Assembly: GCF_001194135.2 (NCBI RefSeq)
Contig: NC_068987.1
Span: 12,889,234 to 12,953,233 of the forward strand
DNA from: Octopus bimaculoides
Taxonomy: Eukaryota
Direction of reading: 5' to 3'
DNA: 64,000 bases
The notes below the pieces were generated by a model. That model was not told where the DNA came from. It searched no databases and saw nothing but the letters and a program-made list of their open reading frames with translations. Made by a program: the position numbers and the translations under genes. Positions 1 through 64,000 of the stretch are shown piece by piece; the first letter of the stretch is position 1, and every line of letters begins with the position of its first letter.

Positions 1-8
1 ATATATGA

Positions 9-324
9 GCACTCCGTCGGTTACGACGACGAGGGTCCCAGGATCAACGGAACAGCTTGCTCGTGAAATTAATGTACAAGTGGCTGAGCACTCCACAGAC
101 TCGTGTACCTTTAACGTAGTTTCGAGGGAGATTCAACGTGACGCAGAGTATGACAAGGCTGGTCCCTTTGAAATACAGGCACTACTCATTTTTGCCAGCT
201 GAGTGAACTGGAGCAGCGTGAAATAAAGTATTTTACTCAAGGACACAACGCGTCCCCGGGAATCGAACTCACCGCGTTACGATCGTAAGCTGAGTGCTCT
301 AACCACTAAGCTACGCGCCTTCAC
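9..324 (-). mobile_element. tRNA-derived SINE, body C plus tail X
   Basis: The reverse complement starts with a tRNA-like head (gtgaaggcgcgtagcttagtggttagagc...gagttcgattcc), then ttgtgtccttgag...ccagttcactcagctggcaaaaatgagt, then the tail ...gagtgctcagccacttg...cgtcgtaaccgacggagtgc shared with 46019-46341, 56982-57286 and 58797-59182. Confidence 0.85.
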
Positions 325-504
325 CATGTATATATATATATATTTTTCACTCCAGCCGCTGTGAAGGCAAGACGAACTACTAGCGTTCTACATCAGATTT
401 GCGTTTGGCCGTACGGATTTTTTATGTTGTTTTCACTGTCCAATTTTTCCTGTCTTAGTTTACGTTTGCCACCTAGGAATCCTCTGTTTAGTTGGTTGAT
501 CCAC

Positions 505-681
505 TACTCAGGAAGAGACTATTCTAGAGTACGTCCTGCCTTAACTTCGAAACGTAAAGTTAGAATAGAGGCAGCTGATGAATAATTCCAAGTGGCTTTC
601 TGTTTTCCTTTGTGTTCGTTCCGTTGTCTGTAGTTCATTGTTCTAACCTCCCGTACCCTGATATGCATCTATATACACATG
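505..681 (+). mobile_element. Short repeat family E (possibly Penelope-like terminal-repeat derivative) ending at a TA-rich tract
   Basis: Shares cagctgatgaa...ttcgttccgttgtctgtagtt...gtaccctgatatgcat with 15552-15720, and more loosely with 24800-24960 and 26085-26255. Confidence 0.55.
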
Positions 682-2021
682 NNNNNNNNNNNNNNNNNNN
701 NNNTATTATAGGTATGTATTCACCTATACATTTACGAACATACATGCGTATGCAGGTGTATATATATTCGTGTATTCGTCTGCGTATTTTTTAGTTTATA
801 ATTTTATTCGTTTTATTTTTATCATTGTGTCCTAAAATAGACTCAATTTTTTTAAAATATGATATGATTCTTTTTCTCCTCATTCTTTTTTCTCCGTATC
901 TATATATGTATATCCTATATATACTCCTCTAACGCATTGAGTTGCTCCGGCTTAAAATCGTTTCAGGTGAAAACATTTGAAGCGTGTGGGTCGCGGAGAG
1001 AAAACAACACGATAGCAGTTGCTGATATATATATTTTTTTATTATTATTCTTTACTGTTACTTTCGTAAATCCAAGATTATTCTGCTTGATTAATCATTA
1101 AGAAATATATCATATGTAATAGCTGTCTACTTAAAACGATAAAACAAAGAGATTAACGTTAAAAAAAATGTCTTTAGATTCTTAGACATATAGAAGCGAT
1201 GTAATCGTATAAACGAACTCGTTAAGTCAGTTTTTATGCTGCTTTCTAGGAGAGATTGAAAAAGTTGCTTTCAGCTATCATCTACACCTATTTTAAGTGA
1301 ACAAAAATATATTCGGAGATATACCCTGACGAAGAAAAAACACGTAATAATGTGGAGCTATTTTAATCAACGTAGTCTTTGGGATTCTTGAAACAAAACG
1401 AAACCTTCTTTTACCCCCTAACATATGGGTTTCATTAACAAAATATATGAAACTGTATGATAGACGAAATATGTAAAAGTATTTTTGTTCGTTTGTTTAG
1501 GGTTTTTTGTGGGTGATGGGGATGTTGGATTTTTAACATGAAATACCAGAAATTCAGAAATTCCATGCTATATTCGTATCTTCATTTCATTGTAATCGCA
1601 TATATATTATGAGTATATATATATATATGATACAGATATGTATATNNNNNNNNNNNNNNNNNNNNNNNNNNNNNNNNNNNNNNNNNNNNNNNNNNNNNNN
1701 NNNNNNNNNNNNNNNNNNNNNNNNNNNNNNNNNNNNNNNNNNNNNNNNNNNNNNNNNNNNNNNNNNNNNNNNNNNNNNNNNNNNNNNNNNNNNNNNNNNN
1801 NNNNNNNNNNNNNNNNNNNNNNNNNNNNNNNNNNNNNNNNNNNNNNNNNNNNNNNNNNNNNNNNNNNNNNNNNNNNNNNNNNNNNNNNNNNNNNNNNNNN
1901 NNNNNNNNNNNNNNNNNNNNNNNNNNNNNNNNNNNNNNNNNNNNNNNNNNNNNNNNNNNNNNNNNNNNNNNNNNNNNNNNNNNNNNNNNNNNNNNNNNNN
2001 NNNNNNNNNNNNNNNNNNNNN

Positions 2022-2058
<37 letters not shown>

Positions 2059-3199
2059 ATATATATATATATATATATGCACGCACACATACTGAGAAAC
2101 ATACATATATCTAAGCATGTGTATGTATATATATTCAAATTTTGACACAAAGCCAGTAGCTTTAGAAGGAGGGGAGTCGTCGTACCCAACAGATACTCAG
2201 TTTGTCGATCCCGAAAGCCGACCTTTTTTAAACTCTTTTAAACTCAAAAACATTTGGAAAGTAAAGTAGCACATTGTCTTTTATGAGCGTCTGGGGTATT
2301 TTTTGTAAAATAATTTTAGCAGTACTTTGTAGCTTCTGGTTTCACTGTTCTCTACGTGCGAGAACTTGACTTTTTGAAAGACACATCGTTTGTGAGGTTA
2401 TCATTAGGGTTGCTTGTATTATAGACAATAGAACTCCTTTTCGTGTTTGTACTGAAAAGGTTTCTTTTATTTATGTAGACTGCAATTTCTAATGCTATCG
2501 TAGATCACCTTAACACCATTTTTATTAAAGATATTATGATGTCTGTGGAGAAAAGGTTATTTATAAGATTTAAGAATATCCTGGCAATACTACAACGAAT
2601 ATTTAAACTATAGAAATGAGTGCATCGTAAAAACGGGTGGTTTCAAAAATAAATTGCATTGCATACAGATCAACATTAATATTCATACGTGCAGCAATAG
2701 AATCAGAAAGATTAAAAATGTACAGCAATAACAAGTTTGCAGCAACCGTTAAAAACAGAGGCATCTGCAGTAATAAAAACAACTATTTCTACTATGAAGG
2801 ACGGCAAAGGAAAAAGTGTGTCTGTAAAACAATAACAACATTCATATAGATTCAACAATGACAACTATAACAATTACAACAGCAATAAAATCAGAAACAA
2901 CAGCAACCAGAGCAAAATCTACAATTGCCTGAGCAGCAATAAAAAACAACAATGGTATTGATAAACCAAAAGTGCATTCTTTGTAGTCGGGTGAATGATC
3001 TCATATACATGAGAACGAAAACTGTTCACTTGGCCAGGGTAACAGAGGTGAAGCATTGAAAGAAATTTACGTGGCTCCGTCTTTCAGGAATCACAAGAGA
3101 AACGCCATTTGATTCCAATCAGATTTATGTGATTTCCTGGTAACACTTTGCCGAACTATTCTTGAGGTATGATAGAACTGGAAACAGTGAATTTTGATA

Positions 3200-3715
3200 C
3201 GTATCTCAAAGGTCTACGGTGACCCTCAGTCTAAGACGTAGTATGCAGCGAAAAGTTGACTTCAACAGCTGAATTACGTGACGATCTGAGCTAGTGTACA
3301 AGAGACAAATCACTTGGAGTAGTAGTTGTCGTACTCAGTTAACTTTATTGCTAAATGACTTGTTCTGGCAGTTATCTACAGCAACAGATTGATGACAGAA
3401 GGCATTGCATTAGTGATGCTGCCAGGAAAGACAAGGACAGAGATGGCATAATATAAAATTTCAGGACCGTAATTCTGCTAAATACTCAAATAATTTGAGC
3501 GTAGATGTTCGTATAAGACTTTGGTGCTTGTCGTTGGCAGTTTAGTAGGAGACGGACAAAACTGTAAATCCTCGTAAGATTTATTCATGAGAACTTGTAC
3601 ATTTTGCAAAACATCGCAAAGAGGATCGGAGTAGCTGTGATCATCTGGAACCAATCTAAAGCCTTTGACATAAATGTCATAATCTGACTGCCTTGAACAA
3701 TCCGTCTTAGCGTGT
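3200..3715 (+). pseudogene. Degenerate L1/Tx1-type LINE reverse transcriptase fragment
   Basis: Manual translation with stops gives KDRDGII*NFRTVILLNT...RFIHENLYILQNI...IIWNQSKAFD, matching the L1/Tx1 RT motifs NFRPITLLNTDYK and LDQSKAFD. Confidence 0.7.
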
Positions 3716-4829
3716 TTTCCTTTGTAATCAGAGTCTATTTGCTTCCACTTTTGTACATTTAATGAGTTTTTCGATAAAAAAGTTTGCATGTTCTTTTTCT
3801 TCTCTTTTTTTTTCTTTTCTACATAATGAGATTAATCATACAAAATTTCGATTTGATGTTCAAAAAAGAAAAGAAAAAGACACCCGAAACAGCGACGCCT
3901 TAAGTGCAGATCGATGATATTATAAAACGGTTTCAGAATGAGTGTCCAACGTTTTGTTTCTACATCAAAGACTAAATAAGAAAAAACTGGAAAGTCTCGG
4001 AATTCTCTGTAATAAACGGAAACAACACCGGAGTGTAACTAGCCGATAATTTAGAGAAATTAGAGCAACAAAGGTCATTCCTCTAATTCTGAAAAATAAT
4101 TAATGGGGACAACTTTGTGAAGGTTTCTGAGTTGTTTTTTTTTTTGTTTTTTTTTCAGAACACTCGCATTTACTAACCGTCGGTTGTTAACTTGCCATCA
4201 TTTTGTGATACGTCTGCTTTCTCTGAAAGATTATCTTCTTACTTTACCCGAATTTCCATCCACGAATTCACACACACACACACACACACAAAGACTCACA
4301 CACACTGTTTTGCTTGAACTTAGGAGGGCAGTTACCCCTCCTCCTCGACTCCCTGCCTTCCACTACGCCCATGGTCGCAATGAATTGCTCTATTGGCAAG
4401 ACACCTTCGTATTTATAATTTGATATAATACGTTTACGTAATACGATATCTTGCCTGAAAGATTCTGACATGTATAAACATAGCAACTCTAATATTGTGA
4501 ATGTACTGATAGAATGCACTGGGAGAAAATTAATTAACATTCCAGATGCACTCTGTAAGAAGCTAACACACCAGCTTCATTAAAATATGACGTTGCTTCA
4601 CAAAATAACAAGCATATCATTTTTTTAAATTCAAAAGCATTCAACTGAAACTTACAGTAGAAGAAATTTCTAAGCGAATCGAGCTCACGACCCGTTTGCT
4701 GAATCCCGTTTCTATCCATTATATTTCAGGTATGTCGTTCATGCACTTGAAAAATAGAATGAGCGTTACACGGCGCCATTTTGCTTTTGAGATTATGTAA
4801 CATATCTAAAATTTGATTATGAGGATATA

Positions 4830-4981
4830 CTCTTTTACTCTTTTACTTGTTTCAGTCATTTTGAATGTGCTCATTCTGGTTTCTTATGCCGAACCGCTAA
4901 GTAACGGGGACATAAACACACCAGCATCGGTTGTCAAGCGATGTTGGGGGGACAAACACAGACACTCAAACATATGCACAC

Positions 4982-5044
<63 letters not shown>

Positions 5045-5203
5045 CGACGGGCTTCTTTCAGTTCCGTCTACCAAATGCACTCACAAGACTTTAGTCGGCC
5101 TGAGGCTATAGTAGAAGACACTTGCCCAAGATGCCACGCAGTGGGAATGAACCCGGAACAATGTGGTTGGTAAGCAAGCTACTTGCCACACAGCCACTCC
5201 TGC
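4830..5203 (-). mobile_element. CORE-like tRNA SINE, family B, with internal (TA)n
   Basis: The reverse complement has head aggagtggctgtgtgg...gttccgggttcattccc, CORE-like gcatcttgggcaagtgtcttctactatagcc, an internal TA microsatellite and an (aaagagt)n tail. Confidence 0.85.
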
Positions 5204-5653
5204 TAATTTTTCAGAGATTTTTTTTTTGTTACTTTGTACTGTTTCTTTTTACTTATTCCAGCCAATGGAATGTGAGGATACTGGAACACCGCCTTGAATT
5301 AATTTTTAATAATTTTTAATAATTTTTGATAATTTATTTTTGGTTTTTCAAAACTGGACTATGAAAATTAATTGTTCAAGGCTTTATTGCCAATATTATT
5401 CTGTGTATTTATTTCTTTATTACTCCTCATTTATTTCGAAGAGTCAAAGGATTGATGGTAAGAGGTTGAGAGAGAGAAACAAATATTTCTGCTTCGGTAA
5501 GATAAATCTCATGGAAATATAATTTCTTTGATATGAAAAACTGGTCTCCAAAATAATGAGGCCTTCACAGGTAAGATTCAGAATTACCTATAGGGCCATT
5601 AAGCTGCAAAATAACACTAAGATACGAAGTAATCATTGGAATATTATATTGTA

Positions 5654-6110
5654 GAGTGGTGAGTTGGCAGAATCTTACCGCACCAGGCTAAATATATAAC
5701 GTCATTTTTTTTTTTTGCCGTCTTTACGTTCTGAGTTCAAATTCCACCGAGGTTGACTTTACCTTTCATCCTTTGAGGTCGATAAAATAAGTACCAGCTG
5801 AGCACTGGGGTCGATATAAGCAACTTATCCTCTACCTCGAAATTGCTGGCCTTAAGCCAAAATTTGAAAGCAATATTATAATAATGTAGGGCAGGCAGTC
5901 AGCTGGTAGAATAGTTAGCACGCGGGACAAAATGCTTTGCAGCATTTCGTCCATCTTTACGTTCAGAGTTCAAATTCTGCCGAGATCGACTTTGCCTTTC
6001 ATCCTTTCGGGACCGATAAAATAAGCACAAGTTGAGTACTGGGGTCGATATAATCGAATTACCCCTTCCCCTGATATTGCTGGCACTGTGCCAAATTTGA
6101 AACCAGTATT
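5654..6110 (+). mobile_element. Tandem dimer of SINE family A
   Basis: Two ~220-bp units with gagytggcagaat...gttctgagttcaaatt...gaggtygacttt...catcctttc...gtcgataaaataagtacc and a tail ending aaatttgaaa. Confidence 0.85.
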
Positions 6111-6406
6111 ATGATAATGTATCGTGCTTGATGGCTCTGAGAAAAGCTTACAGTGTAATTACAATGTTTTGCAGAAAAACAAATAATTTAAGATATTATT
6201 TACAAAGAATATGTCTCTGTTTTGAGGTGAACAGCCTCTTAACACTTAAACGTTGTCATAAATTTACGCAGTAAAGTTTAGTAGATGAAGTTCTATAAAT
6301 GTCGGGATTGAATGTGTTTTCATATCAATGATGCTATTAGCAGTCGAGTATGTTTCTTATTCGACTGCTTCTTTACTACGGGAAATTTTTTCTCGACATT
6401 TAATTA

Positions 6407-6578
6407 CTATATGAATGCAAGGTCCAAACACTTATATGAAGTGCTGAGCTTAAATTCTTTCATTAGTGTCACATAGAAGGAGCGGGAATCAGGTAGTAGT
6501 CTCGATTGCCATGATCTTAACTTGAATTCCTCGGAGTTCAACGCTTTGTATGACATATTCAGCGACGTTTCAAAGATT
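6407..6578 (-). CDS. Candidate terminal exon of an unidentified spliced gene
   Basis: Acceptor tttctttgcaaaataacag followed by an open frame IFETSLNMSYKALNSEEFKLRSWQSRLLPDSRSFYVTLMKEFKLSTSYKCLDLAFI*. No homology recognised. Confidence 0.2.
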
Positions 6579-6645
6579 CTGTTATTTTGCAAAGAAACAG
6601 CGTAGGTTTCAAAATCATATTCTCTTCCTTCATTTCTTTTTAACT

Positions 6646-6646
6646 A

Positions 6647-6727
<81 letters not shown>
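6646..6727. repeat. (CT)n microsatellite
   Basis: Direct reading. Confidence 0.95.
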
Positions 6728-6729
<2 letters not shown>

Positions 6730-7831
6730 TCCCTTCTTTCTAATCCCCGCCACCATTTTCTTTATATCCCTAAAACTTCTACTTCCCAAACATCAGTATT
6801 AATTTTGCATGTTTAGTCCTTCCGCCAGGTAGAGGCTAATTTTGACATCAAAAATGTTCTATATTAGTCTGCTTGATCAACTTCGTGATTATGTAATAGA
6901 CAAATGCTGATTGATATTTTCCTTCTTTTCATCTGAACTTAATAAGCAAGTGAAGCTGCTTCAATTAGAACAGAGCTGCAGGAATCTCGCTAGATTTCCT
7001 GTTTAACATCCAAAAGCATTTTCTCATTTGAGAGAGAGATAGAGACAGACGTTTCAGCTTTAAAATAGTTGGCAACTAACCAGCGAACAATCTTTATCTT
7101 TATCGCTTACCAAACTTCTCATATTAACCGAAACATGCTGCTGTAGTGAGCAATTTTTATAGCGTCAACACATCTTACATCGCTCCACTCTTAGTTCTGT
7201 TTTCCTCAAAGGTACTACCTCGACGTTTGGCAGCTCTTTTACACCTGGTATTCTGTTCATGATTTGTTATGTATTCTTCGGCTGATTTTAAATGTAGTCT
7301 TTAGTTTTGTTAATTTTACAACAGTTGAAATGAAAAGACAGCACTTTCCAACATTTTTTTTTTTTCATCCTTTGATTTTGAAGTAAAATTAATATATACT
7401 GCATTTGATAGCATCTAAGACGCACTTTTTCCAAAGGAAATGACTAAAAAAAAAATCATGTGGGATTCCATATGCGATGTTGGGCCGCCATAAGCTAATT
7501 TTATCCCTGACTCTCATATTCTTTTTCTTTTTTTTTTTATATGCTGGTGAAATTGAGATGTGTGTCTTATATATCTCTCCATCTGTTATGCTATCAAATA
7601 CGATTCTCTTAAAAAATTAGAGACATTAAAATCATAGAAATAAAACAGTGGAAATGAGAGTAGTGAATATCTTTTTACTTTATATGATGGAAACCTGATA
7701 TCAGTTTAAGCTCAGGTCTTAGGTGTCGGCGTGTATGGACGAATATTTGTATGCGTGAGGATGCGTGTATCTTAATAGTTCTCCTATTCAAACAAATATA
7801 CCTACATACATACGATAAATGTGGATGGTAG

Positions 7832-7880
<49 letters not shown>

Positions 7881-8766
7881 NNNNNNNNNNNNNNNNNNNN
7901 NNNNNNNNNNNNNNNNNNNNNNNNNNNNNNNNNNNNNNNNNNNNNNNNNNNNNNNNNNNNNNNNNNNNNNNNNNNNNNNNNNNNNNNNNNNNNNNNNNNN
8001 NNNNNNNNNNNNNNNNNNNNNNNNNNNNNNNNNNNNNNNNNNNNNNNNNNNNNNNNNNNNNNNNNNNNNNNNNNNNNNNNNNNNNNNNNNNNNNNNNNNN
8101 NNNNNNNNNNNNNNNNNNNNNNNNNNNNNNNNNNNNNNNNNNNNNNNNNNNNNNNNNNNNNNNNNNNNNNNNNNNNNNNNNNNNNNNNNNNNNNNNNNNN
8201 NNNNNNNNNNNNNNNNNNNNNNNNNNNNNNNNNNNNNNNNNNNNNNNNNNNNNNNNNNNNNNNNNNNNNNNNNNNNNNNNNNNNNNNNNNNNNNNNNNNN
8301 NNNNNNNNNNNNNNNNNNNNNNNNNNNNNNNNNNNNNNNNNNNNNNNNNNNNNNNNNNNNNNNNNNNNNNNNNNNNNNNNNNNNNNNNNNNNNNNNNNNN
8401 NNNNNNNNNNNNNNNNNNNNNNNNNNNNNNNNNNNNNNNNNNNNNNNNNNNNNNNNNNNNNNNNNNNNNNNNNNNNNNNNNNNNNNNNNNNNNNNNNNNN
8501 NNNNNNNNNNNNNNNNNNNNNNNNNNNNNNNNNNNNNNNNNNNNNNNNNNNNNNNNNNNNNNNNNNNNNNNNNNNNNNNNNNNNNNNNNNNNNNNNNNNN
8601 NNNNNNNNNNNNNNNNNNNNNNNNNNNNNNNNNNNNNNNNNNNNNNNNNNNNNNNNNNNNNNNNNNNNNNNNNNNNNNNNNNNNNNNNNNNNNNNNNNNN
8701 NNNNNNNNNNNNNNNNNNNNNNNNNNNNNNNNNNNNNNNNNNNNNNNNNNNNNNNNNNNNNNNNNN

Positions 8767-9050
8767 CGATATCAGTGAAGAATTTCACTGGAAAAATGTA
8801 CATAAGGTTGCCAAGAATTTATATCTCTCATCGAAGGTCGGTAGCTATCGGATGCTGACGAAGGGAAATAACCCTGAAACCCGGGTCCGTTCGTGCTACG
8901 ATCACGATGAGAGGGATAACTTCCCTTGGCAAAACAAACAGGACACAGTAGTGTGTCGATAAGCCAGCTGGAGGAGATGTCCTCCTGGGGCTAAAGCAAC
9001 AGTAACATCCACCCCTAAGGGTCAGCCACACTTAAGTGACAATACACTTC

Positions 9051-9054
<4 letters not shown>
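8767..9054 (+). mobile_element. Retrozyme-like structured unit carrying a type I hammerhead ribozyme
   Basis: Long rod 8808-8932 closes the hammerhead, with further hairpins at 8773-8790, 8942-8957 and 8970-8985. The unit lies between an N-gap preceded by (TA)n and a (TA)n tract. Confidence 0.65.
8849..8893 (+). ncRNA. Type I hammerhead ribozyme
   Basis: Stem I CGGATG/CGTTCG, core CTGACGA (8855-8861), stem II AGGG-AAATAA-CCCT, GAAAC, CCGG loop, GTC cleavage triplet (cut after 8887). Confidence 0.9.
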
Positions 9055-9091
<37 letters not shown>

Positions 9092-9259
9092 ACTTGGGAT
9101 GACAATGGCATTAACAAATATGTAATGAACTCCATTAGCTTACACATGTTTCTGCTATAAGATACAATGCACTCATAGTTGAGGGCTTGAGTATCACCCT
9201 ATAGCTTCATCGGAACACCTCACATGAAGTGCAATTTATTTGGGAAAACATGGACTTAC

Positions 9260-9319
9260 TCTTCTTTCTGAAGCGTATGTATATTGACTTCTAACACCAT
9301 GTTATTAGCATCGCAATGC
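9260..9319 (-). CDS. Candidate 60-nt internal exon (phase 2-2)
   Basis: Acceptor tttcacttag, donor GA|GTAAGT, and a single open frame HCDANNMVLEVNIHTLQKE. Confidence 0.3.
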
Positions 9320-9330
9320 CTAAGTGAAAT

Positions 9331-9348
9331 ATGTGTGTGTGTGTGTGT

Positions 9349-9421
<73 letters not shown>
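9331..9421. repeat. (TG)n microsatellite
   Basis: Direct reading. Confidence 0.95.
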
Positions 9422-9424
<3 letters not shown>

Positions 9425-9768
9425 ATGTGTGTATGCGTATATGTATATATGTATGTTCACAAACACAAACATTATTTTTGCAGATGCTTGGCGCCTCAAA
9501 TGAGAGTTATACAAACTTAGAGTAAAGATAAACTGCACTGCAACGTTTTGCGTATAGTGCCAACTGAAGTGAAGCACTTACGGGATATGAGTGCGTAAGC
9601 GTGCATGTATATAAATGTGTCTACATGTACTTACGTATGCAAGCTACTACGTATATATGTGTTAAGGTGTACTTATATATTTATATATATATATTTATAT
9701 ATATATATATATATTTGTGTATTCTAGGTTTGTATGCAATCTCTTAGATTGAAACAGAAGCCCTGTAG

Positions 9769-9847
<79 letters not shown>

Positions 9848-9853
9848 ATTAGT

Positions 9854-9930
<77 letters not shown>

Positions 9931-9935
9931 GAGAG
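9769..9935. repeat. (AGAT)n followed by (GA)n microsatellites
   Basis: Direct reading. Confidence 0.95.
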
Positions 9936-10292
9936 AAGCAGATAGAATGTTGTTTTTCCTCGGGGAAATTTTCTTCGAGAATTCTGAGCCTGATTTACTG
10001 ACACAAATCATGAAGTAGAAACATCGAATGCTTTAATTAATCTCATGATAAAACCGTTTTGTTACTTAGTTGACTAACATGAATAGTTTAAAGGCCGGAA
10101 GCCGCCAGTACATTTCACATCAAAAAGATAAGGAGTATAAAATGCAATGAAAACAGCATAAATTAAAAGCACCAAATATAAATCAAACAAATAACAAGAC
10201 TATTGGTAATGTAATCGATCTTGTAGCTTGATTGCATATATAACTCGTTGTTTTCTAACAATCACATTTTCTTAATAGTCTTAGTTACTTTA

Positions 10293-10500
10293 AGGCCGTG
10301 AGCTGGCAGAATTGTTAGCACGCTGGGCAAAGAGCTCGGCGACATTTTGCCCACCATTACGTTCTGAGTTCAAGTTCTGCCGAAGTTGACTTCACCTTTT
10401 ATCCTTTCGAAGTCGACAAAATAAGTACCAGTTGAACACTGTGGCCGATGTAATCGACTGAACCCCTCCCCTGAAATTGTGCCAAAATTTGAAACCAATA
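10293..10500 (+). mobile_element. SINE family A
   Basis: Matches the family A consensus along its full length. Confidence 0.85.
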
Positions 10501-10779
10501 TTCTTGGCTACTATTGCTCTCTTCATAACTTTGTTGGTGGTGGTAGTGGTGGTGGTTGAGGTTACTGCTAGTTCTGTTGTTTTGCTCTATCTGGTTTCAG
10601 GAAGATTTCACTTAGTTCAAGCAAGTCTAACCACCACTTTGAGACCTCTCTCTCTCTATCTCTCTCTCTCTCTTTCTCTATCTCTCTCTATCTCTCTCTC
10701 TCTCGTTCTAATTATAATTCAAGCTAAAAGAGTTAAATCCCATCATTAAATGAAATAGTAATATGTCTGTCAAAAGTAA

Positions 10780-10929
10780 GTTGTTGAGCTGTCAGAATCG
10801 TTAATACACTGGGAAAAAATGCTTAGCAGCATTTCTTCCGATTCCACATTCTGAGTTCAAATACGGCTGGGGTCGTGTTTGTTATTCATTCTTTCGGGGT
10901 TGATAAAATGAGTACCAGTTGAGTATGGG
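10780..10929 (+). mobile_element. SINE family A, 3'-truncated at a Penelope-like fragment
   Basis: Head and central segment present; tail replaced by the RT fragment. Confidence 0.75.
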
Positions 10930-11735
10930 GATCTCCGAAATTGAGGAAGATGGTGCGAACCATAAGATTTCCCGCTTCCTGGCCTTAGAATGCTTAGAGT
11001 GTGCGGTTGTAGTGGGTTGACGGGAGTGGGGGCGGGCTTGTAGTTGTTATAGGCTTGGGGTGGCCAGTGGGGCGGCCGAGTGCGATGTGTAGGAGTGTTT
11101 TTTGAGAGCTGTTGGATTGGTGTAGAATGGAAGTAGTGTCCGTAGATTCAAGATTAGTATTGGGAAAGAGATGTGCTGTTTTAGTTTTAAGCTTAGTATT
11201 GGGGGTATAATAGTTTTTTTCGCGAAAACCGCTTTTTTGGAGGATCTAATTCTAATAAGGGGCGTGAGAGTTAAGAATTTCTTCGTTAGCAGATAAGTTA
11301 GAGATTCTGATAGATATGCTTGTGACTACGCTATTAAGGGTAGGCTTAGGGTGATTAGAGGGGATATTTGTATGTTGTAAAGATTGGTTAAGTTTATGGA
11401 AGGGGTGATACAGTCGAGAGTAACGTCTAAGAAATTGGCCAACTTAGTGTCAATTTCGAATGTAATATTCAGGTTATAGTTTTTAAAACTTTTGTGTAAA
11501 GCTTTCTTGGTGCGTTCCACTGACGGTCGAGATAATTTAATTGCTGAAAGGAGTGCATCATCCCTATATAGTCCACTGGAGAGGTTTGGGGAAATATTGT
11601 TTAATTTGAGAGAGAAGGAATAGGCCAACTAGGTCAGTAACCTGGACTGAGTTGGATGTGTCCATAGTTATATCGAATAAATCAAAGAAATCCGTAGATG
11701 AGTTGCGGTCCATCCATTGCAAGCTCATTGGTGAT
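10930..11735 (-). pseudogene. Penelope-like element reverse transcriptase fragment
   Basis: Frameshifted translation: WMDRN...FDITMDTSNSVQVTDLVGLFLLSQI, SGLYRDDAL, NFLDVTLD, RKREILWFAP. These match Penelope-like RT motifs (FDVTMG..ELVGL, GLYRDDGL, IIWFNPP). Confidence 0.8.
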
Positions 11736-11764
11736 CTAAATGTACAACGGCAACAATGTCGGGA

Positions 11765-11915
11765 GACGGAATAAGTCGATTACATCAACCCCAAACGCTC
11801 AACTGGTACTTATTTTATCGGCCCCGAAAGGATGAAAGGCAAAGTGGACCTCGGCCGAATTCGAACTCTGAACATATAAAGATAGTTGAAATGCTGCTAC
11901 GCATTTTGTCCAGCT
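11765..11915 (-). mobile_element. SINE family A fragment
   Basis: Reverse complement of the family A central segment. Confidence 0.8.
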
Positions 11916-13059
11916 GCTTTATATATATGGCATTATTGAGATATCCATGAATGGATGTTATATGATACGACAGTCGAAAATTAGAAAACTACAAAAGAAT
12001 GCTTCTTTCGCAAAAAAATCCATGTAATTGTGGCAAAGTTTACATAAAACTGTGATTTGTTTTGAAACAGAAAAATCATTTCTTCACACATTCCGTATCA
12101 ATCACAGCATTTTATATATATATGCGAAATATTTGGCAAATTATTCGTTAAAGAATCTCAAACATGGGTATTTGTTAGTTGATATGAATTCGCTAGCACT
12201 GAACATAGATAAATACATGTGTTTCTAAATTAAACCTGATATATGTTACGTATAAGTAAGCAAAGAAAGAAAACTGTATGTTAACCTTGTTAAATGAAAT
12301 TGTTGAACAGATATAAAGGTGAACTAATAAGGAATGTGTTTCAGAAAGCTGACAGTGATTGATTAAGCAATAAACGTAGGCCTTGACTACTTACTTAAAC
12401 GTAACATAGTTGTAGAAAAACGAAGAGAAATGTTCCATTCTAAATGTCAAATGGTTAACAATTAGAATCTAAATATGCACTTGTTCTTTTGCCCTAGGTT
12501 GCCACTGATCGTACAGGCATTCCCACTGTGACATTCCAGCAGAGTTTGCAGTGTACCCAGAGCTACTTTATCCAATATTTCCTTCTTTTCTAAGATACTA
12601 AGCTTTTCTTTGAGGAAGATTTGTCTGCTATCTCATCTGTTTCAACATATTGGATATTTTCATTTTTGCAGTCTCTTTAGCTAAAGGGTGAAAAAAAAAA
12701 CAAAGCACTTCCCGGATTATTTTATTCCAATCCTTTAGAAATTTATTTTGAACTTGTCAAGAATAGTTACCCATCTGATACTAGAATTATTTTTCCTCAA
12801 AGTCCCTCCCACCTACGCCCTGCAATATATTGAACCAGTATAACATAAGCTTTTTTTATGAAACCTAAAATAATACAATACTCTCATATATACAAAGAAT
12901 CTTGATCAGTCATGAGACACAGTTCAGTCGATTTGACCTGGATCTGACGCGTCTGCCACATGAGCCCCTATAAAAGTTTACTCCCTTAAATGCATAACTG
13001 AATGAACTAAAAAAAAAAATAACAAATTTCCCTTATCAAACTAGAAAGAGTCTCCAACA

Positions 13060-13310
13060 TCCCTTTCTCCCCACCTACACTCCACAAATATACTTTCCTC
13101 TTGTCCCTCTTCATATCCTCTTCCTACGCAAACGCTTCTCCTGTCTTTACATTACTCCACCGACCTTTGGACACCCTGCCAAGAACTATATACCAAATCC
13201 GGAAGATCTAAATAAGAAGACACCTGATGAAGGCTTGGAGGGTATATCAGTCGAAACGTTGTGTTAACAACAAACAAGATGAGCAAATATCCGTCAAATG
13301 TATATAATGT
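13060..13310 (+). mobile_element. Penelope-like terminal-repeat-type fragment with hammerhead motif
   Basis: Pyrimidine-rich leader followed by a minimal hammerhead. Such motifs are characteristic of Penelope-like terminal repeats. Boundaries are approximate. Confidence 0.55.
13219..13265 (+). ncRNA. Minimal type I hammerhead ribozyme
   Basis: Stem I GACAC/GTGTT, CTGATGA (13224-13230), extra A, stem II GGCT(T)G/CAGTC, GAAAC-GTT with loopless palindromic stem III (AACGTT). Confidence 0.8.
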
Positions 13311-13891
13311 AATTTATTATTTATTGATTTCCTATGTCTTTTACTTATTATTATATGTAGGCAGCATACCTGAAACAACCCCGGATCAGGAGTAGGAATG
13401 GTCTAGACAGTAAAAGGATATTGTTGCTCATATAGCTATTATATATTTAACCCACGCCTTCCGCCCGTATATAGGAATGAACCACTAAATATTATAACTA
13501 TCCCAATTCTATTTCTAAATTCTAGTCGGTCGAAAGTTTCCCAGAGCAACAGTATGTAGTATGAATTGATATATCACCGTTTTCTCCCTTTCTCCTTTTT
13601 CTTAGTCTATTTACTTTCATTTTTCTTTACTTTTTCCGCTCTGATGAAGTTCTGCTATTCAAATTGGTATAACTAATTACTTACAATAATAACTACTATT
13701 AAGCCTGGGAATCGCGCTAACAGAAACAGCTGTAAGTTGAGATTCTGTCTTTTTGTAATTAATTAATAAATGATGATTGGTGTAATTCAACTTGTTATTC
13801 ATTAATTTTATCTCCATTTTCTGATATGTTATCATATCATATATTATATACAGAAATATTTTGTGCAATAAAATATATAATAATAACAAAT

Positions 13892-14137
13892 AAATGCGCC
13901 CTTTTAAAGCCTAGCTAGGCTAATGGGCCCGGTTTCAATGGCGTATGTGTTCTCCAGCTGGACGGGACGCCAGTCCATCGCAGAGTTACTCATTTTTGCC
14001 AGCTGAGTGGACTGGAGCAACGTAAAATGAAGCGTTTTGCTCAAGAACACAACGCATCGCCTCGTTTAGGAATCGAAACCACTACACTCTTACGATCATG
14101 GTGCTGACACCCTAACCACTAGGCCACGCGCCTCCAC
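13892..14137 (-). mobile_element. tRNA-derived SINE, body C plus tail Y
   Basis: Same head and body as 9-324, but the tail is ctgcgatggactggcgtcccgtccagctgg...catacgccattgaaaccgggccc...ctttaaaagggcgca, as at 40179-40416. Confidence 0.85.
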
Positions 14138-14230
14138 TGATAAATGGATACTAAATTAATAATTATATATAAATATATATATATATATAAACATTATATA
14201 ATTATATATATAAACATTATATAATTATAT

Positions 14231-14380
14231 AAGGGAACAGGAAAAAAAAACTCTGCTCCAGCATGTTGTAAGAATACGCCAAAAAACGTTATAAACCACT
14301 TTTAGCTCCTGCAAAAATATGGGAGGAGCTAAAGGTGGTTTATATCAACATGTTGAAGCAGGGTTTTTTCCTGTTCCCTT
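14231..14380. repeat. 150-bp foldback element in TA-rich sequence
   Basis: Arm aagggaacaggaaaaa...catgttg...tataaaccacttttagctcct is inverted on the other side of a 13-nt loop; tatataattatata flanks both ends. Confidence 0.8.
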
Positions 14381-15299
14381 ATATAATTATATAATTATAT
14401 ATATATAATTATTATTTTAGTATAATTTAACCACGGGATTTTATAGCATGTTGGCCACTTGATATTATCATTTACATGATTTTATTCTTGTTTATATAAA
14501 TAATATAATAAATATATAAGAATATAGCGAGATAAAATGTCATATAATATTTATATACATACATAAGTAAATATATGTGGGTATGTGCGTGTGTATGTAT
14601 GTATATCAAATATGTAAAATTGTAAACATTCCACTTGATATCCATATGTGTATATGTGCGTGTGTGTATGTCTGTACATATGTATGCTCGTATACAAACA
14701 CACACACACACACACACACACATACACATACGCCACTTACACAAACATATATAGACAGAAGATATACAAATATTATTAATGGGCGTAAAGTTTCATTCAT
14801 ACTTTCCGATGATTGATTTAACTTGGATTAAGCAGGTTTTTATTTATTTATCTATTATCTTATGTCTAAAAGTCAACTGATGCTAAATATATTACCAAAA
14901 CAACTTAGCAAACTTTTACAGCCAGTATACCTTCTAGAAAATATTTTTCACGCGAAATCTTCAAAGACCTTCAAATATTCATATAGACCTGAACTATTCT
15001 ATACATTAGCAGTAAGTTTTTTTAATGGCAAACATATGTTGCTTTCACTACATTCGGATATTCATGGAGTTAAAGCTCACTTTAACAACTAGGGGGAGTC
15101 GAAAGTTCGTTTAGAAAAATGTATATAAATACACACCTTGAAGATGTACAGGTATACAGGCGCATACGAATACTTACTTACAAACATACAAACACACACA
15201 CACACAGACACACACATAAGTATGTATGTATGCGTACTTACAACACAGTTATACATATATACATACCAATACATATCTATATATGCATGCGTACATATA

Positions 15300-15348
<49 letters not shown>

Positions 15349-15515
15349 TATATAATATAATATAGGATAAAATCTTTATAAGAATTTATCAAGTAGTCAG
15401 CGTGAAAAAAACCCATAAGGAAAAAAACTCATTGTTTTTTCCCCATAAATATATATAATTTATATAAGGGCATTAACTATATAGTAATGCCTCACGCTTA
15501 GAGGGACTAAATAAG

Positions 15516-15583
15516 TCAAAAACTACCAAAAAATAAGCAACATATTTACCGAAATATGTTGCTTATTTTTTGGTAGTTTTTGA
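15516..15583. repeat. Perfect 32-bp inverted repeat with 4-nt loop
   Basis: tcaaaaactaccaaaaaataagcaacatattt-accg-aaatatgttgcttattttttggtagtttttga. Confidence 0.95.
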
Positions 15584-15720
15584 ACGTCTAGATAGAATAG
15601 AGACAGCTGATGAAGGGATATTCCAAGGGGCTTTCCGTTTTCCTATGTGTTCGTTCCGTTGTCTGTAGTTTATTGTTCTAACGTCCTGTACCCTGATATG
15701 CATGTATATACACATGTAGA
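15552..15720 (+). mobile_element. Short repeat family E copy
   Basis: High similarity to 545-681. Confidence 0.6.
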
Positions 15721-17525
15721 TGTAAGTATGTACATATATGTGTGTATACATGTATATATATTCTTTGTATTATATATATATATACATATGTATATATATA
15801 CGTACTATATATATGCAAGTGTGTTTACATNNNNNNNNNNNNNNNNNNNNNNNNNNNNNNNNNNNNNNNNNNNNNNNNNNNNNNNNNNNNNNNNNNNNNN
15901 NNNNNNNNNNNNNNNNNNNNNNNNNNNNNNNNNNNNNNNNNNNNNNNNNNNNNNNNNNNNNNNNNNNNNNNNNNNNNNNNNNNNNNNNNNNNNNNNNNNN
16001 NNNNNNNNNNNNNNNNNNNNNNNNNNNNNNNNNNNNNNNNNNNNNNNNNNNNNNNNNNNNNNNNNNNNNNNNNNNNNNNNNNNNNNNNNNNNNNNNNNNN
16101 NNNNNNNNNNNNNNNNNNNNNNNNNNNNNNNNNNNNNNNNNNNNNNNNNNNNNNNNNNNNNNNNNNNNNNNNNNNNNNNNNNNNNNNNNNNNNNNNNNNN
16201 NNNNNNNNNNNNNNNNNNNNNNNNNNNNNNNNNNNNNNNNNNNNNNNNNNNNNNNNNNNNNNNNNNNNNNNNNNNNNNNNNNNNNNNNNNNNNNNNNNNN
16301 NNNNNNNNNNNNNNNNNNNNNNNNNNNNNNNNNNNNNNNNNNNNNNNNNNNNNNNNNNNNNNNNNNNNNNNNNNNNNNNNNNNNNNNNNNNNNNNNNNNN
16401 NNNNNNNNNNNNNNNNNNNNNNNNNNNNNNNNNNNNNNNNNNNNNNNNNNNNNNNNNNNNNNNNNNNNNNNNNNNNNNNNNNNNNNNNNNNNNNNNNNNN
16501 NNNNNNNNNNNNNNNNNNNNNNNNNNNNNNNNNNNNNNNNNNNNNNNNNNNNNNNNNNNNNNNNNNNNNNNNNNNNNNNNNNNNNNNNNNNNNNNNNNNN
16601 NNNNNNNNNNNNNNNNNNNNNNNNNNNNNNNNNNNNNNNNNNNNNNNNNNNNNNNNNNNNNNNNNNNNNNNATATATATATATATATATATAAATGTTTT
16701 TATTTTTCATTCTCTTTCGAAATTATCCCTATTTTTGTGGTATAGAGTTTTTTGCTACTCTTTCTCGCGGGTAGATGTCCTATTATAGGCATCTCTATAT
16801 TTTAAATGAATAATATATACGTAGTCTATTGACTAATTTTTTATTCTCGCTGGACCACTGGTGGTAAATTAAATTTTTAAAATTTATTTTGCTGCCCTAT
16901 GATTAATAATGATATATATATATACATATGTATATATATACGTACTATATATATGCAAGTGTGTTTACATTTATACACGTATCTGTGTGTTTCTTTGTTT
17001 ATTTATTTATGTAAGTTCTATGTACCATGGGAGATTCGATGAGGATAAGCGACGAGTCATAAAACTGTCAACAACGAAATATGAACTCAGCGCTGATTGT
17101 AAAAATCCCTCGACTACAACAACAATAAGTAGCTATGCCCTAGTAGAGACACATCGCGGGCGTATGACACTTCCTATCACCTCCTGTGTATCCATTATAC
17201 TTTAAGATGCCTGTTGGACGGTCTGTTCTTTTAATTAGAACGGTAAAGCAATTGCTCTTGGTATGTACGGGAAAGGTTCCCGTCTTACGGAGTCTTCAAC
17301 TACTTACGCATGAATTCAGGTGCAAGGGATTCAGCAGTTGATTGGATGAACAGTTGAATTCTCGTCATTGAAACAGACTAAGATCCACCCGTGTGTGTGT
17401 GTGTGTGTATGTGTGTGTGTGTGAAGACATATAATGGTAGCCTTGTGAATCTACAAATAAAGAATATTTATCCACCAATTGTGTACTTCATTCTTATTGT
17501 TCGATATTAAAGTGTGTGTGTACAT

Positions 17526-17583
<58 letters not shown>

Positions 17584-17656
17584 TCATGCATATATATACA
17601 CATACGCATGTATGTATGTATGTATGTATGTATGTATGTCATTATTCAGTTTAATT

Positions 17657-18030
17657 TCAAGATTTCTTGAAGCGTACCTCCACTGCGCCGTATTTCCTTC
17701 CTCTGGTGTAGTACGTCACTACGTTCTTAATTTCTCTGAGGCACCCCTCCACTGCCTCCACCGCTGCTATTTCCACCTTTTTTTTGTTGCAATTTTTCAA
17801 TGTTCTGTACACATTTGTTACCTTCTCTGTTCTTTCTGTTACTTCTTTGTGGGGCGTCAACCTCATGCTATCTCCCTCCTTTCTTAATAAATTATTGCAT
17901 TTTTTTGAAGTTTTTCTCCTGTAATTTAATTTCTGTACCTTGCTGTCCATCCGTTGACTGGCTTTTGCCAGTCACCGCAGCATAACTGCCCGCTTGCACT
18001 GGTGTACTTTCCATATTATTCACAACTTCA
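17657..18030 (-). pseudogene. Degenerate 5' end (ORF1) of a Tx1/L1-like LINE
   Basis: ATG at 18014 gives MESTPVQAGSYAAVTG, and a frameshifted part reads VYRTL...YYTRGRKYGAVEVRF. The SYAAV start and RRM-like strand are typical of Tx1-type ORF1. Confidence 0.5.
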
Positions 18031-18073
18031 CCGATAAATGGGGAAGAAAATTAATAAACGGAAACAACAATAG

Positions 18074-18460
18074 GCGTAGGAGTGGCTGTGTGGTAAGTAG
18101 CTTGCTTACCAACCACATGGTCCCGGGTTCAGTCCCACTGCGTGGCATCTTGGGCAAGTGTCTTCTACTATAGCCTCGGGCCGACCAATGCCTTGTGAGT
18201 GGATTTGGTAGACGGAAACTGAAAGAAGCCTGTCGTATATATGTATATATATATGTATGTTTGTATGTGTTTGTATGTCTGTGTTTNNNNNNNNNNNNNN
18301 NNNNNNNNNNNNNNNNNNNNNNNNNNNNNNNNNNNNNNNNNNNNNNNNNNNNNNNNNNNNNNNNNNNNNNNNNNNNNNNCCTGGGGTCGATTTGCTCGAC
18401 TAAAGGCGGTGCTCCAGCATGACCGCAGTCAAATGACTGAAACAAGTAAAAGAGTAACAA
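18074..18460 (+). mobile_element. SINE family B
   Basis: Head, CORE-like segment, internal microsatellite running into a gap, and 3' tail. Confidence 0.9.
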
Positions 18461-18589
18461 GTTCAACAGGTAACAACAATCCAACAAATAACAGCTAAAC
18501 AGAAACAGTATTCACACGGTGTGTATACACTTTCAACTCACTAACTCAAACAAAACACTAACGACGGCGTGCTAACGTTTCTTATTTCT

Positions 18590-18814
18590 TTATTATCCAC
18601 AAGGGGCTAAACATAGAGGAGACAAACAAGGAGAGACAATGGGATTAAGTCGATTACATCGACCCCAGTGCGTAACTGGTACTTAAGTTAACGACCCCGA
18701 AAGGATGACAGGCAAAGTCGACCTCGGCGGAATTTGAACTCAGAACGTAACGGCAGCCGAAATACCGCTAAGCATTACGCCCGGAGGTGCTAACGATTCT
18801 ACCAGCTTGCCGCC
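18590..18814 (-). mobile_element. SINE family A with tail A2
   Basis: Reverse complement ends ...tccttgtttgtctcctctatgtttagccccttgtgg. Confidence 0.85.
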
Positions 18815-19424
18815 TTCGTGATTTTAAATATTAAAACCCTCTTAGAATAATGGACAAATGCTCGGATGAAATGGGCGAATAGACGTTTGAATCCAACACT
18901 AAACTGAAATAGAAATAGCGTAATGTGATGAACCAGTGATGAAAACGGAGTAAAAAAATCAGCGAGACGATGTGTAGAGGAATATAATAAACTCCCTTAT
19001 AGTACGTTAGATATACGTGCAGAATCTTTATGCTTGGTGATAGTTTTGTTTAATTTCTTTATTAAGTTTGGATGTGGGTTTGAAACAGTTCTCATTTGTA
19101 AAATATTTTGTAAAAAAAATTCTCTTGGGTCACATTGTTGCAATAAATCATCAACCAGTACGTTTATAACACGCGATTCTTTCAATTTTCCAAATTAAGA
19201 ATCTTTTCTTTTCGTTCTTCTTATCACAATAAAAAAGAAAGAAACTTTAAAAAGTTTCAAAGGATCTGCGTAGACTCAACTTTGATATTTGGCTTAAAAT
19301 ATATGGCTTTATCATGAAAGAATACAGAGAGCAGCTATTTTAACGAGATTCCTTATTTATCTATGCAGTAAAAATAACGATTATGTTAAAGCTTCACACA
19401 ATTTAGGTGAAGAAGCAGTCAATT

Positions 19425-20140
19425 AATTCGACGCTAATATACATCGACCTCATTATTCAACTGGTACTTATTTCATCGACCCCGAAAGGATGCAACGCAA
19501 AGTCAACCTCGACAGAATTTGAACTCAACGTAAAGCGGGTTGAAATGCCGCTAAGCATTACATCCGACGCACTGACGATTCTTTTCTACTCTAGGCACAA
19601 GGCCCGAAATTTTGGGGGAAGGGCCAGTCGATAAGATCGACCTCAGTACGCAACTGGTTACTTAATTTATCGACCCCGAAAAGTCGACCTCGACGGAATT
19701 TGAACTCAGAAAGTAAAGACAGACGAAATACCGCTAAACATTTCGCCCGGCGTGCTGACGATTCTGCCAGCTTACCGCTCAAAAAATATGCTTTGCCTTT
19801 TCTTTTTCGTTTTTCTGTGATAGGCTCAAGAAATTTTAGGGGAGAAGACCAGTCCAGTGGATTNNNNNNNNNNNNNNNNNNNNNNNNNNNCGTCCTAATG
19901 GTCAACTGATAGTTATTTTATCCACCCGATTTGATGAAAGGCAAAGTCGACCTCGGCAGCATTTGAAAATTCCTTACTGATACAGGCAAAAGGCTTGAAA
20001 TCTATGGGAATGGGTTAGTCGATTGCATAGACCCCGAAAGGATGAAAGGCAAAATCGACCTTGGCGAAATTTGAACTCAGAGTATAAAGACGGACAAAAT
20101 GCTGCTAAGCATTTTATCCGGCGCGGTAACGATTCTGCCA
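19425..20140 (-). mobile_element. Head-to-tail cluster of about four SINE family A units
   Basis: Repeated tcgacc...ggtact...gaccccgaaa...gtcgacctcg...tttgaactca segments, all in the same orientation. Confidence 0.8.
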
Positions 20141-20176
20141 CCTCGATGCCTTAACAATAATATTATTTCTAAAGGT

Positions 20177-20215
20177 AACAGCGGCAGGAAGAGGAGCAGC
20201 AACAGCAGCAACAAC

Positions 20216-20258
<43 letters not shown>

Positions 20259-20302
20259 ATCGTGGTGATGGTGGTTGTGGTGATGGTAGTAGTAGCAGCA
20301 GC

Positions 20303-20352
<50 letters not shown>

Positions 20353-20422
20353 CAGCAGCAATGGCAGTAATCGTGGTGATCGTGGTGGTGGTGATAGTAG
20401 TGGTAGTAGTAGTAGTAGTAGT
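20177..20422. repeat. Compound trinucleotide repeat (AGT/AGC/GGT)n
   Basis: Direct reading; explains the poly-Ser, poly-Leu and poly-Tyr ORFs. Confidence 0.9.
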
Positions 20423-21464
20423 TTAGAATTCTCACAACTGTTTCAAGTACTGTTTTGTATTAAATTAATCAAGGTAAAGAATTTTATAGGCAAAAACGGT
20501 CTGGAAAGTTTCATACTTCGAAACGAGACGTACGAAGTACGCCCACTGAAGTAAAAGAAAGAAGAAAAAAAAACCTACCATCTACTTCTACCCCCCCCCC
20601 TTCCCCATCCTACCCATCTCGTCTAATGTATATAAAAGTAGCATTGTTGTAATTATATATATTTCTGTAAAAAAAACAAAAAACGTTCTATCTTGGTCAT
20701 AATCACTTTTATATCAAATTGAGTTTAATCTCAACTTTTAGACACTCGTAGATGATTTATTATGTGTAGCTTCTAACAATGATTGCCTTCGTCGTAATTG
20801 TTTTTTTTGTTTTTTTTTTTCTACGCGTGAAATNNNNNNNNNNNNNNNNNNNNNNNNNNNNNNNNNNNNNNNNNNNNNNNNNNNNNNNNNNNNNNNNNNN
20901 NNNNNNNNNNNNNNNNNNNNNNNNNNNNNNNNNNNNNNNNNNNNNNNNNNNNNNNNNNNNNNNNNNNNNNNNNNNNNNNNNNNNNNNNNNNNNNNNNNNN
21001 NNNNNNNNNNNNNNNNNNNNNNNNNNNNNNNNNNNNNNNNNNNNNNNNNNNNNNNNNNNNNNNNNNNNNNNNNNNNNNNNNNNNNNNNNNNNNNNNNNNN
21101 NNNNNNNNNNNNNNNNNNNNNNNNNNNNNNNNNNNNNNNNNNNNNNNNNNNNNNNNNNNNNNNNNNNNNNNNNNNNNNNNNNNNNNNNNNNNNNNNNNNN
21201 NNNNNNNNNNNNNNNNNNNNNNNNNNNNNNNNNNNNNNNNNNNNNNNNNNNNNNNNNNNTAAGTAATTTATTGACAAAACTGCAGTTAGTTTTATAAACA
21301 TTTCAGGGAGTACAGGCGATAAATATTTCAACTTCATGAAATTCTGTTTCACCAAGTATAAGTTTAAAATATAGAGCAGGAAAAAACATCGACATGTCGG
21401 CGGCATCCGATTGCTCGAATCGAAAAAAAAAAAAAATTATTAATTAATTAAAGGCACAGGCAAA

Positions 21465-21602
21465 GCAGTGTGGTAAGAAGTTTGCTTACCAACCACATGG
21501 TTCCGGGTTCAGCTATAGTTGAAGACACTTACCCAAGGTATCACACAGTGGGACTGAACCTGGAACCATGTGGTTGGGAAGCAAGCTTCTTACCACACAG
21601 CC
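21465..21602. mobile_element. Inverted pair of SINE family B heads
   Basis: 21465-21512 and 21554-21602 are reverse complements of each other. Confidence 0.8.
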
Positions 21603-21614
21603 TTTTTTGTTTTT

Positions 21615-21755
21615 AAGCCGAGTAGACTACAGCAACGTGAAAAATTCTTTTAGACCGAAAAATGTTTTGCTCAAGAACACAACACAACGTCCGGTAATCG
21701 AAACCATAATTTTGCGACTGTAACACCCGAACCACGAAGCCACGCGCCATCACTA
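21615..21755 (-). mobile_element. SINE body C, tail missing
   Basis: ttttgctcaagaacacaac...atcgaaacc...aaccacgaagccacgcgcc. Confidence 0.7.
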
Positions 21756-22118
21756 ATGTAGAGAAAATGGAATTTTAAATGAAATTTTCAAAAGTAATTT
21801 TTATGTTGAAGAAATTTAATTTGATTGCATTATCGTTTTCTCTATTATTCGGTGCATTTTTTTAAATGTAATAATTTGGTGACACTTGGTTTAAGAGCCA
21901 GTTTTATCGGCTTAGCCCGTCTGTAACGCTTTCACGTGATCAGTTGAAGGGAGAGGCGAAGAGTGAAAGAAAAAGGAGAGAGAAAAAGAGAGTAAGGCCA
22001 AGAGTGAGAGGGAAAGAGAGAGAGAAAGAGAGAGAGAGAGTGCTGTGCATTAGGTCTATAAAAAGTATAGTGCATAAAGTATATAAAGTGCATTAAGCAA
22101 CCATTGTATTCCAATTTC

Positions 22119-22722
22119 GGATCTTTTTTAAAACGGGGGCCACATTTTTCATTAACGAAACACTTTGAAACTTGGAACACTGGTAGAATGTGTCATATAA
22201 AACATCTTTTTCTCTTAGTCTTCTTTAAAAAAAAAGAAATCCATAACTTATTCCATGTTAAAGTTGTCGTATTTCTGTAATTTCAACCAATCACTGACGT
22301 CCATTCAGCCGATATACATTAAGTGCCGACTACATAAACAAACGATTCTGAAACAATTAACCCTAACTCTAACCCTAACCCTAACCCTAAGGTTAGGGTT
22401 AGGGTTAGGTTTAGGGTTAGGGTTAGGGTTAAAGCAAATTTAAAATGAAAAAAGCAAATAAAACGAAGGTATGGAGATTAAATACGCTTTACATCGCTTA
22501 ATCAGCCAAAGGAGTAAATATAAACAACTGAATACTTGTCAGTGATTGGTTGAAATTATCGAAATAAGACAATTTTTTACATGAAATAAATTCGAATACA
22601 AAAATATTTTTCTGTTCTATAACACAAAATAGAGAAGTATACGAAGTTTGAAAGTCTTTCGGTACCAAAAACACTACGTAAAACATTAATGAAAAATGTG
22701 GCCCCCGTTTTAAAATAGATCC
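22119..22722. mobile_element. Non-autonomous TIR DNA transposon (Merlin- or Mutator-like) with internal inverted repeats and central telomeric palindrome
   Basis: 39-bp TIR ggatctWttttaaaacgggggccacatttttcattaaYg; 8-bp TSD ccaatttc at 22111-22118 and 22723-22730; sub-terminal IR 22248-22308 / 22528-22589. Confidence 0.85.
22358..22431. repeat. (CCCTAA)5-GG-(TTAGGG)6 interstitial telomeric palindrome
   Basis: Direct reading, with one CTCTAA and one TTAGGT variant unit. Confidence 0.95.
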
Positions 22723-22858
22723 CCAATTTCCTTCAAGACACAACACAGGCTACGTTTTCAGGCTCTTTTGGATAAAGTTTTTTAAAAATAACCCAATAAG
22801 TTTACTATTGATTCCGTGAAATATTCACGGGTCCCGTTAGTTATTATCATTGCCATTA

Positions 22859-23500
22859 AGGCGCCGAACTCATAGAATCCTCAGCGTGTCGTAAAAATTG
22901 CTTTATGCTAATTGTTGTGGTTCTTTATATCCTGAGTTCAAATCCACCGATAACAACTTGGCTTTTCATCCGTCCAGGCTCAATAAAATGAAGTACTAGA
23001 ATCGATGGTATCGACCTCTTCTCCTGCTCTAATAAATGCTGGCATTGGTCCAAAATTTGAAACCGTTATTATCATTTTCATTAAGGCAGTGAGCTGACAG
23101 AACCGTTAGCGCACCCGGCATTTTGTCCGTCTGTACCTTCTGAGTTCAAATTCTGCTGAGGTCGACTGTGCCTCTCATCCTTTCGGGAATCAATAAAGTA
23201 AGTATCAGTTAAGTACTAGGGTCGATATGATCGACTATCAGTAACACCCTCCCACAAAATTTCAGGCCTTTTGCCTATTATTGAAACGATTATTTTTGTT
23301 GTCATTAATACGACGTACTGGCAGAATCGTCTGAGCGTTGGCAAAAGAGCTTTAAACTCTGAGTTCAGATGAAGCTACCGAGATGAAGCTTACCTTTCAA
23401 CTTGCTGGTGTCGGTGCAATAAAATACCAGTCAAGTACTAGAGTCGATAGCATCGGCTACTCCCGTCCCCTTCAAATTGTTTGCATTGCGCCTAAATAAG
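22859..23500 (+). mobile_element. Head-to-tail trimer of SINE family A
   Basis: Three diverged units starting near 22859, 23085 and 23315. Confidence 0.8.
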
Positions 23501-23871
23501 AATCTAACATTAACAGCGTCCTTGTATTGTTGACGACGATGTTGCTGATGTTACAATTGGCAGTGTTCCTTCTGAGACAGATTTTTATTGCAATGGTGCC
23601 AAATGTGAAGATATTTTAGCCTTCACCACACAGTCTATCAATCTTCTCTGTTGTAACAAGGTGCAATAAAAACTGGGAAATTGTTTACTGAACATTTTCC
23701 GTTTCAAACGTCAACCCTGACATTTAACAAACAGAAATTTTGTAAGTAACTACAATTCCATATATTAATAACATGCTAAACGCGTACCGAATTAGGTTTT
23801 TTTCATGTAGACACACACATTATATACATATATACATACATACACACACACACACACACATATATATACAC

Positions 23872-23904
<33 letters not shown>

Positions 23905-24079
23905 TGTATGTACATATTAACGAATTGGTTATGTTCATTCATATAGCGATGCAGCTTTAGATCTTACCTAGATCGTAAATATACACAAAGCAAAGTATCC
24001 AGGATTCACAAAGTGTCATGAAGTTGGATAACTCGATCGATAATATTTGCTTCGTTCATGATTGATTAACTGTAAGTTA

Positions 24080-24305
24080 TCATTCTGGCAGAGACGTTAA
24101 CACGCCGGGCGAAAATGCTTAGCAGCATTTCATATGTCTTTACGCTGTGCGTTCAAATTCCGCCGAGGTCGACTTTGTCTCTCATCCTTTCGAGGTCGAT
24201 GAAATAAGTTCTAGTTGAGTACTGAGATCACTGCAATCAACTTATCCTTCCCACTCCCCCACTCTCACGAACTTGCTGGCCTTTCGCCACAATTTGAAAC
24301 CAATT
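24080..24305 (+). mobile_element. SINE family A
   Basis: Matches the family consensus. Confidence 0.8.
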
Positions 24306-24409
24306 GTAATTTATCATTTGTTACATAATTAATAAATCAACAAATCTTAGCCAAGATATAGTTATTCTTTATGCAAGCAAAACAAAATGCTTCATCTGCC
24401 TTTTATTTT

Positions 24410-24620
24410 TTGGTTCTTTCATTCACAGGACGGCGGCCGTGTTGGGGGCACCCTCTGGAAAGGTTTAAGAGCTTAGTAGAACAAATTGACACTAGTACTT
24501 CTGTTAAACGTCCGGCACTTATTTTATCGAGCTCATTTTGCCGAAGCTTTAGGTTACAGAGACGCAAACTAACACTAGCTGTCAAGCTGTGGAGCGACAG
24601 ATGCAAACATACACACACAT
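24410..24620 (-). mobile_element. SINE family B-related 3' fragment
   Basis: cggccgtgttgggggcaccc...gaacaaattgac...gcttattttatcg...ttttgccgaagc. Confidence 0.6.
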
Positions 24621-24799
24621 ATAAACACATATAAACACATATAAATACATGCATATATACATAATATAACGACCCTCTATGTTTGTTTTCGTTCGGTTTT
24701 CTTGTATGTCTCCACTGTCCTGTTTTTGTTCCCAACTTTGACCCTCCATAAATCCCAAATTTTATTTTGGTACTTATGGGAGCAACTGTCTTCGAAGAC

Positions 24800-24960
24800 T
24801 CATATTGTTGTTCAATGCTCGAAATGAGGAGTAGATAGACAGCTGACAGCTGATGAAGGGTCATTCTTTGTGTTACTTGTCCTGTTTTCCATCTGTTTCT
24901 CTCGTTGTTTGTGCATTTCACGTTGTTTGCTGTTGGTGACGTCCTGTACCCATAAATGCA
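24800..24960 (+). mobile_element. Short repeat family E-like copy
   Basis: cagctgatgaagggtc...gtgttacttgtcc...tgacgtcctgtacccat followed by a TA tract. Confidence 0.55.
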
Positions 24961-24982
24961 TATGTATATATATATATATATA

Positions 24983-25031
<49 letters not shown>

Positions 25032-25192
25032 TATATATACATACATATACACACACAAGCATATATATGCATATATATAAATATATACACACACACACAT
25101 AGGTATATGTATGTGCATATATATATATATAAAAAAAAGAAGTTTGAAAACGCCACTATAAAAATAAATTTTAATTTATAATTTTCTCAGAG

Positions 25193-25242
25193 ATATTTTA
25201 CATGTTTCGGTTCTTTAAAAAACGAACCTTATCAAAATACAT
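25193..25242 (-). ncRNA. Hammerhead-like motif with U3-A8 core variant
   Basis: TTGATAA, stem II GGTTC/GAACC, GAAAC-AT-GTA with palindromic ACATGT; stem I is weak and AU-rich. Confidence 0.4.
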
Positions 25243-25436
25243 ATTTTTTTTAATAAATGTAATTAAAAGAAAAGTTCATAATTGTTTCTTACTGGTGTCA
25301 ACATAATCCATGTGGGAGCGTTTACAAAATTAAGAGGAATGACCACCAAAGTGGACTCCTATATGCTAGATATAGACGTCAAATCGCCTAACCACGAAGA
25401 GTATGTTCTCAAGAAAATTTCTACCCTCATTATTTA

Positions 25437-25475
<39 letters not shown>

Positions 25476-25478
<3 letters not shown>

Positions 25479-25620
25479 GACGGGTTTCCATCCACCAAAA
25501 TTCACGCACAAGGCATTGGTTGATCTGGAGCTATAGTAAAAAAAACACTTACCCGAGGAGTCGCCCGGTGGTAGTGAACCCCAAAAGCAATGATCTTAAT
25601 CACACAGCCATGCCTGTGCG
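25476..25620 (-). mobile_element. SINE family B 5' fragment
   Basis: acgacgggttt...ccaccaaaattcac...gctatagtaaaaaaaacacttacccgagg...cacacagccatgcc. Confidence 0.7.
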
Positions 25621-26084
25621 CAATGTGCATATTGTGTGTATTTATTTGCGTAGAATGAGACTTATTATGAGTGTATAGATACATAACTGGGAAGGTGTCA
25701 GAAGTGATCACATAAAAACATCTCTTTTAATGTAACTTTTAAAATACCAAGAATGAACAACTGTAGCATGAAATACTAACATTGTTGCACATGAAGACCT
25801 GAGAAGAACTTTGTCTTTCAACGAGGTACCACATTTACATTATCTAATATGAAAACTGACGCATAACCAACGTTTTGTAGAATATTACCCAGTAAAGTAT
25901 AAGATGGTGTCTCTACAGAGTAGGCTATCTACTTGTGATAAATAGAGGCACATCAAGTACACTTTCTTTCTAAACAAAATCTTAAATAAACGTTTGTATG
26001 GGTATGTTTATATGTATCGTGTGTTTGTGTGTGTGTGTGTGTGAGTGTGTGTACGTGTGAGTGTGCGTGTGTGTGTAAATGTAT

Positions 26085-26255
26085 GCAGCCGCCAACTGAT
26101 GAAGGGTCGTCCTTTATGTTACTTGTCTTGCTTTCCATTTGTTTCTCTTGTTGCACCCAGGCCTACCTTCGTATTTCATGTTTTCCTATTTCGTAATACA
26201 TGTCGTTTTCGTATTTCATGTTGTTTACATTTTGTGACGTCCTGTACGCATATAT
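26085..26255 (+). mobile_element. Short repeat family E-like copy
   Basis: ctgatgaagggtc...ttacttgtc...gtgacgtcctgtacgcatatatgcat. Confidence 0.5.
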
Positions 26256-26926
26256 GCATATATATATATACATATATATGTAAGTACGTACATTTATGTA
26301 TGTATATATGCATATATATATATACATATATATGTAAGTNNNNNNNNNNNNNNNNNNNNNNNNNNNNNNNNNNNNNNNNNNNNNNNNNNNNNNNNNNNNN
26401 NNNNNNNNNNNNNNNNNNNNNNNNNNNNNNNNNNNNNNNNNNNNNNNNNNNNNNNNNNNNNNNNNNNNNNNNNNNNNNNNNNNNNNNNNNNNNNNNNNNN
26501 NNNNNNNNNNNNNNNNNNNNNNNNNNNNNNNNNNNNNNNNNNNNNNNNNNNNNNNNNNNNNNNNNNNNNNNNNNNNNNNNNNNNNNNNNNNNNNNNNNNN
26601 NNNNNNNNNNNNNNNNNNNNNNNNNNNNNNNNNNNNNNNNNNNNNNNNNNNNNNNNNNNNNNNNNNNNNNNNNNNNNNNNNNNNNNNNNNNNNNNNNNNN
26701 NNNNNNNNNNNNNNNNNNNNNNNNNNNNNNNNNNNNNNNNNNNNNNNNNNNNNNNNNNNNNNNNNNNNNNNNNNNNNNNNNNNNNNNNNNNNNNNNNNNN
26801 NNNNNNNNGAAATACAACAGCGATTAAGATATTCACAATTAAATATGCCGGAAAGTATTAAGAATGAATATGTACTTCATCGTTTTGACCCCCCGCTGTT
26901 TTACGTGCTCATTATAACTCATCGTC

Positions 26927-26984
<58 letters not shown>

Positions 26985-27390
26985 CTTCGCATAGCTACTT
27001 TGTTCTGCTTGAATGATTATTTCCCTGGCCTGTGTATAAACTGCAAAGGTTAATTCACAATTTTCTCCGTTAAATCCCTTTAATTTACTAACTTTCACTT
27101 CCTTCAAAGGGACTCTTTCAATTGTAGTCTATCCCCGTCAACCTCTATTGTTTCGTTCTGCTTCACTACCCTTTCTTTTCAGCCAGTTGACTATCTCTTC
27201 ACAGTTTTGTTCTATTGATACATGATGTTTTTATTAAAGTAAACCATCTCAACTACATTCCTAATTTACTTGTTTCAACAAAGCAATCATCTAGTATTTC
27301 GTAAAACGCAGCTCCAGGTATTTTATTTAAATATATATTATTCTAAATATTTCTCCCTATATTTAAATGGTTTTCCTCAAAAATGTTCAA

Positions 27391-27530
27391 CGGCTGTGTG
27401 GTATTAAGTTTGCTTTCCAACCACATGGTGCCTGGTCCAGTCCCACAGTCTTGCATATTAAGCAAGTGTCTTCTACTATATCCTTGTGAGTGGATTTGGT
27501 AGACGGAAGCTGAAAGAAGCCAGTCGTGTG
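27391..27530 (+). mobile_element. SINE family B 5' fragment
   Basis: Head and CORE-like segment. Confidence 0.75.
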
Positions 27531-28307
27531 TGTTCAAGTCGCATAGAAGTGTGTGTGTATGTGTGTGTGTACATAAATGTATACACTTGTGGAACCTACT
27601 TATTCATATGTGATTTTATTAGTACACAAATGTTACACAGACATTTACATATGTATGTATGTATGTATGTAAAATACAGTCACATCATTTAGCCTTTCTA
27701 GAAGAACTGAAATTCAGTTGCTTTTATGCCTGCTACTTAAAAACTATCTTTAAGAACAGTTATGTCTGTTACGTCATCGTTATAGCGAGAAACCAGATAT
27801 AAAAAGCGTGCATTTTGGATATCTGAAGGAATTCGTTACTAGGGTTTTTTTTTTAATTTTTCAAAAGGTTTTCTTTTAAAATTTTCTACACTGATCATGC
27901 TGATCATGAAAATTAAAAACATTTTAACTAGAACTCACTAATAAAAAAAGCTACAAGCATTTATAAAAATATAATTGTTGCTAATCGAAAGCCTACATTG
28001 CTGACATATTGGAAGTAGTAACTGTTTGTTCCCGCGGAAACGGTGAACCACTTCACTGAGTTTGTCGACTCGCAAGATGGAACGCCCACTCAACAAGAGG
28101 AATTCCTTTCATTTGGTAGAAAAGATTGTTTTCTTTCATTAAATTCTTTTCTTTCCAGGATTCAAGAAATTAGTAGAATTCTTAGAAGATCCAGTTACTG
28201 TTTGGGTGTCGGTGAATAAACTACCGTGGAAGGATTCTTTTTTTATTTTCTTCTTTGGTTCCTTCTTTTTTCTTCTTTTTCTTTTTCTTCTTCTTCACTC
28301 ACACAAA

Positions 28308-28311
<4 letters not shown>

Positions 28312-28388
<77 letters not shown>

Positions 28389-28489
28389 GTCGTAGATTTG
28401 TGTGATTCTAAGAGTCATGAAGAAACATGAGCAATGAATTAGCTGAATGAGAAATACTTTTTACGATTCATATAGACAGACAGGCAGAC

Positions 28490-28559
<70 letters not shown>
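28312..28559. repeat. (CT)n at 28312-28383 and (GATA)n at 28490-28559
   Basis: Direct reading. Confidence 0.9.
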
Positions 28560-28720
28560 GCAGGCTTCCACACAGTTTTCCTCCGTCAAATTCAATTACG
28601 AGATATTGATCGGATCACGATTATTGTAAAAGACATATGCCTAAACTGGAATTGAACGCAGTGGTACTGAACCCGAAACTACGGGACTGTGAAGCGAACT
28701 TCTTAACCATACAACCACGC
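28560..28720 (-). mobile_element. Diverged SINE family B 5' fragment
   Basis: aaagacatatgcctaa...gcagtggtactgaacccgaaac...cttaaccatacaaccacgcc. Confidence 0.6.
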
Positions 28721-29146
28721 CTGGTTCTATATTTATAATTTCTATTTCCAAACAATTTATTAACTAATTATATATTTAAAACTATCGTTAATGAAAATCT
28801 AATACTATGATTTAAACAGTCGTGCTAAACAGCAACATGGCACATCCGAGCGTAATACGCCGTTTCTTTTATCAACATTAGTAGAAAGCAACGCAACCGA
28901 AAATAGATGATATTATCAGAATAAACAAAAGTGAAGCTGAGATTTTCACCAAGAAGCAAAAATCGAGAAGAAATTACATCCACTGCACATCTCATATCGT
29001 ATCTGTAAACATAAACTGCACAATTTCGCATCAGTTCTATAAGCAGAAGGAAGTATACTAGCAAGCAATTTACACACAGACATCTGCTGGTTTCCACCGG
29101 AAAATGTAAAAGAATGGCAAAAGCACGATCTTTACAATTGCCTTAC

Positions 29147-29225
29147 CTGACAGCCTGAACCGTCTCTGTAACCGATTGCAGTTGTTCAACATAAACCAAC
29201 AGGCATTGGATGAGTATGTGAATAT
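29147..29225 (-). CDS. Candidate 79-nt internal exon (phase 1-2)
   Basis: Donor CAG|GTAAGG, acceptor ccatcttgcatag, open frame IHILIQCLLVYVEQLQSVTETVQAV. Confidence 0.25.
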
Positions 29226-29578
29226 CTATGCAAGATGGCTTCCACGCTCATAACATGCACTTCAATTAACGCCAGATTATATGCGCTATCATACCTATAA
29301 AATTTATTCTCTGTGCTAGAGCTACAATAACCATTAAGTTGTAAATCTTACGCAAATGCCTCATCAGCTTGCTCAGTGTGGGTCTCTGTTACTAAGAATT
29401 ATGCTTGAATATTAAAGTTACACGAGAACCTTAATTAGCGGTTTTCTAGTACGGTTTTGATCGCGTGCGCTGGTAGCACTTTGAAATCCAACATATCCAT
29501 CACCTAATCCAAATTACCTGTTACGTAATATGGTACATTTGTTATCTCTAACTGCGCTTGCTTCTGTTACATATATAC

Positions 29579-29626
<48 letters not shown>

Positions 29627-29627
29627 C

Positions 29628-29676
<49 letters not shown>

Positions 29677-29855
29677 GGGAGAATTCACAAAAAAAGCAAC
29701 AGACGAAGACAGGTGGTGTAGAAAACAAATAGATGTATTAGTATAACGCTCGGGAATTGAAAAAGTCTTTAACGTTTCGAGCCTACGCTCTTCCACAGAA
29801 AGAAACAAGGAGAGAAAATGATGTGTGTAGTGGTTAGCGATCTATCATGGCGAAT
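29677..29855 (-). mobile_element. Short TA/TG-flanked element carrying a minimal hammerhead-like motif
   Basis: Lies between (TG)n and (TA)n tracts and contains the motif at 29766-29803. Confidence 0.55.
29766..29803 (-). ncRNA. Minimal type I hammerhead-like motif with A6U core variant
   Basis: TCTTT-CTGTGGA-A-GAGC-GTAG-GCTC-GAAAC-GTT-AAAGA: perfect stems I and II, palindromic AACGTT stem III. Confidence 0.65.
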
Positions 29856-30369
29856 ATATATATGTATATGTATGTATATGTGTATATATATGTGGTGAGT
29901 TATAATGAAAAACCTTATATATAAAATAAAAGATGGAAAATGCATACAGTTTACATAGTTTTAATATATTTTAATATATTTTTTATGTGAAAGAGTATTG
30001 TGTTTTTCGACCGGTTTCACTTTCGTTAATTATGACATTGAAATTATTGTAATTTCGTATTTTCTTAAGAAGATTTTTGTCCATGTTCTGGTATGAAAGT
30101 TTGTGAATGAAACAACAAGTAGGAAAATCTAAGGGGAGGTAATTGGTGATCTTTATTACTCGGGACAGGGGAGATAATAATTGCTCATTTTGTGGGGGGG
30201 GGGATAATTAAATTTACAAAAATATACAAAAACTCATGCGCTAAAGTAGTGAGATGACATATGTACAGTAATGGGTATGTGATCATGAATTAAAATATAT
30301 ACTGAGACTAAAGTCAGTTATGCGTTCATATTTAGGCAAATCGACTTCAGGACTTGTTCTTTGTGTACC

Positions 30370-30660
30370 TTAGCACTTATTCTATCGCTCTCTTTTGCCG
30401 AAACCCCATGTTACGGGGACGTAAACACACCAACATCGGTTGTCAAGCGATGGTGGAAGTGCAAACACAGACACGCAAATATATATATATATAACGAAGG
30501 GCTTCTTTCAGCTTATGTCTACCAAATCCACTTACAAGGCTTCGGTCGGGTCGAAGCTTTTAGTAGAAGACATTTGCCCAAGGTGTCACACAGTGGGACT
30601 GAACCAGGGACCATGTAGTTGAGAAGCAAGCTTCTTACCACACAGCCACTCCTGCGCCCA
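30370..30660 (-). mobile_element. SINE family B
   Basis: Head, CORE-like segment, short internal TA run and part of the tail. Confidence 0.85.
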
Positions 30661-31574
30661 TATATNNNNNNNNNNNNNNNNNNNNNNNNNNNNNNNNNNN
30701 NNNNNNNNNNNNNNNNNNNNNNNNNNNNNNNNNNNNNNNNNNNNNNNNNNNNNNNNNNNNNNNNNNNNNNNNNNNNNNNNNNNNNNNNNNNNNNNNNNNN
30801 NNNNNNNNNNNNNNNNNNNNNNNNNNNNNNNNNNNNNNNNNNNNNNNNNNNNNNNNNNNNNNNNNNNNNNNNNNNNNNNNNNNNNNNNNNNNNNNNNNNN
30901 NNNNNNNNNNNNNNNNNNNNNNNNNNNNNNNNNNNNNNNNNNNNNNNNNNNNNNNNNNNNNNNNNNNNNNNNNNNNNNNNNNNNNNNNNNNNNNNNNNNN
31001 NNNNNNNNNNNNNNNNNNNNNNNNNNNNNNNNNNNNNNNNNNNNNNNNNNNNNNNNNNNNNNNNNNNNNNNNNNNNNNNNNTATATATATATATATATAT
31101 GAGTGTGTGTATGATTTTTATATATGTGTGTGCATAAATGCACTATCAGTGTCGCTGTACAGTACAATCTGCGGTTATGAAACCTCAAAATTTTAAGCAG
31201 TTCGGAATGAATATCAAACCAGGTTTCGTCCTTTAGTAGATAGTCATCAGAAATCTGTTGACAAAAATAAAATAAGTAGAATATTTTTAGAAAAGTAAAC
31301 TATGATTATGCCAAGAATAACGAAATTTACATAATTGTACAATGCAAACGACCCCCCTCTGTATATAGCTAGTGTGCCAGTACATTGGAGCTATGAATAA
31401 ATATGTACACGGAACCATATCCGTGTTAAATAAACATAGATATGCATGTGTTTATTGAACATGTGGATATGAATCCGTATGTATGTATATATGTATGTAT
31501 ATTTGTGCATGTACGCATGTATGTATTTATATGCATGTATGTATCTATGTATGTATGTATGTATTTGTTCAGGC

Positions 31575-31720
31575 TCTATGTGTTGTAAATTCAAATCCCG
31601 CCGAGGTCAATTTCATTTTTTCAGTGTCGATTGAATTAAGTACCAGCTAAGAAGTCAGTTCAGTTGAACTGGCTAACCCGCTTCTCTTAAAATTACTGTC
31701 CTTGTACCAAAATTAGAAAG
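31575..31720 (+). mobile_element. Diverged SINE family A fragment
   Basis: aattcaaatcccgccgaggtcaa...aagtaccagc...ccttgtaccaaaattagaaa. Confidence 0.65.
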
Positions 31721-31722
31721 AA

Positions 31723-32280
31723 TTGTTGTTGTTGTTGATGTTGTTGTTACTGCTGTTGTCCTCGCTAATGTTGTTCTTGTTATTCTTGTTGTTGTTGTTG
31801 TTATGCTTTCTTTGCTCTGCTTCTAACGCTGTGGGTGTATCACGGTGTCAGCTGTTTACTACTAGTGAAATGCGGTAACACCCCCTAGTTTTTCAAGCAC
31901 CCACCGGAGTATTCGAGCTCTTTCAAACATTGCTGCTTTCTGCAAGTGCTCCACCCGAATCACAGCTTGTATTCGTTCAATGTACTTCTCACGATCTTTG
32001 CTCACTGTTTCCAAAGCTGGCTGTGACAATCTTCAATATTACTACCGCCTATTTTCAGCGACCACAGCTGCTTAACCTGTCAAATTAACTGTCATGTCTA
32101 TCGACTTTTTGTCTTCTTTATCGCGTATCTTGGTAGCTGGAATGTTATTTCTGTAAGTCCAACACTGTTTGCTTTCTTTCTCAATTATCACTATATCTGG
32201 TTTCCTATTCTCTACCTCATGGTCATACTGAATCATACACGTAGCAAACAGATTTTGTTTCAAGACTTTCTATGCAGAAG
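31723..32280 (-). pseudogene. 3' end of an R4/Dong-type (restriction-like endonuclease) LINE with (CAA)n tail
   Basis: MIQYDHEVENRKPDIVIIEKESKQC and ALETVSKDREKYIERIQAVIRVEHLQKAAMFERARILRWVLE match the RLE-domain C-terminus (DHEIEHRKPDIVV; EHLQKTALLGTARILRKVL). Confidence 0.8.
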
Positions 32281-32799
32281 AGTTGAAAAAGTAACAATAA
32301 TTATTAGGGGTGTTTCTAAGGCACCACTGAATACAGTTTGGGTAGCGTCCAAGATGATGCCATATTTATTGGCTCCAGAAACCAACGGGGAGAACAAAGA
32401 CACCTTTTTTTTTTTTTTTTTTGCCCGTAACAAGCAGTGCCACTCCATCATATTGTGATAATGAAAAAAATATATAATGCAGATAAATACCGTTTTTACC
32501 CTAAAAGTCAAACCCTTGGAAGATAATCACTTAAAAGATGCCATGCATTGATTTCTTGTTTTCTTTACGATTTCTTGTTTTGTGAATTCCCGAGGTTTAT
32601 CGTGTTTTCATCCCAAATGGAGACGAACACCATTCCTCAATACGATCGACGTGAAAAATTAAGTTATTAAGATGTTTTTCTTAACATGAAACCAATGGTA
32701 GCCTTAATACACAAATAAATAAATTTTATCCACCAACGCAGTATTGAGCACTCATTCTCATTGTTTGATATTTACATATATATATATATATATATATAT

Positions 32800-33240
32800 A
32801 CTCTTTTACTCTTTTATTTGTTTCAGTCATTTGACTGCGGCCATGCTGGAGCACCGCCTTTTAGTCGAGCAAATTGACCCCAGGACTTATTCTTGAGAAG
32901 CCTAGTATTTATTCTATCGGTCTCTTTTGCCGAAGCCCCAAGTTACGNNNNNNNNNNTAACATGAAACCAATGGTAGCCTTAATACACAAATAAATAAAT
33001 TTTATCCACCAACGCAGTATTGAGCACTCATTCTCATTGTTTGATATTTACATATATATATATATATATATATATACGACAGGTTTCTTTCAGTTTCCGT
33101 CTACCAAATCCACTCACAAGGCTTTGGTCGGCCCGAGGCTATAGTAGAAGACACTTGTCCAAGGTGCCACGCAGTGGGACTGAACCCGGAACCATGTGGT
33201 TGGAAAGCAAGCTACTTACCACACAGCCACTCCTGCGCCT
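32800..33240 (-). mobile_element. SINE family B split by a gap (tail 32800-32947, head 33075-33240)
   Basis: Both parts match the family consensus; flanking sequence is duplicated between them. Confidence 0.8.
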
Positions 33241-33935
33241 GTATGTGTGTATATCAAAATTATTGACTTCAGATTCAGTCTAGTTCTTTAATGACAAAAC
33301 CAGTTCACTTGAGAATTTTCTTGCTGTCCAATATAATCGATGTATAAAATAGCCAACAAGGGGACGCAGCAGACATTCTTGTCCCATAAAACTATTGGGA
33401 TTCGTTTGCAAAGGCGCGGTTCTGAAAGTAATTGTCTTTCATCTATTATTTAAAATAGATACTTCTTTTTTGGCATAAGCGTACTTGCTGTCGCGTATAG
33501 ACATTATTTATATAGCGTTAAATCATTACACGGTACGAATTTTATTGGTAATTTTTCTAGAAGAGTCACATAATGTCATCTGGGTTATTTTACTTGTTTT
33601 ATGTAGATTATCAGTTCTGTAGGTAATAGATAACATGCAGTTGTCTTCTCTATTCTCTAAATAACATGTTGTTTATTTAATCCAGCTGCATCTATTGTAG
33701 TCAGTATGCTGACGCATAGGAAATTGTTTAACTGAGTAATAATACAATTTGGTATCATATGTTGCGATTTGTTATCTCTCTTTGTACTTTATTGATATCA
33801 ACTCTTAATCTTTGTTGATCTTTAAAACGAGTCATCTTGAACGCATACTTACAAATCGAGGCTGTTATATCAGCGCGTTGCATTTAGCAATTTGTTGATA
33901 CATGTCACGTCAGCTTCTTCTTCTTCTTCTTCTTC

Positions 33936-34061
<126 letters not shown>

Positions 34062-34809
34062 NNNNNNNNNNNNNNNNNNNNNNNNNNNNNNNNNNNNNNN
34101 NNNNNNNNNNNNNNNNNNNNNNNNNNNNNNNNNNNNNNNNNNNNNNNNNNNNNNNNNNNNNNNNNNNNNNNNNNNNNNNNNNNNNNNNNNNNNNNNNNNN
34201 NNNNNNNNNNNNNNNNNNNNNNNNNNNNNNNNNNNNNNNNNNNNNNNNNNNNNNNNNNNNNNNNNNNNNNNNNNNNNNNNNNNNNNNNNNNNNNNNNNNN
34301 NNNNNNNNNNNNNNNNNNNNNNNNNNNNNNNNNNNNNNNNNNNNNNNNNNNNNNNNNNNNNNNNNNNNNNNNNNNNNNNNNNNNNNNNNNNNNNNNNNNN
34401 NNNNNNNNNNNNNNNNNNNNNNNNNNNNNNNNNNNNNNNNNNNNNNNNNNNNNNNNNNNNNNNNNNNNNNNNNNNNNNNNNNNNNNNNNNNNNNNNNNNN
34501 NNNNNNNNNNNNNNNNNNNNNNNNNNNNNNNNNNNNNNNNNNNNNNNNNNNNNNNNNNNNNNNNNNNNNNNNNNNNNNNNNNNNNNNNNNNNNNNNNNNN
34601 NNNNNNNNNNNNNNNNNNNNNNNNNNNNNNNNNNNNNNNNNNNNNNNNNNNNNNNNNNNNNNNNNNNNNNNNNNNNNNNNNNNNNNNNNNNNNNNNNNNN
34701 NNNNNNNNNNNNNNNNNNNNNNNNNNNNNNNNNNNNNNNNNNNNNNNNNNNNNNNNNNNNNNNNNNNNNNNNNNNNNNNNNNNNNNNNNNNATTATTATT
34801 ATTATTATT

Positions 34810-35093
34810 CAGTAGTTTTATTTTTATAACGTGCTTTCACTTCACTACCGAGCGCAGCTTTGTGCGCCTTGGGTATGTGCTGTGGTTTGTTGTGGTGCTC
34901 TTATGTTTACTGTATTGAAAGTGTTTTGCGTAGAATGTGTGCAGTACCCAGTAGTGCAATTTTCTGTATGTTATATATATTTGTAAGTCCTGGTGTTTTT
35001 GTTATGTATTTGTCTGAATATTTTTTTATTATACCTAAGGCACCTACTATGATAGGAATTGTTTCTGTTTTTAGATTCCACATTCGAGTTATC

Positions 35094-35094
<1 letters not shown>
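34810..35094 (-). pseudogene. 5'-truncated R4/Dong-type LINE embedded in (TAA)n
   Basis: ITRMWNLKTETIPIIVGALGIIKKYSDKYITKTPGLTNIYNIQKIALLGTAHILRKTLSIQ* followed by a short 3' UTR; (TAA)n on both sides. Confidence 0.85.
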
Positions 35095-35145
<51 letters not shown>

Positions 35146-36171
35146 CATCATCGTCATCGTCATCATCACAATCATCGTCATAATCATCATCACCATCACC
35201 GTCATCGTTGTGGTCGTCATAACATTTTTCAACAGCTTCATGCAAGTTCCTACTTCACCAACAGGTGTACCTCCGACTTCCTGTGATGTGTGTAGCAACA
35301 ATGTCTTTTGGGAATGCAGAAATGTGTTTATATATACAACATCAGTTTTGCATTCTTGTGGGGGATTTGCTTTATTGTTTCTGCCGTTATTTCAGTGTTT
35401 CGTTTGTGTATTGCAATGTAAGCCGTGATATTTTGTTGGATTCTGTTTGTGTTTCGTTTGTGTTATGCAATCGGCGTTATGTGTTTTTTTGGTGTCGGCT
35501 GACGACCGTGTAGATCACGTACAGAGAGGGTTATGTTATATTAATGGGCGTGGAAGCTATGTAGAAAATAAATCGCGTGAATCGCCGGGGTAATAGTATT
35601 TAGTCTCAATTATCTACGAGTTCGTGCTGTGTTATTCTATTTTGTATTGATTGTGTAAGGCGTGTGTTGTGCTGTGTTGTGTTGATTCCGAGGAGCATGT
35701 ATTATGCCAGTTGTGTTATTCCATTAGGTTGTTATAGCATAGAGTATGTACTATAAGCGGAATGCGTAAGATATGAATTGAGCTGAGCGCGGCTAACTTT
35801 TCAACCATGTTGATGTTGTTGTGAGCCCTGGTCTTCTTTATATATTTTGGTTCCTATTTTTTTTATGTACCAAGCGCTCGAGTTATTATTGGTAGTTTTC
35901 ATTTCATGCCTGCATTCTACTTAATCCAGTTTCACCGCCTCCCAGCCTGCCCCAGTTCTGGCAAAGTTCTGATTTTAAAAAACAACGAGATGTATTAAAG
36001 TACACGGTTTTGTTCCGGTTTTTCATTATCATATCTTACTTTGCTTTCCTTGTCAGTATGAACCGGCAGGTCCTTGATGTCTGTAGCCGAGTCATTGTCC
36101 TGTTCTGTGTTTGGTACACGGCTATATCACTTCTTAACCGTTTTCTCCTTAAAGTATCTACATTACTGGTT

Positions 36172-36360
36172 TCAGATTTTCGCACAAGGCCAGCAGTTCC
36201 AGGGAAAAGGGTAAATCGATGACTGATACTTATTTTATCGACCCCGAAAGGATGAAAAGCAAAGTTGACCTCGGCGGAATTTGAACTCGGAGCGTGAAGG
36301 CGGACGTAATACCGCTAAGCAATTTTGCCCGGCGTGCTAACGATTCTGCCAGCTCGCCAC
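36172..36360 (-). mobile_element. SINE family A
   Basis: Reverse complement of the consensus. Confidence 0.85.
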
Positions 36361-36504
36361 CAAAAAGTATCTACGAATTATCCAATAGACGTAGCTGCTA
36401 ACTCTATCGTGTCCTAAATATACTCGGAGTTTAGAAGGACTGGTTAACCGGAAATAATATAATCAACCGTCTCACTGCACAGATTCCATAGTCAGCATTT
36501 AATG

Positions 36505-36736
36505 TTACTCTTTACTCTTTACTCTTTTACTTGTTTCAGTCATTTGACTGCGGCCATGCTGGAGCACCGCCTTTAGTCGAGCAAATCGACCCCAGGACTT
36601 ATTCTTTGTAAGCCTAGTACTTATTCTATCGGTCTCTTTTGCTGAACTGCTAGGTTACGGGGGCGTAAACACACCAGTATCAGTTGTCAAGTGATGTTGG
36701 GGGGACAAACACAGACACACAAACATATACATATAT
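36505..36736 (-). mobile_element. SINE family B 3' half ending at the internal microsatellite and gap
   Basis: (actcttt)n tail and full 3' segment. Confidence 0.9.
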
Positions 36737-37809
36737 NNNNNNNNNNNNNNNNNNNNNNNNNNNNNNNNNNNNNNNNNNNNNNNNNNNNNNNNNNNNNNNN
36801 NNNNNNNNNNNNNNNNNNNNNNNNNNNNNNNNNNNNNNNNNNNNNNNNNNNNNNNNNNNNNNNNNNNNNNNNNNNNNNNNNNNNNNNNNNNNNNNNNNNN
36901 NNNNNNNNNNNNNNNNNNNNNNNNNNNNNNNNNNNNNNNNNNNNNNNNNNNNNNNNNNNNNNNNNNNNNNNNNNNNNNNNNNNNNNNNNNNNNNNNNNNN
37001 NNNNNNNNNNNNNNNNNNNNNNNNNNNNNNNNNNNNNNNNNNNNNNNNNNNNNNNNNNNNNNNNNNNNNNNNNNNNNNNNNNNNNNNNNNNNNNNNNNNN
37101 NNNNNNNNNNNNNNNNNNNNNNNNNNNNNNNNNNNNNNNNNNNNNNNNNNNNNNNNNNNNNNNNNNNNNNNNNNNNNNNNNNNNNNNNNNNNNNNNNNNN
37201 NNNNNNNNNNNNNNNNNNNNNNNNNNNNNNNNNNNNNNNNNNNNNNNNNNNNNNNNNNNNNNNNNNNNNNNNNNNNNNNNNNNNNNNNNNNNNNNNNNNN
37301 NNNNNNNNNNNNNNNNNNNNNNNNNNNNNNNNNNNNNNNNNNNNNNNNNNNNNNNNNNNNNNNNNNNNNNNNNNNNNNNNNNNNNNNNTTGCTTATGACA
37401 TCGGTCCCGTACAGCCAAAGTCGGACCATCTATTTCTACTTTTAGTCCACAGCTTTTAAGCCACTCTTTCACTTAACTCACATCCTGTTTGTCGAATCAC
37501 GCGCAGCTTTAATCGCGGTGTGATTTTCTTTCTTTTTAAAATATGCTTTGATTTTCGTCTCTTAAAAAAAAAAATACGTTTCCTGTTGTTGTTGTTGTCG
37601 TCGTTGTTGTTATTTTTGTTTTGGGGGATTTTTCTTTCATCTTCTTTCTCCTCAATGTTTTTAAGTTTCCGATTTGTATTTTATTGCTTCCTTATTTTAT
37701 TAAGAAAATTCATCTTTGTCTTTGATCGTGTTTCCTTATCAGTTTCTCTTTCATTGCTTCTAATTAGCTTTCCAATCACCCCGTCGTTATTTTGCAATAG
37801 CTCGCTATC

Positions 37810-38120
37810 TTTAATGTACCAGTTGAGCACTGTGGTCGTTGTAAACGACTGGCCGTTCCCCTAAAATTGCTGGCCTTGTACCAAAATGTGAAACCTTTAT
37901 TTAAAGTAGCATTGAAGCCGTGAACTAGAGAACCGTTAGCGTGCCAGGCAAAATGCTTATCGGCATTTCGTCCATCTTCACTTTCTGACTTCAAATCCTG
38001 CCGTAGTTGTCTTCGCTTTTCATCCTTTCGTAGTTGATGAAGTGACTGCCAACTCAATGCTTATTGTAATCGACTAGCTCCTCCCCCAAAATTACTGGCA
38101 TTGTACCAAAATTTGAAACC
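37810..38120 (+). mobile_element. SINE family A: tail fragment plus full unit in tandem
   Basis: Two tails ending ttgtaccaaaat(g/t)tgaaacc. Confidence 0.75.
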
Positions 38121-38480
38121 ATTATTTAAAGCAGTACCTGTTTCGAGTGTCACTCTTAAACACGAATTATTGCGTATTATCGTACTTCCGCAAATACTCA
38201 TAGAAGAACCTACATTAAAATGTTACACTGAATGTTATGATAGAAACTTTACTGTGAAAATTATTACGATATCACATGACTATATTTATTAATATGTCCA
38301 TCATTTTGAGTTAGATTTGGTTTTTTTTTTTTTGCTTATTTTTTCTCATTCTTATATTCTTATTTTTCCTCCTCCACCTATTTCTCATCTCCATCGTAAT
38401 TGAGTGAGAGAGCAGTGACATTGAGGTACAAATATATGAAGCCCAACATACACATCATCATGGCTACCCGTCTGATTAGG

Positions 38481-38972
<492 letters not shown>

Positions 38973-39373
38973 ACTCTTGTCGAGAAACAACAAAACATAA
39001 ACACAACAAAACTGTTTTTTTTTAAGTTCCAGGTAGGTTAAAACGATAATAATGTTGAGTGTTAAGGTTTGCCTCTAAGCAAGCTTTCCTGTTTGTGAAA
39101 TACACACCAATGCATCAATAGTCATATTTGGTTATGAGAATAAACTCGTATACCAACACGTAACATGTCATCCAACTAGAATTGATTGTCTTGATATCCA
39201 AATGATATAGATAACGTTAGTCTTAGCACTTTTCCGTATAATTAGATGTAATAAATATCAAAAACAAACACGAAAATCAAAAGAAAAAACATAAATTATA
39301 TTTCGGTCTAGTGTAATTCTCTCCTTTCCTTATTTCTGTATATCATTTCAATCTTCCTTTTATTTCTTCCTTT

Positions 39374-39423
<50 letters not shown>

Positions 39424-39507
39424 NNNNNNNNNNAAGATATATGCACGCACACCAACACGCACGCATACACAAAGAAATATACAAACATACGTGCATTTAT
39501 GCATAGA

Positions 39508-40145
39508 GGTATGGCTGTGTCGCAAGAAGCTTGCTTCCCAACCACATGGTTCCGGGCTCAGTCCCACTGTGTAGCACCTTATGCAAGTGTCTTCTACGAT
39601 AGCTTCGGGCCGACAAAAGCGTTCTAAGAGNNNNNNNNNNNNNNNNNNNNNNNNNNNNNNNNNNNNNNNNNNNNNNNNNNNNNNNNNNNNNNNNNNNNNN
39701 NNNNNNNNNNNNNNNNNNNNNNNNNNNNNNNNNNNNNNNNNNNNNNNNNNNNNNNNNNNNNNNNNNNNNNNNNNNNNNNNNNNNNNNNNNNNNNNNNNNN
39801 NNNNNNNNNNNNNNNNNNNNNNNNNNNNNNNNNNNNNNNNNNNNNNNNNNNNNNNNNNNNNNNNNNNNNNNNNNNNNNNNNNNNNNNNNNNNNNNNNNNN
39901 NNNNNNNNNNNNNNNNNNNNNNNNNNNNNNNNNNNNNNNNNNNNNNNNNNNNNNNNNNNNNNNNNNNNNNNNNNNNNNNNNNNNNNNNNNNNNNNNNNNN
40001 NNNNNNNNNNNNNNNNNNNNNNNNNNNNNNNNNNNNNNNNNNNNATATATAAATATATATATATATATACAACGGGCTTCTTTCGGTTTCCGTCTACCAA
40101 ATCCACTCACAAGGTTTTGGTCTAATGACTGAAACAAGTATAAGA
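39508..40145. mobile_element. SINE family B fragments either side of a gap
   Basis: Plus-strand head at 39508-39630; minus-strand piece at 40068-40120. Confidence 0.7.
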
Positions 40146-40178
40146 AAAAAGATATATATATATATAATAAAAAATAAC

Positions 40179-40416
40179 TGCGCCCTTTTAAAGCCTGGCC
40201 AGGCTCATGGGCCCGGTTTCCCGGTTTCAATGGCGTATGTGTTCCCCAGCTTGACGGGACGCCAGTCCATCGCAGCATAACTTCTTTTTGCCAGATGAGT
40301 AAACTGGAGTAACGTGAAATGAAGTGTTTTGCTCAAGAACACAACGCGTCGTCCGGTCCAGGAATCGAAACCACATTCTCACGATCATGATGCTGACACC
40401 CTAACTACTAAGCCAT
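40179..40416 (-). mobile_element. SINE body C plus tail Y
   Basis: Near-identical in structure to 13892-14137. Confidence 0.85.
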
Positions 40417-40694
40417 GTTTGAGGACGGATAACATCCAGAAACCTAGGTCTGTGAGTATCACGTAAAACTAGAGATGGGAGCAATGACCTTTCTTGCAAA
40501 TAACATATACTTACACAAACTGTGTCGATAGTTAGCTGGAAAAGATTTTTCCTGAGGCTAAAGCAAAAGTATATGGTGCAGTGAATAGATTGTCGTCTAA
40601 ATTACGCTAAAATGAAAATAACACTGACATCTCATTTCAACCGATATATTTACCAAATTCACATCAAAATATCCCGAATTACTAAAGTGTAAAT

Positions 40695-41328
40695 TTATTC
40701 AAAAAATTTGCCACTGGATTCAACCATGGCCTCCAGATAACTTCGGAATTATTTGCAACTCTTCTGGACAGTCTCCTTGTTTAAGTTGGTGAATGCTGAC
40801 AATCTTTGCCTTCAGTTCATTTTTTTGCGTTACAAGGAGTTTTGTTGGTTTCTCACTCAACTGCGCCCCACACATAATAATGAAGGGGGTTGCAGTCTGG
40901 GGAGTTAGGTGGCTAGGTATTAGGAGTGATGTGGTCGCAGAAATTATCTGACAGCCATGACTGGGTTCTCCTGCTTGTGTGGCGTGGCGCAGAGTCCTGT
41001 TGCCTGACATAAGGTCTTCCAGTAGCCACCCTCTTGACCTAAGGCATCTCTACCTCCTCCAGGCACATGATGTAGGACTCTGCGTTGAGTCTGGGGCCTT
41101 GTGGGAAGATGAATGGAGGCATAACGTCACCATCACTAGTGACCACTCCAAATACTATGATGTTGACTGGATGTTTGATTTTTATCACTCTCGGTACATG
41201 TCCTCAGATTGCACTGTCCTTAGATTGACACCCAAACACTCTGAAATGTTCATATTGGAGATCCCGGTGCGGATGCCAAGCAGTACAGTATGTCATTTCC
41301 AAATTTCTGGCTTAGTGAATTGCGTCAT
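40695..41328 (-). pseudogene. Internally deleted maT-type (D37D spacing) Tc1/mariner transposase
   Basis: MTQFTKPEIWK*HTVLLGIRTG...RTVQ joined to VPRVIKIKHPVNIIVFGVVTSDGDVMPPFIFPQG...QQDSAPRH...PPNSPDCNPLHYYVWG; 37 residues between D and the last catalytic position, here H. Confidence 0.85.
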
Positions 41329-41574
41329 GGTGCTTTTTTTTCTCACAGACGGTGCCCAACTGGCCCTACTATACTGTGTAGTCGACAGATCATGTATGTA
41401 TGCACATATATATGTATGTATACACACACACTCACACACAAGCATATACTGACAATACAGGTGAACATGTATGTAAATTCTCTCACACAGACATATTTAT
41501 GTACCAATACATACGCGCACTCACATACATACTCGCACACACACGGCATTGTCTGTGTGTGCGCGCGCGAGAGA

Positions 41575-41611
<37 letters not shown>

Positions 41612-42529
41612 NNNNNNNNNNNNNNNNNNNNNNNNNNNNNNNNNNNNNNNNNNNNNNNNNNNNNNNNNNNNNNNNNNNNNNNNNNNNNNNNNNNNNNNNN
41701 NNNNNNNNNNNNNNNNNNNNNNNNNNNNNNNNNNNNNNNNNNNNNNNNNNNNNNNNNNNNNNNNNNNNNNNNNNNNNNNNNNNNNNNNNNNNNNNNNNNN
41801 NNNNNNNNATATATATATATATACCTAGTTAGCTTTCTTGTTGGTTGTCTATCTGTCTCTCTGTCTATGTGCCCATCTGTCTACCTACCCTACCATCTAT
41901 CTATCTATCTATCTATCTATCAGTTTATCTATCTACCTATCTATCTATTCATACTGGTTATATAGCCCAAGGTTAATGTAAGCAGTAAACGCCAGATAGC
42001 GAACTATACGTATCGAATAATTCTTAAGTGTTTACTCGAACTCAGTTCTCTCCAATTAAATGTTCACATGCAGCTCGTGAAAATCTTTTCTTCTTTTTTT
42101 CTTTTTTGGTTCTTTTTTCTTCTTTTCTCATGTTTTATCGTCGTAAATACAGTGAGTCCGTGAAGTCACGGTGGCTTTCAATCTTGCAACAAAACTACAC
42201 GGTGTGTTAAAATCCCACTATGGCTTTACAGACACACTGCATATATCTGTAATTGTGTTTTGTTTTTTCTTTCAGAAAATTTATTGAGCTGTGGAATTTG
42301 AACTGGATTAGAATTAAGAGACCGTAACAATGTAAATAATTACCTGTATTATTTTTGCTACCTGAACGTTCGCACGAACCGAGAAAATCTGAGTAACGTA
42401 CGGATGAAATATCATCCTCTTCCGAGTAGCATTCCATAGCATGTATTGTGTATGTTTATTCGCGTTTGTAAAACCAAATTTAATATATATATATTATACA
42501 TGCATATATGTATGTGTGCGTATTTTATT

Positions 42530-42585
42530 TTTTATCCTTTACTTGTTTCAGTTATTAGACTGCGGCCATGCTGGGGCACCGCAAA
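42530..42585 (-). mobile_element. SINE family B tail fragment
   Basis: cctttacttgtttcagt...gactgcggccatgctggggcaccgc. Confidence 0.75.
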
Positions 42586-42587
42586 AG

Positions 42588-42703
<116 letters not shown>

Positions 42704-42739
42704 ATATACAGACCGGAATTTATGCCAAGCTACTTGTGA

Positions 42740-43420
42740 ATACAGATATTTTTTACCGCATCGTCACTGGCGATGAAAAATTATGTCTTTACATCCGTAT
42801 GAAGCAGAGGAAACAATTGTTGAAGCCCGACATGTAAGCAGCAACTCGAGTCAAACCAGAACTGCATCTACGTTAAACGATGATTTACGTTTGAACATTT
42901 AGTGAGTTGGGAAGTGTTAATCTACTACGAAATGCTTGAAAGCAACCACAGGGATCAATGAAGTGTTTTACATTTGGCAAATGCACTGACTTAAGAAGCA
43001 ATTCAACTAAAGTGATCCGACCATCTACATGATGTGCTTCTTCAACACGACAACACTCACCCCTACGTCGCTAACTTCACCAGAAATGTTGTTCAAGAGC
43101 TCGGTTGAGAAGTTGTACCGCACTCGCCGTATTCTCCTGACATATCGATTTCAGATTACCATTATTCCGGTCGATCTCCAACTGTCTGCAAGGTGTTTCG
43201 TTCAACAACGGCATGGTGCTGAAAACAGGACTCAATGAATTCATCGAGTCAAGACCCGGTGATTTCTACCTCCAAGGCATTGACAAGCTAACGGAATGTT
43301 GACAAGAAACCGTGAACAACGAAAAATATATCATTGACTGATTTGTCAAAATTGTTGATGAAAAATAAGCATTTAAAAAAAATGGAGGAAAAACGAACGA
43401 ATTTAACTGACTATCCAATT
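42740..43420 (+). pseudogene. 5'-truncated mariner (DD34D) transposase with probable 3' TIR
   Basis: YRIVTGDEK...LQHDNTHPY...PHSPYSPDISISDYH (34 residues between the last two D), with stops and frameshifts. The end acgaacgaatttaactgactatccaat resembles a mariner TIR. Confidence 0.9.
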
Positions 43421-43679
43421 AATAACAAGCAAATAATATAGATATGCCAGGAGTGAAGTGTAGGCAGGAAATTAATGTCTAAATTAATGAAGAGGAAAGC
43501 TAAATAGGATGGTACTCCGTGTAAAAAAGGTGAAATCAAACAAGATGCCTGATGAATCACGTAGATTGTAAAAGATGGCATCATTAGGTTATTAATTAAA
43601 AACATTATGGTGACAAGTGATAACAGATTCGATATGTGGTTCTGAGTGAGTCTAAACAAACCGTAGAAGAAAATATAGT

Positions 43680-43815
<136 letters not shown>

Positions 43816-44106
43816 TTTCTGAAAGTACTTTATGGATATAAGTATTAGGAAGACATGTGGTATACAAAAATAGATGACTTACGAAAGCTCTAATAAATAA
43901 TTATTACCGTAGGCATAAGTAGAGATTAATAATGTTGAAAGTTTCAAGTTACTGGTAAATATGTGAGAGTATCTGTATAGAAGTAGTTAAAATAACAGAG
44001 AGGACCGAAGGAGAAGATGTGGCCTCATTACCTAGTTCCGTACAGAGCAAATTACATATACATTTGTATTATATAAATTTTAACATACAAATGTATATTA
44101 GGTGTA

Positions 44107-44409
44107 AGTGAAGGTGTGTGGCCTAGTGGTTATGATGTTGCACTCATGATCGCTAGATCGTGGGTTCGATTCCCAGACTAAGCGGCACGCTGTGTTCTTG
44201 AGCTAAATACTTCATTTCATGTTGCTCCAGGCCACTCGGTTGTAAATGGATGACATTACAACAGACAAGCTTTCCGATCAGTTGGGAATGTTGGCCCGCT
44301 CGTCTAGCCAGTGGGGTAGCATCATTCGAAAGCTAAAACGATGCGCAGCATATTGTGATCAGCAACGTATAACTGCAGCCGAAAGTCTGATCTATCACGT
44401 GATCACGTG
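44107..44409 (+). mobile_element. SINE body C plus tail Z, with 12-bp TSD
   Basis: tRNA-like head and body C, a distinct tail ending tcacgtgatcacgtg, and TSD atattaggtgta at 44095-44106 and 44410-44421. Confidence 0.85.
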
Positions 44410-44785
44410 ATATTAGGTGTAGCGGCATTTGTATATGGAACTACGTGGATGAGAGCTGTTACAAGAAAAAATATATCATATAACCTATAGGATAAGGAAA
44501 ACGTTTGTAATGTCTAAAGTTTTAAATCTTTTAGGGACACAGGATAAAATCCACTGATAAGATTATTCTTAAGGGGAAGGACATATTCTCCTTGTCACTT
44601 CGAGAAAATGCACATTCGATCATAATGTAGTTCAAATTTTATCTAAACAAATGTTCTAAATTCCTCAATTTTGATATCAAAAACTACTATACCTCCATCA
44701 CTAAGTTATTACATATAACAGGGTGCATCAGGTTTTTGAGGATACTTTTTACAAAAGCACTTTCTTCTTACTTTCCAGATAAATA

Positions 44786-45800
44786 ATGTCTGACATCAAG
44801 TTGACTCGGCAAACGAAAAGGCACGCTGTAATCGTTGCTTTAAAAGCACTGCAAAGTGATACAGAGATAGCTCGCTTCCTGAAAGTTACTTGATCCTTCG
44901 TTGTCAAAGTTCAAAAAGAGCTGAAAAATACTGGCGGGAATCCAACATCAGCAGCTAAACACAAAACGCATACACACGTGCCTAATACCATCAGAACACA
45001 TGACTTAATACAAAATGTCCAAGAATTAATCGATAAAAACTCCAGAAAGTCAATCAGAGCTATTGGAAAGGAACACAGGGTTTCAGAATGCATCACCAGA
45101 AGAGGTATGCATGAGGACATCCGCTACATGTCGTATATGACGTGGGGGGATCAGTTTATGTTTGTTGTGAGCAGAAAGAATCGTTCGATCCGTGCAAAGT
45201 GCTTGTTAAACAAGTTATAACACTAAGAGGCTGGAATGCTTTGGGAGAAAAACTTCGACCAAGACCAAAAGTTAAACGGAAGGAAGGGCAGCTGATTATA
45301 CAGAAACCTGAATTAAAATCCATCGGTCATGCATACCATGTTCTAAGTCATTGTGATGGTTCTAGGAGACGTCAGTAATGAGTGGGTTGTCACGCCTCCT
45401 CAATGTTGTTTTACATGGCTTAAGAGTCAATGCCGCTGTCTTCACAGAGATCTTGAAAAAGTTAAGAATATGCAACAGAAGACGGTATGTCTTCCAAGAC
45501 TCTGCGCCGTCTCATATACCTAGGACAATCCAAACGTGCATGCGTGCCAATTTTCATGATCATGTTCTTCCAGACACATGGCCTCCTAACTCACCAGACC
45601 TCAATCCACAGAACAATTACATATGGTACACAGTCAAGAGAGAGGTCAGCCAACACCCCTATAACACAATACAATCTCTCAAGCCTGCCATAAACAGCAC
45701 TATGTCCAAAATTGATAAAGCTCATATGATTCTGATATGTCAATGCTTCCGACCCTATACTGAAGCAGCCATTGGTGCTAACGGTGGTTTCATTGAATAA
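44786..45800 (+). pseudogene. Decayed maT-type (D37D spacing) Tc1/mariner transposase
   Basis: MSDIKLTRQTKRHAVIVAL...EIARFLKV...KSIRAIGKEHRVSE...KNFDQDQK...VFQDSAPSH...WPPNSPDLNPQNNYIW...AIGANGGFIE*. First catalytic D deleted, last D is N, spacing 37. Confidence 0.9.
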
Positions 45801-46018
45801 GTGCGATAAAAGGATTCTCAACATCATTTGTATCAATTTGCTTTCAAATACAGCTTTTCCTTGATTATCTATGCGTGGGTTTCTTCTTTTTTTAATTCAT
45901 ACAATTGACCTCAAAATACTTATTAATATTTCTACTTCTGTTTAGTATTAGTTTTTGCATGTCATCCAAACTCCAGAAATATATTCATCTGAATACATTT
46001 CGAGGTTCCTCATTGGCC

Positions 46019-46341
46019 TGGCATTCTGTCGGTTACAACGACGAGTGTTCCAGTTGTTTCGATCAACAGAACAGCATGCTTGTAAAATCAATGTGCAAGT
46101 GGCTGAGCACTCCACAGACACGTGTACCCTTAACGTAGTTTTCAGGGAGATTCAGAATGACACAGAGTGTGACAAGGCTGGCCCTTTGAAATACAGATAC
46201 CACTCGTTTTTGCTAGCTGAGTGGACTAGAGCAGCGTGAAATAAAGCGTCTTGCTCAAGGACACACCGTGCAGCCGGGAATCGAACTCATGACTTACGAT
46301 TGCGAACCGAATGCCCTAACCATTAAGTCACGCGCCGTCAC
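46019..46341 (-). mobile_element. SINE body C plus tail X
   Basis: Same structure as 9-324. Confidence 0.85.
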
Positions 46342-46673
46342 TGAAATTCCTTCTTTGTGCACAGATGGCTTTCCTTTTCAATATGTTTTCATGCTACTTC
46401 GTATTTCTTTTTCCTAACCACTTTCTAAGAATATATTCAGGTTGTCGAGACAGAAAGCAGGTGCAAAATACCTTTCTGCATTAATGGAGAGAGTTGCGAG
46501 GTCGGTTAGGTACTTGTCGGAAACAACTGTACTTTTCTAAAAGAAGTTATGAATTTTTAACTCATAAGTATACACCCAACAGAAATAACACAAGATGCTA
46601 TCACCGCGCGTGGGAGCAGTCGTATTACATAACATATATGTTAAATCAATGTTATTATTTAAATGCAAGTAAG

Positions 46674-47100
46674 GCGGTGAGCTGGCAGAATCGCTAGCAC
46701 CCCGGACAAAATGCTTAGCGGCATTTCGTCCGCCATTACGTTCTGAGTTCAAATTCCGCCGGGGTCGACTTTGCCTTTCATCCTTTCGGGGTCGATAAAT
46801 TAAGTACCAGTTACGCACTGGAGTCGATGTAATCATTTTAACCCCTTTGTCTGTCCTTGTTTGTCCCCTCTATGTTTAGCCCATTGTGGGCAATAAAGAA
46901 ATAAGAAACGTTAGCATGCCGGGCAAAATGCTTCGCGGCATTTCGTCCGCCATTACGTTCTGAGTTCAAATTCCGCCGAGGTCGACTTTGCCTTTCATCC
47001 TTTCGGGGTCGATAAAATAAGTACCAGTTACGCACTGGGGTCGATGTAATCGACTTACCTCCTCCCACCAAAATTTCAGACCTTCAGCCTATAGTAGACC
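46674..47100 (+). mobile_element. SINE family A dimer (tail A2 unit, then tail A1 unit)
   Basis: Two near-identical bodies with different 3' tails, joined directly. Confidence 0.9.
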
Positions 47101-47262
47101 GGATTATTTAACTGTTACTTTAAAAATATAAGCATAACATTTACTTATGGGATGGCTTAATAGGGAGACGAGAATCAAATTTATTGCATAAACTTAAGCT
47201 TTTTAATATAATGTAATGTGTGTATGTGTGTGTGTTATTTTCAATTGGTAGAAAGTTAGAAA

Positions 47263-47356
47263 AGTGGCTCAAGGACTGAGAGTTTCGTTCATGGCACTTT
47301 TCAAACTGGAGTCAATTTCATGGGGACCATGTATGAAACTCGGTCCTTGAGCCACT
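47263..47356. repeat. 94-bp hairpin (about 30-bp imperfect arms)
   Basis: agtggctcaaggactgagagtttcgttcatgg ... ccatgtatgaaactcggtccttgagccact. Confidence 0.75.
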
Positions 47357-47591
47357 ATCGTGACTCTCTGCTGATCAAAAATAATAAAAATACATAGAAG
47401 CTCATATACTGAGTTCTGTTTTCTTCTCGAAACTTCTCCGCGTGTGTGTGTGTCTGTCTGTCTGTCTGTCTGTTTGTGTATGTGTGTGTCTGAAGCTAGA
47501 TAGACAAAGACAGACGAACAGGCAGGCGGACGGGCGGACGGACGGACGAGCAGACAGGCAGACAGACACATACACACACACGCACACACAC

Positions 47592-47592
<1 letters not shown>

Positions 47593-47662
<70 letters not shown>

Positions 47663-47665
47663 TGC

Positions 47666-47722
<57 letters not shown>

Positions 47723-47729
47723 GGCAGAC

Positions 47730-47780
<51 letters not shown>

Positions 47781-47790
47781 CAGATAGACA
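47593..47790. repeat. Compound (ATAG)n(ACAG)n(ATAG)n microsatellite
   Basis: Direct reading. Confidence 0.95.
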
Positions 47791-48812
47791 GATGTAGCGC
47801 CAAACATTCGTCGCATTGATGAAGAGACATCTCAACGGGTATTGTTTTTTTTTTAAACCCGCAGATTCCAAAGATTGTATTTTCTACTCCGTAAAGAAAT
47901 GGCATTGCCCAACTGCCGATCAAGTTGAACGAACACGGGAATGAGTGTTAAACAGAATTAGTGTTCCATCGAAAACCAGAATAGAAGATTATGTTTGCAA
48001 ACATACTTGGTTGTAAGCAGGAGGCATCCACGTTATGTATTTGTACAGCTGCAGTCAGGTATATTTTCATCAAATGACACATTACTGCCTTACCTTTCGT
48101 TATGTACGCATACAAACATATACATACATACATACATGCATATACACATATTTATGTTTATATATATATANNNNNNNNNNNNNNNNNNNNNNNNNNNNNN
48201 NNNNNNNNNNNNNNNNNNNNNNNNNNNNNNNNNNNNNNNNNNNNNNNNNNNNNNNNNNNNNNNNNNNNNNNNNNNNNNNNNNNNNNNNNNNNNNNNNNNN
48301 NNNNNNNNNNNNNNNNNNNNNNNNNNNNNNNNNNNNNNNNNNNNNNNNNNNNNNNNNNNNNNNNNNNNNNNNNNNNNNNNNNNNNNNNNNNNNNNNNNNN
48401 NNNNNNNNNNNNNNNNNNNNNNNNNNNNNNNNNNNNNNNNNNNNNNNNNNNNNNNNNNNNNNNNNNNNNNNNNNNNNNNNNNNNNNNNNNNNNNNNNNNN
48501 NNNNNNNNNNNNNNNNNNNNNNNNNNNNNNNNNNNNNNNNNNNNNNNNNNNNNNNNNNNNNNNNNNNNNNNNNNNNNNNNNNNNNNNNNNNNNNNNNNNN
48601 NNNNNNNNNNNNNNNNNNNNNNNNNNNNNNATATATATATATATATATATATATAAAGATTTCGCTTAAGCATAGATATACTTATAAGCTGCTGTCAGAA
48701 CTCAATATACACATGCTTCATGCTTCAGAATAATGTATTAAGCGAGTGCAGGATGTAATATGAAATTAAAGGAACGCAATGGAAAATTAATTACGTAACT
48801 GCATTAGCTTAC

Positions 48813-48987
48813 AGCTGTTTCTGCTATAGAATGCAGTGCACTCAGAGCTGAGCACTTGTGTACTGAGTACTTTATAGCTTCCGCTGCGTGCACTGAGTTC
48901 TAACAGTGCTAAATTGCCATCCAAAAGCACAACTTCAATAGTCAAATGTGTAGTCACTTCACCTGTAAACTTCCTTCCCTTCGTCCA
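48813..48987 (-). CDS. Candidate internal exon
   Basis: Donor GTAAGC, pyrimidine-rich acceptor region, open frame WTKGRKFTGEVTTHLTIEVVLLDGNLALLELSARSGSYKVLSTQVLSSECTAFYSRNS. An alternative acceptor at 48962 gives 150 nt. Confidence 0.3.
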
Positions 48988-49074
48988 CTGGCTCAAGAGT
49001 GAAAGGACTGAGAGAGGAGTCTATGTTCACTCGCAACAACACAGCCACCTAAACCAGTTAGCAAAAACGTTATA

Positions 49075-49237
49075 TGGCGCATGAGTGGCTGTGTGGTAAA
49101 TGGCTTGCTTACCAGCCACATGTTTCTGGGTTCAGTCCCATTACGTGGCACCTTCGGCAAATATCTTCTGCTATAGCCTCGGGACGACCAAAGCCGTATG
49201 AGTGGATTTGGTTGATGGAAACTGAAAGAAGCCTGTC

Positions 49238-49301
<64 letters not shown>

Positions 49302-49372
49302 NNNNNNNNNNNNNNNNNNNNNNNNNNNNNNNNNNNNNNNNNNNNNNNNNNNNNNNNNNNNNNNNNNNNNNN

Positions 49373-49418
<46 letters not shown>

Positions 49419-49575
49419 TCCTCCATCCACGCTTGACAACCGATGTTGGTTCGGCAAAAGAGAGCGATAAGTTAAGTACTAGGCTTACAAAGAATAAGTT
49501 CTGGGGTCGATTTGTTCCACTGAAGGAGGCGCTCCATCATGGCCTCAGTCACATGACGGATACAAGTATAAGAAT
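49075..49575 (+). mobile_element. SINE family B with internal (TA)n(TG)n
   Basis: Head to tail present around a small gap. Confidence 0.85.
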
Positions 49576-49985
49576 AAAAGAATGTTACCAAGACATACTC
49601 GCTCGCAAGTGACGGCTGGCTCTAGTTTCATGTATGTGTGTTTGTATTCGTGTTTGTGTGTCTGTGTCTGTGTGTGTATGTGTCTGTGTGTATGCCTGTG
49701 TGTATGCCTGTGTGTATATGTGCGTGTGCATATGCGCGCGTGCTGCGTGTGCGTGCAAAGAGATCAAATGAAGCCGTGAACAGTCTGCCGCGCATACAAG
49801 CTGAAGAGTCAGTAGTTCGTACCATATCATCAGTACTGCATTAACATTTCTTCTCCAGCATTCCTTAACCTACTACATGTATATGTGTGTGTATGTGTAT
49901 GTGTGTGTGTGTGTGAGTGTACGTATATGTATGCATATATGCATATGTGTATGCATATATATACATATAAATGCTTACACACGTA

Positions 49986-50026
<41 letters not shown>

Positions 50027-50837
50027 NNNNNNNNNNNNNNNNNNNNNNNNNNNNNNNNNNNNNNNNNNNNNNNNNNNNNNNNNNNNNNNNNNNNNNNNNN
50101 NNNNNNNNNNNNNNNNNNNNNNNNNNNNNNNNNNNNNNNNNNNNNNNNNNNNNNNNNNNNNNNNNNNNNNNNNNNNNNNNNNNNNNNNNNNNNNNNNNNN
50201 NNNNNNNNNNNNNNNNNNNNNNNNNNNNNNNNNNNNNNNNNNNNNNNNNNNNNNNNNNNNNNNNNNNNNNNNNNNNNNNNNNNNNNNNNNNNNNNNNNNN
50301 NNNNNNNNNNNNNNNNNNNNNNNNNNNNNNNNNNNNNNNNNNNNNNNNNNNNNNNNNNNNNNNNNNNNNNNNNNNNNNNNNNNNNNNNNNNNNNNNNNNN
50401 NNNNNNNNNNNNNNNNNNNNNNNNNNNNNNNNNNNNNNNNNNNNNNNNNNNNNNNNNNNNNNNNNNNNCAGTCTGCCGCGCATACAAGCTGAAGAGTCAG
50501 TAGTTCGTACCATATCATCAGTACTGCATTAACATTTCTTCTCCAGCATTCCTTAACCTACTACATGTATATGTGTGTGTATGTACGTACGTGTGTCTAC
50601 GTACATGCGTATACTGTAGATACAGAGAAATCACCATGCACTAACGGCAAACCTGACAACGTAATTGCATTGGCGGTATAGTCAATTTATTGTTCAAAGG
50701 TTACCTTGGGAATAGGATACGTTATCTTGAGCTAAGCGACATTAGATCATTCAATCATTGGAAACTAGTATTGTTCATGAAACCCCGCTCCGCATGACTC
50801 AATTACTTTGACCACTCCTATGGAATAGCTCAATATA

Positions 50838-50964
50838 CAGGGTGTCCACAAAGTCTGGGTACATGGGGATTAACACATACTTTAAGAAATTAATATTCCT
50901 TATGTTTAATTGCTTATGTTAGGATTTTACTTATTCCATGTACCCAGACCTTGTGGACACCCTG
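50838..50964. mobile_element. 127-bp Tc1/mariner-type MITE
   Basis: TIR cagggtgtccacaaagtctgggtacatgg / ccatgtacccagaccttgtggacaccctg with TA on both sides. Confidence 0.9.
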
Positions 50965-51049
50965 TAGTTGTCTTTGCTGACGGTACCACTGTAATCTGTT
51001 GAATAAAAGTGACGCTACAATACTTTTAGTGAATCTAAACTCTAGACTC

Positions 51050-51330
51050 GTGGAGGCACATGGCCTAGTAGTTAGAGCAGCGAACTCGCAGTCGAGGGAT
51101 CGCGGGTTCGAGTCTCACACCGGGCGATGTATGTGTTTATGAGCGAAACACCTAAGCTCCACGCGGCCTTCTGGCAGAAGGTAATAGCGAACTTCTGCTG
51201 ACTCTTTCGCCACAACTTTCTCTCACTCTTTCCTCCTGCATCTAGCAGTTCACCTATACGCCAATGAAACCATGAAACCGGCTCTCATGAGCCAGGCATG
51301 GCTCGAGAAGGAACAAACGGCAACAACAAA
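51050..51330 (+). mobile_element. SINE body D plus tail Y-like end
   Basis: Body as at 58797-59182 (aacacctaagctccacg...caactttctctcactct), but it ends atacgccaatgaaacc...gaaaccggctctcatgagcc. Confidence 0.8.
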
Positions 51331-51825
51331 ACTAAACTCATGGCTGGATGAAGACCCATAGACCCCCAAAAACTTAAAAGATTTTGGTGACCACATATAT
51401 ATATAATCCAACATTTACACGGTGACCATATATATATGTAACCCAACATATAAGCCGTAACGTAATTTTTTTGTTTTTCAAAATAAAACAAAAACTAACA
51501 GTAAGATGGATAATAATGTTTATTTTTGTATACTTTCGCTTTATTTATATTTGGAAAGTTTTCTTTTTTTAATTGCAAAGTCTTTGATCAGAGCCCCACT
51601 ATGATACCATGCATACTACGTAATCATTTTTCCGATAATATAAACCACTTCGAATATTATTTTTTGCACAGGGTTTGAGGTATAATGAGCAGATGAAAGG
51701 AAGAGAGAGACAAGTGCTCGAATGAAGTTGTACAAAACAAGCAAGTTCCGAGGGGCAGCAACTAGGATAGAAGCGTTAAAAAACGACGGTGAGTGAGAGA
51801 AGACTGTACGTCTGTGGGTCGGATG

Positions 51826-52040
51826 CTTGAGTGAGCTGGTAGAATCGTTAGTACGCCCGGCAAAATGTTTTGCAGCACTTCGTCCGTATTTATGTTCTGA
51901 GTTCAAATTCTGCCGAAGTCGACTTTGCCTTTCATCCTTTCGTGGGTCGATAAAATAAATACCGGCTGAACCCTGGGGACGATGAATCGACTTACCGCCT
52001 CCCCGAAATTGCTGGCCTTGTGCCAAAATTTGAAACCAAT
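51826..52040 (+). mobile_element. SINE family A
   Basis: Matches the consensus. Confidence 0.85.
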
Positions 52041-52514
52041 AATATTAAACTGCTTAAACAATTAACTAATTATTTACTTGATTAATTGATATTTCAGTGA
52101 ATCGATGTTCTCTTGTATACCTTCAATAAAACAATAACTAATTTGTTATTTAAATGTATGCTGTACCTTATTTTTTTTTCCGTGTGACCTGTTTTCTCTG
52201 ACTATTTTTACATGTGACGTTTTTTCTAAATTCATATATACATAAGTACACACACACACACAAGCATTTATACAGATATATTGTCTAGGCTTTGTTTTTA
52301 AGGTTGCCTTTATGGTCAGTATGTCACGCTAGGTTACTTCAAGGAAAGTAGATAGGTCAAGAACTAAAAATAAGATAAAATAAAATTCAATATATCATAG
52401 AAAAATACCTGAAGCGATAAGTAGGAAAGAACAAGTTTAAACACGCTCACTATATCGCATCTATTGAACCTTCCATTCAGAAAGCACTATAGAAATGAAG
52501 GAATATTTTCGGGT

Positions 52515-52751
52515 CACCTTGTTACTTGTTTCAGTCGTTGAACTGTGGCCATGCTGGAGCGAGGCTTTGTCGGTTTAGTTGTACAAATCTACCTCCATTG
52601 GGGGTACTTGTTCTATTGCTTTCTTTTGTTGCACTGCTACGTTTAGGGGATGTAAACAAACCAGTACCGGTGTCCAGCGGGTGATGGGGAAAATATAAAT
52701 ATGAAGACAGAGACACGCACTCTGTAGGTGTGTGTGTCTGTATCTACCTGT

Positions 52752-52797
<46 letters not shown>

Positions 52798-52960
52798 GCA
52801 TGCATAGATACATACATACATACATACATATGTATGTATGTATACATCTATGTATTAATATACATGTATATATGCACACACATGCACACATACATATAAA
52901 TGTATACGACGGGATTTTTCACAGTTTCTGTCTACCAAATTCACTCACAAAGCATTGGTT
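52515..52960 (-). mobile_element. SINE family B with expanded compound internal microsatellite
   Basis: Tail 52515-52720, (ATAG)n(ATAC)n insert, head part 52905-52960. Confidence 0.75.
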
Positions 52961-53952
52961 GGCCCGGCACTAAAGTGTAGTTTTGAAATTGCTAAAATTT
53001 ATTCAAGTTTCCGTGAGAATAAGACTATGGACATTATCCCCAAATCGGCGATCATACTTTACAATTTCCGTAGATACAAAAATTCCATAAACTACGGTCG
53101 TCGTGCCGCTTGTGCGACATTAACGGTAGCTTTAGTTCAGCAAGTGATAATGAGAGAAAATGTTTCGTTTTGATTCTAGACTTCACAAAATGTTTCAATT
53201 CTCTTTACTCCTGAAATTTTATGGCCTGGAAACTTTGGTCTATGTAGTGTAGTAAACATGTCTCGACTTGTATTTCAACAAGTCTAGGTACAGCTCCTCC
53301 CACCTCAACCCTTTATGTTTTATCTTTCTATCAAATATTTTATTCATTTATTTATCATTTATTCACTTTTGACCTCTCTGTGTTCTCATTGTTTAAATAC
53401 CTTTCCTTAAAATAGCCATACGCGATTCACATTGATCATAAATTAGAAGTACATACATACATACATACATACATACATACATACATACATACATACATAA
53501 ATACATACATGCATGCATGCATACATACATACGTATATAGCGTACATATATATACATATATAACAGAAACGATTGAGACGGAAAATGGAATATAGGGGAA
53601 ACTTTATTTTCTGTCTCTGTCGTTTCTGCTAAACTCAACGTACACCGAGGAATTCCTGCGGTAGATCCAGTGACTATTGTGCAATTACTGTGGATGACAC
53701 CAGGTAGCCATAGACAGTGAACGTGCTTTGTCGGCATACTACTAGGAACATACCCAACATGTAAATTTAAATTTTAACTTACACACACACACACACACAC
53801 AAACACACTCACACACATATGTAGTTGTAGAATAATTCAATGTAGAAGGATCCAATGTCTGCGAGACAGCTGCATACATACATACATACATACATACATA
53901 CATACATGCATGCATGCATGTATGAATATATGCGTGCGAGTGTGTGTATGGG

Positions 53953-53984
<32 letters not shown>

Positions 53985-54697
53985 AGAGAGATAGGGAGAG
54001 AGAAAGAATAAGTGACAGACAAACTGACAGACAGAGTGACGGAGTGGTGGTGAGAGAAACGTAGATTAAAAATAAATCTGACGACATTTCCTAAATGACA
54101 ATGTATTGATAGCAGGTATTCCTTATTGAATTCCATTAAGAAATCGAAACAAGTTTCAACTATTTGATCGTTGTTACTCACAAGTAAATTATCCTCTCTG
54201 GCTGCATAGGCAGTATTGTTGTTGCTGTTTAAAAGCGTGAAGTATTTCTTTCTTTAAGATTTTTATTGATCCGGCTTTGCCACCCGCTGATTGTAGGCGT
54301 TTGGTATCATTGCTAATGAATAGGAGAAGTAAATCAAGCATCATGTCCACCACATAAAACGTGTAACGAGGGATGTTTAATATCCCACATTAATCGCATT
54401 CAGGATTAAACGGTTGTAAGAAACCACGAGTGAATCACTTTTCCTATCATACCAGCTGTTTATCGGCGTTTATTGAGCTTACATCTTACATCAATTGCTG
54501 ATGTAACGTCATAGACTAATTTAGAATACCGTATTTAATGTCATACAAGTCGCATTTTCATTTTTCAAAAGATGCCTCAGAAATATTACTAAGTTGTGTC
54601 TTATAGGCCTTAATGCACTAAAACTTTTTTCCCCTTGAATATGCGCTGCTGAAATTAGGGCGCGATTAATAAACCTTGGCGTATTTTATTTTTTTCT

Positions 54698-54900
54698 ACT
54701 CTAGGCACAAGGCCCAAAATTTGTGGGGAGGCGCCAGGCGATTAGATCGTTCCCAGTACGCAACCGGTACTTAATTTAGCGACCCCGAAAGGATGAAAGG
54801 TATAGTCAACCTTGGCGGAACTTGAACTCAGAAAGTAAAGACGGACGAAATGCCGCTAAGCGTTTTGCTCGGTGCGCTAACGACTCTGCCACCTCGCCAC
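54698..54900 (-). mobile_element. SINE family A
   Basis: Reverse complement of the consensus. Confidence 0.85.
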
Positions 54901-55539
54901 CTTTCCCTGTGATATAAAGATGGTTACAAATATTTTTTTCTGCTCTAAACACAAGACTCGAAATTTTTTTTATCTATCCATAGGTTCATAGAAATTGATT
55001 TACAGCAGAAAACTCACAAAATAATCAGATACCATGAATTGCATTTCGAAAAGTGATAATGTAACTCATCAATGTTGTAAAACAAAGAATTGTCAGGATA
55101 AAACATTAGAGTTAACGACTGTCAAACTTGATGCTTAATAAAATCGGACATTTTATTCTTAATGACCTGATATATATATATATANNNNNNNNNNNNNNNN
55201 NNNNNNNNNNNNNNNNNNNNNNNNNNNNNNNNNNNNNNNNNNNNNNNNNNNNNNNNNNNNNNNNNNNNNNNNNNNNNNNNNNNNNNNNNNNNNNNNNNNN
55301 NNNNNNNNNNNNNNNNNNNNNNNNNNNNNNNNNNNNNNNNNNNNNNNNNNNNNNNNNNNNNNNNNNNNNNNNNNNNNNNNNNNNNNNNNNNNNNNNNNNN
55401 NNNNNNNATATATATCTCGCTCTTATATCTTTTGATTTTTGCACACCTTGCGAGAGAATTTGTTACACACAGAAACTGTGAGGAAACGCGTCATTTATAT
55501 ATTTGAAGGTCTGTGTATATCGTTGTGTTTGTCTATGTT

Positions 55540-55710
55540 CCCACCTACACTGCTTGGCAACCGACGTTAGTTTGTTTACATCCCTGTTATTTAGCAGTTC
55601 AAGCAAAGAGTTCAATAGAATCAGTACCACGCATAAAAATAAGTCTTGAGATCGATTTGTTTGACTAAACTCCTAGCATGGCCGCAGTCCAATGAAACAA
55701 GTGAAAGAGT
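55540..55710 (+). mobile_element. SINE family B 3' fragment
   Basis: gcttggcaaccgacgttagtttgtttacatccc...gcatggccgcagtcc...aaacaagtgaaagagt. Confidence 0.7.
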
Positions 55711-55924
55711 ATTAAGCTAGTGTTTGGAACATAAATTAACATGAAATTTTAATACAAGATTTTACTTCAAAACAGGCTGTTTGCATCATAGAACTAGGGA
55801 TGGTCCCAGACAATAAAATGACAATTAAACTAGAAACTGGCTTAGCTTCAATAACAAATAATAGCAAAGACCAAGCAGAAGCTATTAACAACCTACTAAT
55901 TGTCACGAAAGTTTGTTTATTATT

Positions 55925-56125
55925 AGAATCGTTAGCACACCGGACAAAATGCTTAGCGGCATTTCGTCCATCTTTATGTTCTGAGTTCAAATTCCATCGA
56001 GGACAACCATGCCTTTCATCCTTTCGGGGTCGATAAATTAAGCACCAGTTACGCAACTGGGGTCGATGCAATCGACTTAATCCCTTCCCCAAATTTGAGG
56101 CCTTGTGCTTCCAGTAGAAAGGATT
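55925..56125 (+). mobile_element. SINE family A
   Basis: Matches the consensus. Confidence 0.85.
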
Positions 56126-56981
56126 ATTACCCCTTTCTTATTTTTTCTGACCAGGCTCCCGTGGTTTTATGGGTTTTTCCACGTGTAACCTTTCCTTTTT
56201 CGAAGCGCCTCCTCCTTTGGGAGTTCTACTTATTTATTTAGCTATTTATTTATCTATTTATTTATTATATCTTTCTCCGTTTTCTTCCTCTGTTTAGACG
56301 AACTTTCCTACCTTTTCGGACAAAACCTTTTGTAACCTTCGTCCTGTCTTTGTCCTTACATGTTTTTAATTGATATTAGCCCTTGTGGCCAATAAAACGA
56401 ATTATTATTATTATTATTATTATTATTATCATTATTATTATTNNNNNNNNNNNNNNNNNNNNNNNNNNNNNNNNNNNNNNNNNNNNNNNNNNNNNNNNNN
56501 NNNNNNNNNNNNNNNNNNNNNNNNNNNNNNNNNNNNNNNNNNNNNNNNNNNNNNNNNNNNNNNNNNNNNNNNNNNNNNNNNNNNNNNNNNNNNNNNNNNN
56601 NNNNNNNNNNNNNNNNNNNNNNNNNNNNNNNNNNNNNNNNNNNNNNNNNNNNNNNNNNNNNNNNNNNNNNNNNNNNNNNNNNNNNNNNNNNNNNNNNNNN
56701 NNNNNNNNNNNNNNNNNNNNNNNNNNNNNNNNNNNNNNNNNNNNNNNNNNNNNNNNNNNNNNNNNNNNNNNNNNNNNNNNNNNNNNNNNNNNNNNNNNNN
56801 NNNNNNNNNNNNNNNNNNNNNNNNNNNNNNNNNNNNNNNNNNNNNNNNNNNNNNNNNNNNNNNNNNNNNNNNNNNNNNNNNNNNNNNNNNNNNNNNNNNN
56901 NNNNNNNNNNNNNNNNNNNNNNNNNNNNNNNNNNNNNNNNNNNNNNNNNNNNNNNNNNNNNNNNNNNNNNNNNNNNNNNNN

Positions 56982-57286
56982 NTGAGTGTTTATTGAGCGA
57001 AAACACCTAAATGCTCCACGAGGCTCCGGCAGGGGATGGTGGCGAACCCTGCTGTACTCTTCCACCACATCTTTCTCTCACTCTTTCTTCCTGTTTCTGT
57101 TGTGCCTGTAATTCAAAGGGTCAACCTTGTCACACTCTGTGTCACGCTGAATATCCCCAAGAACTACGTTATGGGTACACGTGTCTGTGGAGTGCTCAGC
57201 CACTTGCACGTTCATTTCACGAGCAGGCTGTTCCGGTGATCGGATCAACTGGAACCCTCAACGTCGTAAGCGACGGAGTGCCAACA
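56982..57286 (+). mobile_element. SINE body D plus tail X (head lost in gap)
   Basis: Colinear with the reverse complement of 58797-59182. Confidence 0.85.
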
Positions 57287-57532
57287 GGTACTACTCTCAT
57301 GTATGTACGCACGCACGCACGTACGTACGCACGTATGTATGTATGGATGCATGGATGGATGGATGTGTGTGTGTGTATTTATGTATGTATGTATGTATGT
57401 ATGTGTATCTATATGTGTGTATGAGAGACAGAGGTGGAGTATCATACCAAATGTAAAAACAGCGTTGAAAGGCAGTTTACTGTGGTATTCATCCAGAGAT
57501 AACATCTCTTATAGACGTGCTGGTATTAAAAA

Positions 57533-57572
<40 letters not shown>

Positions 57573-58363
57573 CAAAAACACAATAACAAAAAAACAAAAA
57601 AACAACAAAGTGAGGACGTGATATGGATAGTATTATTGGACGCTCAGGAAAGGAAATATATATATATATATCGAAAGGAAAAGAAAATTGTCCCAGCTAT
57701 TGAGAATAACAATTGTATTTCAGCTTCATTGGAATATATACATATAAAGGCGGTGCTCCAGCATGGCCGCAGTCAAATGAATGAAACAAGTAAAAGAGTA
57801 NNNNNNNNNNNNNNNNNNNNNNNNNNNNNNNNNNNNNNNNNNNNNNNNNNNNNNNNNNNNNNNNNNNNNNNNNNNNNNNNNNNNNNNNNNNNNNNNNNNN
57901 NNNNNNNNNNNNNNNNNNNNNNNNNNNNNNNNNNNNNNNNNNNNNNNNNNNNNNNNNNNNNNNNNNNNNNNNNNNNNNNNNNNNNNNNNNNNNNNNNNNN
58001 NNNNNNNNNNNNNNNNNNNNNNNNNNNNNNNNNNNNNNNNNNNNNNNNNNNNNNNNNNNNNNNNNNNNNNNNNNNNNNNNNNNNNNNNNNNNNNNNNNNN
58101 NNNNNNNNNNNNNNNNNNNNNNNNNNNNNNNNNNNNNNNNNNNNNNNNNNNNNNNNNNNNNNNNNNNNNNNNNNNNNNNNNNNNNNNNNNNNNNNNNNNN
58201 NNNNNNNNNNNNNNNNNNNNNNNNNNNNNNNNNNNNNNNNNNNNNNNNNNNNNNNNNNNNNNNNNNNNNNNNNNNNNNNNNNNNNNNNNNNNNNNNNNNN
58301 NNNNNNNNNNNNNNNNNNNNNNNNNNNNNNNNNNNNNNNNNNNNNNNNNNNNNNNNNNNNNNN

Positions 58364-58409
<46 letters not shown>

Positions 58410-58413
<4 letters not shown>

Positions 58414-58778
58414 TAGTTTTAGCTCAAGGGTTGTGGCCACGCTGGGGCTCCACACACGGGTGTTGTAACATCTTTAGTAATCCTGCTTTAAAAGCTAGCA
58501 TTTGTTGAATGAGGGAATTTGGTGCAGCTTCCCTAAGTTCCCACTTCCTGCCGTAAAATGAGAAGGGCTCATCTGGAACACTTGACAATAGGAGATCCAG
58601 TCTGGTTTTGGAGATATATACCTCCACATCATGCAGGTCCCTCAGCACTTTCGGGGGCATATTGAATAGCTGTGTGCCCTTGAATCCTAATCTATATTGC
58701 AGTATCTGGTCATATATTTTGACAGCAGGGGTTGAATTTTAGGCACTGTGCTATGGCGCTCTGTTTGCCCTCTTCCTA
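58410..58778 (-). pseudogene. 3' end of a CR1/L2-type LINE
   Basis: LRDLHDVEVYISKTRLDLLLSSVPDEP...AAPNSLIQQ matches the C-terminus of CR1-like ORF2. Confidence 0.7.
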
Positions 58779-58796
58779 CATACATACATACATACA

Positions 58797-59182
58797 TTGT
58801 TGTTGGCACTCCGTCGCTTACGACGTCGAGGGTTCCAGTTGATCCGATCAACGGAACAGCCTGCTCGTGAAATTAACGTGCAAGTGGCTGAGCACTCCAC
58901 AGACACGTGTACCCTTAACGTAGTTCTTGGGGATATTCAACGTAACACAGTGTGACAAGGCTGACCCTTTGAATTACAGGCACAACAGAAACAGGAAGTA
59001 AGAGTGAGAGAAAGTTGTGGTGAAAGAGTACAGCAGGGTTCGCCACCTTCCCCTGCCGGAGCCTCGTGGAGCTTTAAGTGTTTTTGTTCAATAAACACTC
59101 ACAACACCCTGTCTGGGAATCGAAACCGCGATCCTATGACCGCGAGTCCGCTGCCCTAACCACTGGGCCATTGCACCTCCAC
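58797..59182 (-). mobile_element. Full-length SINE body D plus tail X, inserted in (TACA)n
   Basis: tRNA-like head gtggaggtgcaatggcccagtggttagggcagcggac...ggtttcgattccc, body D, tail ending cgacggagtgccaacaacaa. Confidence 0.9.
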
Positions 59183-59991
59183 ACATACATACATACATTC
59201 ATATTCTGTGAGTAAGGCTTGGATCATTTCTGGAAAGCAATTTATATTAACTGCAGCACAACTTCACATTAGGATTTCCAACATGGCATCAAATATTTCC
59301 TTCAAGTGATGTGGATCCAACTATAAGGAATTTGTTGATTTTGTTCTTTGGTGGGTTTTTTCCCCTTTTTCTGTACATGCGCTACGGGATGTTTGAACCG
59401 ATTAACCTAACTTTTTGTCACTCTTCTGCCAATAAATTATAATGTCATTAAAATATATCGCCGATTTCGCTGACAACTTCCAATTCAAATTGAGTTGGAA
59501 ATTTGCCAATCAAATGACACATGAATGAAAGTAGCCCAGGGACGGTTTCTCAACGACATATGTCAAAACTGTATTGTGCTATTTCGGCTGCAAAAAATAA
59601 CAATCCACCATTTTGGACTTGTATAAGCGGAAAATTAATTGCAAGAATTAATTACTGGAAAATGTGGCAGTTGGATAGATGAAATATTTTAGTGTTCTCT
59701 GCATTCGTAACTCTGCGTGGATTATATGTCAGTCTGTTTGGAAATGTTCGTGTGTGTGTATGTATGTATATGCATAGGTATATACATATATATATATATA
59801 GATAGATAGACATAAATATACATATATATACATACAAGCTTATCTATATATGCACATATATACAATATATGTGCATATATTCATGTATGTGTGTATATAT
59901 ATATGTATATACATATTTATATGCATATATATATATGCATATACATGCATAAATACATATATATATACATATATACATATATATCTGTGTA

Positions 59992-60036
<45 letters not shown>

Positions 60037-60098
60037 TTATTTATATATATATGAATGTATAGATAATATATATGTACGTTTGTATGTTTATATGTGCG

Positions 60099-60185
<87 letters not shown>

Positions 60186-61574
60186 TGCGTGCATATCCGA
60201 GCATCTATGTGTGTGTGTGTGTATAAGAGAGAGAGAGAAACCGAGGAAGAGAAAGAGAGTGAGGGAGGACAGCGAGCATAAGTGTTCGCCAGTCTGTAAA
60301 TATGAACAAAATGTGTTTGTGTTCGCGAGAGGCAAGTTTTTGGATTCCTATGAAACAGTGGTTGAATATACGTGTTGGAAGATATGTATTATTAAGTTCT
60401 GTGCTTATAAATATTTGCCGTTGCCAGTTAAAAGTGAATATTTCCTGTTGCTATTTTCACAAATAATCTGCTTTCATCTTGGAGTGCTAAAACATTCAGA
60501 ACTCCGCTAATAAATTGCTTTTGTGAAAAAATGTACATTAGTCGGATTGGATAAAGTATACGAATAATATTATATGCAAGCGTTCGTTTAATAAGTGAAA
60601 TGCAAATGGTCCATCAAAGAAAACCACTTACAGATCTAAAGGTACCCTAAACATTGTTTTAAATGTCAATAGAATAAATAAGATAAAGAAATTACTACCT
60701 AACAAAAGAGACTTTAGATTTGCCTGTTATTTGTAGCAGGCTCTTCAATATGCTAGATATAGCTGTCAAATTTCTCTGAAATCACAGCCGTTTTTCTTTT
60801 TGTTTTGTTTTTTGTGTTTTTCTTCAAGAAAGGAAGGTCACTTTATAGTGCAGTTCCTGGAAAACCGTAAAATATTAGGATGGACACATTCGGAACTCTT
60901 TGCTTATAAGTGTGGTCCTGTTCGATCGGAGTTGGCTTCTGGCTAAAACAAAATGGAGTAATAAGCAAGAGATTGACACTCCCCACCGACTCTTCTGTCC
61001 GATTTAGCTCCAAGCATAACTTTCTGAAAAATGCTCATCTTTCAATTCAAATTTTGCAGCCGTGTGGATTAAGCAGTTTGCTTCGTAACTAAGTGATTTT
61101 GGTTGCAGGCCCTCGGCGTGACAGCTTCAGCAAGTATCTTTTACTATGACCTTGGGTTAACCAATGGTTTGTGAGCGATATTTTGGTCGACGTAAACTGC
61201 CCGGAAATGCATCAGAGAAACTATTCCTATTCGTGGATGGTAGACTTAATCCAGTGTCTTTAGCAAAATCTACTTTGTTCTAAATATTAGGGTCAGCCTC
61301 CGGTTTTAGCATAGCTGCTCTTCCTCTTCAGACGAAGCCGTTACACACCAACACCTTCAACATCACCAATAAAAACAGTTGTAAGAAATCAAATGTGAAT
61401 GAAGAGACATAAGGAAAAATATATTATAAATACTGTTTATTTCAAATATGTATATTCACGTAACAGCTTCTTTCTTTATAAGACACAGGCGCTTGCTACC
61501 CAGCTTTATTTTATAAACAACATTTGTGATATAATATGGAGGATTTTATAGATTCAAATATGTTACTACTAAAT

Positions 61575-61770
61575 TATCTTTTACTTGTTTTAGTTGTTTG
61601 ACTGCGGTCATGCTGGAGCAAGGCCTTTGATTGAACAAATCTGCCCCAGGACTTATTCTTTGTAAGTCTAGTACTTATTCTATCGGTCACTTTTTGCCGA
61701 ACCGCTAAGTTACGGGGACGTAGACACACCCCCAACATTGGTTGTCAAGCGATGGTGGGCGGGCAAACAG
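61575..61770 (-). mobile_element. SINE family B 3' half
   Basis: Matches the consensus tail. Confidence 0.85.
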
Positions 61771-61849
61771 GCACAAATAACAAATAGAGCCGGTTACAAA
61801 TACTGCAAAGTACTTTGATGGTCCCACGATTCTGCTGGAATAATTGTTT

Positions 61850-62470
61850 CTAATACAGGCGCAAGAGCAGCTATTTTAAAAGGAAGTGGGGTTGTCAATT
61901 AGATCGACCCCAGCATTTCACGGGTACATTATTTTATTGACCCGGAAAGGATAACCCTGAAAGGATGACCTCGGCAGTAAATACCGCAAGGCATTTTGTC
62001 CGACACTATGACCAGTGATGATTTGAATCGAGAAGTATTGTAGGCGAATTAACCACTGTAAACAAACGCCTGTCATATGTGTCACGCAGAATACCTCAAT
62101 GTGGTCATTCGATCAGCTAAAAATGACAGCCAAATCTCCTTTAAATCATATCCTACCTTCTCAAAAAAGAAGGAAAGAAACATAGGTGTAAAGGATAATG
62201 TAGTCTTGAATGCATTAGCATGAAAGGAAAAAAACCCAGAATGATCAAAGATTAGACGCTTTTGATTATATGCTCATCCAATCAATACTGACCAGGGCCT
62301 AAATGTATATGTGAGGAGATAAGTCGATACCATCGACCTCAGGACTTGAATGGTACTTTATATTTTAGTGACCCTGAGAAGAATGGAAGGCAAAGTTGAA
62401 TTTGAACCCAGAATGGAATGAGCCGGAATACCGCTAGGTATTTTGGCCAACACTATAACGATTCTGACAA
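61850..62470 (-). mobile_element. Two diverged SINE family A fragments (61850-62000, 62315-62470)
   Basis: tcgacc...ggtac...gaccc...gaa...tttgaac segments. Confidence 0.65.
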
Positions 62471-62704
62471 GACACAGCCTTTGACCAGGGGTTAAATAAC
62501 CACAATATGTATTCAAATGAAACAATGAAATTGCCGAAATATATAATATGGGATGCTAACGATTGGAATACTGTTCATTGAAGGTCTAATCCATCAGGGT
62601 AGCCTTGGGTTAAATAATAACATATAGTCGTAAAATTATTAAGAAACGAATCCAAGAAACGAATATTAATTATTTTGATAAGGCAGATTGATAACACAGA
62701 TATA

Positions 62705-62916
62705 CAGGGTGTCCACAAAGTCTGGGTACATGGTGATTAACACATACTTTAAGAAATTATTATTCCTTATATTTAATTGTTTATGTTATGATTTTATTTA
62801 CTCCATGTACCATCATGGGGATTAACACATTATTTAAGAAATTATTATTTCTTATATTTAATTGTTTATATTATGATTTTATTTACTCCATGTACCCAGA
62901 CATTGTGGACACCCTG
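62705..62916. mobile_element. Same MITE as 50838-50964 with its interior duplicated (85-bp period)
   Basis: Same TIRs and TA flanks; the internal unit starts at 62729 and again at 62814. Confidence 0.9.
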
Positions 62917-63469
62917 TATAGAAGAGAAATTAAGTTGTTTGATACTTGTGTCTCTTTTTCCTTTTTTTCTTTGTTTTTTTTTTTTTATGCCTTGTTGCAG
63001 GAACACACACATTGGGAATGCGAAATAAATATAACCAATATATCCAACAACATATATTACAAAATTACAGCGATTATTATAACAAAAAAGTTTTGCAGTT
63101 TTATAAATTATGACATCAGAATTATATTCTGATTTCAATTTCGTTAAAATATTTCTCTTTGTAAACAGAAAATATTGTTCAAAATGTGATCTCGTGGCAA
63201 ACTTAGAAAAATTAGGCTGGTATCATATGCTGTATATTGTTTTGATTATGCATGTTTGCTTAATATTGTTTGATTTGTTCAACATTTACACAAGATGTCT
63301 CTGTTGTGTATGCTATATGTAATATCTTATTCATGAGTATACAAAATGTTTGTAACTGATAGATATATGGTTTGTCTTTTCCTTCTTTCTCACAGCAACG
63401 CGATATATTTTGTTTTATACGGGATTCATTAGGAATTATTTCACATTTGTGCATATATTCATTTCTTTA

Positions 63470-63691
63470 TTGTCCACAGAAGGCTAAACATAGAGGGGAC
63501 AAACAAGGACAGACAAAAGGTTTAAGTCAATTGCATCGACCCCAGTACGTAACTGGTACTTATTTAATCGACCCCGAAAGGAGATGAACAGTAAAGTCGA
63601 CCTCGGCGGAATTTGAACTCGGAATGTAACGGCAGACGAAATATCGGTAAGTATTTCGCCCAGCGTGCTAACGATTCTGCCAGCTCACCGC
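63470..63691 (-). mobile_element. SINE family A with tail A2
   Basis: Reverse complement of the consensus. Confidence 0.9.
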
Positions 63692-64000
63692 CCGTGAGTT
63701 GTGTATATATATATTAATAAATAAACATTGAGCAGAACAGCGTGTAATAGAAAAACCTAATATAAATTTAAAGAAATTTAAACAGTTTTTCCAAAGCCTT
63801 CCACTGTAGAACCTGAAACACATATAAATAAATACATCTTCGTAAATACCAAATATATTTTAGGCATGTCTCAAATCAATAATAATCACCAAATGATTGC
63901 AAAAATGTCCATCTGGTTCTGTAGCTTAATTTGTCAGAACGGCCGTGCGTAGTAAACCGATGGGTGCATATACTCTAAAGAGTTTATGATGCATTTTGAT

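What the first reader, a model, noticed from the sequence alone, without database searches (positions are those of the whole stretch)
8767..9054. Retrozyme-like unit: complete hammerhead ribozyme at the tip of a 125-nt rod
Seen: every hammerhead core nucleotide is present (CUGACGA, GAAAC, GUC). Stem I extends through a small bulge into a long imperfect rod: gtagc/gctac, ggtc/gatc, ctctcatcg/cgatgagag, ttgccaag/cttggcaa (8808-8932). Three more hairpins follow or precede it. Loop II (AAAUAA) recalls the CAAAUA loop of the Schistosoma SM-alpha hammerhead, and stem III is the short palindrome ACCCGGGU. Established: metazoan non-LTR retrozymes are short tandem repeats with type I hammerheads, often cleaving as dimers and yielding small circular RNAs. 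Inference: this ~290-nt unit may be one monomer of such an element, and the adjacent 886-N gap may hide further tandem copies. I cannot tell whether this family is already described in cephalopods.
Basis: partly seen in the sequence, partly recalled or inferred. Interest (0 to 1): 0.85.

Follow-up and report, generated by a model that had tools for sequence, protein, structure and literature searches.

The report
Hammerhead ribozyme in an octopus-type repeat
The window holds a real, textbook-shaped animal hammerhead self-cleaving RNA motif inside a short non-coding repeat, most likely a copy of a retrozyme-like mobile element; this kind is already known in many animals, so it is a new example, not a new kind.

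Summary
On the + strand, 8849-8893 is a complete type I hammerhead. It has CUGACGA, GAAA and GUC, a 6-bp helix I, a 4-bp helix II with a 6-nt loop, and the palindrome ACCCGGGU as helix III. The predicted cut is after C8887. Helix I continues through a UAU/U internal loop into a rod (8808-8932). My descriptor scan expects about 0.003 such motifs by chance in this window. A covariance model built only from four experimentally validated animal retrozyme hammerheads finds it as the single significant hit (24.7 bits, E about 9e-5). Rfam itself gives no hit, and position 10.1-11.1 is A-U instead of the usual G-C. A second, old and ribozyme-dead copy lies at 40414-40631. It keeps helix III self-complementary and keeps all 10 pairs of a downstream hairpin despite six substitutions, including two compensatory pairs. 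No tandem copy is visible. The 886-N gap is most simply an unresolved (TA)n tract. The mussel ribozyme with the same kind of helix III cleaves as a single unit, so a dimer is not required. Best reading: a solo or terminal unit of a non-LTR retrozyme / Sm-alpha-like element. It is a new member of a known kind, of modest interest.

The parts
8767..9054 (+). Visible part of the repeat unit (5' end cut by the assembly gap). Non-coding, 46.5% GC, strongly self-paired.
   Evidence: Sequence; fold z = -4.35; no Pfam or protein homologues for its open frames; GC.
8773..8790 (+). 5' hairpin CAGUGAA/UUCACUG with loop GAAU.
   Evidence: Minimum-free-energy and centroid folds.
8808..8932 (+). Imperfect rod that closes helix I of the hammerhead. 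It has 42 pairs, 3 of them G.U on the + strand. The minimum-free-energy form (-50.6 kcal/mol) uses an alternative pairing, 8849-8853 with 8885-8889, which buries the cleavage site. The hammerhead-constrained form is -43.3 kcal/mol.
8849..8893 (+). Type I hammerhead ribozyme. Helix I 8849-8854/8888-8893; core CUGACGA 8855-8861; helix II 8862-8865/8872-8875 (A10.1-U11.1); loop 2 AAAUAA 8866-8871; GAAA 8876-8879; helix III palindrome ACCCGGGU 8879-8886; C17 = 8887, with the predicted cut between 8887 and 8888.
   Evidence: 24.7 bits, E about 9e-5, full-length alignment with no non-standard pair. Two 45-nt cores co-fold into a double hammerhead with an 8-bp helix III (-30.5 kcal/mol against 2 x -12.8).
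8846..8848 (+). Loop 1, 5' side (UAU), opposite U8894. It is an asymmetric internal loop six pairs from the core, the position of the loop1-loop2 tertiary contact in canonical type I hammerheads.
   Evidence: The comparison with the Schistosoma ribozyme is from my own knowledge and was not tested here.
8942..8957 (+). Hairpin GACACA/UGUGUC. Copy 2 keeps it as ACACA/UGUGU with a shorter loop.
   Evidence: manual reading.
8962..8992 (+). Two-tier hairpin AGCC...GGAGGA GAUG UCCUCC...GGCU. It is the best conserved module between the two copies (77% against 61% overall). All 10 pairs are kept in copy 2, with 2 compensatory G-C to A-U changes and 2 C-to-U changes that give G.U on the + strand. It overlaps the stretch that weakly resembles the mussel retrozyme.
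9055..9087 (.). (TA)16 directly abutting the 3' end of the unit. It is either the insertion target or the 3' tail.
7837..7880 (.). (TA)22 on the left edge of the 886-N gap (7881-8766).
40414..40631 (+). Second, old copy of the family, about 61% identical. It lacks everything 5' of the hammerhead, where the head of a tRNA-like SINE on the minus strand abuts it. The core is inactivated (C3 to U, C/A at 10.1/11.1). Helix III is ACCUAGGU, still self-complementary.

Best explanation
The locus is one copy of a short, non-coding, hammerhead-bearing retroelement of the animal 'non-LTR retrozyme' / Schistosoma Sm-alpha type. It is either a solo unit or the 3'-terminal unit of an array whose upstream part is lost in the assembly gap.

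Proposed mechanism (inferred from the published model, not shown here):
1. Read-through transcription of + strand units yields RNA in which the type I hammerhead folds: helix I 6 bp, helix II 4 bp, with loop 1 (UAU/U) docking on loop 2 (AAAUAA).
2. The weak palindromic helix III forms either as a 2-3 bp hairpin or as an 8-bp intermolecular helix between two ribozymes (double hammerhead).
3. [quoted passage not shown]
4. Unit-length RNA is closed by a host RtcB-type ligase into a small circular RNA. The circle settles into the more stable rod form, which buries the cleavage site and keeps the circle intact.
5. Copies are reverse-transcribed from the 3' end by a retroelement enzyme, most likely that of Penelope-like elements, and inserted at or next to (TA)n.

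This particular copy may be an inert descendant. Its core is intact, but it carries A10.1-U11.1.
For: - Motif and helices are present and far above chance.
- A covariance model trained only on coral, mussel and axolotl retrozyme ribozymes that were shown to self-cleave picks 8849-8893 as the only significant hit.
- The dimensions equal the published canonical animal type I architecture (PMC4209133). They differ from the minimal ribozymes of autonomous Penelope-like elements.
- The unit is non-coding, at least 288 nt, 46.5% GC and highly self-paired, as described for retrozymes (PMC7229834).
- The strand is indicated by three G.U pairs in the rod on the + strand. The + strand rod folds at -50.6 kcal/mol against -44.5 for the minus strand.
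- It is a family. Copy 2 shares the 3' part up to about the same end and lacks the 5' part, as expected for 3'-primed reverse transcription.
- Between the copies, helix III changes CCGG to CUAG and stays palindromic. The 8962-8992 hairpin keeps 10 of 10 pairs despite 6 substitutions, which points to selection on + strand RNA structure.
- The double-hammerhead fold is the predicted optimum for two cores. The stable alternative rod that hides the cut site is the behaviour described for such circular RNAs.
- A natural active axolotl ribozyme has U.U at 10.1/11.1, so A-U need not be lethal.
- A decayed reverse-transcriptase-like relic, whose relatives carry a CxC...C finger and a GIY-YIG-like segment, lies 1.9 kb away. 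This fits the co-occurrence with Penelope-like elements reported in bioRxiv 10.64898/2026.07.22.740005.
Against: - No tandem repeat is visible at either copy.
- Only two copies could be examined, and they are very diverged (about 61%).
- No related sequence was found outside the window, because no cephalopod genome was searchable.
- Rfam gives no hammerhead hit even at E<=10.
- G10.1-C11.1, described as highly conserved, is A-U here.
- The active fold is 7.3 kcal/mol less stable than the alternative rod.
- (TA)n tracts are so common here, 45 in 56 kb, that the flanking tracts prove little about target choice. The 3' (TA)n could equally be a LINE-type tail.
- Cleavage, circles and mobility are all untested.
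Confidence: 0.68

Rival explanations
1. It is the 3' terminal repeat (pseudo-LTR) of a 5'-truncated autonomous Penelope-like element. The coding part would be hidden in the gap, or lost, and the ribozyme would process the element's own transcript.
For: Penelope-like elements carry type I hammerheads in their terminal repeats near the 3' end, and some clades insert preferentially into microsatellites, (TA)n among them (PMC8557442; PMC4209133). (TA)n lies on both sides of the gap-plus-unit stretch. A reverse-transcriptase-like relic of a probable Penelope-like family lies nearby at about 10900-11730. Retrozymes are themselves reported to derive from these terminal repeats.
Against: Ribozymes of animal Penelope-like elements are described as minimal: helix II 7-8 bp, helix I 4-5 bp, an extra base between positions 9 and 10.1, and no helix III or loop contacts. 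This one has the canonical 6/4 architecture with loops. No coding remnant is present in 8767-8850. The nearby relic is on the opposite strand, tail-to-tail, and separated by microsatellites and a SINE. An 886-bp gap cannot hold a full ORF.
Confidence: 0.14
2. It is a dead fossil of such a family, or an ordinary LINE-mobilised SINE with a (TA)n tail that happens to carry a hammerhead. The ribozyme no longer cleaves and no circular RNA is made.
For: A10.1-U11.1 replaces the conserved G-C. The second copy is 61% identical and has a mutated core, so the family looks old. No tandem partner is visible. Another SINE in the window also ends in an A/T-rich tail followed by (TA)n. The inactive rod fold is more stable.
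Against: Every core base of copy 1 is intact and all three helices pair without mismatch. This is unlikely after long neutral decay at the divergence seen between the copies. Compensatory changes indicate past selection on the RNA.
Confidence: 0.12
3. It is a chance hammerhead-like motif inside an unrelated hairpin-forming repeat, for example an inverted-repeat (MITE-like) element.
For: Both strands fold well (z = -4.35 and -3.69), as for any DNA palindrome. Rfam is silent. At E about 9e-5 per 128 kb searched, a Gb-sized genome would give a few such hits by chance (my extrapolation).
Against: The chance expectation in the window is 0.003. Features outside the descriptor also fit: an asymmetric loop 1 six pairs from the core, a 6-nt A-rich loop 2, and a palindromic helix III. 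Copy 2 keeps the palindrome through a double change. The repeat extends about 120 nt beyond the hairpin and is not itself palindromic.
Confidence: 0.04
4. It is a domesticated cis-acting ribozyme that regulates a host transcript (intronic or 3'-UTR), like the amniote intronic hammerheads or the rodent Clec2 ribozyme.
For: Such cases exist (PMC6155905).
Against: No host exon or gene was detected around it. It lies in microsatellite- and repeat-rich sequence. It has a decayed paralogous copy elsewhere in the window, as a mobile element would.
Confidence: 0.02

Closest known systems
Metazoan non-LTR retrozymes (Cervera & de la Pena 2020, PMC7229834), in particular the Mytilus galloprovincialis retrozyme Mg353
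   Same: Both have a canonical type I hammerhead with a 6-bp helix I, a 4-bp helix II and an 8-nt self-complementary helix III (ACGCGCGU in mussel, ACCCGGGU here). Both are non-coding, self-paired units of a few hundred nt with GC below 50%. There is a weak, position-matched similarity about 60 nt 3' of the cut site, (C)UG(U/G)GUCGAU..GCUGG(A/U)GGAGAU plus a hairpin. Its z is 3.4-4.0 against shuffles, while coral and axolotl controls give z of 0.5 or less.
   Different: No tandem arrangement is seen here. The 10.1-11.1 pair is A-U. Loop 2 is 6 nt here against 5 in mussel. Circular RNA and cleavage have not been shown. Overall sequence is unrelated outside the ribozyme and that one module.
Schistosoma mansoni Sm-alpha SINE-like element with its type I hammerhead
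   Same: It is a short dispersed or tandem non-autonomous retroposon carrying a type I hammerhead. From my own knowledge, it also has a 6-nt A-rich loop 2 (CAAAUA against AAAUAA here) and a 3-nt/1-nt internal loop six pairs up helix I.
   Different: There is no detectable sequence homology. The Sm-alpha comparison rests on memory and was not tested with a tool. A Pol III promoter was not examined because the 5' end is missing.
Minimal hammerheads in the pseudo-LTRs of Penelope-like elements (Cervera & de la Pena 2014, PMC4209133)
   Same: Type I topology, a palindromic 15.2-16.2 region suited to dimeric action, a position near the 3' end of a retroelement, and association with microsatellite insertion sites.
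   Different: Those have a long helix II (7-8 bp), a short helix I, an extra base after A9, and no helix III or loop-loop contacts. They flank an RT-GIY-YIG ORF. None of this is seen here.
Amphibian satellite 2 / axolotl retrozyme hammerheads
   Same: A palindromic loop in a very weak helix III, a possible double-hammerhead mode, and a natural deviation at 10.1/11.1 (U.U in HHR_Amex2).
   Different: Helix III here has one more G-C pair and resembles invertebrate ribozymes that cleave as monomers. Copy number and tandem organisation are unknown here.

Membership tests
Hammerhead ribozyme, type I (canonical metazoan form) | Conserved core C3U4G5A6N7G8A9 ... G12A13A14 ... A15.1-U16.1, H17 | tested here: met
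   CUGACGA 8855-8861, GAAA 8876-8879, U8886, C8887.
Hammerhead ribozyme, type I (canonical metazoan form) | Three helices around the core with helix I open (5' and 3' ends leave through helix I); helix I 6 bp, helix II 4 bp, helix III 1-2 bp with a 2-4 nt palindromic loop (PMC4209133) | tested here: met
   6 bp / 4 bp / AC-CCGG-GU. The full-length covariance model alignment has no non-standard pair.
Hammerhead ribozyme, type I (canonical metazoan form) | Highly conserved G10.1-C11.1 pair | tested here: not met
   A8862-U8875. It is still a Watson-Crick pair. A natural active axolotl variant has U.U there.
Hammerhead ribozyme, type I (canonical metazoan form) | Match to the curated Rfam model (Hammerhead_1) at its gathering score | tested here: not met
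   No hit at the gathering score or at E<=10 on 294 nt and 65 nt. The reason is unknown and no positive control was possible.
Hammerhead ribozyme, type I (canonical metazoan form) | Significant score with a covariance model of experimentally validated animal type I hammerheads | tested here: met
   Model R1, built from coral, mussel and two axolotl ribozymes, gives 24.7 bits, E about 9e-5 (rough calibration), and is the only significant hit in 64 kb.
Hammerhead ribozyme, type I (canonical metazoan form) | Loop 1 - loop 2 tertiary contact nucleotides | tested here: inconclusive
   The geometry fits: a UAU/U internal loop after 6 bp and a 6-nt loop AAAUAA. The specific conserved contacts could only be compared from memory.
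Hammerhead ribozyme, type I (canonical metazoan form) | Site-specific self-cleavage | not testable with these tools
   Needs in vitro transcription of 8767-9054 as monomer and dimer.
Non-LTR retrozyme | Head-to-tail tandem repeats, each unit with a type I hammerhead | tested here: inconclusive
   No second unit downstream. Upstream is an 886-N gap whose left flank is (TA)n, as for 12 of the 21 gaps. Copy 2 is not tandem. Solo monomers of retrozyme families are reported in vertebrates.
Non-LTR retrozyme | Unit of about 170-400 nt, GC below 50%, no coding capacity, no LTR/PBS/PPT | tested here: met
   At least 288 nt visible, 46.5% GC. No Pfam or protein homologues.
Non-LTR retrozyme | Highly self-paired predicted RNA | tested here: met
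   -94.1 kcal/mol, z = -4.35.
Non-LTR retrozyme | Multiple genomic copies forming a family with compensatory variation | tested here: met
   Two copies in 64 kb. Compensatory changes occur in helix III and in hairpin 8962-8992.
Non-LTR retrozyme | Expression as linear and circular unit-length RNA | not testable with these tools
   No transcriptome of the source organism was available.
Penelope-like element pseudo-LTR | Flanks an RT + GIY-YIG ORF on the same strand | tested here: inconclusive
   Nothing coding in 8767-8850 and the upstream sequence is a gap. The only RT-like relic is on the opposite strand at about 10900-11730.
Penelope-like element pseudo-LTR | Minimal hammerhead architecture (long helix II, short helix I, bulged base after A9, no helix III) | tested here: not met
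   Canonical 6/4 helices, no bulge, and helix III present (compared).

The most novel reading that the evidence does not exclude
The octopus-type unit and the mussel retrozyme may share a conserved RNA module about 60 nt downstream of the cleavage site: (C)UG(U/G)GUCGAU..GCUGG(A/U)GGAGAU plus a hairpin. It is also the best conserved and covarying part between the two copies here. If real, molluscan retrozymes would carry an ancient functional element besides the ribozyme, for example a recognition site for the mobilising reverse transcriptase or for the ligase. It would have been retained since bivalves and cephalopods split, or been exchanged horizontally, and the family would still make circular RNAs in cephalopods.
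Probability: 0.15. Interest if true: 0.6.

Novelty: new member of a known kind. Interest (0 to 1): 0.35.

Why it matters
If confirmed, it adds cephalopods to the animals that carry canonical hammerhead retrozyme-like elements. It would give a defined sequence for testing self-cleavage and circular RNA formation in an animal group known for unusual RNA biology. It also gives a second molluscan family to compare with the mussel retrozyme, which might reveal conserved non-ribozyme modules needed for mobilisation. It does not change the current picture of hammerhead biology. Type I hammerheads in short repeats are known from cnidarians to amphibians, and Rfam hammerhead matches were already counted in a squid genome.

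Tried and rejected
- **Rfam 15** on the whole window at gathering score, and on 294-nt and 65-nt sub-regions at E<=10. There was no hammerhead hit, only a meaningless 11-bit ClpQY_promoter match. I could not run a positive control, so I built my own model instead.
- **Finding other copies through spurious ORFs.** The 67-aa minus-strand ORF and the 64-aa plus-strand open frame were searched against the 5.8-billion protein set. Nothing was found.
- **Pattern scans** with CTGANGAAGGGNNNNNNCCCTGAAAC. Viral contigs gave 0 hits. Metagenome contigs gave 9 hits, all with unrelated flanks. One of them, L002, might be an unrelated hammerhead and was not pursued.
- **Coding content.** Pfam on the unit's frames and on eight other open segments gave only a DDE_3 transposase fragment at 45366-45797.
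- **Is the nearby RT-like relic a Penelope-like element?** Pfam gave nothing on the stitched relic or on its homologues. The link rests on reading the translation of L012 and on the precomputed PF26215 labels.
- **5' part of copy 2 beyond the SINE.** No similarity was found. I rejected the part of the first local alignment that overlapped the SINE head as spurious.
- **MITE reading.** Rejected because the repeat extends well beyond the palindrome and is shared asymmetrically between the copies.
- **First alignment of the four reference ribozymes (A2).** It was structurally out of register, so I discarded it in favour of A3.

Full report
**1. What is in the sequence**

The region starts directly after an 886-N assembly gap (7881-8766) and ends at a (TA)16 tract (9055-9087). 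On the + strand I read the following.
- Helix I, 5' strand: CGGAUG, 8849-8854.
- Core: CUGACGA, 8855-8861.
- Helix II: AGGG 8862-8865, loop AAAUAA 8866-8871, CCCU 8872-8875.
- GAAA: 8876-8879.
- Helix III: the self-complementary octamer ACCCGGGU, 8879-8886.
- C17 is 8887.
- Helix I, 3' strand: CGUUCG, 8888-8893.

Beyond helix I there is an asymmetric internal loop (UAU 8846-8848 opposite U 8894). The pairing then continues as an imperfect rod to 8808/8932. Further hairpins lie at 8773-8790, 8942-8957, 8962-8992 and 9011-9022.

**2. Is it more than chance?**

- The 288-nt unit folds at -94.1 kcal/mol with z = -4.35. The minus strand gives z = -3.69.
- The rod alone is more stable on the + strand (-50.6 against -44.5 kcal/mol) and uses three G.U pairs there, which points to the + strand as the RNA.
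- A simple hammerhead descriptor finds exactly one hit in the window. In 300 random sequences with the window's dinucleotide statistics, the expectation is 0.04 for relaxed helix lengths and 0.003 for the observed 6/4/2.
- Rfam 15 reports no hammerhead at the gathering score, or at E<=10 on 294 nt or 65 nt. I cannot explain this and could not run a positive control.
- I therefore took four ribozymes that were shown to self-cleave (coral Amil224, mussel Mg353, axolotl Ax353 and Ax330) from the supplement of PMC7229834. I aligned them, adding one N to loop 2 of the coral and mussel sequences to keep the helices in register, and built a covariance model.
- With filters off, that model finds 8849-8893 as the only significant match in the window. 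It scores 24.7 bits, E about 9e-5 (rough calibration), aligns end to end, and has no non-standard pair. The runner-up scores 12.5 bits and lacks the core.
- Extrapolated to a Gb-sized genome, a few hits of this score could arise by chance. The family evidence below therefore matters.

**3. Fit to the known architecture**

Cervera and de la Pena describe canonical metazoan type I hammerheads as follows: helix I of 6 bp and helix II of 4 bp interacting through their loops, and helix III with a 1-2 bp stem capped by a small palindromic loop (PMC4209133). The motif here matches on every count. It does not match the minimal ribozymes of autonomous Penelope-like elements. Those have helix II of 7-8 bp, helix I of 4-5 bp, an extra base after A9, and no helix III.

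One deviation is A10.1-U11.1 in place of the highly conserved G-C. A natural axolotl retrozyme ribozyme has U.U at that place and still cleaves, so this need not abolish activity.

**4. Monomer or dimer?**

- As a hairpin, helix III is marginal; AC(CCGG)GU evaluates at +2.9 kcal/mol. As an intermolecular duplex the octamer gives -14.9 kcal/mol.
- Two 45-nt cores are predicted to form a double hammerhead at -30.5 kcal/mol, against 2 x -12.8 for separate monomers.
- However, the mussel ribozyme has an equivalent helix III (ACGCGCGU) and cleaves from a single cloned repeat at about 0.1 per min. Dimeric action is possible but not required.
- The most stable fold of the rod pairs 8849-8853 with 8885-8889 and buries the cut site. 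The catalytic fold costs 7.3 kcal/mol more, not counting tertiary contacts. A stable resting form with a transient active form is the behaviour described for ribozyme-bearing circular RNAs. I offer this as inference.

**5. A family, not a singleton**

BLAST and nhmmer find one more copy at 40414-40631 (nhmmer E = 1.5e-7).
- It is old, about 61% identical.
- It begins at the hammerhead, where the head of a minus-strand tRNA-like SINE abuts it, and it runs to about the same 3' end as copy 1.
- Its core is inactivated (C3 to U, and C/A at 10.1/11.1).
- Its helix III reads ACCUAGGU. The central CG has become UA, so the octamer is still self-complementary.
- In hairpin 8962-8992 all ten pairs survive six substitutions. 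Two G-C pairs became A-U, and two C-to-U changes give G.U on the + strand only.

With only two sequences this is not a statistical proof. It is, however, what selection on a + strand RNA structure would leave. Shared 3' ends with a missing 5' part fit reverse transcription primed at the 3' end.

**6. Tandem copies and the gap**

- Nothing downstream of 9054 resembles the unit, and copy 2 is not tandem either.
- The left edge of the gap is (TA)22.
- 12 of the 21 gaps in this window have a TA tract on at least one side, and there are 45 TA tracts of at least 12 bp in 56 kb.
- The simplest reading is that the gap is an unresolved TA microsatellite, perhaps together with the missing 5' end of the unit.
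- The unit therefore sits in or next to (TA)n. Some Penelope-like clades show insertion bias for microsatellites, (TA)n among them (PMC8557442). But another SINE here also ends in an A/T-rich tail followed by (TA)n, so the tract could be a tail rather than a target.

The retrozyme hallmark of tandem units is thus neither shown nor excluded. Solo monomers of retrozyme families are reported in vertebrates (bioRxiv 10.64898/2026.07.22.740005).

**7. Coding capacity and neighbours**

- The unit's open frames have no homologues and no Pfam match.
- About 1.9 kb downstream, on the opposite strand (roughly 10900-11730), lies a frameshifted relic. Its translation reads ...GLYRDDALL...FLDVTLD...SNHPKP...RKREILWFAP....
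- It has 65 homologues, many labelled PF26215 (HTH_animal).
- In one of them (L012) the frame continues into a CxC...CPxxGxC finger and a GIY-YIG-like start.
- That is the domain order of Penelope-like elements with a zinc-finger linker. Pfam did not confirm it here, so this is a reasoned guess.
- The relic is tail-to-tail with the ribozyme unit and separated from it by microsatellites and a SINE. I treat it as an independent insertion that merely shows a possible mobilising family is present.

**8. Relation to the mussel retrozyme**

- Both octopus-type copies show a weak similarity to Mg353 at a matching position, 58 nt after the cut site in mussel against 67-73 nt here. The shared stretch is (C)UG(U/G)GUCGAU..GCUGG(A/U)GGAGAU followed by a hairpin.
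- Global alignment of the first ~110 nt after the cut gives z = 3.4 and 4.0 against dinucleotide shuffles. The coral and axolotl controls give z = 0.5 and -0.6. Mussel against coral reaches 2.6, so the null is somewhat liberal.
- A two-copy profile hits only the mussel sequence, at 7.9 bits and E = 0.0026 in a tiny database.
- This stretch is also the best conserved part between the two copies (77%).
- The hairpin registers do not coincide exactly.

I regard this as a lead, not a finding.

**9. What is known already**

Type I hammerheads in short repeats are documented from cnidarians to amphibians, including a mollusc. The giant squid genome paper counts 235 Rfam Hammerhead_1 matches. I found no paper describing such an element in octopus. 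I also could not verify the source organism of the window.

**10. Verdict**

This is a canonical animal hammerhead in a retrozyme-like or Sm-alpha-like repeat family, seen here as one intact and one decayed dispersed copy. The tandem arrangement, cleavage, circular RNA and the mobilising enzyme remain untested. It is a new member of a known kind and of modest interest.

Noticed in passing
window 10900-11730 (minus strand): Frameshifted relic of a reverse-transcriptase-like ORF (GLYRDDALL...FLDVTLD...SNHPKP...RKREILWFAP). It has 65 homologues, many labelled PF26215 HTH_animal. In one homologue's locus (L012 4000-4950) the frame continues into a CxC..CPxxGxC finger and a GIY-YIG-like start, then breaks at a (TA)n tract. 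It is probably a Penelope-like element relic, but Pfam did not confirm this.
   Followed up: partly
window 40170-40420 (minus strand): tRNA-derived SINE (B-box-like GGTTTCGATTCC) with an A/T-rich tail followed by (TA)n. Its head abuts the 5' end of hammerhead copy 2. A different SINE-like repeat lies at 40070-40110 and again near 5050-5110.
   Followed up: no
window 10285-10470 (+): Another SINE-like repeat (ggccgtgagctggcagaattgttagcacgc...). Related translated fragments (..YRPRKDERQS..NSEH..) recur at about 11756-11950, 51619-52044 and 55739-56137.
   Followed up: no
window 45366-45797 (+): Tc1/mariner-type DDE_3 transposase fragment (Pfam PF13358, E = 3.8e-8).
   Followed up: partly
whole window: There are 21 N gaps (7868 N in all), and 12 have a (TA)n tract on at least one flank. 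There are 45 (TA)n tracts of at least 12 bp in 56 kb, plus long CA, GA, GATA, ATT and AAC-type microsatellites. This is a short-read assembly that breaks at microsatellites.
   Followed up: partly
window 8954-8985, copy 2 40523-40553, mussel retrozyme Mg353 (PMC7229834 supplement): Shared stretch (C)TG(T/G)GTCGAT..GCTGG(A/T)GGAGAT plus a hairpin, at a similar distance (58-73 nt) from the hammerhead cut site in octopus-type and mussel units. The statistics are weak (z 3.4-4.0; nhmmer 7.9 bits).
   Followed up: partly
L002 (JAAUYI010018678.1) 900-1020, minus strand: A metagenome contig picked up by the core pattern has CTGATGA-AGGG..CCCT-GAAAC followed by a long inverted repeat (CCAATTACC..GGTGATTGG). 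It may be an unrelated hammerhead with a long helix III.
   Followed up: no
L012 gene calls 3378-4007 and 5734-5979: The called genes contain in-frame stop codons under table 11, so that contig was probably called with another genetic code or is a eukaryotic contig with decayed ORFs.
   Followed up: no
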